The position numbers and the translations under genes are program-made. The notes below the pieces were generated by a model. That model did not search any database and was not told the DNA's origin. It saw nothing but the letters and a program-made list of their open reading frames with translations. From Eledone cirrhosa (Eukaryota), in assembly GCA_964016885.1 (NCBI GenBank), contig OZ024742.1, positions 183,520,001 to 183,584,000 on the forward strand: a stretch of 64,000 bases of DNA, given 5' to 3'. Within the stretch, counting starts at the first letter, position 1, and each line of letters begins with the position of its first letter. Shown one piece after another: positions 1-64,000 of the stretch.

Positions 1-3000
1 ACAGTACCATATATTCTAAACAGAACTAGGTACATTACAGTACCATATATTCTAAACAGAACTAGGTACATTACAGTACCATATATTCTAGACAGAACTA
101 GGTACATTACAGTACCATATATTCTAGACAGAACTCGGTACATTACAGTACCATATATTCTAAACAGAACTAGGTACATTACAGTACCATATATTCTAGA
201 CAGAACTAGGTACATTAGAGTACCTTATATTCTAGACAGAACTAGGTACATTAGAGTACCATATATTCTAGACAGAACTAGGTACATTACAGTACCATAT
301 ATTATAGACAGAACTAGGTACATTACTGTACCATATATTCTAGACAGAACAAGGTACATTACAGTACCATATATTCTAGACAGAACAAGGTACATTACAG
401 TACCATATATTTTAGACAGAACTAGGTACATTACAGTACCATATATTCTAGACATAACTAGGTACATTACAGTACCATATATTCTAGACAGAACTACGTA
501 CATTACAGTACCATATATTCTAAACAGAACTAGGTATATTACAGTACCATATATTCTAAACAGAACTAGGTACATTACAGTACCATATATTCTAGACAGA
601 ACAAGGTACATTACAGTACCATATATTCGAAACAGAACTAGGTACATTACAGTACTATATATTCTAGAGAGGAACAAGGTACATTACAGTACCATATATT
701 CTAAACAGAACAAGGTACATTACAGTACCATATATTCTAAACAGAACTAGGTACATTACAGTACCATATATTCTAAACAGAAAAAGGTATATTACAGTAC
801 CATATATTCTAAACAGAACTAGGTACATTACAGTACCATATATTCTAGACAGAACGAGGTACATTACAGTACCATATATTCTAGACAGAACTAGGTACAT
901 TACAGAACCATATATTCTAGACAGAACTAGGTATATTACAGTACCATATATTCTAGACAGAACTACGTACATTACAGTACCATAAATTATAGACAGAAGT
1001 AGGTACATTACAGTACCATATATTCTAGACAGAACTAGGTATATTACAGTACCATATATTCTAAACAGAACTAGGCACATTACAGTACCATATATTCTAA
1101 ACAGAACTAGGTACATTACAGTACCATATATTCTAAACAGAACTAGGTACATTACAGTACCATATATTCTAAACAGAACTAGGTGCATTAGAGTACCATA
1201 TATTCTAGACAGAACTAGGTACATTACAGTACCATATATTATAGACAGAACTAGGTACAATAGAGTACCATATAGTCTAAACAGAAATAGGTACATTACA
1301 GTACCATATATTCTAAACAGAACTAGGTACATTACAGTACCATATATTGTAAACAGAACTAGGTACATTACAGTACCATATATTGTAAACAGAACTAGGT
1401 ACATTACAGTACCATATATTCTAAACAGAACTAGGTATATTACAGAACGATATATTCTAAACAGAACTAGGTACATTACAGTACCATATATTCCAGAGAG
1501 AAGTAGCTACATTAGAGTACCATATATTCTAAACAGAACTAGGTACATTAGAGTACCATATATTCTAAACAGAACTAGGTACATTAGAGTACCATATATT
1601 CTAGAGAGAACTAGGTACATTACATTACCATATATTCTAAACAGAACTAGGTACATTACAGTACCATATATTCTAAACAGAACTAGGTACATTACAGTAC
1701 CATATATTCTAGACAGAACTAGGTACATTACAGTACCATATATTCTAGACAGAACTCGGTACATTACAGTACCATATATTCTAAACAGAACTAGGTACAT
1801 TACAGTACCATATATTCTAGACAGAACTAGGTACATTAGAGTACCATATATTCTAGACAGAACTAGGTACATTACAGTACCATATATTCTAAACAGAACT
1901 AGGTACATTACAGTACCATATATTCTAGACAGAACTAGGTACATTAGAGTACCTTATATTCTAGACAGAACTAGGTACATTAGAGTACCATATATTCTAG
2001 ACAGAACTAGGTACATTACAGTACCATATATTATAGACAGAACTAGGTACATTACAGTACCATATATTCTAGACAGAACAAGGTACATTACAGTACCATA
2101 TATTCTAGACAGAACTAGCTACATTACAGTACCATATATTTTAGACAGAACTAGGTACATTACAGTACCATATATTCTAGACATAACTAGGTACATTACA
2201 GTACCATATATTCTAGACAGAACTACGTACATTACAGTACCATATATTCTAGACAGAACAAGGTACATTACAGTACCATATATTCGAAACAGAACTAGGT
2301 ACATTACAGTACTATATATTCTAGACAGAACAAGGTACATTACAGTACCATATATTCTAAACAGAAATAGGTACATTACAGTACCATATATTGTAAACAG
2401 AACTAGGTGCATTACAGTACCATATATTCTAAACAGAACTAGGTATATTAGAGTACCATATATTCTAAACAGAACAAGGTACATTACAGTACCATATATT
2501 CTAAACAGAACTAGGTGCATTACAGTACCATATATTCTAAACAGAACTAGGTATATTAGAGTACCATATATTCTAGACAGAACAAGGTACATTACAGTAC
2601 CATATATTCTAAACAGAACTAGGTACATTACAGTACCATATATTCTAAACAGAACTAGGTATATTACTGTACGATATATTCTAAACAGAACTAGGTACAT
2701 TACAGTACCATATATTCCAGAGAGAAGTAGGTACATAAGAGTACCATATATTCTAAACAGAACTAGGTACATTAGAGTACCATATATTCTAGAGAGAACT
2801 AGGTACATTACATTACCATATATTCTAAACAGAACTAGGTACATTACAGTACCATATATTGTAAACAGAACAAGGTACATTACAGTACCATATATTCTAA
2901 ACAGAACTAGGTACATTACAGTACCATATATTCTAAACAGAACTAGGTACATTACAGTACCATATATTCTAAACAGGACTAGGTACATTACAGTACCATA

Positions 3001-6000
3001 TATTCTAAACAGAACTAGGTACATTACAGTACCATATATTCTAAACAGAACTAGGTACATTACAGTACCATATATTCTAGACAGAACAAGGTACATTACA
3101 GTACCATATATTCTAAACCGGAGAAGGTACATTACAGTACCATATATTCTAAACAGAACTAGGTACATTACAGTACCATATATTCTAGACAGAACTAGGT
3201 ACATTACAGTACCATATATTCTAGACAGAACTAGGTACATTACAGTACCATATATTCTAAACAGAACTAGGTACATTAGAGTACCATATATTCTAGACAG
3301 AACTAGGTACATTACAGTACCATATATTATAGACAGAACTAGGTACATTACAGTACCATATATTCTAGACAGAACAAGGTACATTACAGTACCATATATT
3401 CTAGACAGAACTAGGTACATTACAGTACCATATATTTTAGACAGAACTAGGTACATTACAGTACCATATATTCTAGACATAACTAGGTATATTACAGTAC
3501 CATATATTCTAGACAGAACTACGTACATTACAGTACCATATATTCTAAACAGAACTAGGTATATTACAGTACCATATATTCTAAACAGAACTAGGTACAT
3601 TACAGTACCATATATTCTAGACAGAACAAGGTACATTACAGTACCATATATTCGAAACAGAACTAGGTACATTACAGTACTATATATTCTAGACAGAACA
3701 AGGTACATTACAGTACCATATATTCTAAACAGAAATAGGTACATTACAGTACCATATATTGTAAACAGAACTAGGTGCATTACAGTACCATATATTCTAA
3801 ACAGAACTAGGTATATTAGAGTACCATATATTCTAGACAGAACAAGGTACATTACAGTACCATATATTCTAAACAGAACTAGGTACATTACAGTACCATA
3901 TATTCTAAACAGAACTAGGTACATTACAGTACCATATATTCTAGACAGAACTAGGTACATTAGAGTACCATATATTCTAAACAGAACTACGTACATTACA
4001 GTACCATATATTCTAAACAGAACTAGGTACATTACAGTACCATATATTCTAGACAGAACTAGGTACATTACAGTACCATATATTCTAGTCAGAACGAGGT
4101 ACATTACAGTACCATATATTCTAAACAGAACTAGGTACATTACAGTACCATATATTCTAGACAGAACTAGGTACATTACAGTACCATATATTCTAAACAG
4201 AATAAGGTATATTACAGTACCATATATTCTAAACAGAACTAGGTACATTACAGTACTATATATTCTAGACAGAACAAGGGACATTACAGTACCATATATT
4301 CTAGACAGAACTAGGTATATTACAGTACCATATATTCTAGACAGAACTAGGTACATTACAGTACCATAAATTATAGACAGAACTAGGTACATTACAGTAC
4401 CATATATTCTAGACAGAACTAGGTATATTACAGTACCATATATTCTAAACAGAACTAGGTACATTAGAGTACCATATATTCTAGACAGAACTAGGTACAT
4501 TACAGTACCATATATTATAGACAGAACTAGGTACATTAGAGTACCATATAGTCTAAACAGAAATAGGTACATTACAGTACCATATATTCTAAACAGAACT
4601 AGGTACATTACAGTACCATATATTGTAAACAGAACTAGGTACATTACAGTACCATATATTGTAAACAGAACTAGGTACATTACAGTACCATATATTCTAA
4701 ACAGAACTAGGTATATTACTGTACGATATATTCTAAACAGAACTAGGTACATTACAGTACCACATATTCCAGAGAGAAGTAGGTACATAAGAGTACCATA
4801 TATTCTAAACAGAACTAGGTACATTAGAGTACCATATATTCTAAACAGAACTAGGTACATTAGAGTACCATATATTCTAGAGAGAACTAGGTACATTACA
4901 TTACCATATATTCTAAACAGAAATAGGTACATTACAGTACCATATATTGTAAACAGAAGAAGGTACATTACAGTACCATATATTCTAAACAGAACTAGGT
5001 ACATTACAGTAACATATATTCTAAACAGAACTAGGTACATTACAGTACCATATATTCTAAACAGAACTAGGTACATTACAGTACCATATATTCTAGACAG
5101 AACAAGGTACATTACAGTACCATATATTCTAAACAGAACAAGGTACATTACAGTACCATATATTCTAAACAGAACTAGGTACATTACAGTACCATATATT
5201 CTAGACAGAGCTACGTACATTACAATACCATATATTGTAAACAGAACTAGGTACATTACAGTACCATATATTCTAAACAGAACTAGGTACATTACAGTAC
5301 CATATATTCTAAACAGAACTAGGTACATTACAGTACCATATATTCTAAACAGAACTAGGTACATTACAGTACCATATATTCTAGACAGAACTAGGTACAT
5401 TAGAGTACCATATATTCTAAACAGAACTACGTACATTACAATACCATATATTGTAAACAGAACTAGGTACATTACAGTACCATATATTCTAAACAGAACT
5501 AGGTACATTACAGTACCATATATTCTAAACAGAACTAGGTACATTACAGTACCATATATTGTAAACAGAACTAGGTACATTACAGTACCATATATTCTAA
5601 ACAGAACTAGGTACATTACAGTACCATATATTCTAAACAGAACTAGGTACATTACAGTACCATATATTCTAGTCAGAACGAGGTACATTACAGTACCATA
5701 TATTCTAAACAGAACTAGGTATATTAGAGTACCATATATTCTAGACAGAACAAGGTACATTACAGTACCATATATTCTAAACAGAACTAGGTACATTAGA
5801 GTACCATACATTCTAGAGAGAACTAGGTACATTACAGTACCATATATTCTAAACAGAACTAGGTACATTACAGTACCATATATTCCAGACAGAACTAGGT
5901 ACATTAGAGTACCATATATTCTAGACAGAACTAGGTACATTACAGTACCATATATTCTAAACAGAACTAGGTACATCACAGTACCATATATTCTGAACAG

Positions 6001-6122
6001 AACTAGGTACATTACAGTACCATATATTCTAAACAGAACTAGGTACATTACAGTACCATATATTCTAAACAGAACTAGGTACATTAGAGTACCATATATT
6101 CTAGACAGAACTAGGTACATTA
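1..6122. repeat. 36-bp tandem satellite, ~170 monomers (consensus ACAGTACCATATATTCTA[A/G]ACAGAACTAGGTACATT); continues beyond window start
   Basis: Direct reading; period 36, reflected in the 12-aa MYLVLFRIYGTV repeat of the ORF track; almost only substitutions, one 1-nt insertion near 670. Confidence 0.98.
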
Positions 6123-6123
6123 T

Positions 6124-6311
6124 AGTTGTTTCTACTTTAGGCACAAGGCCAGCAATCTTTTTTTAAGAGGAGTGGAAAGTCGATTAAATCGACACCAGTG
6201 CATTACTGGTGCTTTATTTTATCGACTCCGTAAGGATGAAAGGCAAATTTAACCTCGACGGGATTTGAGCTGCGACCGTAAAAGGGCGTAACTATATGCT
6301 ACAAAGCATGG
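6124..6311 (-). mobile_element. tRNA-derived SINE (octopus-type), 5'-truncated, terminating the satellite
   Basis: Reverse complement of the full copy at 50096-50283 (GAGTTCAAATCCCGCCGAGGTT..TTTGCCTTTCATCCTTACGGGGTCGATAAAATAAAGTACCAG..GCTGGCCTTGTGCCTAAAGTAGAAAC). Confidence 0.9.
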
Positions 6312-6600
6312 CATACGTTGTAGCGTAGTATATTGCATAGTATATATTATGGCACTTATCAGAGTATATAGTATAGTATATAGCATGGTATATATCATAA
6401 TATATAGCATGGTATATTGGATGTTGTATAGTATATAGCAAAATATATAGCATGCTATATAATATCGTATATAGCATGTTCTATAGTATATAGCATAGTA
6501 TATAACATGTTATATAGAATGGTATATATTATGTTATATAGCATGGTATATAGTATATTATATAGTATGGTATATAGTATATAGCATGGTATATAACATA
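6312..6600. repeat. Degenerate TATAG/TATAGCATGG low-complexity tandem repeat
   Basis: Direct reading. Confidence 0.8.
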
Positions 6601-6999
6601 TCATATGGTACCATAAAGTACTTAGTTCTCTTGGACTATATGGTACTACAATATACCTAGTCCTGTTTGGAATACTTAACATAGTATAAAGAGACCCCCT
6701 TCTAAAGGCCCCCTCCCACCCCGATCTCGCCGCCTTGAGAGACACCGATATGACAAAATAAGTTTTGATACCCTATATTGAAAACAGGAATAGATGTTTT
6801 ATAGAATTAACGTTCCGTAATATGTTTGGCTCATCCCAAGTGAAGCGGATCATAATTTTGTGTTTTAACATTTGTCCCAGCCTTCTCTCTGTGTCAGGAA
6901 AATGAGGGAGCTTAGTAAATAATGTTCCACTCCCTTCCACTCATAAAATTGAACTTGACATTAAATGAGGAAACATACGGGCCACACGCATATACATAT

Positions 7000-7086
<87 letters not shown>

Positions 7087-7396
7087 CACGCAGATATGTA
7101 TACGTATGCATACATACACGCACCCAGTCACAAACACAAACACACTGCTAGATGATGCACATTCATGTACAAACACATTCAATTGCTCATACATTAACTT
7201 GCAGTTTTATGCACATATACATACGCAAGCACTGCTAGTCTCAAACACAAACACACTGACAGATACACATGCATGCACACAATCACACACATACGCGTAT
7301 ATATATACAAAAACACTGGCATACACACACACACACAAATACATAGACATATATGTAATGCATACTACGTACATACACACACTTATACATACAATT

Positions 7397-8074
7397 TATA
7401 TATATATATATTTATATACATACATACAAACGTACATATATATGTACATACACACCCCCATACATATATATCCACAAATATACATACATAAATAAATACA
7501 TACATATATGCATACATATATACAGACAGAGGTATAAATATATGCAGGATATTCATTCTCTCGCCTACACACATATGCCTACATACATGCGCACATACAT
7601 ACACATGCACACATATACACATACACGTAGATAGACATGTACACTGACTTACACCCCACCCCACAGGTAAGCACTCATCGACTCGTATAATCACATGTAC
7701 ACGTTTGCACACACATGCACTTATATATATATATATATATATATGTGTATATATATGAGTGTGTATATATATATATATATATAAGTGCATGTGTGTGCAA
7801 ACGTGTACATGTGATTATACGAGTCGATGAGTGCTTATATGTGGGGTGGGGTGTAAGTCAGTGTACATGTCTATCTACGTGTATGTGTATATGTGTGCAT
7901 GTGTATGTATGTGCGCATGTATGTAGGCATATGTGTGTAGGCGAAAGAATGAATATCCTGCATATATTTATACCTCTGCATGTATATATGTATGTATGTA
8001 TTTATGTATGTATATTTGTGGATATATATGTATGGGGATGTGTATGTACATATATATGTACGTTTGTATGTATG

Positions 8075-8095
<21 letters not shown>
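7397..8095. repeat. Inverted duplication, arms ~7397-7722 and 7783-8095, TA-rich spacer
   Basis: e.g. GCACTCATCGACTCGTATAATCACATG (7671) versus CATGTGATTATACGAGTCGATGAGTGC (7808). Confidence 0.9.
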
Positions 8096-8149
<54 letters not shown>

Positions 8150-8399
8150 TCATATATACACAGACATAGAATCATACACACTTATGCATTCACAAATGCA
8201 CACGCACTTACATAGACATGCATACTTACATTCACACACCTGCATACACAAATGTACTCACCCGTTCACACACACGTACGCACACATGCACACTTATAGA
8301 GATTCACACGCACACTCACATAAACATACACGCACATGCAAATTAATGCTCAGACACGTACGTAGACATGCACACACAGAAACATATACATAAATACAC

Positions 8400-8658
8400 A
8401 CATGTGCATACACACTTGTGCATAAACATGTGCAAATGCACAGACACACATGCACAACCCATTTACACGAACTCACACACACACACACATATGCATACAC
8501 ACACACACACACACACTTACTCATACAAAGATATGCACACACACACGCAAACATATGCACGAATACACACACATGCATACACATAGACACATAAATGCAA
8601 ATGAACAGACACACATGCGCAACCCATTTACACACTCACACATACACACACACACACA

Positions 8659-8691
<33 letters not shown>

Positions 8692-8807
8692 ACTCATACA
8701 AAGATATGCACACACACACAATCATATGCACGAATACACACACACATGCATACACATAGACACATAAATGCAAATGAACAGACACACATGCGCAACCCAT
8801 TTACACA

Positions 8808-8842
<35 letters not shown>

Positions 8843-8956
8843 ATACAAAGATATGCACACACACACAATCATATGCACGAATACACACACATGCATACAC
8901 ATAGACACATAAATGCAAATGAACAGACATACATGCGCAACCCATTTACACGAACT

Positions 8957-8987
<31 letters not shown>

Positions 8988-9142
8988 GCATACACACACA
9001 CACACACACACATATGCATACACACACACACACACTTACTCATACAAAGATATGCACACATACACAAACATATGCACGAATACACACACATGCATACACA
9101 TAGACACATAAATGCAAATGAACAGACACACATGCGCAACCC

Positions 9143-9205
<63 letters not shown>

Positions 9206-9215
9206 CACTTACTCA
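8400..9215. repeat. Tandem ~120-170 bp compound repeat with internal (CA)n
   Basis: Recurring ACATAAATGCAAATGAACAGAC..CAACCCATTTACAC..CTCATACAAAGATATGCAC, about 5 units. Confidence 0.85.
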
Positions 9216-9576
9216 TGTAATGGCATCTTCTTTATGCATGTCCGTCTTGTCTTCTCAAGGATATTTCCGATGTCTATGTTGTTTATGGCAGTGGGAATAT
9301 CAATTAAGAAAAGAATGTCGGAAGTTGTTCATTCAACGCATGGGCACAGTTTCCGGATACACGTCTTTGATTATTCACTCACTCACTTTAAACAACCATC
9401 TCTCTCTCCCTCTATCCCCTTCTCCCCCTATTCCCCCCCCCACTCCCTCTTTCCTTCTCCGCTCTCTCCTGCCCCTTCTCCCTCTCCTCTCTCATAACCA
9501 CATATTTTGTTTCTCGAGCATGTCCAAACCATTTTTCCGAACATATAAACAGTATGCATTTTATGGGCGTTTAATT

Positions 9577-9655
<79 letters not shown>

Positions 9656-9813
9656 TCGCTCTCTCTCTCTCTCTCTCTCTCACTCACTCTCTTTCTCTTC
9701 CATACACACACAAACACTTTCTCCGCCCGCTCTCTTTGTATATTCACTTTCTCCTCTCTCTCTCTCTATATATATACACATATATACATACATACATACA
9801 TACATACATACAT

Positions 9814-9843
<30 letters not shown>

Positions 9844-9845
<2 letters not shown>

Positions 9846-10057
9846 TAGAAAGTGATGTTTTTTTTTTACAAAATGAAAAATAACCGAGGTGTCCTACACG
9901 AGTGAAAGTATAAAGAAAAAGAGATGAAATCGAAAATGCAACTGAAGTCTTATTTTTTTAAAAAATATATATATTTATTTGGTTCCTTTACCGGTTTCGT
10001 AGTTCTTCTGCTTTTCAAAAGGTGAGTTGAGATGGAGGGTCTGTGGTTTTTCTCACA
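9844..10057 (-). mobile_element. ~215-bp non-coding interspersed element in (TA)n carrying a U3-A8 hammerhead; second copy 61501-61716
   Basis: Two nearly identical copies 52 kb apart, both bounded by (TA)n. Confidence 0.85.
9985..10022 (-). ncRNA. Minimal type I hammerhead ribozyme, U3-A8 core variant
   Basis: Minus strand: CCTT-TTGAAAA-GCAG aagaa CTAC-GAAA-CCGG-TA-AAGG; helix I CCUU/AAGG, palindromic helix III ACCGGU, GUA site; helix II has one mismatch here and is perfect in the 61641 copy. Confidence 0.7.
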
Positions 10058-10081
10058 TATATATATATATATATATATATA

Positions 10082-10421
<340 letters not shown>

Positions 10422-10619
10422 GACTCTAATCGACTATTCTTCAAACCATATAGATTTGTTTCATCTGCATAACTTTAAAAGATAGCCGAAATAAATTTTG
10501 TGTTCGTAATATTGTTTTCTATGTTAAGTCAGGCTCATGTGTATAAGCTTTCATCTATTCTACTAATAATATGTCTTTGGCATAGGGGCCGCAGACAACC
10601 TTTAGCGATTCGTCTTCCA

Positions 10620-10727
10620 TTCCAGCGACTATGTTGAAAAATAAATCTCATTTGGTCATTCCATGAGAGTATCTTAGCCAGCTTATGTACTTTCCAGCCA
10701 ATGGACTTTTCAGCCAATCTTTGTACA
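10620..10727 (-). mobile_element. Mariner-like terminal fragment
   Basis: Minus strand TACAAAGATTGGCTGAAAAGTCCAT..AAGATACTCTCATGGAATGACCAAATGAGATTTATTTTTCAACATAG resembles mariner ends as I recall them; second TIR not seen. Confidence 0.45.
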
Positions 10728-11017
10728 TTATAGAATACAGCATTTGGATCAGATTCGAACTCGGGAAATCGAAAGAAAGACGTCAACAGCTTAATCCGGC
10801 AGTACAGTGGCACATCTAACGAGTAGCCGACTTTTCACAATAATTTCAAAAGGATTAACATTTTATATTTAGCATTGAATATTTAATATTTGTATATATC
10901 CAACGTATGTGACTTATATTTTTAAACTGTAATGATGATGCTATTCGTAAATAATCACGAGCGTGAACGTAGGTATCTTGGAATTGAAGTTCTTGCTATC
11001 TGAAGGATACACTAGGG

Positions 11018-11210
11018 CAGACATGTGAAACTGAGGTTCCCGCAAGGGCCACAGGGGTCACATATGTGTTGTCTGAGGACCACACACGAGAACTAACTGC
11101 GCACATTACAACTCATTTTTTTGATTTTATAAAACATGCTCGCACTGTAAAAACCTTTGTGCTTGTAAAGGGTCACATTTGGACCGCGGGCCGCATGTAT
11201 CACATGCCTG
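11018..11210. mobile_element. hAT (Charlie-like) MITE
   Basis: TIR CAGACATGTGA / TCACATGCCTG, subterminal GGGCCGC motifs, imperfect 8-bp TSD CACTAGGG/TCCTAGGG. Confidence 0.7.
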
Positions 11211-11390
11211 TCCTAGGGTTTGAAACTTTAAACCACAGATGGCTAAATCAGATTGTTATTCCAAAATTAAACATTTCCTTTTTCTTGGCACAGTTTTCTC
11301 ATAACTCCTCCGTAATTTATGCAGGGTAATATACACAGTACAACTAACTATATAAACAAACACAGACACACACACACACACACACAGACA

Positions 11391-11490
<100 letters not shown>

Positions 11491-11846
11491 AATATAAATA
11501 TATATAAATATATATACAAATAGATATATTTATGTGTGTATGAGTGTATGTGTGTGTGTATGTGTGTAAGCAAACCATCTTACATAATATACATGCAAAA
11601 GGACGGTAGATAGGCAGTATCTTTGGGGCATATAGCTATGCCCTTTTGCGTTCACTCACACATACACACATTCACACACATGCATACATAAATATATATA
11701 TATATATATAGCCATATATATTACGTGGTTACACGCTTGTAAAAATTATCTCCTGTGATTTTTCATGTTTATATTTATTTATATATATGTTGATCAATTC
11801 CTAGTTATTATATATATATATATATATATATAAGTATTTACGACCG

Positions 11847-11918
<72 letters not shown>

Positions 11919-12419
11919 GATCGAGTATCGAAAAATCGGCGCACGAGTTCACGAAAAACGAAATTCGATATGAGCGGCAGAGGGCTCAATAATTCAGATG
12001 AATCAGAGCTATAACTATCGTTAAAATACCGTCACATATAGAACAAGTCTACAATCAACCATACGATTTAAAATCGATAAAGGAAGATTCGGGCCAAACA
12101 GATAAAAAATATCAATAAAACAATACGTCAATAATTTAAATGAATGTAAAATCATACCCGGACCCACTAGAAAGGTGTTAAATCTAGCTTCATGGGTTTC
12201 TGTAAATCCTTAGACTGTACTCTATCAGCTCACATATAAATATAAAAGCCTACTAGAATAAGTGGAACGGAGTTTACGTTGTCAACGAGTTTTTTCCTGG
12301 CGGCAAAGGAGTCAACTAGCGGTGAAAAACGCACATGGCATTAGACAAGGGAGATGACCCCTATATCCGCGAAAACAATTCGAGTGAATGTGGAAATACA
12401 CATATCGAATTAGAGTGCT

Positions 12420-12505
<86 letters not shown>

Positions 12506-12834
12506 TTTGTGTATGTGTGTGTATGTGTGTGTGCGTGTACACTCACCCATTGGTCAATATTTGTGTCTGAAAACACAATTCTTGAAGTTGAATTTGTGTA
12601 TATAAATCGTTACCTCGAGTTTCATGTTTCGCACCATTCGCTATTCGAAGAATTAATGAGGGGAAATCAACTCTCACTAAGTGTGAAGTAGAGAGCGGGG
12701 GGGGGGGGAGAAGAGAAGAGAGAGAGGCAGAGAAATATAGAGCAAGTGATATACACACACAGAGACAGATATATGTGTATGTATATATATATATATATAT
12801 GTACACACACACACACACACATATATATACACAG

Positions 12835-12873
<39 letters not shown>

Positions 12874-13483
12874 GATATATTCTTTATACACATGCATATT
12901 CATACATAAATACACACAGACACATATATATGTATGAACGTGCTTGTGTTTGTTTGTGTATTACATATTGAGACTGTAATTAAAATACAATAGATCCAGT
13001 ATGAAAGTCGTCTGCGTGCTTCTGGCGTTTAGGTTTACAGCTTGCATGAAAACTCTGAATTCGTGAATAATAATGACGGAATAGTTTCTCCAGAAACAAT
13101 CTCCAGGTAACAGCTGGAATCCTACAGATTGGCCACATTCTATTCTGCTGTTTGTATAAGAAAACCAGTGGTGGTGTCGGAACCAAGAATGGAAGGAACA
13201 AAACCAAAGCAAAAAAAGAAGACAATAAAAAAAAAATGAGACAAAAGAGAAATAAAAAAATATCAACAAAAGAAGGCAAAAAAAGGGTTTTGTGTTGGAT
13301 TTTACTATTGATAACAATATCACCCCTTACAACGGATGTCGGACAGAACGGAAGTACAATTTCCTCCATCTGCGATCTCACTCCTTTCACTCACATTTCT
13401 ATCCGAAATGATTATGTCTGTATGTATGTTTGTTTGTTTGTTCGTAAGTATATGCATACGTATGTATATAAACGTACATACAT

Positions 13484-13560
<77 letters not shown>

Positions 13561-14140
13561 CATATACGAACAATGATAAGAAAGACTTTTCGGGTGGTAT
13601 TCTTTAATAGAGAAATGTGTTTTGCAACGTGCAGGTTTTCTATCTCGCGTAGTGATCATACGTTTTGATTGAAGGTCTCGCAATACTGCGATCTTCAAAC
13701 TGGTCTTTAATCAGGATTGCTAATTTCCTTATTTTCTTGCCAGATCTAACTAATTTTCATTGCATCCAACAAATAAAAATTTCAGCGGGCGTATAGCTAG
13801 AAATCTAATTAAACTTGATTTCGTCAGGCGGGTTTCTAGCAGAAAAAACAACAACAAAGAATTTGATTTCGGCTGGAAGTTAGATACCTCGTTTTTACCT
13901 TTCGTACAAATTTCAATTAACATTTTAAGCACACGTGTATTGTGCTTTACTTTGTCATTTACGCTACTTTACACATTCTTAGCAAAACTGTCAAATTAAA
14001 ACAAAAATATCTCCAAATACCATTAGTTCATAATGGAAATGGTGGAGAAAAACCGTTATCGTAGTTATATATATGTATATATATATATGTATATGTATAT
14101 ATATATGTAGATAAATCCACCAAGAGTTTACGGTAGTGTC

Positions 14141-14218
14141 CAATCCGTATGAAGAACTCAATGTAATCCGGATATCATGGAAAGAAGAGATGCATTCAAA
14201 AATCACTTTCGGTGAAAG

Positions 14219-14297
<79 letters not shown>

Positions 14298-14378
14298 TAT
14301 CTTTCACCGAAAGTGATTTTTGAATGCATCTCTTCTTTCCATGATATCCGGATTACATTGAGTTCTTCATACGGATTG
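14141..14378. repeat. Perfect ~82-bp inverted repeat around a (TA)n spacer; related direct copy at ~15200-15295
   Basis: Arms 14141-14222 and 14297-14378 are reverse complements. Confidence 0.92.
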
Positions 14379-14382
14379 TATG

Positions 14383-14416
<34 letters not shown>

Positions 14417-14502
14417 AATATATACATATGTATATATATGTATATATATATGTATATATATATACATATGTATATATATATGTACGTATATATATATATA
14501 TT

Positions 14503-14544
<42 letters not shown>

Positions 14545-14551
<7 letters not shown>

Positions 14552-14610
14552 ATATTTGGGGAGGGTCATATTTGCGTAATATTGCCAGAATTAATAACAG
14601 AACACACTCA
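14545..14610 (-). mobile_element. Terminal fragment of the Penelope-like pLTR seen at 60630-60697
   Basis: GGGAGGGTCATATTTGCGTAATATTGCCAGAATTAATAACAGAACAC is a near reverse complement of 60637-60683. Confidence 0.75.
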
Positions 14611-14687
14611 CTGTTTGGTTGGTTTTCGCTTCTCGCGAAATATATTATATATATTATATATATATATGTATATATATATAATATATG

Positions 14688-14741
<54 letters not shown>

Positions 14742-14804
14742 TATACATATGTATATATATGTTTATATATGTATATATATATATATACATATATATATAT
14801 GTAC

Positions 14805-14858
<54 letters not shown>

Positions 14859-14860
14859 CA

Positions 14861-15134
14861 CAGAGTACCGCCGGCATTTGCGGCCCCAGTTATTCGCGGA
14901 ATTTTTCTCAGAATGTAACTAATATTTGTTCGTGGAAACCACCGCATATTCACGGAATCGTAAATATCTTCCACGATTTTTTGGTGGCTTTTTTCGTGGC
15001 AATATATATTTTTTCATGCTTTTTAACGCTAAATTATGCCGGCCTATATTTTACATTATATTTTGACGATTATAGGCATTTTTATGGACCACGGGTGCTC
15101 TAGGAACGTAATCCCCGTAAATACCGGGAGACAA

Positions 15135-15137
<3 letters not shown>
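14861..15137. mobile_element. Tc1/mariner-superfamily (pogo/Tigger-like) MITE
   Basis: Imperfect TIRs CAGAGTACCGCCGGCATTTGCGG / CCGTAAATACCGGGAGACAACTG, embedded in TA repeats. Confidence 0.6.
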
Positions 15138-15195
<58 letters not shown>

Positions 15196-15376
15196 AATCT
15201 ACCAAAATATACGGTAATGTCCAATCCGTATGAAGAACTCAATGTAATCCAAATATCACGAAAAGAGAAGATGCATTCAAAACTTTTCGATGAAAATCAT
15301 AGGAAAACAGAGTCAAGATAAATTAATAAAAACAATGAAATAAAAACAAAGAACAAGTTCCTTATATTAAAAAATT

Positions 15377-15511
15377 CATCATTTTACCATCGTTTCTAGG
15401 ATGTATATGTGTGTAGGTATGTATATCATATAGATCTATGTAAAAATATTACAAATTATCAGAGGAAATATACATACCTTCACATATACATGCTGTCTTC
15501 AGAAAATGATG
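15377..15511 (-). ncRNA. Type I hammerhead with long helix II and helix I extended into a ~63-bp inverted repeat (15322-15384/15503-15566)
   Basis: Minus strand: CATCATTTT-CTGAAGA-cagcATGTATATGTGaAGGTATGTATAT..ATATACATACCT..CACATATACATccta-GAAA-CGATGG-TA-AAATGATG. Confidence 0.65.
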
Positions 15512-15567
15512 AATTTTTTAATATAAGGAACTTGTTCTTTGTTTTTATTTCATTGTTTTTATTAATA

Positions 15568-15644
<77 letters not shown>

Positions 15645-15676
15645 AGATCAAAAGATGGTTAAAGGAGTTCCATGTA

Positions 15677-15743
15677 TTTTATTATGCGCATTTCAAAAAC
15701 AAACATCATCATGCAATAATATTTGTGTTTTCATCAGATAAAA
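15677..15743 (-). ncRNA. Minimal type I hammerhead (left arm of palindrome)
   Basis: Reverse complement of 15849-15915. Confidence 0.75.
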
Positions 15744-15848
15744 CAGGAGAACATGATATGAAGGCTAAAAAACACTTGTGGATAGTGCAGTTTTAAATCA
15801 ACTGCACTATCCACAAGTGTTTTTTAGCCTTCATATCATGTTCTCCTG

Positions 15849-15915
15849 TTTTATCTGATGAAAACACAAATATTATTGCATGATGATGTTTGTTTTTGAA
15901 ATGCGCATAATAAAA
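15849..15915 (+). ncRNA. Minimal type I hammerhead
   Basis: TTTTAT-CTGATGA-AAACAcAAATATT..TGTTTGTTTTT-GAAA-TGCGCA-TA-ATAAAA; helix I 6 bp, palindromic helix III AUGCGCAU, AUA site at 15909. Confidence 0.78.
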
Positions 15916-16038
15916 TACATGGAACTCCTTTAACCATCTTTTGATCTTATATTATGCATACTCCAGTCCTACAAACTGTAGAGTGGTTCTTATCCGATAT
16001 CTGCATTGCTTTATTGTACTACAATAAAACTCACCTCC

Positions 16039-16131
<93 letters not shown>

Positions 16132-16239
16132 GGTGTAGACATGCATACATAGTCTTCGTTTATTCTTTATCAAAAAAATTACATTTCATGATGTTTTCTT
16201 TTAGCTATTAAAAACTATGAATAAATTTTAATCTTTATG

Positions 16240-18020
16240 ATGTTAAATTCCAGTGTAGCTCATTGCAGGTTATCCAATGTGATATTAATGCAAAACACAT
16301 TGACTCAATTATACACTTGATATAATAAAAAACAACACCAGTGCAACACCTCTGAAAATAGTGCTATTAGCATAAAACCTTCAAGTAAAGCTAAAGTATC
16401 AAGAACTTAGGGATGTATTTCAATGTTTATTAGCTGTCATTCAGTTGCTGTAAATACAGACAATCTGGTTGGCCTCCGTAAAAATATAAACGACAACGAC
16501 ACAACTGCCCAATTAAAAGTGCATCGTACTAAGTGTTCGGAAATTATCAAAACTGTCATCTGTAACTACATTGAGGAGGAACTAATTAGTGATGTAGGAG
16601 ATAACACGTTCTGTTTATTGCTGAATAAATCTAATGATAAAACTGTAAACGAAATCCCGAGAATTGTAATAATTTACTTTAGTAGTACATACATTAAGGT
16701 AGTTTCTACATATCTAAGTTTAGTAGAATTAGAAAAGTGTCATGCAGAACGTTGCTAAGGAGCGGATTGGAAATAGAGAAACTTGTTGATATAGTTACCG
16801 ACGTTGCAAGTGTGATGAGAGGAATCAATAATAGAGTTTATCAAAAGCTAAAAATTGAAATTCCTTCACTTGATTTAGTGAAACACACATGTCACTTACT
16901 CCAGTTAGCTATGTCACATGCCTCCTCGGAATACTTTCAAAGATGTTTAAAATTTATAGTATCTGAGATACATAAATGGTTTGCCTATTCATCAACAGGG
17001 CAGTTAGCTATCAATTAATAAATGAAGATAAATTGCCTCTGAAAATTCCTATGAACAGCAAAACAAGGCGGTTGTCCATTGAACTTGCTGTGGAAAGAAC
17101 TATTTCTCAATGGTTAGAATTTAAAAACACTCATTGAAATCTCAAGATGTTCAGAAAAACTGAATATGTCCGAAGTGTTGTATGGTAAGCATTCTGATGA
17201 GAAGAATCTAGTATGTTTACTTTTCATACACCTAATACTTGAAGAAGTGAAGTCTGTGAATAAATCATTTGAATCTAACAATACTGATAAACTAAAATTA
17301 CCGAAAGATCTAACATTGTTTCTAAAATCATGTGGGAATAAATTAATCCTTCCAACTCATAAGGTTGAGGTACTAACTAGTAACACTGAAGAATTTATAG
17401 ATCTTAAGCCATATTTAGGCTATAGATTTTAAAATAAAATTGACAAATTAAGGAACGATGGTAGAATTACAGACAGCGGATAATTATGCATCAGGAAGCA
17501 ATGTCAACAGTTTTTGTTGTGTACTATCAAAACAACTATCAAAACAAAAGCCACCTGAAAAATTTTAATTTTTAAAGAGCATATTTCTCTGAAAAATGTT
17601 CTTCAACCCTTTAAAGAATATAACTCTTTTAATAAATTAATGAAAATCTTAGGGATCACAGATGCTACCATAGCTTCTGTACTGTATCAATTTAAAAAAA
17701 TCATTTAGTAGCAAGGACAAATAACATTGAAACTGAGAAGTTTTGAAGTGAAGTACATCAATATAGAGATGTTCATGGCATAAACCGTTTCAAGAGATCA
17801 CAGCCCCTGTTATTACAACCTCGATATTTCCTCACTCCAATGCATAAGTTGAAAGACTATTTAGATGCATGAACAATGTAAAATCAATGTTAAGAAATAA
17901 AATGCAATTGAAGATTTTGCATGCAATTATGTGCATAAAATTTGGTTTAATGATGCATAACAAATCTTGCTGAAACTATGAACTCCTCAATAAAGTGCTG
18001 AATAATGTTGGGACATTAGA
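16240..18020 (+). pseudogene. Decayed hAT transposase (ZMYM1/ZNF862-like branch) with stops and frameshifts
   Basis: Fragments HRTKCSEII, FCLLLNKSND (first catalytic D region), VTDVASVMRG, HTCHLLQLA (CxxH), TRRLS, and C-terminal FPHSNA*VERLFRCMNNVKSMLRNKM (hATC dimerisation motif, ~17827-17905). Confidence 0.88.
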
Positions 18021-18078
18021 GGCACTGCTGATGATGACACTGGACACAAATAAAGTATGGACTATCTACAAGTCTTGG

Positions 18079-18213
18079 ATAGTTACGTCCCTTTACGGTA
18101 TGAGTTCAAATCCCGCCGAGGTTCACTTTGCCTTTCATCCTTACGGGGTCGATAAAATAAAGTACCAGTAATGTACTGGGTAATTGCTGGCCTTGTGCCA
18201 AATGTAGAAACAG
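18079..18213 (+). mobile_element. tRNA-derived SINE, 5'-truncated
   Basis: Matches 50146-50280. Confidence 0.9.
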
Positions 18214-20297
18214 TTATTAACATTAATATGCTGTTATGGTATGGATCACTGGGAAACAAATCTTTCTTCGGGTATTTTAGCAGGTTGTCGATTAAATTGA
18301 ATAAAAATGCTGGAAAAACCTTACAAAAATACTGGAAAATTGTAGAAAATGCATGAGTTCTTTTACAGAAATGCTGGGAGAAAACTGCATGGATACCAGC
18401 CCGCCTGAAACTACCCCTGGTTTTACGATAAAACATTATGACATATTGTTTATATTTATCTTAATTTTATTGTGTGTGTGTATGTAACATTCCATCTTAA
18501 TTTTATTGTGTGTGTGTGTGTATGTGTATGTTAATATCAATTGTATTATTATAAAACGATTTTAACTTTATAATAAATGATGGCATTCCTATATAAAATA
18601 GCGTCTGAAATTATTTATTTGACTCTGGTTTTTGTTTAAATAGTCATAGAGTTGGTCATATACAAGTGTGTGGAGAGTGTCATGAGTAAACCAACATGAG
18701 CAAGTCTTTTTTTCTCAGCTTTTCGAATAAGCTAGAAGACCACCCAAATCAAACGCGGGAGAACTACTAAAATGCTGGAATTTTCGGCAGTTTGCATGAA
18801 TATATGCTGAGTAAGCAAATACTTGAATTCTTGCATAATGATTAACAAGCCTACATTAGTAGTATTTTAATACTCTTAATTTCAACTTGTGTATAGCGTT
18901 TTACACATTGATATTCCAGCAATAATTCTAGCTAAAATAATGTGAAATCTATCTAATTCTAGCAATAAATCATGCTATACCTTTTTTGCAGTTGACACTT
19001 CTGTTTCTAACTCCTTGGTCTTACTGTTAATATAGTCTTAGTAAATGTCTGGTGGGTGTAAAACAAATTAGAACGAGATAAGCATTTGTCATTGTTTGGT
19101 AAGGGTAGGGCGTTGGAATAGTTAGCTCAAATCCATGAATTCACCGGGGAAGAAAAGTTTTTTTTACATATGATATGGACCAAATGATAAAGAAAAGTAA
19201 TTGTCACGCGCGCGCACATCCACCTATATATATACACAGTATATCTACTGAGCTACATAAACACAAACGCACACACACATATATATGTGTGTGTGTGTGT
19301 TAAGTATTTCCGTGGAAAAGGTATAGGAAAGAAGAATGCTCTCTCTCTATATGTATAAATATATATATATATATATGGATATATACAGAGAGTGAGAAAG
19401 AGAGAGAGAGATAGAGAGAGTGAGAGAAAGAGAGAGAGGGTGAGAGAGAGAGAGATATTGGTTTACGAAGCTAGTCGAAGAGAATCGGTGCAGCCATGGC
19501 TGTCTCTTACTCACTTAATCGTATAAAAAGTTTATACTTTAGAAATACAAACCGACACATGCGTTAATCAGGAAGATAAACGACTACGTGTGGGTAATGA
19601 TATTTGTATATCTTATACACCCGGACTGATAAGCAGTTTCTGTGTTCAGTCTGTCAACAATAGTTCCAACTGGAACCATTATTCACAGTAGTTAAGTAAT
19701 ATCAACAGACGTTACGTAATTTAGTACCGGATGCACTTCTTTGGTGATCGCCTCCCAAGAATGTGTGTGTGTATATATATACACAAGGGAATGGGTAACT
19801 GAGACTGCCAATGTGTCTGTAAATATACACATTTTTAATATATAAATTCTCAGAAATATGAATTTCCCCACAAATTGAGAAAAAAGCGATTAACACATTT
19901 AATTCCTTTTCTGACCTAGTTGGATCTTCACCAGAAGATGCGTATATCATCTAAACAACTAAATATAACTTTATTGTACACTTTGGCTGCTTAGCGCACT
20001 ACTTAATACATATCTTCTTTAACTACCAACACGGGTGCTAATAATATGCAAATTAGTACGTCCATTTTAGGATAAAATTATCAGCCAATGGGTATATAAG
20101 TCCATCAAATAGGCGTTGCCTTGTGTTTCTTTAGAGGATACACATCTGATAAAGTCCGAAATTCAATTAAAAGTGTTTATAATTTTTTCAGTTTACGGGG
20201 AAATTCGTACTTGCGACATGTTCACATGTCTATATATTAAAAATGTGTATATGTATATACATATTGGCGCAGTTCGTACATATACCTGTTAGTTCTT

Positions 20298-20495
20298 TCT
20301 TTACTTTGGTATTGTGTGGTTGGGTTTTGCCTACCGCAATGTTCAATTTGTCAAGCTATTTAAACGTATGTTATTACTCTAAGGACATACCCTTATTGAG
20401 TGCTTTGCTAACTCATTCATATTGTAGGTCGACTTTGCTTGCCCACAGCCAAAGCTTCGATTTTACTAAGCTTCCACTTGTTTATATATATACGT
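20298..20495 (+). repeat. ~190-bp interspersed repeat (copy at 38706-38888), probable pLTR 3' part
   Basis: Near-identical copies, both ending in TA repeats and containing TATTGAGTGC; degenerate HHR-like motif upstream at 20142-20221. Confidence 0.8.
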
Positions 20496-20498
20496 GTA

Positions 20499-20664
20499 CA
20501 TAAACTTCGTTATTGAGTACTTTTTCTCTTTTCCGGAAAAGAGAAAAAGTACTCAATACCGAAGTTTATGCCTCAGCAATGAGTCTTGTTACTCTGGAGT
20601 TTTATCTGCACACTCGCAGGACCATCAGACCAGATGAAGCTCCAAAGTAACAAGACTCACTACT
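20499..20664. repeat. Two adjacent hairpins (20499-20570 palindrome; 20576-20664 stem-loop)
   Basis: CATAAACTTCG..CTTTTCC|GGAAAAG..CGAAGTTTATG; TGAGTCTTGTTACT..AGTAACAAGACTCA. Confidence 0.85.
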
Positions 20665-20683
20665 TAGCAGTAGCAATAATAAT

Positions 20684-21285
20684 GGTTTCTGATTGAGGCA
20701 CAAGGCCAGCAATTTGAGGGAGGGGAAAGTCGATTAAATCGACCCCACTATGTTACTGGTGCTTTATTTTATCGACCCCCGTAAGGGTGAAAGGCAAAGC
20801 TAATCTAGGCGGGATTTGAACTTAGAACATAAAGGGCCGTAACTCTATGCTACAAAGCATGGTGTTTGACGCTCTACCGATACTGCCAAAGCACCACTCT
20901 TAATAATAAAAATAATAATAATTCTTTCTACTTTTGGCACAAGGCCAGCAATTAGCCCAGTTTATCTTATCGACCCCATAGGGATGAAAGGCAAAGTTAA
21001 CCATTGCGGGATTTGAACTCAGGCTGTAAAGGGCCGTAACTCTATGTTGCAAAGCATAGTGTCCGACCCTTTACTGATACTGCCAATCCACCATAATAAA
21101 TAATAATTGTTTCTATTTTTGGCACAAGGCCAGCAATTATCCTAGTGCATTACTGGTACTTTATTCCATCGACAATGTAAGGATGAAAGGCAAAGTTAAC
21201 CTCGGCAGGATTTGAACTCAGACCGCAAGGGGATGCAACTCTATGCTGCAAAGCATGGAGTCCGACCCGCTACTGATACTGCCAA
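20684..21285 (-). mobile_element. Three tandem SINE copies with (TAA)n tails
   Basis: Copies at 20684-20897, 20922-21092 and 21107-21285. Confidence 0.92.
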
Positions 21286-21559
21286 GTTTGCTTGAAGCAT
21301 TGTGAAATATGAAAATGAAAAGTGAGTATGTTTAGAAAGCCATACAATGCTCGTGGGTTAGAATTACCAAGGTAGTAAGTTGGAAGTGAACTGAAAGAGA
21401 TGAGGTAGAAAGAAAAAAATGGGAGAAAAATAAAAATAAAAGAAAATAATGGCTGAAAGTTACCATAACAATTTATTAGTCCCAAATGTTTCGGATTTTC
21501 ATCCATTATCAATGGTGTGGGTGGGTTTCAGAGATATCAGAGATTTTCTTCATGATAGT

Positions 21560-22670
21560 TGTTTATTTTTTTATGTTTTAAATTTCGAAATTTAAAAAAT
21601 AAGCATTGACTTTCTATCGAACACATTGAAAGAAATCCTGCTTAAATCAGCGGGTGCTTTTAAAACAGTTTCAAAAGTACCCGCTTCCCGAAACACAGCT
21701 CTATCTAGATTCTGCAAATTGTGTATTGAGGACATTTTTTTATATACTTAACTGTAAAAACTCAATTAATCTAAGAACAAATTTATTTAATTCTTGTAGA
21801 CATCGCCAGAATTCAACATTCAGAACTATATATAACTTATAATTATACTTATAATATTCCTATTAATCTCCATAACAATCTCATCTACTTGGTTTTAATA
21901 TATTGATATCTCTAAATCATAATAACGCTAACATTTGTTGTATTTTCATATAATATATACGTATATAATTTTTTTAAATTTTAATTTTAATAATTTTTTA
22001 TTTCTTTAAAAATTACTTATCTCTTAAAAAAAATTTTTTTTTAAAAGATTTTTTAAAACTTTTCTCAAAAACTTTTTCAAAATTTTTCTCAAGATTTTAA
22101 AAAATTAAAAAAAAATGTTTTCAATATTTTTTTCAATATTTTTTTCAATATTTTTTCAATATATTTTTTTAATATATATTTTCAATATTTTTTCAATATT
22201 TTTTTCAATATATTTTTCAATATTTTTTCAATAATTTTTTCAATATTTTTTCAATATATTTTTTCAATATATATTTTCAATATTTTTTCAATATTTTTTC
22301 ACTAACTGATTCTGGCTAAATGTATCTTAAACATCCATACTTATTTTGACTAAATAGTCTCACACTAACAAATAAATAAATAAAACTGGAGTTTTTTCCT
22401 TATCTTCCCTTTTCAATCATATAAATATAAATATTCTTACTTAACTCAGTTAATTTAATTTAATTTAATTTTAAATTATTCTCAATTTTAAATACATATT
22501 TATTTACATAAAATACAAAACCAATACCCCTCATAACTCATTAGAACAACTATCTATAACATGATATACCCATCTATTTATTTATTTATCTACTTATAAA
22601 CGAATGAAAAATATATTATAAACAAATTTTAAACAACGTAATCGTAAAATATCCTTTTAATATAAATACA
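21560..22670 (+). mobile_element. Penelope-like element remnant: GIY-YIG C-terminus plus AT-rich 3' region (paralog 58460-59305)
   Basis: [34 protein letters not shown] matches the CxLC..LN.R.E....CRH tail of PLE endonucleases. Confidence 0.75.
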
Positions 22671-22674
22671 CATA

Positions 22675-22781
22675 ATTGTTTTTACTTTAGGCACAAGGCC
22701 AGCAATTACCCAGTGGATTACTGGTACTTTATTTTATCGACCCCATAAGGATGAAAGGCAAAGTCAACCTCGGCAGGATTT
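22675..22781 (-). mobile_element. SINE 3' half
   Basis: Matches SINE consensus. Confidence 0.88.
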
Positions 22782-22842
22782 CCCTCAAATTAACGTTATA
22801 TGATTTTTTTTTATTCTGCTTCGCTTTTTTCCTTCTTCTTCT

Positions 22843-22906
<64 letters not shown>

Positions 22907-23097
22907 ATTTTGTCCTTCTTCTCTTCTCTCTTCTCTCTCTCCATGGTCGTTTAAATAAACGGTTGTTTTTCAATTATTTACATATTCATTTGCATATTCA
23001 CCCATAAGTTTGAAAAATCCCTAATACATTTCCACTATCCAGAGAATATCCAACTGATAAGGTATGGGTATGTCTCTATTTATAAAACAAACTTTGC

Positions 23098-23158
23098 ATT
23101 TTATCTGAAGAAAGCGCACCAAAGTCTTTTGGTACCCTTGAAATATATATAATAAAAT
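23098..23158 (+). ncRNA. Minimal type I hammerhead (family A, CUGAAGA)
   Basis: ATTTTAT-CTGAAGA-AAGcgcACCAAAG tc TTTTGGTaccCTT-GAAA-TATATA-TA-ATAAAAT. Confidence 0.8.
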
Positions 23159-23394
23159 AAATATGGTTTTATAAATATAGTTTCCATTTATTTAATATCA
23201 TTGAATATTTACTCCAGTAACTTGTTGGGTGCTCTAAATCAGTTATAAACATTTATATTTATATTTATATTTGTCGGATTTCCAACAAATTAAATACCCC
23301 TTCTACTTATACCACCACCACCCCACTCTCAAGAGCGTGAAACTAATAAACCTTTGTTCGTACTGCCTCTCTGTTTTGTTCCCGTTCAATTTTT

Positions 23395-23477
<83 letters not shown>

Positions 23478-24142
23478 TAGATAGATAGATAGAGATATAT
23501 TTAGGTGTGTGTGTGTGTTTGTGTGTGTGTGAATCTGTGTGCGTGTGCATGTAAGTGAGTGGCTGTGTTTGTGTGCATGTGTGTGAGTGTATGTGTGTGT
23601 GCGTATATAAGTTTGTGTGTGCGTGTGTGTGTGCATACAGCAGAGATAGAACCATATGTTTAATAACTCTGATGTTTAAACTAGTTGTGCAAATAAACCC
23701 CCATGATTAAACCACAGATCTCTCAACAGTCGGGTACAAAGATCTTATTTCTGTCTCATTGAAAATCTATCTATGTTTTCCACGTAAGTGTTTTTGTGTG
23801 AGCAAACATCGTTGCTAAATTGTGAATCTAGATTCAGGCAATTATACTCGCTACACGTAAAATAATTCTTATTTTCCGGTTTTCTCAACGCAACACTAAT
23901 TTTTCCCCTGCATTTCTTAAACGCGACAGCCGGTCGGCTTTTCTTTTTTTAAATAAATCAATTTTATCTAAGGATTATTCAGAGACTGAAGTAGACCTCA
24001 TACAAATGGAGTCAACATTCTTATTTAATACTAGAGTGTAACGCTATCCTTTTAGTTGGTGTATTTGTCAGTGATATTGGAGTTTTCTATATGGTGATTA
24101 TTTGATTATATTTGATTATTTGATATATACATATATATATGT

Positions 24143-24184
<42 letters not shown>

Positions 24185-24467
24185 GAGTCCCGGGTTCAAT
24201 CGGTGGGCAACCACAGTAAGGTGCTCAATAGATTAGTAGAGTGTTACCATTAAGTTTAATATAGCTTCTATATGGCTTCTACAGGACTAAAACTGTTTCA
24301 TTCGAAAGAAATGATCAGAGTTTTCCTGATGATTTCTTTGGAACGAAATAGTTCTAATTTTGACATACCTTAAACATTACAACTTCCATTTAAAAAGTTG
24401 ATTTTTAAATGGAAGTTGTAATGTTTAAGGTATGTCAAATTCATTTATAAAACGGTTTATATATTGT

Positions 24468-24531
24468 ATTTTGTCTGAGGAAGGCATACCATATTTTTAA
24501 TATGATATCCCTGAAATATATATAATGAAAT
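24468..24531 (+). ncRNA. Minimal type I hammerhead (family A, CUGAGGA), unit 1
   Basis: ATTTTGT-CTGAGGA-AGGcATAcCATATT tt tAATATGaTATcCCT-GAAA-TATATA-TA-ATGAAAT; site after 24524. Confidence 0.78.
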
Positions 24532-24647
24532 AAATATGGTTTGACATACCTTAAACATTACAACTTCCATTTAAAAGTTGATTTTTAAATAGAGGTTGTA
24601 ATGTTTAAGGTATGTCAAATTTATTTATAAAACGGTTTATATATTGT

Positions 24648-24711
24648 ATTTTGTCTGAGGAAGGCATACCATATTTTTAATATGATATCCCTGAAATATA
24701 TATAATGAAAT
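24648..24711 (+). ncRNA. Minimal type I hammerhead (family A, CUGAGGA), unit 2
   Basis: Identical to unit 1; site after 24704. Confidence 0.78.
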
Positions 24712-24977
24712 AAATATGGTTTTATAAATATAGTTTCCATTTGTTTAATATCGTAAACCAACTCCAAAACTTGTTGAGTGCTTTTATATCAGTTATAAAA
24801 TATTTACTCGTTGTAACCCAACAATTTTAAATAAAACTTTTGCATATATATATATATATATATATATAAGTGGTTACACAACAGTTAGTTCGTTCACCAT
24901 ACCGAGAACTTCTACCTAACTCGTCCCATGGACTGAGTGCTCTACCACTACGGATATTACCTTCCAGTGTTCTACCA

Positions 24978-25013
<36 letters not shown>

Positions 25014-25023
25014 GTTCTACCAT

Positions 25024-25110
<87 letters not shown>

Positions 25111-25531
25111 TTATATAATTATAAGTTATAAGTTTGAAGAACAGTCAGATAAAATATATCCAATTTTTCTTCTTAGTCCGTAGAAATTAACTAGACAATA
25201 ATCATTTAAACGGAGCTAAGTTTAAAATATAACTTCGAAAAAATAACAGACAAATGACAGACTATACCCCGCAAGGAACAGTCAGATAAAATTTACCTAG
25301 TCTTTCTTCTTAGCCCGTAGAAATTAACTAGACAATAATCATTTAAACGGAGCTAAGTTTAAAATACAAGTTTGAAGAAAAAATGCATATAAACTTTATC
25401 AAAATTCTTCTAGTCCCGACTATCGATAGTTTCGCTCGTACTTTGTGGATATATCCGATCCTGGTATTATCCATGAGGTTTCGAGCTTATAAAGACACTC
25501 CCTCAAGAGGACTAAAATTTCTTCACTGATA

Positions 25532-25596
<65 letters not shown>

Positions 25597-25837
25597 CAAA
25601 TTTAGACGGGAATAAAACAGAGAGGCAGACAAATAAAGGTTTATTAGGTTCACGCTCTTGAGAGTGTGGTGGTGGTGGTGGTGGTGCGGGGAGGTTTCGG
25701 GCATAAACCCTTCTTCAGGAGTAAATAGGTTAGGAAGAGAGTTCCGAGGGTGTGTGGAAATACGTGTGTATGAATGTATGTATGTATCTATGTATGCATG
25801 TATGTATGTAGCTATGTATGTATATACATATACATAT

Positions 25838-26441
25838 GCCAGGTCACCAGTTGGTGCTACTGGTAACATGTATCCCAGTACAACCTGTCTCATGGTCGGG
25901 CCGTTGGCGACTAAACTGGCAACCCCACCAAGGTTTCTTGGTGAGGAGGGTGACTTTGGACATCCCGCAGGACTAAAAACAAAACCTGTCAAAGGGCAAA
26001 GGAGCTCTTAAGAGTCAATGGCCATCCAAAATCACCGGGAGAGATGACCCCTTAGCCTTTGACAAGGCAGAATTCTAGAAGGAAAACTCTGATATAACAC
26101 CTGCAACCCTGATGGTATCCAATGATGTTGACTTGTTCTTCTTTTTGGTAAATATCATCTTGGTTAAGAGAGTGGGACTGGCTTTGTGCAGTGCCCTTAC
26201 TCACTATAAAAGCTTCACGGCACAGGCATTGCTTTATATCTGGAGATCTCTCTGCACTTGTCATCACATGGTACCATGGGCCCAGCACTGTGTGTCAATA
26301 ATTGTCACAAGTGTAGTGTTTGTACCAGAGTTTTCCAGTCGCTGGATGGACTAAAAAGTCACACTCGTTCAGCGCATCGGTAGGGGTTCTCCTACATGGA
26401 TATAAAGTAGTGGCCGTACTCGAAAACGAGTTGGCAGCCAC
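25838..26441 (+). mobile_element. ~600-bp non-autonomous bipartite RTE derivative (full-length copy)
   Basis: Reverse complement of the units at 62049-63810; 3' part encodes a decayed C2H2 finger (CHKCSVCTRVF.SLAG.KSH) like the C-terminus of the neighbouring RTE; ends in hairpin GTGGCC..CTCGAAAACGAG..GCCAC. Confidence 0.85.
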
Positions 26442-26454
26442 TATATACATATAC

Positions 26455-26497
26455 ATGATGGCTGCCCCCTCGTTATCGAGTATGGCCATTGCACGAG
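26455..26497 (-). mobile_element. RTE 3'-terminal hairpin, probably the displaced tail of the LINE at 26823-28927
   Basis: Minus strand CTCGTGCAATGGCCATACTCGATAACGAGGGGGCAGCCATCAT, homologous to the tail of the non-autonomous element. Confidence 0.6.
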
Positions 26498-26524
26498 AAG
26501 AAAAAAAAAAAAAAAAAATAATAA

Positions 26525-26563
<39 letters not shown>

Positions 26564-26672
26564 AAAAAAATGTATATATATATATATATATATATATACA
26601 TACATACATATATACATACACACATACATACACATACACACACACATATACACACACACATACATTAATAAC

Positions 26673-26712
<40 letters not shown>

Positions 26713-26791
26713 GCAATAATAATAATAACGACAACAACAATAATAATATACATATTCATATATATATACACACACACGCACGCACATAAGC

Positions 26792-26825
<34 letters not shown>

Positions 26826-26833
26826 GATAGCTA

Positions 26834-28927
26834 CTAACAGTGCTGCGATCGAATGTGGCTTTTTAGCCCAGCCAATGATCTAAAATGTCTTGCACAGAGT
26901 CGGCAACCAAGACATTCACTGGGAATAGTCGGCTGTGGTTGGAGTTCGTGTACTTTTGCATGTCGCTTGAGCCCTCCTGCTGATTTACATTCTCTACCAC
27001 ATGTTTCGCAAGCATGATGAGTAGCATCTCCAACAGCAGCCTGGTAGTCAACCACTGGTCTTACTTTATGACTGCGAAGATGACTTTCGAGTCCAGCTTT
27101 GCTTAGGCAGAGTCTCGCACAGACGCTGCATGTCAGCACCATAGGAGGACCCTCGCCGTCTGGAAATGCAACAGCAATGCCCTTCCTCACATCCCGCTTT
27201 ACTTTCTCGTGTGCGATTCGAGATGCCTCAAAAGCAACTTTTCCCTCATATACAGTCTTTCTCCATTTATCAGCAGCAACATTTTCCCATGTATCAGCAG
27301 AGATATTAGCGTCTTTCAGAGAGGCTTTCAAGGAATCCTTATACCTCTTTTTTGGTTTATGTGGCGGTCGTTTTCCTTTAACCAACTCTCCATAGAAGAG
27401 TTGTTTTGGTATTCTAGAATCCTTCATCCTGGTAAGGTGACCACTCCAACGGAGTCGTTGCTTAAGCACAAGAGCTTCTATAGTGTCAAACATAGAGCTT
27501 TCCAAAATCTCGACATCACTGATGTGGTCCCTCCAGTGAACGCCATGGATCCGTCTGAGACACATCTGATGGAAACGCTCCAATTGCTTAAGGTGGTGTC
27601 GATATGTGACCCAGGTCTCGCAGGCATAAAGAAGACAAGAGAGTACGCATGCCCTGTACACCTTTACCTTTGTCCTCCTGCATATGTCTCGCCGACCCCA
27701 GAGTCGCCTTTCTAGCTTTCCGAAAGCATCCCTTGCTTTCCTAATCCTAAGTGAGATTTCACTGTCAAGGTTGCCGTATCGATTGACAGTGCTTCCCAAG
27801 TAGACAAACTGATCAACCACTCCAAATCGTTTGCCATACACATAGATGTTTGGTTCAGTGTACTGCTTACTAGGGGCAGGTTGGTACATGACGACGGTTT
27901 TCTTGAGACTGACAGTCAAACCCAGGGCAGTGTAAGCGTCAGAAAATGCATTCAAAATGTGCTGCATATCACTCTCTGTGTGCGCTACAAGATCGCAATC
28001 ATCTGCATACAAGAGGTCTCTTATGATTGATGTAAATACTTTTGTATTCGCAGCAAAGCGCCTGATGTTAAATATGCTGCCTGAGGTTCGATATCGGATG
28101 TAAACACCATGCTCGCAATTCCTGAATGCAATACAGAAAACCATTGCAAAGTATATGGCAAACAGGGTCGGTGCTGGAATATCCCCCTGTTTCACTCCAT
28201 TTTTTACTGAGATAGGCTCCGACATGTTACCTCCGACATTAACCCAAGCCTTCATGTCGTCATGGAAAGACCTAACTAAAGCAAGGAACTTATCAGGGCA
28301 ACCAAGTTTCTGGAGAACCTTCCATAATGCATCTCTGTTGACAGTATCGAAAGCCTTTGTCAGATCGACAAAAACCTGATACAGATCCAAGCCTTGTTCA
28401 ATGCACTTCTCCTGGAGCTGTCTAGCTGAGAAGATCATATCAGTAGTGCCGCGTCCAGCACGAAAACCAGATTGACTTTCAGGAAGAACACAATCTGCAA
28501 TGTGTGTCAGCAGACGGTCCAGAAGCACTCTACATAAAACTTTCCCTACGACAGAAAGCAATGATATACCTCTGTAGTTCCCACAATCATTCCTGTTACC
28601 CTTTCCCTTGTACAAGACCACCATTACTGCATCTCTCCAGTCATCAGGTACGGATTCATTAGCCCATATCCTTCCGAACAAAGAGTGCAGATGTTGCAGG
28701 AGTCTTTCACCACCATATTGTAGGAGCTCAGCATGTATGCCATCCATACCTGGAGATCTTCCACTGTTCAGCTTCGAAATAGCCACTGCAACCTCCACAA
28801 GCGTCGAAGGTTCTGCGAGAGCTACTTTCACAGGACTTTCTGGAATGAGATTGAGGAAATCTTCACTGACGACAGACGGCTGATTCAAAAGATCATCAAA
28901 GTGCTCTCGCCACCTTCGTAGAATTCC
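26834..28927 (-). CDS. RTE-clade LINE ORF, 5'-truncated: reverse transcriptase plus three C-terminal C2H2 zinc fingers
   Basis: GRSPGMDGI, NYRGISLLS, QSGFRAGRGTTD, FVDLTKAFDTV, GVKQGD, LLYADDCDL, YLGS, RLRWSGH; frame stays open upstream of the called start (GILRRWREHFDDLLNQP) to the truncation; no APE endonuclease left. Confidence 0.95.
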   Translation of the reverse strand, partial: GILRRWREHFDDLLNQPSVVSEDFLNLIPESPVKVALAEPSTLVEVAVAISKLNSGRSPGMDGIHAELLQYGGERLLQHLHSLFGRIWANESVPDDWRDAVMVVLYKGKGNRNDCGNYRGISLLSVVGKVLCRVLLDRLLTHIADCVLPESQSGFRAGRGTTDMIFSARQLQEKCIEQGLDLYQVFVDLTKAFDTVNRDALWKVLQKLGCPDKFLALVRSFHDDMKAWVNVGGNMSEPISVKNGVKQGDIPAPTLFAIYFAMVFCIAFRNCEHGVYIRYRTSGSIFNIRRFAANTKVFTSIIRDLLYADDCDLVAHTESDMQHILNAFSDAYTALGLTVSLKKTVVMYQPAPSKQYTEPNIYVYGKRFGVVDQFVYLGSTVNRYGNLDSEISLRIRKARDAFGKLERRLWGRRDICRRTKVKVYRACVLSCLLYACETWVTYRHHLKQLERFHQMCLRRIHGVHWRDHISDVEILESSMFDTIEALVLKQRLRWSGHLTRMKDSRIPKQLFYGELVKGKRPPHKPKKRYKDSLKASLKDANISADTWENVAADKWRKTVYEGKVAFEASRIAHEKVKRDVRKGIAVAFPDGEGPPMVLTCSVCARLCLSKAGLESHLRSHKVRPVVDYQAAVGDATHHACETCGRECKSAGGLKRHAKVHELQPQPTIPSECLGCRLCARHFRSLAGLKSHIRSQHC

Positions 28928-29144
28928 CTATACATATACATACATACATACGTACTCACACACACACACTCACATACACACATATTGGTTTAGATTTAGA
29001 TTGTAATGCTTTTATGTTTCTGGTGATGCTGAGCTTTGCAAACTTCAATTTCTACATTATTAATACATCTGTCGAAAACACGCCATTCCTATCATTAACC
29101 TTCCCTCAATGATACGGTTTTTATATGTATTATTTGCGGCTTTT

Positions 29145-29295
29145 TGCGTTCTGAGTTCAAATCTCGTTGTTAGATTTGCCTTTCATCCTTACGGGGTCGA
29201 TAAAATAAAGTACCAGTAACGCACTGGGGTCGATTTAACCGACTTTCCACTCCCCCCAAATTGCTGGGCTTGTGCCTATAGTAGAAATCATTATT
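29145..29295 (+). mobile_element. SINE (long variant), 5'-truncated
   Basis: Matches SINE consensus including GTCGATTTAA..CGAC hairpin. Confidence 0.88.
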
Positions 29296-30004
29296 ATGTA
29301 AATAGTAGTGCCTTGTGGTCTGGTGTATACTGCCCTTTAATTATTTGGTCTGATAGATTCTTCTTTGATCTCTACTTACTTAATCCGATAATGTGATTGG
29401 AGTGGTTCTGTTGCTATTTACAGATCAAACAAGACTTGTGCCACAGGAGGGGCAGGAGTCGGGTGGTGTTGGGTGGTGTTGGTGGTGCTGTGGAAGTACA
29501 TTGTCTGTATGTGTGTATATGTATATATACATATACACACACACTTACACACACACACTTACACACACTTACACACACACACACACACATATATACATAT
29601 ATATATACATGCTCGCACACACACAGGCACATATAATCTGAAAAAGATATGTGAAAACTAGAATAAGATAGAGAAAAATTATATAGTAAACGATAAAAAT
29701 GCAAGAATAGCCTAAAAATGAGCAAGAGGGTGAGAGGGAAGAGGGGGGGGGGTGAACTTGGTTGATGATGAGGGGAAGATGGGAAGGGGAATTAGATGAT
29801 GATGATTATGATGATGATGATGATGATGACGATGAAGAAGACGATGAGCATGAGAGGAATGAGGATGAGGATGAGGATGAATTATTTTCTTTTCTGAAGA
29901 AATGACTCTTGTGTGATTTAGATCTCAATTAATCCAAATATGCACGTGCGCGCACACGCGCGCGCGTGTGTGTGTCTGTGTTTTTGTGGATGTCTGTTTG
30001 TGTG

Positions 30005-30035
<31 letters not shown>

Positions 30036-30624
30036 TTGCGTGTGTGTGTGCAACAGAGAGAGAGCGAAGTTGGTGTTGCACTATATATATTATGGTGATT
30101 TCGTATTAATAAATCCGTTACACCAGGTGTTCGAAATAAACCCACAAGTCAGTAATACTCGGGCAGTCAACGAGTGTGTACAGGACATTCAACGAGTGCG
30201 TACAGGACATTCAATGAGTCCACTCATTGTACGTTAAGCCTAAGTAGCGTTCCACAGTGATTTGGGAACTGAGAACTAGATTGAAATTGAGCTATGGTGT
30301 AAGTGTGCGCAACTGCAAGTAGCATTGCACGCCTGAGCTTTAGGCGGTTGAGAGCCGATAGCTATACCGTAACTTCAACTATCTGAGAAAGGAAATCTCA
30401 TGATATCCGGACATGAATCAAGTTTCACATATACATGTGTTTGTGTGGAAGTATAATTACAACATTTTAACCATTCTTGAAGTAATGTATGTGTGCGTGT
30501 GTGCGTGCGAACATTTTATACACATGTGTCGAAATGCAAAACATGATTGTGCATGCATGAGTAAAGTTTTGAAACAGAAACACTATACGTAAGTATGTTT
30601 TTGAATCAGCGAGCGAGTTTGAAG

Positions 30625-30835
30625 ATAGAAATAGAAGCTTTCGTCGTATTTTTTACTAAAGAAATTTTAGCCTGATAGTGGGGTTTAAAACCCTCTAAGA
30701 AATGAAAAAGATAAGTATTGACGTACATGGGAGTATATCAATACTAATCTTTTTCCATTTCTTAGAGGATTCTAAACCCCACTATCAGACTGAAATTTCT
30801 TTAGTTAAAAATACGGCGAAAGCTTCTATTTCTAT
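30625..30835. repeat. Imperfect ~97-bp inverted repeat (30625-30721/30738-30835)
   Basis: CTGATAGTGGGGTTTA / TAAACCCCACTATCAG etc. Confidence 0.88.
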
Positions 30836-31142
30836 TATAAACAGTACAGTTTATAATCGTACACTAAATTTTTTAGAAAGGAGAAAATAATTAAGAGTTC
30901 AGTTTTTATTTTGTTTCCTTCTTCTTCTGCGTGTCTGTACTTTTGCTGAGCTGATTTATGTCTGCCGACGTTGCTAGCGTTTGATAATGCTGTTGTACTT
31001 GTAGTTGTAAGCTAGTTTTTGAAAATAGTTTTTGTTGACGTTCCTGTTACCATGGATGTTGTACCGATGCGCAAGTGAATTCGATAGCATGTGAAAACAT
31101 GATTGCGTACATAGCGCGAGTTTATATATATATATATGTATA

Positions 31143-31356
31143 CAGTGGCGGACTGGGTTAAAAAATATTGGTTGCCAGGAGATGAAGGGGACCCACCTAC
31201 ATATAGAATGCTATCATTTAATTTTTATAATGAATAAATAACATTTTAGAAAAATACCTAAGTGGAAACAAAACAGTGCAATCAAATTTTTGCAGTAAAA
31301 TGTCTTACCTTCTCCAATAAAAAATATTATGTATTTTGCGAAATCCAGAGACTTTC
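31143..31356 (+). mobile_element. Left end of a DNA transposon (TIR CAGTGGCGGACTGG); second left-end copy 33477-33901; matching right end 38560-38690
   Basis: CAGTGGCGGACTGG at 31143 versus CCAGTCCACCACTG ending 38690, both flanked by TA. Confidence 0.55.
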
Positions 31357-31366
31357 AATAATGACC

Positions 31367-31783
31367 AGAAGTCGACCCTAAATATTACTAATAGCTCTAG
31401 CAAAGCCATGAACCACACCACATCTTTTTAACTTTGATTTTGAAAGTATGTTTATAATTATCAATTTTCATCATGCTTTTGTAGCGGTCTCGGTGGCCTA
31501 GCTGGAGGAATCATAGACGGTGATGATCCTGATCTGAAGTTCGATCCTGGTCGGAGTAGGGTTTCCCGTATACGTTTTCAGTTTTTTTTCTATTGGTTGA
31601 AAAATAAAAACTGACCAGGATTGAACCAAGGCCGCCTCTAATACCTACCGCTAGGCCACAGAGACAACTACGAAAATCTAATGAAAATTCATACTTATAA
31701 ACCTACTTTCAAAATGTTCAAAACAAAGTGTTGTGGTGTCGTTCATGTCTTAATGTTATTGCTCCTACTTAAGGTCAACTTCT
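31367..31783. mobile_element. Fold-back element with two convergent tRNA-like (Pol III A/B box) units
   Basis: Ends AGAAGTCGACC/GGTCAACTTCT; + unit TGGCCTAGCTGG..AGTTCGATCC (31494-31547); - unit TGGCCTAGCGG..GGTTCAATCC (31658-31618). Confidence 0.65.
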
Positions 31784-32320
31784 AAATAATTTGGGTGTTC
31801 CATAAACTACATCCTCGTTTTGTTTATCATCTATCTAGACTATATTTTAACCTGTAATCCATGTTTCATTTCTATTGCACCTAATTTCTCCCCATTCTCC
31901 CTGTGATATTTGAATGTACTATGATTTGGGCTTACTTTATTCATATATATATGATTTTGCATGTCAGATTTAAACTTACAATGATTGGCATTATATATAT
32001 ATCATTTGTTTGCTAAAATAATCAAATTAAATTAATTTAACAGTTAAACACACATAGGAATAATAGGTTGTTACCAAAGGTCGACTTCTAAATCATTTGG
32101 GTGTTCCATAAACTACATCCTCGTTTTGTTTCTCACCTATCTAGACTTCATTTTAACCTGCAATCCATGTTTCATTTCTGTTCCACCTAATTTCGCCCCC
32201 CCCCCCCCCCCTCTCTGTGATATTTGAATCTACTATGATTTGGCCTTACCTTATTCCTATATAGATTTTTTGCATGTCAGTTAGATTCAAACTTATAATG
32301 ATTGACATTATATTTATACA
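31771..32320. repeat. Direct duplication of ~230 bp (31771-32000 and 32078-32315)
   Basis: Shared AGGTC[A/G]ACTTCTAAAT..TTTGGGTGTTCCATAAACTACATCCTCGTTTTG. Confidence 0.88.
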
Positions 32321-32325
32321 TATAA

Positions 32326-32512
32326 GGGCGGTGGATTGGCAGTATTGGTAGAGAGTCGGACACCATGCTTTGAAGCATAGAGTTATGTCCCTTTATGATC
32401 TGAATTCAAATCCCGCCGAGGTTAACTTTGCCTTTCTTTCTTACGTGGTCGATAAAATAAAGTACCAGTAATGTACTGGTGTAATTACTGGCCTTGTGGC
32501 AAAAGTAGGAAT
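32326..32512 (+). mobile_element. Full-length SINE
   Basis: GGCGGTGGATTGGCAG head, B-box-like GAATTCAAATC, body and tail. Confidence 0.92.
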
Positions 32513-32806
32513 AAATATATATATATATATATATATATATCTATATCCAAAATGAATTTAATCTAAATCAAATTTATGGGTGTCATGCCACAAGGCATGC
32601 GCCATATCACCCGTAAAGTAAGCTCCAAGATTCTAATGAATAGGTCCGAGCATTTTATAACAACTAGAAATTGATTAACATATAAATAAAGATATGAAAC
32701 AATCACAGGGGATAATTTTTACAAGTGTGTAAGCACACACAGCTAGGTAGGTAACTAAATAAAGTTAACTAGAACTTCAAAAATAGATACCTTATAATAT
32801 GATTAA

Positions 32807-32900
32807 TCTTCTCTGTATATATTCCATTAAAGAAATATATTTCACCAATTAATCGAATGGTAAACCACGGATGCCGATACTTGGATTTTCAACAACGAAG
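32807..32900 (-). ncRNA. Type I hammerhead, U3-A8 core (left arm)
   Basis: Minus strand CTTCGTTG-TTGAAAA-tCCAA..TTGGt-GAAA-..-TA-CAGAGAAG; helix I with one mismatch. Confidence 0.6.
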
Positions 32901-32946
32901 CTGGTCGCCGATTTGAACTTAATGCGTAAACACAGACAGCTGGACT

Positions 32947-33041
32947 TCTTCCTTGTTGAAAATTCAAGTATCGGCATCCGTGGTTTACCATTCGATTAAT
33001 TGGTGAAATATATTTCTTTAATGGAATATATACAGGGAAGA
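32947..33041 (+). ncRNA. Type I hammerhead, U3-A8 core, full helix III
   Basis: TCTTCCTTG-TTGAAAA-tTCAA..TTGGt-GAAA-TATATTTC tttaat GGAATATA-TA-CAGGGAAGA; helix I 9 bp, helix III 9 bp, AUA site at 33032. Confidence 0.72.
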
Positions 33042-33187
33042 TTAATCATATTATAAGGTATCTATTTTTGAAGTTCTAGTTAACTTTATTTAGTTACCTA
33101 CCTAGCTGTGTGTGCTTGCACACTTGTAAAAATTATCCCCTGTGATTGTTTCATATCTTTATTTATATGTTAATCAATTTCTAGTTG

Positions 33188-33342
<155 letters not shown>

Positions 33343-33408
33343 GGAGACTGAGGTTAACTGGACATGCTCACCGACATCCAGAGTTGACATTGCACTCAGT
33401 GCTCCTGC

Positions 33409-33478
<70 letters not shown>

Positions 33479-33559
33479 GTGGTGGACTAGGTCTAAAAAT
33501 ATTTGTTACCATATAGAGTATTGGTCTACATTTAGAATGCTATTATTTAATTTTAAAAA

Positions 33560-33772
33560 GGGCGGTGGATTGGCAGTATCGGTAGAGGTCGGACACCATG
33601 CTTTGCAGCATGGAGTTACGGTCCATTATGATCTGATATCAAATCCCGCCAAAGTTAACTTTGCCTTTCATCCTTACGGGTCGATGAAATAAAGTACCAG
33701 TCATGCACTGGAGGCGATTTAATCGACTTTCTCCTCCCCAAAATTGCTGGCCTTGTGCCTATATAAGAAACC
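33560..33772 (+). mobile_element. Full-length SINE with ~15-bp TSD (ATTATTTAATTTTAA)
   Basis: TSD at 33542-33556 and 33773-33787; empty-site paralog near 31211. Confidence 0.92.
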
Positions 33773-33921
33773 ATTATTTAATTTTAATAATGAATAAATA
33801 ACATTTTCAAAAAATACATAAGTGGAAACAAAACAATGCAATCAAACTTTTGCGGAAAAATATAAAAAATATTATGTATTATGCGAAATCCAGAGACTTT
33901 CACACTCACTCAATATATATC

Positions 33922-33989
<68 letters not shown>

Positions 33990-33993
33990 CGTG

Positions 33994-34030
<37 letters not shown>

Positions 34031-34031
<1 letters not shown>

Positions 34032-34734
34032 AAGTTTTTTTGGAAAAAATAACGTTTTTAAAAAAATGGCTGAAGCTTCTTCACCAACATTCGAAGGGGA
34101 AAAGGGGAAGATATGCTTACAGCTTCCCCCTTCCACTGTCATAGTAGCAGATGTCTCACCCAAGGGTCAGCCAGAGGAGGAATTTTCGAGGCAGCAGGCT
34201 TCGGACCCGTGTTCAGGGGCTGGATTGCTGCAATGCACATCAGCAACATCTGCTCAAGGGTCAAGGTGAACGGCTACCTTCGGAGCCCTTCCATATCACG
34301 CGATCCATCCGACAGGGATGCCCTCTCTCCTCCATTCTGTACATACTGACTCTCGAGCCACTACCGTGGAAGTTGGAGCATCCCTTTGGAACCGGGACTG
34401 CGAAAAGCGGCGTCGGCCTACGCCGACGACGTGACAGTAATGGTGTCGAGCACCTCGCAAATCGAGGAGGTCGGCACCTTACTGAAGGAATACGAAAGGT
34501 TCACAGGAGCGAAGCTGAACGGACAAATCCGTCGGTTTGCAACTCGGAACGTGGAGAGGCAAACCGATGCCTTCCGATGACGTCGTCGGACGCTGGACGG
34601 AAGGACCGGTAAAGCTGCTCGGGGTCTGGTTTGGCCCGGACCTCCAGGTGGAGAAGAACTGGAACGAAGTGACAGCCAAGGTGTTTGCGCTCATCCAGAA
34701 GTGGGTCAAGTGCAAACTATCCTTGAAAGGTCCT
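34031..34734 (+). pseudogene. Tx1/L1-clade LINE fragment (frameshifted RT), possibly fused to the element's 5' end
   Basis: GFGPVFRGWI..VKVNG, ITRSIRQGCPLS..LEPL, AYADDVTV, KLLGVWFG..LSLKG. Confidence 0.88.
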
Positions 34735-35984
34735 TGAAATATTTGAAAAATCTCCTCAAGAAAGGCAAATGTTTAACGGGCAAAAAAAATATATAAATAA
34801 AATAATGCAAGAGATATATAAAAATAAAATAAGGAAATATAGTAAGGGTATGTGTATAAATGTGTGTATATGCACCTACACATGTACATATGTGTGTATG
34901 TACAAATGAATGTGTATAGTGAAAAAATGTGTGCGTAAGTACATACATGAGGGCAAGCATATCAGTGTATGTGTGACCACAAATACGTATATATGTTGGA
35001 AAAAGAAATTGTAAGATAATAGAGTTACCGTACATACAGACTCAGGGACTAAGGATTGAAATATATGCACATACAAGTATTAAAGCACGCGTATAAACAC
35101 ACACACACGCGCAACCACATACATGCAAGTGATATATACAGGAAAGGGAGTGTATCAGTCAAAGTAGTGTCAGGCTGAAGGTCGATGCATATATATAAAA
35201 TATAAAATATGAAAATGAAAAATGAAAAAATATATGAGAATAAAAAAATTAAATCAAATAGAAAGTAAGAGGGAGGGGTTATCAATTATAAAGTAACACT
35301 AGAAAAAGTAGAAGACATACATAGGTTCGTACACACACATATATATATATATATAAATACGTACAGACAAAAGCACATACATGCGTACATACATACAAAA
35401 GCGCGCATACATACACACAAAGCGCATATATATACATACATGTACATCTAATCACACGCACGCACGCGACCATATATATATATACACATATATATATATA
35501 CACACATATATATATATACATACACACACATGTATATAAGTATGTAAAAACATAGATATAAAACACACACATACACACACACACATATACACATACACGC
35601 GCACATACGAATGCATTCGTATACATATACAAACACGTATACACACATATGCCCACTTACACGCATACATACATAAAACCTAGCCGTATGAATAAATGAG
35701 TACAAATTATACACAAGTAAACATACATAAAAGCGGCTGAGGGACAACAGAATATATCTGGAGTTGAAAACGCAAGTGACATGTGATATCAGGTAGTGAA
35801 AGAAAAAGGGGGGAGTAAAATATGTAAAATTGTGAAGATATAAAGTAAGTGTATCAAAAAGCAGGGGGTGGGTGGTGGTCACTGTTGGATGTGAAGTAAA
35901 AATAAAGTTAAAAATAAAAATAAAAGTAAATCAGAAAGAGAAGTCTGTAAAGAGGGTAAGTTAAGGAAAGTGAAGAACAAGAGT

Positions 35985-36840
35985 TTATGGAGGATAAGTA
36001 TCTGAAAGTGAGTTAAGTTTATATGAGAAGGAAAGCAAGTGTGATTTCATGTGTGGGCAACTGGTGAAAATTTCTGTTTTTGCATTTAGGCCGGTTTTTG
36101 GTGATTTAAGGTTCTGTAAAACCCAATATTTTTCACTTATGCAGAGTGCGCATCTTCTTGTTCCTCTTGCATATTCTTTAGATTGGTTCATAATTGACCA
36201 ATCTAATTTATATTGGATACCTTGGTCTTTCAAATCCCATATTCTGCTAGCCAGAGCTGTTGTAAATCTTTTTTCAGGATGTCGGAAAGATGCGACTTGT
36301 GAGTAATAACGCGTTTTGAATTTGTCTTGTGTCATACCCACATATCGTTCGCTGGTGGCTGGTAGGTTGTTGCTGGTGGTTGTCACTTTAGCTGCATATA
36401 CAATGGCTTTGGTGTTGCATTTACCTTGTAATGGGCATTCACTTTTGACTCTACAGGAGCAATGTTGATGTTCTCTGGGTATTTTCTTATTGAAGATATA
36501 AGATTTAATAGGGGGACCGCAGGAGTAGCTGATTTGACGCAGTTTCTATTGAAGATCTTATAGTATCTATGTGTTCTAGGGAAATGTTTATCTAAGAGCT
36601 CTAGGAATTTTTTGCCTACATTAGTTTTAACTTCTAAAGAGTAGGGGGTGTAAACCAGCTCATTTTTCTTTTCCTATTATTATGTTTAAAAGAGTTAGTA
36701 TTGTTGGGTATGTACTTAATCGGTTCGCTAAATCCTCTATTTTGAAGGGCTTTATTATAGTAGGAGGATGCCTTATTGAAAATAGCTTCTGAGGAAGAGA
36801 GGGTGGAGATCCTACGGCTAATATTAGGGATAATATTTTT
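35985..36840 (-). pseudogene. Penelope-like ORF C-terminus: linker + GIY-YIG endonuclease
   Basis: [57 protein letters not shown]; upstream NVGKKFL..DKHFP..KIFNRN with frameshifts. Confidence 0.9.
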
Positions 36841-37908
36841 ATATACTCCAGATATATTCTGTTGTCCCTCAGCCGCTTTTATGTATGTTTACTTGCGTAT
36901 AATTTGTACTCATTTATTCATACGGCTGGTTTTTATAATCTATGTATGCGTGTAAGTGTGCATATGTGTGTATACATGTTTGTACATGTATACGAATGCA
37001 TTCGTATGTGCGCGTGTATGTGTATATGTGTGTGTGTATATGTGTTTTTATATCTATTTTTTACATACTTATATACATGTGTGTGTATATGTATATATAT
37101 ATATATATGTGTGTGTGTATATATATATTTATATATATATATGGTCGCGTGCGTGCGTGTGATTAGATGTACATGTATGTATTTATATGTGCTTCGTGTG
37201 TATGTATGCGCGCTTTTGTATGTATGTACGCATGTATGTGCTTTTGTCTGTACGTATTTATATATATATTTATATATATATATATGTGTGTGTACGAACC
37301 TATGTATGTTTTCTATTTTTTTCTAGTGTTACTTTATAATTGATAACCCCTCCCTCTTACTTTCTCTTTGATTTAATTTTTTATTCTCATATATTTTTTC
37401 ATTTTTTCATTTTCATATTATATATTTTTTATATATGCATCGACCTTCAGCCTGACACTGCTTTGACTGATACACTCCCTTCCCTGTATATATCACTTGC
37501 ATGTATGTGGTTGCGCGCGTGTGTGTGTTTATACGTGTGCTTTCATACTTGTATGTGTATATATTTCAATCCTTAGTCCCTGAGTCTGTATGTACGGTAA
37601 CTCTATTATCTTACAAGTTCTTTTTCCAACATACATTATATACGTATTTGTGGTCACACATACACTGATATGCTTGCCCTCATGTATGTACTTACGCACA
37701 CATTTTTTCACTATACACATGCATTTGTACATACACACATATGTACATTTGTAGGTGCATATACACACATTTATACACATACCCTTACTATATTTCCTTA
37801 TTTTATTTTTATATATCTCTTGCATTACTTTTATTTATATAATTTTTTTGCCCGTTAAACTTTTGCCTTTCTTGAGGAGATTTTTCAAATATTTCACTAT
37901 GTTTTAAA

Positions 37909-37959
37909 TTGCCTTGTCTGACGAACGTCTTATTCGGGAAACCTCTGGTAATGAGGTAA
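37909..37959 (+). ncRNA. Minimal type I hammerhead in the Penelope pLTR
   Basis: TTGCCTTGT-CTGACGA-aCGtcttattCGg-GAAA-CCtctGG-TA-ATGAGGTAA; helix I 9 bp, weak helix II. Confidence 0.72.
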
Positions 37960-38060
37960 TTATATTGTATTGTTTATTATACATTAAATTTAGCTCTGTC
38001 ACTTACATAGAGCACTCTTCACTCCTATGACTTTTTCAATTTTCAACGGAAACTTAAATA

Positions 38061-38138
<78 letters not shown>

Positions 38139-38205
38139 CGTTATTCCGGGTTGAATCGGAGGTAACCACAGTAAGTAAGGTACTCAATACATTGCAGAGT
38201 ATAAA

Positions 38206-38327
38206 AGTTTTAATATAGATGAGATTCTACAGGACTAGAACTGTTTCATTCTTTAGAAATCATCAGATTCCTGATGATTTCTAAAGAATGAAACAGTTCT
38301 AGTCCTGTAGAATCTCATCTATATTAA

Positions 38328-38331
<4 letters not shown>
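38206..38331. repeat. Perfect ~126-bp palindrome centred next to a hammerhead core; related copy 24186-24357
   Basis: Each arm reads CTGATGA-tTTCtaaaGAAt-GAAA-cagttc-TA-GTCCTG. Confidence 0.9.
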
Positions 38332-38365
<34 letters not shown>

Positions 38366-38883
38366 TTGTGTGCCTATGTCTATATTTGTATTTTTGCATG
38401 CAGGAATGAATACACTCAGCTTTAGATTTAGTAGAATGTACAACCACTGATTCCAACTATTTGCACTATCGTATATTTTGGTTTCTATTAATTCCATGGG
38501 GAATCGGTTGCCTAATTGTTTCATTTATTTTTTTAATTTTATTCTTTCTCTTAGATTTCAGGTATTTTTTGAAAGCAAAGCATTGGCCCCTAAAATACTA
38601 GTGGGCTAGTGGGCTCTTACAATGCTACCGTGGGCCCCTTTGGGCCCACTTGCCATTGGGAAAACTGGTAACCTGGCCAGTCCACCACTGTATATATATT
38701 TTTCGTTACTTTGGTATTGTGTAGTTAGGTTTTGCCTACCACAATGTTCAATTTGTCTAGCTATTTAAACGTATGTTATTACTCTAAGGACATACCCTTA
38801 TTGAGTGCTTTGCTAACTCATTCATATTGTAGGTCGACTTTGCTAGCCCACAGCCAAAGCTTCGATTTTACTAAACTTCCACT

Positions 38884-38973
<90 letters not shown>

Positions 38974-39629
38974 CATTTTTGTTTGTTCTTTTCGAAAGAA
39001 AGTCTTTTTCCTTGTTCGAAAGTTAGTTTCCGGTTTTGGATGTTGTTGTTTTCGTTGTTTATCGGATATGTTAGAAAGTCGGGGATCCCTAATTGTTGCA
39101 AGGCGAATGGTATCGCTGCCGTAGTTTTCCTATAGCATCCGAAATCTGAAAGCTGCATCAGCAAATGTATCGGAAAGTGCACCAGAAAGCTGTTCGTTTG
39201 TCAGGGTTACCAATTTTAGCGGGAGTAAATAAAAAAAGTATTGTGATGGTGTGGGTTACCAGATGGATTTGACCATTTGTAGTAGTAGTGATGAAGTGTG
39301 AAGATGATGGGTGAGTAGCTTTTTGGTTCAACAATAGAATTTGAATAAGTGGAGTATGACTCAGTGTGTCTAGAGAAGTTTTGCCATGTTCGAGGAAACA
39401 TAGTTGTACCCGCTTGTTGTGGTGTAAAATGAGATTACAGTGGGGAGAATGACTTCCCCAAATCGCATGGATAAGAATTAACAAATGAACAAAACGTTGC
39501 TAATTTTAATGTTTGTATTTGTATCATCATTTACTACGGAATCATGTGCAGCAATGAACAACGGAAAACAAGGCACAGATAGATGCAGTATGTTATCTGT
39601 GCCAACGTAGTAATATTTAGTAGTAATAA

Positions 39630-39805
39630 TTGTTTCTAGTTTTGGCAGAATGCCAGCAATCACCCAGTACGTTAATGGTATTTTATTTTATCGACCCGTA
39701 AGAATGAAAGGCAAAGTTAACCTCTGCGTGATTTGAACTCAGACCGTAAAGGGACGTAACTATGCTAGTAAGCATGGCGCCCGACTCTCTACCGATATTG
39801 TCAAT
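39630..39805 (-). mobile_element. SINE
   Basis: Matches SINE consensus. Confidence 0.88.
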
Positions 39806-40219
39806 ATTTACTAAACTGTATTGGTAGCAATCTCAGCTAGTGCCAACCCAGCATGGCTGGCGAGCGAGTATGTGTGGCTACATTTCTAGGCAGACCAGAT
39901 GAAGTGTCGAAAGAAGACTATATATTGCGGAGTCGAAAAGCGGAATATCTCCGGTGGTCGAAATATCTTGTATGTTTAAAAATTAGGTTGCCCAGAAACA
40001 TTAAACATTTTCAACTCTCCTCTTGTTCGACACTCTGGCACCGGGAGCTTCCTACAATAAAATATTATCTTGGTTTTCGGCTGTGAGCCCCCAGGTCAGT
40101 ATTTTGGTGGTCGCGTGCGGCAGACTAAGAATACCATCGTAGGAAAAATATGTTGAGGTTTCGCTACACACACACACACACGCGCGCGCACACATACACA
40201 TACACGCACACACACACAC

Positions 40220-40324
<105 letters not shown>

Positions 40325-40477
40325 ATATATATATATATATATATGAGCTAAGCCGTCGAGTCCCGACTCTTTATAATATAGCCATACTCTACTACACCAA
40401 GTATCGAGTACTCTGTTGAGTACTAACTAGTTTCAAACTGGTTCTATGCCGATTCATATATATATATATATATATAT

Positions 40478-41488
40478 AAGTGCGGCCGAAACTCGAGTCC
40501 GGGAACTATTATAGGCACCCGTTTTACGTGTGTTGTATTGAAACGAATAACTATGTGTATACTCTGGCAATGTATCTTACATTGCCCATGGAGTACGCTG
40601 AGATACAACCGGTCCTGGCATTGATAAATATGCTGGGTCCGTCAACTCCTTATTATCATCATCTTCCAACTAGCGGACTCTTGAGAGTAAGTTAAACAAT
40701 TTTTCACTTTTTTATTGTGTTTCTGTTTTGATATGCGCTCTAATTTCCTGCTATTAATTTTATCTCTCACTCTTTTAAGTTGTAAAATAGACTGGTTTTT
40801 ACGCACGCGGCTGACACATTTCAGCCCGCTATTATCTCGCTCTATAATGGATAATCGCATTTAAAGTCCGTTAAAGGTTCTTGGCACTACCATAGTTACT
40901 ATCGCATTCCTCTAGCCATGGGACGTGGAGACATGAGCTGAAAGCTACCATTCTATTATACATCGATGTGGACTGCTATTTCTAACAACCATCATTTCAC
41001 CTCTTAATAATTTGTGTGTGAGACACGTTGGCTGAGACTTTTGACGGGAACGAAAAGATCGGGTTTCTATTCTCCCGCCACCACCTAAAGTTTGTAAATC
41101 GGTGGCTAGTCGAGAGACAGAGTTGTATCGGGTTCCAGTTGCTAGTCGCTTTACCGCATCGGTTGTCACAAACAGTCATGACCGGCATGGACTGGGGTTT
41201 GTATTCTGTCGATTGATTGGTTATTGGTTAGGCGATACCCGCTGATGAAGCCGCATAAGCCGATTGTGCATTGTTGCATAATATATGCAGACGGATGGTG
41301 CAGTGCACCTTACTGCTGCATTAAGTGCGGCCGAAATTCGAGTCCGGGTACTATTATAGGCACCCGTTTTACGTGTGTTGTATTGAAGCGAATAACTATG
41401 TGTATACTCTGAAAATGTATTGCCCATGGAGTACGCTGAGATACAACCGGTCCTGGCATGGATAAATATGCTGGGTCCGTCAACTCCT

Positions 41489-41494
<6 letters not shown>
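40478..41494 (+). mobile_element. ORF-less retrozyme-like / non-autonomous PLE-type element with terminal direct repeats (40478-40665, 41323-41494)
   Basis: Direct repeats begin inside hammerhead helix II; bounded by (TA)n on both sides; no credible ORF. Confidence 0.8.
41236..41350 (+). ncRNA. Type I hammerhead with branched helix II
   Basis: TACCCG-CTGATGA-aGCCGCA..TGCGGCc-GAAA-TTCGAG-TC-CGGGTA; upstream half-copy has perfect palindromic helix III ACTCGAGT; GUC site at 41344. Confidence 0.85.
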
Positions 41495-41534
<40 letters not shown>

Positions 41535-41571
41535 ACTGATATAATAGCTTTGTGTATTTGTCCGTCACATA

Positions 41572-41835
41572 CTAGAGATGACTGAAGAAGGAAGGGGTGA
41601 TTATGTCGACTAAAGAAGGAGGGGTGATTGCGTCGACTGAGGAAGGAAGGGGTGTGTAATACAGACACATCTATGTGATGACCGAGGAAGGTGGGTGAGA
41701 AACTATAGTAGTCCAGCGTTCTAAGATTCGTCACAGCTGTATGTTTATGTGTTTGTAGCTCTCGTGTGAGTGAGCGTGAAGGAACCCAGCCAGCCAATCA
41801 ACAAACAAACATCTCTTTTTTATATTATGTATAGA
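41572..41835 (-). mobile_element. Possible short non-autonomous Helitron
   Basis: Minus strand A|TCTATACATAATATAAAA..(GTTT)n..CTAG|T; internal ~28-bp tandem repeats; 3' hairpin not evident. Confidence 0.35.
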
Positions 41836-42291
41836 TATTACAATTAGCCGTCATTTTTTTGGCAGCATGAGAGGCCATCTACTATATATATATGCAAAAC
41901 GTCAACAAAAGAGAACAATACAGTACAATGATGATATATGTATTTGTTTAACGCTTGATACAGTAAGAGAAGCGTTATAATGTTTCTGACGTTCATCCTT
42001 CATTGGAAGATAAAATGACAGATAGAAAAACTAGTAGAAAGAAAGATGAGAATAAGACAAAGAAGGGGCGAAAATTTGTTAACAGCTTAACTTATCTTTA
42101 CATTAGCTTTGGCTTCATAGACGTAAACACATTTAAATATTTCAAGTGCAAAGTTTTAAACACATTTAAATCTATGCAAGCACCGGTAATGCAGAGATAA
42201 GTCAAACTGTTAACATAAATACTGTCAACTTCTACATCATATGTTGATTGCACTTTTCTTCCGTTTGTACCTACACCTATATATATATATA

Positions 42292-42394
<103 letters not shown>

Positions 42395-42802
42395 CGAAAG
42401 AATTGTGATGGTAAGGAACCAGATGGTCCATAACGCACCAGAGTACTCAATACTTAGGGTAGTAGAGTGGGTAATAGGAGAAAGTATGACTTTCACCTAT
42501 ATATATATATATATATATATGAAGTAATTCCGTCGGAAAGGTCCAGGAAAAAATAGTGCTCCATGTAGGTTACAGAGCTTATATATATATATATATACAC
42601 ACACACATATATATATATGCACACACACACATATATATATACATATAAATATGAATATATATATATATTTATATATAGGAACCAGTAGTATATATATACA
42701 TATATATAAATATACACACATATATGTGTATGGATATATGTATAAATAAATAGATAAATAAATAAATAATTAATAAATAAATAAATAAATATATATATAT
42801 AT

Positions 42803-43255
42803 CGAACCTTCAACCGTCAAGGTTGTTTTTCTACGGGTATGTCAACATTTATAAAACATATTTTGTATTTTATCTGATGAAAGCGCACCAAAATTGCCTT
42901 GGTTGCCCTTGAAATATATATAATTGTTTCTACTTTAGGCACAAGGCCACCAATTTACCAGTGCATTACTGGTACTTTATTTTATCGACCCCGTAAGGAT
43001 GAAAGGCAAAGTCAACCTCGGGATTTGAACTCAGATCGTAAAGGGACGTAACTATGCTGGAAAGCATGGCGTCCGACTCTCTACCGATACTGCCAATCCA
43101 CCAATTGAAATATATATAATAAAATAATTATGGTATTATAAATATAGTTTCCATTTATTACTATATTGAATATTTACTCCAGTAATTGAGTGCTTTATAT
43201 CAGTTATAAAACTTTTAAGCTTGTTGAATCCCAACAAATTAAATATAACTTCTCC

Positions 43256-43256
<1 letters not shown>
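42803..43256 (+). mobile_element. Family A hammerhead element interrupted by a SINE (42925-43104, minus strand, 16-bp TSD)
   Basis: Colinear with 56770-57093; TSD TTGAAATATATATAAT at 42909-42924 and 43105-43120. Confidence 0.9.
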
Positions 43257-43288
<32 letters not shown>

Positions 43289-43342
43289 GTTGGGAGTGAA
43301 ATTTTAGTAAGTAATTTAATTTTATAATTTTCTTATTTTACG

Positions 43343-43596
<254 letters not shown>

Positions 43597-44099
43597 TTTC
43601 AATCACATATTTTTATTTGTTTGACCCGAATTACTTGGTCGTTTCTTTGGTTGTGCGGATGATTGTTTAACCATCGTCTCAGTGTGTTTGGCCTTTAACG
43701 TATGTTATAACTCTGGTTCATCTAAATCATTGAGCGCTTGCCACACATCTCGGAAGTTGTTTTTCGTTAATTCCTAAGCCGAAATATCTATATAGTGTGT
43801 GTGGGGGTAGTATAAATGTAAACGAAACTTCCTCGTTTTTTTCTCTTATATATATATTGTATATATATATATTCAAAGAAAGCTGGTCGACAAGCCAAAA
43901 CAACGAATCATCCCCAATAAATAGCACAGAATTCAACGATGTTGGGTTACTCTGGTACTTTGCTCTGTTTTTATATACGTTTCTGCTAAATTCTCTGGCA
44001 ATCTGCCTTAACTTCTTACACTGAAGAATCACAATAAATATTATTTTGATGAGACGTGCTATGGTAAAGTGCTTTGTGACCAATCCCCAGAGACTTATA

Positions 44100-45235
<1,136 letters not shown>

Positions 45236-45659
45236 ATACACACCACACAGAGACACGCATATCTTTGTGTCAGTTCCTGGTTTTTACTGGCGTGTTGATT
45301 ATATTAACATACTGCATACCGATTTTTACCCAATGTTTCCACTTCCATATCCACGTCACATCTCTCACGTCACACCCCACACGTCACATCTCACACGTCA
45401 CACTTCACACGTCACACCTCACACGTCACACCGACATACACATATTTGAAGCTATAAAACACGTTGTATGACGTCAACTTGCTATTTATTATCGTTTGAG
45501 GTTTTTTTTAATCTAATAAGTATTCAAGTTTTGGGGCGCTTAACTAACGATGTCTTGACCCATAGCTTATCCTGATCGTTTTAACTTGGTAGAGCTATTT
45601 ATCTCCAGGTCGAAGCTGTCGATTTCTTCCAGAAAAATAAAGAGAGGAAGAGAGGAAGT

Positions 45660-45748
<89 letters not shown>

Positions 45749-46129
45749 GTATTGGGAGAGAGGGGGCGGGGAGAGAGAAAGGGGTTGAAAGAAATGATCG
45801 AAGTATTTGACTGGTACTTTATTTATCGACCTAGATAGGATGAAAAAACGATCTCGACAGGATTTACTCAAAACACATTTTTAATCATCAGAGGTCTTAA
45901 GGACACTGTCAATTCACCGTCCACGGTTATTCAGCCCTGTAAAACCTGAATACTCTTTCCCCAAACGAATTATTCTAGCCTCTACCTGAAACTACATCAA
46001 ATCATAAACCAGTCACATTTTCCAGCTTTTACTCATCTATGGAATTATGCTTAATCAAAGTTGTTTGCCTTTGAAAGGAACACTTACTTTATTCACTATA
46101 TGTATGTTGTGAGTGTGTGTGTGGCTTAG

Positions 46130-46420
46130 AGTTTAGTTCTATTCATGATGGTTCTTTGTGTCCGGGGGCAAGACTTTATTTCACGTTGTTCCCGTTCTCT
46201 AATCCGGCAAAAATGAGTTGTATCTGTAACTCACAGGGCCTGCCTTGTCACACATTGTGTCATGCTGAATCTCCCTGATAACTACGATAAGAGTGCTTGT
46301 GTCGAATCCTCAGCTACATGCACGCTAATTTCTCATGAAATTAGCGTGCATGTGAATGAAGAAATTCCGTTATTAGAAAAAGTGAAACACTCATAATCGA
46401 AACTGATAGAGGTGCATTGA
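46130..46420 (+). mobile_element. Second, degenerate SINE-like family with an internal 38-bp palindrome (46316-46353)
   Basis: GGGCAAGAC..TTTATTTCACGTTG..GCCTTGTCACAC..GCTGAATCTCCCTGA recalled from octopus repeats; single copy here. Confidence 0.45.
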
Positions 46421-46429
46421 ACTCCGCCT

Positions 46430-47760
46430 GTGTATCATACGTCACTTTCTGTAGGCATTACGTCACTTCTTGTATGTTGTACATCACTGCCTGTATAATA
46501 TACGTCACTTCCTCTACGTTGTACGTCACTGCCTGTATGTTGTACGCCATTTCCTCTACGTCGTACGCCACTGCCTGTATGTTGTACGTCATTTCCTGTA
46601 TGTTGTTCGTCACTTCCGGTGTGCTATACGTAATTTCCTATATGTTGTTCATCACTACCTGCATGTTCTACGTCACTTCCAGAAGGCTGTACGTCACTTC
46701 CTGTATGTTGTACATGAGAAGTGTGTCATTTTTACACTGCCGATATGTTGTACGTAAGAAGGCTGCCTTTTTTACACTTCCCGTATGTTGTACGTAAGAG
46801 GGTTGTCAGTTATACACTGCTTAAATGCCGTACGTCAGAAGGATATCACGTTTATACTTCCTATATGTAATACGTCAGAAGGCTATCACGTTTGTACTTC
46901 CTGTATGTTGTACGTTAGAAGGATATCACGTTTGTACTTCCTGTATGTTGTATGTAAGAGGGATATCATGTTTGTACTTCCTATATGTTGTATGTAAGAA
47001 GGCTATCACGTTTGTACTTCCTATATGTTGTATGTAAGAAGGATATCCCGTTTATATTTCCTATATGTAATACGTTAGAAGGATATCACGTTTGTACTTC
47101 CTATATGCTGTACGTAAGAAGGGTATCACGTTTGTACTTCCTGTATGTTGTATGTAAGAGGGATATCATGTTTGTACTTCCTATATGTTGTACGTAAGAA
47201 GGATTTCACGTTTGTACTTCCTATATGCTGTACGTTAGAAGGATATCACGTTTGTACTTCCTGTATGTTGTATGTAAGAGGGATATTATGTTTGTACTTC
47301 CTGTATGTTGTACGTAAGAAGGATATCACGTTTTATACTTCCTGTGTGTTGTATGTAAGAAGGATATTACGTTTGTACTTCCTGTGTGTTGTACGTAAGA
47401 GGATATCACGTTTATACTTCCTGTATGTTGTATGTAAGAAGGATATCACGTTTGTACTTCCTATATGTTGTACGTAAGAAGAATATCACGTTTATACTTC
47501 CTGTATGTTGTATGTAAGAACGATATCACGTTTATACTTCCTGTATGTTGTACGTAAGAAGGATATCACGTTTATACTTCCTGTATGTTGTATATAAGAA
47601 GTATATCAAGTTTATACTTATATGTTGTACGTAAGAAGGATATCACGTTTATACTTCCTGTATGTTGTATGTAAGAAGTATACCAAGTTTATACTTATAT
47701 GTTGTACCTAAGAAGGGTGTCGTTTTTACACTGTATGTCGTGCGCAAGAAGGATATCACC
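46430..47760. repeat. Minisatellite: 21-bp units (46430-46715) grading into 40-bp units (46715-47760)
   Basis: TGTACGTCACTTCCTGTATGT then TACGTAAGAAGGATATCACGTTTGTACTTCCTGTATGTTG. Confidence 0.92.
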
Positions 47761-48228
47761 ACGAAATAATTAATCAAATTCTTGGCTCCTAGAATAATAA
47801 GAAGTCGTTTAATATAAGAGGCCACAGCTTCAATTTGTCTGACCTTTTACCAGGCTATCGTTTATATATAGAATGTACTAGTAGTAGAATGATGCCATAA
47901 AAAAAATATTTGTCTGAATTCAGTCTAACTTATAAATTGTTATCTACAGTAGATCATCACTGTTCTTCTATAAGTTTGTATAAATAGATATTCTGTTCTT
48001 CATAAACATACAAACAGACATAAACATGAGCAATAATGTTGAATAATTGACATATTAACGTAACTTGGCAGTCACCATTAACTGGCAATGTCGAAAGCAA
48101 AAACGTCAGCATACGTTTATGCAACGCTATCGAATCACGTCATTAACACCCACGCACACACAAATACAAACATACGCACACATACATACATACATATGTA
48201 TATATATACACGCACACACATGTATATA

Positions 48229-48824
48229 TATATCATAAAACATGTCTATAGAATCACCAGATAAAATACATACCATTTCCTCTCCCTTAGGTTGAGATAC
48301 AATTTTGGCTGTATTGTGCTGCGCTTTCTAGCAAAAGGCCACCAGCCGTAAGCAACTAATCACATTCTTTCTAACCTGACCGCTGCTACGTCATGATTCT
48401 TAGCCATTTTTTAATGTATTCTTGGCGCGATCACTTTGGAGAATTTATTGTCTAAATTTGAGCTAACTTCCTGAAGAGTCCGGTGCTCTAGATGCCCGAT
48501 GCTATCAGATATCTTAAAATGCGGACGAAACCATGGTAGAGGTTACTAAACATGTTCACTTTTCTCCTAGTTTATTTTACACCTAATTATGTTTAGTTGA
48601 CTGTATATCTGGGCGATTTGTACACGCTGTCGAAATACTCGATAAATACTCCGTCGCAACCGGCGCGATGGGCTGCTTTCGGTTATTTGTCGGAGATTTC
48701 TTCATAGAAGCCTTTATTCTTATAGCTTGGTCTAATCGATTTTTTATATGGGTAATTATGCTAATTGGGAGAGGAAATGGTATATATTTTATCTGGTGAT
48801 TCTATATACATGTTTTATGATATA
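48229..48824 (+). mobile_element. ~600-bp non-coding element with ~58-bp terminal inverted repeats and a central hammerhead
   Basis: IRs 48229-48286/48767-48824; diverged relative at ~56385-56730. Confidence 0.8.
48464..48545 (+). ncRNA. Type I hammerhead, best-conserved copy
   Basis: TAACTTC-CTGAAGA-GTCCG..CGGAC-GAAA-CCATGG-TA-GAGGTTA; helix I 7 bp, G10.1-C11.1, palindromic helix III ACCAUGGU, GUA site at 48538. Confidence 0.88.
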
Positions 48825-48936
48825 TAGCTCTGATTATTTAATTTATTAACTCTTCATTGAGCCACAAAGTGACGCGTTGCAAAACACACACACACAGACA
48901 CACACAGACACACACACAAACACACAAACACACACA

Positions 48937-49067
<131 letters not shown>

Positions 49068-49136
49068 GTAAACCTTTATATATATATATATATATATATA
49101 TTTTAAAAAAATAGAGGTGTAACACACGAGTTGTGA

Positions 49137-49462
49137 TATATTAGTAAAAGGAAAAGAAAATGCTGACAAATTTTTCCCAGTGAAAAATAGTTTAATTAGG
49201 AATAAGTATAAATTAGTAATAAGTATTGGTTAGTATTCAGTTTTAGTTTTAAGTTTTTACCGGTTGCGCATTTCTCAGATTAGAGCAAACATCACGAGCG
49301 CTCTATCTCAAAATTATTTTTGAAAAGCATTAGAAATGCGCAACCGGTGAAAACGTAAAACTAAAACTGAATACTAACCAATACTTATTACTAATTTATA
49401 CTTATTCCTAATTAAACTATTTTTCACTGGGAAAAATTTGTCAGCATTTTCTTTTCCTTTTA

Positions 49463-49470
<8 letters not shown>
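49137..49470. repeat. Inverted repeat, arms 49137-49275 and 49332-49470
   Basis: Near-perfect reverse complements. Confidence 0.92.
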
Positions 49471-49500
<30 letters not shown>

Positions 49501-50095
49501 GTATACATATGCACTACTCGAATGGTAAATGTAAACGTATATATATGTATGTATGGGGACGGTGGAATCATTTCTGAATTGGAGTTGGGTGTGTGCACAT
49601 TTAGACAATTTAGTTGTAGTGATTAGTTTAGCTCTTTGCATTCTAAAATGGTCAAAAAACTTCAATATTCGATAAACTTAACATGTACATAAATTGTAGC
49701 GCATATCCAAATAGATGTGTGTTTTGGTATTTTGGGGAGAAATTATAATTATTGGAGGGGGACATGCTCCCACCCCTCAGTCAATGTATATTAAATACAA
49801 TTTACCTTACATTTTAAGATCTTTACATCCATTGTTACCAGTGAACACTTATAGGCAATAGTAAACTTGTAATGCAATTCATAATAGTTTCATTAAATCG
49901 TCAACACTGGTTAGCCCTATTATAATGGTGTAAAGTCAATATAAACTATAACACTTGTTAACCTTATTAGAATGGGTATATATCCCTACACACTATAACA
50001 ATAATGGTTAACTCTATTAATGGGTATATATCTCTGCATACTACAACACGGGTTAAACCTATTATTATAATGGTGTAAAGTTATAATGGTGCAAT

Positions 50096-50283
50096 GGCGG
50101 TGAATTGGTAGTATAGGTAGAGGGTCGGACGCCATGCTTTCCAGCATAGTTACGTCCCTTTACGATTTGAGTTCAAATCCCGCCGAGGTTGACTTTGCCT
50201 TTCATCCTTACGGGGTCGATAAAATAAAGTACCAGTAATGCACTAGGTAATTGCTGGCCTTGTGCCTAAAGTAGAAACAATTA
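50096..50283 (+). mobile_element. Full-length SINE inserted in the minisatellite
   Basis: A-box-like head, GAGTTCAAATC B box; flanking duplication ATTATTATAATGGTGTAAAGTT. Confidence 0.93.
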
Positions 50284-50859
50284 TTATAATGGTGTAAAGT
50301 TGTTCCACATTTTAAGACAGGTTAGCCCTATAATTATGGTATATATCTCTCCACAATATAGCACTAGTTAGCCCTATAATTATGGTATATATCTCTCCAC
50401 AATATAGCACTAGTTAGCCCTATAATTATGGTATATATCTCTCCACAATATAGCACTAGTTAGCCCTATAATTATGGTATATATCTCTCCACAATATAGC
50501 ACTAGTTAGCCCTATAATTATGGTATATATCTCTCCACAATATAGCACTAGTTAGCCCTATAATTATGGTATATATCTCTCCACAATATAGCACTAGTTA
50601 GCCCTATAATTATGGTATATATCTCTCCACAATATAGCACTAGTTAGCTCTATAATTATGGTATACATCTTTCCACAATATAGCATCAGTTAGCCCTATA
50701 ATTATGATCTATATCCCTTCATGCTATAACACTGGGTAGCCCTGTAATTATGGTATATATCCTTCCACAGTATGACACTAGTTACTCCTATAATTATGGT
50801 ATATATTCCTTCACGCTACACTAGCTAACCCTATAATTATGTAATATATCCCTCTACAC

Positions 50860-51201
50860 CAAGGATCCCAAACCCCCGGCCCGCGCCACATCCGGCCCGC
50901 GAAGGGTTTCAATCTGGCCCACGAAGGCCTTTATCCTGCCCACCAGGGTTCTAAAAAAGGTACAGTTTGCAATAAATTCGCACCCGATCTATCGATATTG
51001 CCGAATAAAACAATGTTTAAATGTATTTTTCTGCTTGGGACAGCTCTAAGTATCAATATTGAATTTTGTTTCAAATCTAACATAAGGGATACATAAATGA
51101 TTACTTATTTGTATATAAGTAGTATTAATTGCGCATCCGGCCCGCGGAGCCACCGCTGCATGGCTATCCAGCCCACGGACCCAAAAGGTTGGGGACCCCT
51201 G
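50860..51201. mobile_element. hAT (Charlie-like) MITE
   Basis: TIR CAAGGATCCCAAACC / GGTTGGGGACCCCTG, CGGCCCGC subterminal repeats, 8-bp TSD CTCTACAC/CCGTACAC. Confidence 0.8.
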
Positions 51202-53455
51202 CCGTACACTATAGCACCGGTGAACCATGTTATAATGAGAATATGCCCCTCCATACTATAACATTGGGCAACCCTATTATAATGGGTATATAGCCCGCCA
51301 CACTATAACAGCATTGGTTAACCTTATTAAAATGGTTTACAGTCCCTACTCATTATATCACTAAGCCTTGTTATAAAGGTATATAATCCATCCGCATTAT
51401 AACATTGGTTAGCCTCATTATATTGGTATATATCCCTCCGCACTATAATAAGACGTCGGATAGAATGCTTTACGGCTGTGTTCAGACTTGGAGAGGGTTG
51501 AGCTCCGCTAGGTTTAAAAGTGCCCTAGACATGCCGTATGACGGTGCCTCTATGACTTCACAAGGAGTTATGGGATCTTTATCATTTATCCACTATAAAC
51601 CCTATTAAAATAGTATATATCACTAAACACAAGAATTACACTGGTATACATCACCCCACACAATAGTACTAGTTAACCTTATTAAAATTGGTATACAAAC
51701 CTAATACCTAATACTCTAACACTAGTTAACCCTGTTAAGTTGAATATAGGCCATACACACTATAACAGCACCAGTTAGACCTACTGTAACATACTGTAAG
51801 GGCCTTATAGTCTATCCAAATGCGATCATACAATAGAAAACGGGAAAACAGATATTATTATAGTGAACAAAATGAGATTATGAAGGTCTCAATCATTATT
51901 TTGCTTGTTTTTTCATGACTATCAATGACGAACGTATAGCTATCTTAAGCTATCTTTATCTAAGCACAGAAAAAACTATGTATGTTCATTCTCAATTGAT
52001 TCAAACGGCAGAGAAATTGATCCCACACCGGATAGTATTTAGTTAACATATTTTAACAGACTTCCATTGATTGTCCACCCAAGGACAGAAAGTAAGATTA
52101 TAACTCGATGCCAGTGTAATTAATATCTTGACCGAATGACGAATGCCGTAGAGCAAGAGGTAAAGGGAGAGAACACTGGAAATATATCTGCCGGAACGCA
52201 GTAGGGAAGAAGGTGATTGTAAACAACTGAAGTGCTGTTTAGAACGCAGAAAACAGGCGCTATTTTGTGAAAATATATTTGAACTACAAATAAGCTAATG
52301 TAACATTATTGGCTCGAATATGCTAACTGTTTACGCGTGATACGTTAACATGTCCAGAATAAAGCTGCGATATGATCTCATCTAAAGATATTTATAATGT
52401 TATATTTGTATCAATACAGAGTGTGTAACCAAGACTGCGCCAACGTCTATAAATATATACATATATCTAATACGAAGCAAGTAAACATACCAGTAAATGC
52501 GAATTTCCTTGTAAACACCTTTAATCGATTTGTGGATCTTGTTGGACCCTCATCAAATAACGTGTACATCCTCCAACGAATCACATACTAAATATATATA
52601 TAAATAATTGTATATGAGGTCAGTCCGCTACTGCAGTCGAGTAATCCGCTATATCTCTTCTTCTTCTTCTTCTTCTTCTTCTTCTTCTTCTTCTTCTTCT
52701 TCTTCTTCTTCTTCTTCTTCTTCTTCTTCTTCTTCTTCTTCTTCTTCTTCTTCTTCTTCTTCTTCTTCTTCTCACTCCCTCTCTCTGGAAGTTCAGACGT
52801 GATGAGGTCTGGGCTCCACCAGGTATAAATGCCCATTACGGCACCTTAACGAATCCACTAAAAGTGTAAGGTCCGATTGGAAAGGCAGGGACAACGCACC
52901 TTGATCAATTTTGTTTACAAACGTTTCTATAATCTTGTAGTCTACATATAGTCGTGTTGGACGCCATTTTCTCACACCTACGACATAGTAGATTTGTTTT
53001 CTATGAATTAGCACAACCGATTCACAGACTGACAAACAGAGAGAGAGGGGGGGAGTGGAGTGGAGAGAGAGCGAGAGAGGGTGTGGAGATAAAGGGAGAG
53101 AGAAGGTGAGAGAGAGGAGGGAGAGAGAGAAAGAGAAGCATATGTACAGGTTTCGTGTATTTGTTAAACAAACATTTATTAAACAAACATATAGGACAAA
53201 TATCTACCTACCTATCTATATATCAATCTATCTATCTATTTATCTATCTATCTATCTAAATATGGTTACGTAAGGAAGAAACATTGTAAGCCAATAAAAA
53301 TCTGTTGATGTTGTAGACGCTCTTGTGTTCTTTTTCATATATACGGCTCTGCTCCAAAGCATAGAGCTAATTATTATGCTGCCAATACCTTAATGGGACA
53401 CGGGTATTCAATACCTAACTCCTATTAACCTAAGTATATCTATCTAAATAGAAAG

Positions 53456-53502
<47 letters not shown>

Positions 53503-53545
53503 CTTACCTATTTATGTATTTATATATCTATCTATCTGCCTATTT

Positions 53546-53603
<58 letters not shown>

Positions 53604-54660
53604 GTGCGACGACGCGCTCGGAGAAACTCTAGGCGTAGAGGAGGATGAACTGGCCAGTCTGTTCGGTAAGACCTTCCGCCCGGGACCAATGGACAACTTC
53701 CAAAAGTCCCTGGCCTGACAGTACTACCGAGGAGCTCTAGCAGTTCGAGACAAGCTCTACAGACACGGGCGCCCTGGTAGGGACACTTCGAAAAAGATCT
53801 GTCCGAGATGCGTGCGCGACGAGGAAACCGTCGCGCACGCATTTGTACACTGCCCGGGCGTTACCGACCTGTGGGGCTATGTAGAACGACTATTATCGCG
53901 GGTGGGACCAATCCAGTTGACCACCGAGTCCATTGTCATGATCAAACCACCACCCTCCTTCAAAAACGAGGGAGAGGCGGTTTTCCTATGTGTTATGGCT
54001 ATGGTGAAAGAGGTTATATGGTGGACGAGGTTAAGAGGGCTGAGGTCAGACACCTTTCTCTCCGGCGAGCAACTGATTCGTTTTTCCAAATATCATTTTG
54101 GAAGAAGAATCAGGATGGAGAGAGAGGTGCTGTACCCCAGCACATTTTATAAAAGGTGGGTGAATGTGGCAAAGATGGGCCGAGTGGTTGGGTCTTCTCT
54201 CTCTATAAGCCTGTAGGTTGAGGAAAAAGAGGAAGAGAGGAAGGGAGTACTAACTCTTGGTGCTCCTGGAGATGAGGATTGTACATCTTTTCGGGGTGTG
54301 TACAACCCCTGTCTAACGCCCCCCCCCCCCCTATTGGGGATTTCAATTTTTATTTGTTATTTAATTAATAGTTTTATTTTCATATACCTGCATGTAAACT
54401 CCCATTTGTATTTGTCCCCTTCTTTTGTGCCCTTGTGGCTAATAAAGAAATTTATCTATCTATCAACACGCTCCTGAAGTTGAGGGTTGTTCTATCTACG
54501 GGGTATTAAACAACCCATTTGTGGCGCCTCCCCCCTATTGGGGATTTCGATTATTATAATTGTTTGTTTCAATATTTTTACACGACTGTATGTAAAATCT
54601 CCTGCATGTGTCTTTGTATTGTCCCCTTTTCTTGTGCGCCCTTGTGGCAAATAAAGTCAT
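53604..54660 (+). pseudogene. Tx1/L1-clade LINE 3' end: zinc-binding C-terminus (to 54216), 3'UTR, then a duplicated 3'UTR (~54470-54660)
   Basis: ALAVRDKL..EETVAHAFVHCP..LW..IWWTR motifs; AATAAA ends at ~54441 and ~54650; flanked by (TATC)n. Confidence 0.85.
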
Positions 54661-54840
54661 ATATCTATCTGCCTGTCTCTCTCCCTCCCATCCTCTCTCT
54701 CTACGCACACCCACATATGGAGGGGAAGCGTGCATTCATATATATACTTGTATGTATGAATATGCATAAACATGTGCACTCTGACATGTAGGTATGCTCT
54801 ATGACATGTACATATTACACATCCTTTGTATGATGTATAC

Positions 54841-54937
<97 letters not shown>

Positions 54938-55144
54938 TATACATATACAGTACATATACATATAGTTATCTATTTATTTGTCTATCATATTCCATAGCGA
55001 CATTGGCAGGCAGCTGTAGTTGCTGAAAGAGAACATAGGTTGTCTAAACAATATGTCATATCTGTATGTACATACATATCTACATACGTACAAACACACA
55101 CACATATATATACACACACACACATATATACACACACACACACT

Positions 55145-55189
<45 letters not shown>

Positions 55190-55190
55190 G

Positions 55191-55279
<89 letters not shown>

Positions 55280-55477
55280 ATATATATATATATATATACA
55301 GACACACATTAACTTTGTGATAGCCTATCTGAACAACAATATGTGATAGGGTCTCGTGTGCTTGTCACAATCGTTAGCGTGGCCCACGCTATGCAACAAG
55401 ATTGTCAAAAGCCTTTAGTCAAAACATTACATCGCTTACCCGAAACTTAATGAGACGCTTAAACTGAACGTTTCCGG

Positions 55478-55533
<56 letters not shown>

Positions 55534-55654
55534 TATATATATATATATAAATAAATATATATATATATATATATATACTTCTCGCCTCTTGCCTGCCGTT
55601 CTTCATGTGTGTGTGAGTGTATGCGTGTACATACACATATATGTATACATACAG

Positions 55655-55772
<118 letters not shown>

Positions 55773-55784
55773 ACATATACACAC

Positions 55785-55827
<43 letters not shown>

Positions 55828-56097
55828 TATATATGCATATGTATATAAAAAATAAAAATTCAAAATAAGCAGCGTACAAAACAATGGAAAAAAAAAAACA
55901 CCGGAAAAACGGACAGTCCCATCTCCACAGTCAACCTCTGGAATTCACTACGGTTTCGATTTATTTAAGCCGACACCGTTCATTCTAGTGCACATTGGGA
56001 CATAACAAAGCAAGTAGATCTAGAATACTACAAATGCCGCCTTAGTCTGGCTCACCAATCTAGACCTGTCTCTCTAAACCATTGTATATATGTCATA

Positions 56098-56191
56098 TGC
56101 CGAGGTTAACTTTGCCTTTCATCCTTACGGGTCGATAAAATAAAGTACCAGTAATGTACTGGGTAATTGCTGGCCTTGTGCCAAAAGTAGA

Positions 56192-56197
<6 letters not shown>
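56098..56197 (+). mobile_element. SINE 3' half
   Basis: Matches SINE consensus. Confidence 0.88.
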
Positions 56198-56273
<76 letters not shown>

Positions 56274-56831
56274 ATTTACATATACACAAACTAAACTAAG
56301 TCACAGATATATATGTGTTTTGGCAATCATTCACGATGTGGATCAATGAAGAATTAATAAATTAAATAATCAGAGCAATATACTATAATATATGTCCATA
56401 GAATCATTTGATAATATATATACACCATTTCCTCTCCCAATTAGCATAATTAACCACACAAACATTCAATTAGAACAGGCTATAAGATTAAAAGGCGCCT
56501 ATGAAGAAATAGTAAATAAATAAACTACACCAATCTCTTCGCGGCCAACCGCCATAGAATATTTACCCAACATTTCAACAGGACGTGGAAATCGATTAAA
56601 TATACGGTCAACCATAGAAAATAATCTGTCCTACCGAGTTTGTCTCCTGATGAGTTCGAAGCTCGAGATTTTATCCTTAATAAGATATATCAAAATGCGA
56701 ACGAAACCCAAGAGTGGGGACATAATCCTGGTATGTGTATAAGCATTTCTAACTAATAGATTATCCAGTGAACCTTCAACCGTCAAGGTTGCTTTTCTAA
56801 GGGTATGTCAACATTTATAAAACAAATTTTG

Positions 56832-56896
56832 TATTTTATCTGATGAAAGCGCACCAAAACTGCCTTGGTTGCCCTTGAAATATATATAATAAAATA
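56832..56896 (+). ncRNA. Minimal type I hammerhead (family A, CUGAUGA)
   Basis: TATTTTAT-CTGATGA-AAGcGCACCAA aactgcc TTGGTtGCcCTT-GAAA-TATATA-TA-ATAAAATA. Confidence 0.82.
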
Positions 56897-57146
56897 ATTA
56901 TAGTTATATAAATATAGTTTCCATTTATTAATATATTGAATATTTACTCCAGTAATAACTTTGTGATAGCCTATCTGAACAACAATATGTGATAGGGTCT
57001 CGTGTGCTTGTCACAATCGTTAGCGTGGCCCACGCTATCAGTTATAAAACTTTTAAGCTTGTTGACTCCCAACAAATTAAATATAACTTCTGCATATATA
57101 TATATATGTGTGTGTGTATGTATACATAGATATATATATATATTTG

Positions 57147-57258
<112 letters not shown>

Positions 57259-57269
57259 CATACATATAT

Positions 57270-57385
57270 GGTGGCTGCCAACTCGTTTTTCGAGTACGGC
57301 CACTACTTTATACCCATGTAGGAGAACTCCTACCGATGTCCTGAACGAGTGTGACTTTTTAGTCCAGCCAGCGACTTAAAAACTC
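57270..57385 (-). mobile_element. 3' fragment of the RTE-derived non-autonomous element
   Basis: Matches 62598-62713. Confidence 0.88.
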
Positions 57386-57512
57386 CAATATTTTCACGCA
57401 TTACATTTTACATTGAGTAATATTGAAATGCAGAGTTTTTCTCCATAAAATCATCATTTTCTGACAAAAGAAAAAAATGTGTGAAACGCAGCAGGCGTGG
57501 GTAATTCGGCTA

Positions 57513-57582
<70 letters not shown>

Positions 57583-57754
57583 TAGATACATACATACATA
57601 CATATATTAATTTTTTGGTACCCACCTTTTATACTCCCACCTGTGAGCGTGTGTGTATTTAGTTTGTCTGCCTATAAGTTTATACACACACACATGCACG
57701 TGCATGTATATGCATGCATGTGTTTGTGTGTGTGTATATGTATATGTGTCTATA

Positions 57755-57821
<67 letters not shown>

Positions 57822-57897
57822 CGGAGGAAATGTGGTAAGGAACCAGGTGGACCATAACGCACCAAAGTACTCAATACTTAGGGTAGTAGAGTGGGTA

Positions 57898-58137
<240 letters not shown>

Positions 58138-58138
58138 G

Positions 58139-58169
<31 letters not shown>

Positions 58170-58229
58170 AACGGAAAACATGAAACGAAATTTCATTTCT
58201 CACTCCTAGTACGGCTGATACTTAAATAT

Positions 58230-58344
58230 AAGTATGTATACGTACATACATATATGTATACAGACGTACAGTAGTATGTATATACATATGTATGTATATA
58301 CTACTGTACGTCTGTATACATATATGTATGTACGTATACATACT
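58230..58344. repeat. Low-complexity palindrome
   Basis: CAGACGTACAGTAGTAT / ATACTACTGTACGTCTG. Confidence 0.85.
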
Positions 58345-59305
<961 letters not shown>

Positions 59306-59344
59306 CATATATATATATATATATATTTCATATATATATATATT

Positions 59345-60341
59345 CCAAACACCCTAACAATAGACTACCCGTATTAGACACGGAACTCTGGATTAACACT
59401 ATAGACGAGAGAGCCCAAATTCTCCACTCACATTATGCTAAACCCATGGCCTCCAAATACCTGATACTCAAAAACTCATCAATGTCCAGTCGTGCTAAGT
59501 TTAGTATTCTGATCGCAGATTTGGTACGAGTGATGAAGAATGTGTCCCGCATGTGCGACCCAACAGAAATGGAAAGACACATCCAACACTTCATCAACCG
59601 CATGCAGTTCTCTGGTTACAACCAAAGAGACAGAGTCAGAGTATACAAAGGAGCCACGGAGAAGTATAAGACCCTCATAGAACTGGACATGAAAGGAATT
59701 TGCCCACTATACAGGAGCAAATCATGGAATAGCTTAGATAGGGCTAGACATAAGATAGGGAAAGCCACCTCATGGTACGACAACCAGAGATACCAGAGTG
59801 TCGTGTTTGTGGAAGCTACCCCTGGAGGGAAATTAGCTAACCAGTGTAGAAAGGCCCTGAGAAAGACCACTTAAAGATTAAGGTGGTAAAAAAGCCAGGA
59901 ACCACCCTAAAATCCCTGATCAGCAAAACCTACCCTTTTAAGAAAACCCACTGTACTAATAGGAAATGTATCATATGTAAGGTAAACCCCCGGATAAACT
60001 GTAAAACTAGAAACGTAGTCTATAGTATAAGATGTACAGCGGGTACTTGCAGAAACATGACAACAACATACATAGGCGAGACAGCTCGTAGCATAGGTGA
60101 AAGGATAGACCAACACTGGGGGGAACTAAAAGGACGAAAAAACGGTTCAGTACTATACGAACATGCCAGACAACAACACGACGGTAACATAGACAAGATA
60201 GAAAGTAGAATAATATCTAAACATAGAAATGACCCAGCAGATAGGCAAATCAGAGAGGCCAGTGAAATAGAACTTAGAAGGCCAAGGCTAAACAGAAAGA
60301 ATGAATGGAATAACAACAACACCCAAAACAAACAACACTGA
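59345..60341 (+). pseudogene. Penelope-like ORF 3' portion: RT C-terminus/thumb, Cys linker and GIY-YIG endonuclease, one frameshift near 59870
   Basis: RLPVLDTELW..HYAKPM..FSGY; C..C..C..NCKTRNVVYSIRC..YIGETARSIGERIDQH..S.LYEH..RQIREA..LNRKNEW. Confidence 0.9.
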
Positions 60342-60380
60342 CCTAAGAGATGTATAAATAAATATATATAAATAAATAGA

Positions 60381-60415
<35 letters not shown>

Positions 60416-60482
60416 ATATATAAACTGACTAAATAAAGATGGCGTAGAAAATACAATGCAACGGGAAGAAACAATAGCACCA

Positions 60483-60520
60483 CTGACGATGTTGCAGATG
60501 TGCAACGAAAGAACTTTGAT
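60483..60520 (+). ncRNA. Hammerhead core remnant in the 3' pLTR of the Penelope-like element
   Basis: CTGACGA-tGTTGCA gatg TGCAAC-GAAA; helix I and cleavage triplet not recoverable. Confidence 0.5.
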
Positions 60521-60689
60521 AAACTATATATATGTGTTTGTGTCTATATTGTATCTGTATTATTTTTGACCGTTCGTCAGTCAATGGCAATATTGAGGAC
60601 CGAATAAATTAGATTACCGATATAAAAGACACAGAGTGTTCTGTTATTAATTCTGGCAATATTACACAAATATGACCCTCCCCAAGTAT

Positions 60690-60794
<105 letters not shown>

Positions 60795-60936
60795 AATATA
60801 TATATATATGAATGTATGTATAGTATATTTGGCAATATACCCTATGTTTAATTAAAAATATGTAGAAGACCATACGCTATCAGTTTTAAAGTAGTGACTA
60901 TGTTACTTTCTTATTTTCGGCGAAAGAAAGTAGAGA

Positions 60937-60978
60937 AGCTGACAGTATGTTTCACGCTGGTTGGCGTTCATCAGAGCC
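60937..60978 (-). ncRNA. Minimal type I hammerhead
   Basis: Minus strand GGCT-CTGATGA-ACGC caacca GCGT-GAAA-CA tac TG-TC-AGCT; GUC site. Confidence 0.75.
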
Positions 60979-61043
60979 ACGCACTCCCCTGCTTCCGCCG
61001 AAAATTATAGAAGCTGGATTCTTATAGAATTCCAGTAATAATC

Positions 61044-61112
<69 letters not shown>

Positions 61113-61146
61113 CATATATATATAATCATATATATATATATATATA

Positions 61147-61233
<87 letters not shown>

Positions 61234-61477
61234 ATATGTATATATGTATATATATATATATACATACATACGTACATATATATACATATATACATATATA
61301 TATATACATATATAAATTATATGTATATATATGTATAAATATATACACACACACATATATATATATACATAAATATATATATACATATATACATATATAT
61401 ACATATATAAATTATATCTATATATATATATATGCATATATACGCACACACATATATATATATACATATAAAATGTT

Positions 61478-61508
<31 letters not shown>

Positions 61509-61640
61509 GTGAGGTTTTTTTTACAAAATGAAAAATAACCGAGGTGTCCTACACGAGTGAAAGTATAAAGAAAAAGAGATGAAATCGAAAATGCAACTGG
61601 AGTCTTATTTTTAAAAAAATATATATATATTTATTTGGTT

Positions 61641-61678
61641 CCTTTAACGGTTTCGCAGTTCTTCTGCTTTTCAAAAGG
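61641..61678 (-). ncRNA. Minimal hammerhead, U3-A8 core (second copy of 9985-10022)
   Basis: CCTT-TTGAAAA-GCAG aagaa CTGC-GAAA-CCGT-TA-AAGG. Confidence 0.65.
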
Positions 61679-61726
61679 TGAGTTGAGATGGAGGGTCTGT
61701 GGTTTTTCTCACATCATATATATATA

Positions 61727-61794
<68 letters not shown>

Positions 61795-62048
61795 AATATA
61801 TACATATTTATATATGTGTGTGTATAATTTTTTGAGAGACTTTAATAATTTCTACTTAAGAACAGCCTTATTTTAGGCACTCTTTTTTATAGCTGATGTA
61901 TACATACACCCACACACACGTGTGTGTGTTTGTTTGTATGTACGTATGTATGTATGCGTGTATATATATATATGTATATATTATACATATGTATATACAT
62001 ATGTATATACGCACATACATGCATACAAAAATTTGTGAAATTATAAAA

Positions 62049-63810
62049 CCCCTACCGATGCGACTGTTTAGTCCAGCCAGCGACTTGAAAACTCTGGTAC
62101 AAACACTACACTTGTGACAATTATTGACACATAGTGCTGGGCCCATGGTACCATGTGACGACAAGTGCAGAGAGATCTCCAGATATAAAGCAATGCCTGT
62201 GCCGTGAAGCTTTTATAGTGAGCACTGCACAAAACCAGTCCCACTCTCTTAACCAAGATGATATTTACCAAAATGAAGAACAAGTCAACATCATTGGATA
62301 CCATCAGAGTTGCAGGTGTTATATCAGAGTTTTCCTTCTCAGAATTCTGCCTTGACAAAGGCTAAGGGGTCATCTCTCCCGCTGATTTTGGATGGCCATT
62401 GACTTTTAAGAGGTCCTTTACCCTTTGACAGGTTTTGTTTTTAGTCCTGCAGGATGTCCAAAGTCACCCTCCCCACCAAGAAACCTTGGTGGGGTTGCCA
62501 GTTTAGTCGCCAACGACCCGACCATGGGACAGGTTGTATTGGGATACATGTTACCAGTAGCACCAGCTGGTGACCTAACATACATACATACATACATGGT
62601 GGTTGCCAACTCGTTTTCGAGTACGGCCACTACTTTATATCCATGTAGGAGAACCCCTACCAATGCGCTGAACGAGTGTGACTTTTTAGTCCAGCCAGCG
62701 ACTTGAAAACTCTGGTTAAAACACTACACTTGTAACAATTATTGACACATAGTGCTGGGCCCATGGTACCATGTGACGACAAGTGCAGAGAGATCTCCAG
62801 ATATAAAGCAATGCCTGTGCCGTGAAGCTTTTATAGTGAGAAAAGGCACTGCACAAAGCCAGTCCCACTCTCTTAACCAAGATGATATTTACCAAAAAGA
62901 AGAACAAGTCAACATCATTGGATACCATCAGGGTTGCAGGTGTTATATCAGAGTTTTCTTTCTCCTAGAATTCTGCCTTGACAAAGGCTAAGGGGTCATC
63001 TCTCCCGGTGATTTTGGATGGCCATTGACTCTTAAGAGCTCCTTTGCCCTTTGACAGGTTTTGTTTTTAGTCCTGCAGGATGTCCAAAGTCACCCTCCTC
63101 ACCAAGAAATCTTGGTGGGGTTGCCAGTTTAGTCGCCAACGACCCGACCATGAGACAGGTTGTACTGGGATACATGTTACCAGTAGCACCAACTGGTGAC
63201 CTGACATACATACATACATACATATATACATACATACATACATGGTGGCTGCCAACTCGTTTTCGAGTACGGCCACTACTTTATATCCATGTAGGAGAAC
63301 CCCTACCGATGCGCTAAACAAGTGAGACTTTTTAGTCCAGCCAGCGACTTGTAAACTCTGGTACAAACACTACAGCTGTGACAATTATTGACACATAGTG
63401 CTGGGCCCATGGTACCATGTGACGACAAGTGCCGAGAGATCTCCAGATATAAAGCAATGCCTGTGCCGTGAAGCTTTTATAGTTAGCAAAGGCACTGCAC
63501 AAAGCCAGTCCCACTCTCTTAACCAAGATGATATTTACCAAAAAGAAGAACAAGTCAACATCATTGGATACCATCAGGGTTGCAGGTGTTATATCAGAGT
63601 TTTCTTTCTCCTAGAATTCTGCCTTGACAAAGGCTAAAGGATCATCTCTCCCGCTGATTTTGGATGGCCATTGACTCTTAAGAGCTCCTTTGCCCTTTGA
63701 CAGGTTTTGTTTTTAGTCCTGCAGGATGTCCAAAGTCACCCTCCTCACCAAGAAACCTTGGTGGGGTTGCCAGTTTAGTCGCCAACGACCCGACCATGGG
63801 ACAGGTTGTA
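62049..63810 (-). mobile_element. Three head-to-tail copies of the ~600-bp RTE-derived non-autonomous element separated by (CATA)n
   Basis: Units 62049-62578, 62598-63205 and 63244-63810. Confidence 0.92.
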
Positions 63811-63836
63811 CATACATACATACATACATACATACA

Positions 63837-63867
<31 letters not shown>

Positions 63868-64000
63868 GTTTGTGTGTTGAATGAAAACCACAGGTGGTTA
63901 AGTTGGTCGTGTGACAGGTTTCTGACTGAAATATTAACCAAGTCGCAGCTGTGTGTCATTCGCATGTGATTTCAGTTTCGAGTTCCCTCTCAATGCATGG

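Follow-up and report, generated by a model that had tools for sequence, protein, structure and literature searches.

Hydra-clade Penelope-like elements (PLEs), among them Hydra-1_Obim of Octopus bimaculoides, are described as having a single ORF with an RT followed by a C-terminal GIY-YIG-type domain, DKT, CxCx5C, CxxC and CxH motifs, a hammerhead in the 3' repeat and (TA)n targets (PMC8557442). Penelope/Poseidon elements show an inverted, 5'-truncated copy beside the main copy, a palindrome at the junction, a one-ended tail of 30-40 nt, a TCACT initiator-like motif in the pLTR and two fixed 3' ends (PMC3846280, PMC8557442, PMC11167929). The one-ended tail and the inverted copy are already known for PLEs, and the formation of their tandem and inverted structures and of the tail is named as unexplained in the published account (PMC8557442). 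The protein of an anole PLE, a predicted dimer, cuts and extends both strands; two internal starts define the tail, in vitro there is no strand preference between these start sites and no target homology, and the hammerhead is protein-assisted and dispensable for insertion (PMC11167929).

The hammerheads of PLEs have been described separately. Dimer-type hammerheads in pLTRs belong to type I and have a palindromic helix III and a long helix II, whose closing pair G10.1-C11.1 is described as highly conserved; minimal PLE hammerheads cleave weakly even as dimers, and opposite-strand hammerhead pairs 100-700 bp apart were already noted in Schistosoma (PMC4209133). Metazoan non-LTR retrozymes are short, low-GC, pLTR-derived tandem units, each with a type I hammerhead (PMC7229834; bioRxiv 10.64898/2026.07.22.740005), and efficient dimer cleavage is reported for amplified, expressed retrozymes (PMC7229834). 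Retrozymes are proposed to arise from PLE ends by local amplification, and a retrozyme dimer is defined for working purposes as two tandem units with a complete hammerhead and an MFE below -5 kcal/mol; one of nine Xenopus dimers tested cleaved (bioRxiv 10.64898/2026.07.22.740005).

The locus analysed here lies in a 64-kb stretch of Eledone cirrhosa DNA (the window, to which all bare coordinates refer). Our main reading, to which we assign a probability of about 0.85, is that it is a single-locus stutter at the terminus of a new Hydra-type PLE family: a pLTR was left as a 5'-truncated head-to-head insertion and, in the course of inserting or shortly afterwards, a hairpin-plus-hammerhead segment was duplicated here only, likely through slippage of the polymerase. 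The family shares the Hydra-clade features listed above, but differs from Hydra-1_Obim, which is described as 2,507 bp long with 'no pLTR', in that its unit is 3.9-4.0 kb long, ~1.4 kb of it 3' UTR, and shows clear pLTRs and partial tandems; a different hammerhead sequence and RWR instead of RWK mark it as a different family (PMC8557442). It likewise shares the features of Penelope/Poseidon, but its tail measures 91 nt, both of its ends lie at TA in the RNA (in vitro, target homology is absent in the anole PLE; PMC11167929), and both the rule that a pair combines one end of each kind and the non-nesting of arms were counted on 90 pairs. Unlike published metazoan retrozymes, the locus holds one unamplified dimer, known here from DNA alone, whose unit is still 98-99% identical to its parent pLTR. 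It differs from the dimer-type PLE hammerheads described in PMC4209133 in having A-U rather than G-C at 10.1-11.1, an 8-nt palindrome, and a motif spacing of 180 nt versus ~4 kb.

Tandem Repeats Finder reports a period of 180 nt with 2.0 copies and 97% matches over 24359-24722, in agreement with the head-to-tail repeat described in the initial annotation. Three substitutions and one indel separate the units, which measure 181 and 180 nt. The parts of the locus are listed below, with identities given against the full-length family copy L083:

24184-24356, no strand: left neighbour, a palindromic remnant of family 'B', a second hammerhead-bearing family, broken off where the tandem begins, with ~27 nt lacking up to its usual end
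24355-24404, minus strand: inverted-arm remnant, the reversed 5' part of the pLTR, forming the left stem and GTTGA loop of hairpin 1; 98% to L083 body 3708-3757
24359-24439, no strand: hairpin 1 with a perfect 38-bp stem, the head-to-head junction of two 5'-truncated pLTR copies, its centre shared with other loci
24402-24539, plus strand: pLTR copy 1, breaking off 15 nt past the predicted cleavage site; 99.3% to L083 body 3716-3856
24467-24532, plus strand: first type I hammerhead motif, with C3 at 24475 and the palindrome AUAUAUAU as helix III, predicted to cleave after A24524
24528-24551, plus strand: tandem junction with TTT microhomology; 1 exact genome match
24540-24619, no strand: hairpin 2, with one mismatch, one wobble and a one-base indel relative to hairpin 1
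24582-24844, plus strand: pLTR copy 2, complete to the long 3' end; 98.9% to L083 over 174 nt, tail differing at 2 positions
24647-24712, plus strand: second type I hammerhead motif, with C3 at 24655, predicted to cleave after A24704
24754-24844, plus strand: 91-nt tail between the short end (ATATCG before TA, after 24753) and the long end (TTTGCA before TA, after 24844); equals the 5' UTR start in full-length copies
24845-24868, no strand: (TA)n target microsatellite (Tandem Repeats Finder)

Both hammerheads have the type I arrangement CUGAGGA core...GAA-AUAUAUAU-A, with an 8-bp helix I that includes two G-U pairs and a 3-bp outer stem of helix II closed by AGG/CCU. The AUA cleavage triplets end at 24524 and 24704, which places the predicted cleavage sites 180 nt apart, as had been annotated; a hammerhead scanner gave 7 matches across the window, against none in any of 20 shuffled versions. 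At the gathering score Rfam returned nothing for the locus sequence, and below it no hammerhead match for either motif. A reading of the hairpin as a miRNA hairpin was rejected, as the sub-threshold Rfam matches were only generic hairpin scores. The hairpin had been described as perfect in each unit, which holds for hairpin 1 (38-bp stem, 5-nt loop, region z = -14.6), whereas hairpin 2 carries one C-A mismatch, one G-U wobble and an A run shortened by one base, all without compensation. In L083 coordinates, the locus reads minus 3708-3757, plus 3716-3856, the minus remnant again, and plus from 3716 to the long end, followed by (TA)n. The loop of hairpin 1 is element sequence and derives from the tail-less arm.

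A genome search with unit 1 returned 1,029 candidates, 40 of which were scored; these gave 85 matches, the near-full-length ones at 87-100% identity and mostly arranged as plus/minus pairs 99 nt apart, i.e., as palindromes centred on the hairpin-1 centre. The exact 57-nt hammerhead has 150 genome matches, and a 27-mer just upstream of it has 1,038. In twenty loci, picked for widely spaced matches, a unit of ~4 kb is present, arranged either directly or as an inverted pair. The tandem unit is the pLTR of a young and abundant PLE of ~4 kb whose protein has Hydra-clade motifs. L083 is made up, in order, of pLTR, tail, short 5' UTR, ORF, ~1.4-kb 3' UTR, pLTR and (TA)n; unit spacing is 3,980 in L083 and 3,924 in L084, L083 to L085 contain pLTR partial tandems, and the arms of the locus are 98-99% identical to L083. 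The subfamilies represented by L083, L084 and L085 have ~90% in common in the ORF and 70-85% in the ~1.4-kb 3' UTR.

L084 contains a 733-aa open stretch with YRDD and IIY..YVG..R, and its protein motifs comprise IRWRA, SDKTNN, YRDD, CNCRDRSKC (CxCx5C), IIY..YVG, CDLC (CxxC) and CRH (CxH). Among 8,000 proteins scored, 368 are homologs at E<=1e-10, the best named match being from Argonauta hians (39%); one of 21 aligned homologs matches RVT_1 and one matches GIY-YIG. Pfam gave no significant match for the element protein itself, and its profile matched none of the solved structures. The placement in the Hydra clade rests on motifs and on a by-eye comparison, in which the protein lines up with published Hydra proteins: there is a single ORF with RT and then a C-terminal GIY-YIG endonuclease, the motif set is present except for R in place of K in RWK, the pLTR bears a hammerhead, and insertion is into (TA)n. 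The pLTR partial tandems, the inverted 5'-truncated copy and the one-ended tail are general PLE features. Owing to its long 3' UTR, the 3.9-4.0-kb unit exceeds the 'generally short (<3 kb)' Hydra elements, a length given as a tendency of the clade and not as diagnostic (PMC8557442), and a long spacer ahead of the 3' pLTR is likewise reported for rotifer Pen1 (PMC3846280). For O. vulgaris, recently active Penelope-like families are listed, with no match for Hydra or ribozyme (PMC13282606).

The window contains further material of this kind. Family 'B' occurs at 24184-24356 and 38120-38330 in the form of small palindromes within (TA)n whose head-to-head arms are one long and one short, an architecture that it shares with the main family; 15 records matched it. 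An inverted hammerhead pair of a third family lies at 15683-15909 (palindromic helix III AUGCGCAU), and additional hammerhead motifs are found at 48471-48538 on the plus strand (palindromic helix III ACCAUGGU) and at 60941-60974 on the minus strand. Older pLTR relatives (73-84%), with covarying helices I and II, are located at 23067-23249, 43106-43272 and 56802-57107. By eye, we take 59296-60338 (+), 26837-28927 (-), 34148-34609 and 53719-54213 (+) to be a second PLE-like remnant (RT/GIY-YIG) and RT fragments of LINE-like type. A broken ORF at 36015-36834 (-) belongs to another Hydra-type PLE, 30-38% identical to the element protein, with a linker that by eye resembles the published Hydra-1_Obim. 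A 36-bp minisatellite of 170 copies fills positions 1-6126. Nothing near the locus was recognised as a host exon; the window's long ORFs are transposon remnants or simple repeats.

The ends of the family were analysed in two samples: all 72 loci behind the first 100 matches listed for the 27-mer (of 1,038), and the 47 loci behind matches 31-100 listed for the 57-nt hammerhead (of 150). Together they comprise 119 loci, with the tandem locus and the microsatellite-embedded L090 left out. Family copies stop at one of two bases, either the short end (ATATCG before TA) or, 91 nt farther, the long end (TTTGCA before TA), and at 101 of the 110 ends in the first sample (TA)3 or longer comes next. Head-to-head pairs occupy 88 of the 119 loci, with no pair in 31. 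Almost every pair (87/90, p=2e-22) combines one short with one long end, both in (TA)n; a separate BLAST-based count of such combinations gave 52/55 and 38/39 in separate samples. The junctions mostly show 0-7 bases of overlap, or a short insert. This head-to-head meeting of 5'-truncated copies recurs throughout the family; the hairpin at the locus is an ordinary inverted family junction and not the newly gained part that it had been taken for. The initial annotation's statement that other copies lack the hairpin applies only to the old 73-81% relatives in the window; across the genome, close copies mostly have it, at the middle of a larger palindrome.

How far the arms extend was compared in the 79 pairs with a clear junction, which omits 3 same-end pairs and 8 pairs with unclear junctions. 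The short-end arm reaches farther 5' in 36, which are mutually non-nested, the long-end arm in 24, which are nested, and 19 are tied; in 9 of the 79 the long arm consists of tail only. Nineteen of the 79 are ~470-bp palindromes, with both arms ending at a 5' hotspot. In the hammerhead-selected samples, one 25-nt bin (L083 body 3700-3724, with the TCACT motif) holds the 5' ends of 13/35 and 35/80 arms, 48/115 in all, while the flanking bins hold 0-2 and 2-9 arms, respectively. Lying at an initiator-like motif ~85 nt upstream of the hammerhead, the hotspot is presumed to be the transcription start site, and the same initiator-like TCACT is reported for a rotifer pLTR (PMC3846280); alternatively, it could be a site of polymerase stalling. 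The hairpin of the tandem locus is the usual family junction at this hotspot.

The arms of a pair are near-identical (42 pairs, 42/55 having arms long enough to compare), which suggests one RNA or one source, although later gene conversion could alternatively have produced the likeness. In L133 and L151, rare variants are common to both arms. The arms of L013 (G000:C13:32369146-32369423) differ at subfamily-type sites near the centre, and a two-template insertion is possible there.

For rotifer Penelope elements, junction palindromes, including a 38-bp one at the pLTR 5' end, are read as self-priming (PMC3846280), and fold-back of a single nucleic-acid strand could be put forward for the palindromes and the hairpin here as well. 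Near-identical arms with common rare variants, 24 nested pairs and 19 ties speak for such copying. However, simple fold-back is excluded for 36 of the 79 pairs, in which the short-end arm extends farther 5' and the tail is on the long-end arm; neither contains the other, so neither could be copied from it. Fold-back also gives no reason why the second arm should end at one fixed base beside (TA)n, it sits poorly with the 9 pairs whose long arm is tail only, and the hairpin loop at the locus belongs to the tail-less arm. As the sole mechanism it is therefore disfavoured, surviving only with a more-than-unit-length or antisense template, and we regard it as improbable. As neither arm of a non-nested pair holds all of the other, two RNA priming events are needed, and two reverse-transcription starts per insertion, one per strand, are likely; we infer that the family 3' ends are the start sites. 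The one-of-each rule further points to a single complex whose two active sites sit at two positions. No earlier report of this count or of the non-nesting argument was found in the mostly open-access literature covered.

The resulting hypothesis is that the element protein would cut (TA)n on both strands and that two cDNAs would be primed, one at each of two fixed sites that lie 91 nt apart in the RNA, a single RNA probably serving both. The two cDNAs would run toward the RNA 5' end, often reaching the presumed start site ~85 nt upstream of the hammerhead, and would be joined 5'-to-5' via microhomology, the join forming the hairpin. At the present locus, the left arm would then have been trimmed to 50 nt and 180 nt duplicated over the TTT microhomology, likely by polymerase slippage. 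Put more generally, PLEs may build inverted insertions by paired priming, in which a dimeric enzyme on one RNA starts one cDNA per fixed site and per strand of the cut (TA)n, with each site used exactly once per insertion; cDNAs that reach the RNA 5' end would yield the ~470-bp hammerhead palindromes, and slips at the junction, as here, tandem hammerhead dimers and possibly the birth of a retrozyme. The chances of this wider proposal being right seem to us about even.

Several features are particular to the locus: the left arm, cut to 50 nt, has lost the hammerhead and the short end, it adjoins the broken family-'B' palindrome, and 180 nt are duplicated. The tandem junction has one exact match in the 3.0-Gb genome; allowing 2 mismatches adds a single match (L159), which was rejected as a second copy since its sequence is unrelated. 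The longer arrays of the unit for which a genome search had been proposed were thus not encountered: among the 100 matches listed of the 150 exact hammerhead matches there is no other same-strand pair at sub-kb distance, and in 159 fetched locus records none closer than 477 nt. 'Just a local duplication', the second of the two readings in the initial annotation, fits these results. The units differ from each other (4 of 180) about as much as from L083, which gives the duplication much the same age as the insertion. Slips of this kind are frequent in the family: 5/42 pairs contain 12-27-bp duplications, and in L195 (G000:C9:25342280-25342800) and L036 the pLTR 5' end is repeated in short copies at the head-to-head junction, which suggests repeated re-priming at the template end. 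Candidate chimeric arms in L110, L113, L092, L141 and L111 were rejected, being short tandem duplications in one arm.

Palindromes next to microsatellites assemble poorly, and in four DNA contig sets from one study, in which the family is deeply covered, no piece spanning the tandem was found among the matches listed. An assembly artefact is nevertheless very unlikely, given that the units differ at 4 places, that neither of the two substitution motifs tested occurs in 156 further locus records, and that L195 and L036 show comparable stutters.

The initial annotation had also raised the possibility of a newly formed mini-retrozyme. In the full form of this reading, the transcribed dimer would self-cleave as a double hammerhead, releasing a mostly paired 180-nt RNA that circularises and can be amplified. 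The locus does consist of two tandem units in the 150-450 bp range, both containing an entire type I hammerhead with its conserved core, helices I and II and a palindromic helix III, and its MFE of -6.9 agrees with the working definition of bioRxiv 10.64898/2026.07.22.740005, a report whose proposed origin of retrozymes from PLE ends would also apply. The annotated dimer arrangement is upheld by computation, in that the double-hammerhead fold is nested, free of steric conflict and favoured by 3.3-10.3 kcal/mol over two monomer folds; the circular monomer is computed to be 74% paired. In an ordinary palindromic copy (L007) the hammerheads are paired to the antisense arm, whereas loss of that arm leaves the locus motifs unmasked. 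Of 39 motif variants, 34 have a palindromic helix III, with palindromes that differ between families, which makes the dimer design old and a property of the pLTR; helix II covaries from AGG/CCU to AAG/CUU. Given readthrough by a neighbour's transcript, the two hammerheads could cleave as a dimer.

Still, a retrozyme as a mobile unit finds no support. The tandem unit is not multiplied in arrays or dispersed copies, its junction and its close same-strand hammerhead pair having been met only once in the searches above, and the mutations of hairpin 2 are uncompensated. Moreover, the excised 180-nt piece has neither short end, long end nor tail, so the parent enzyme likely has no place to start on it and the product would be a dead end. 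On secondary structure energies only, the double-hammerhead fold lies 8.6-15.4 kcal/mol above the ensemble (a single motif 6.9-8.7 above), helix II closes with A-U, and the published record of one cleaving Xenopus dimer in nine and of weak minimal PLE hammerheads, cited above, is discouraging. We consider a newborn retrozyme improbable, even more so than fold-back. The single junction in 3.0 Gb and the missing 3' ends identify the tandem as a local stutter rather than a spreading retrozyme.

By itself, the locus is an ordinary transposon remnant. Its family identity, the uniqueness of its junction and the family-wide one-short-plus-one-long rule are shown; for the order of events, a single assembly is compatible with either course (left-arm deletion or non-standard priming, duplication on insertion or later). 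The locus provides a ready natural substrate for asking whether duplication of a pLTR suffices to start a retrozyme. With two sharp ends 91 nt apart, the family yields clean counts against single-strand fold-back, and these counts fit the two-strand, two-start, dimer behaviour of the single PLE studied in vitro. The family thereby bears on the origin of the tandem and inverted structures of PLEs and of their tail, which the account in PMC8557442 leaves unexplained.
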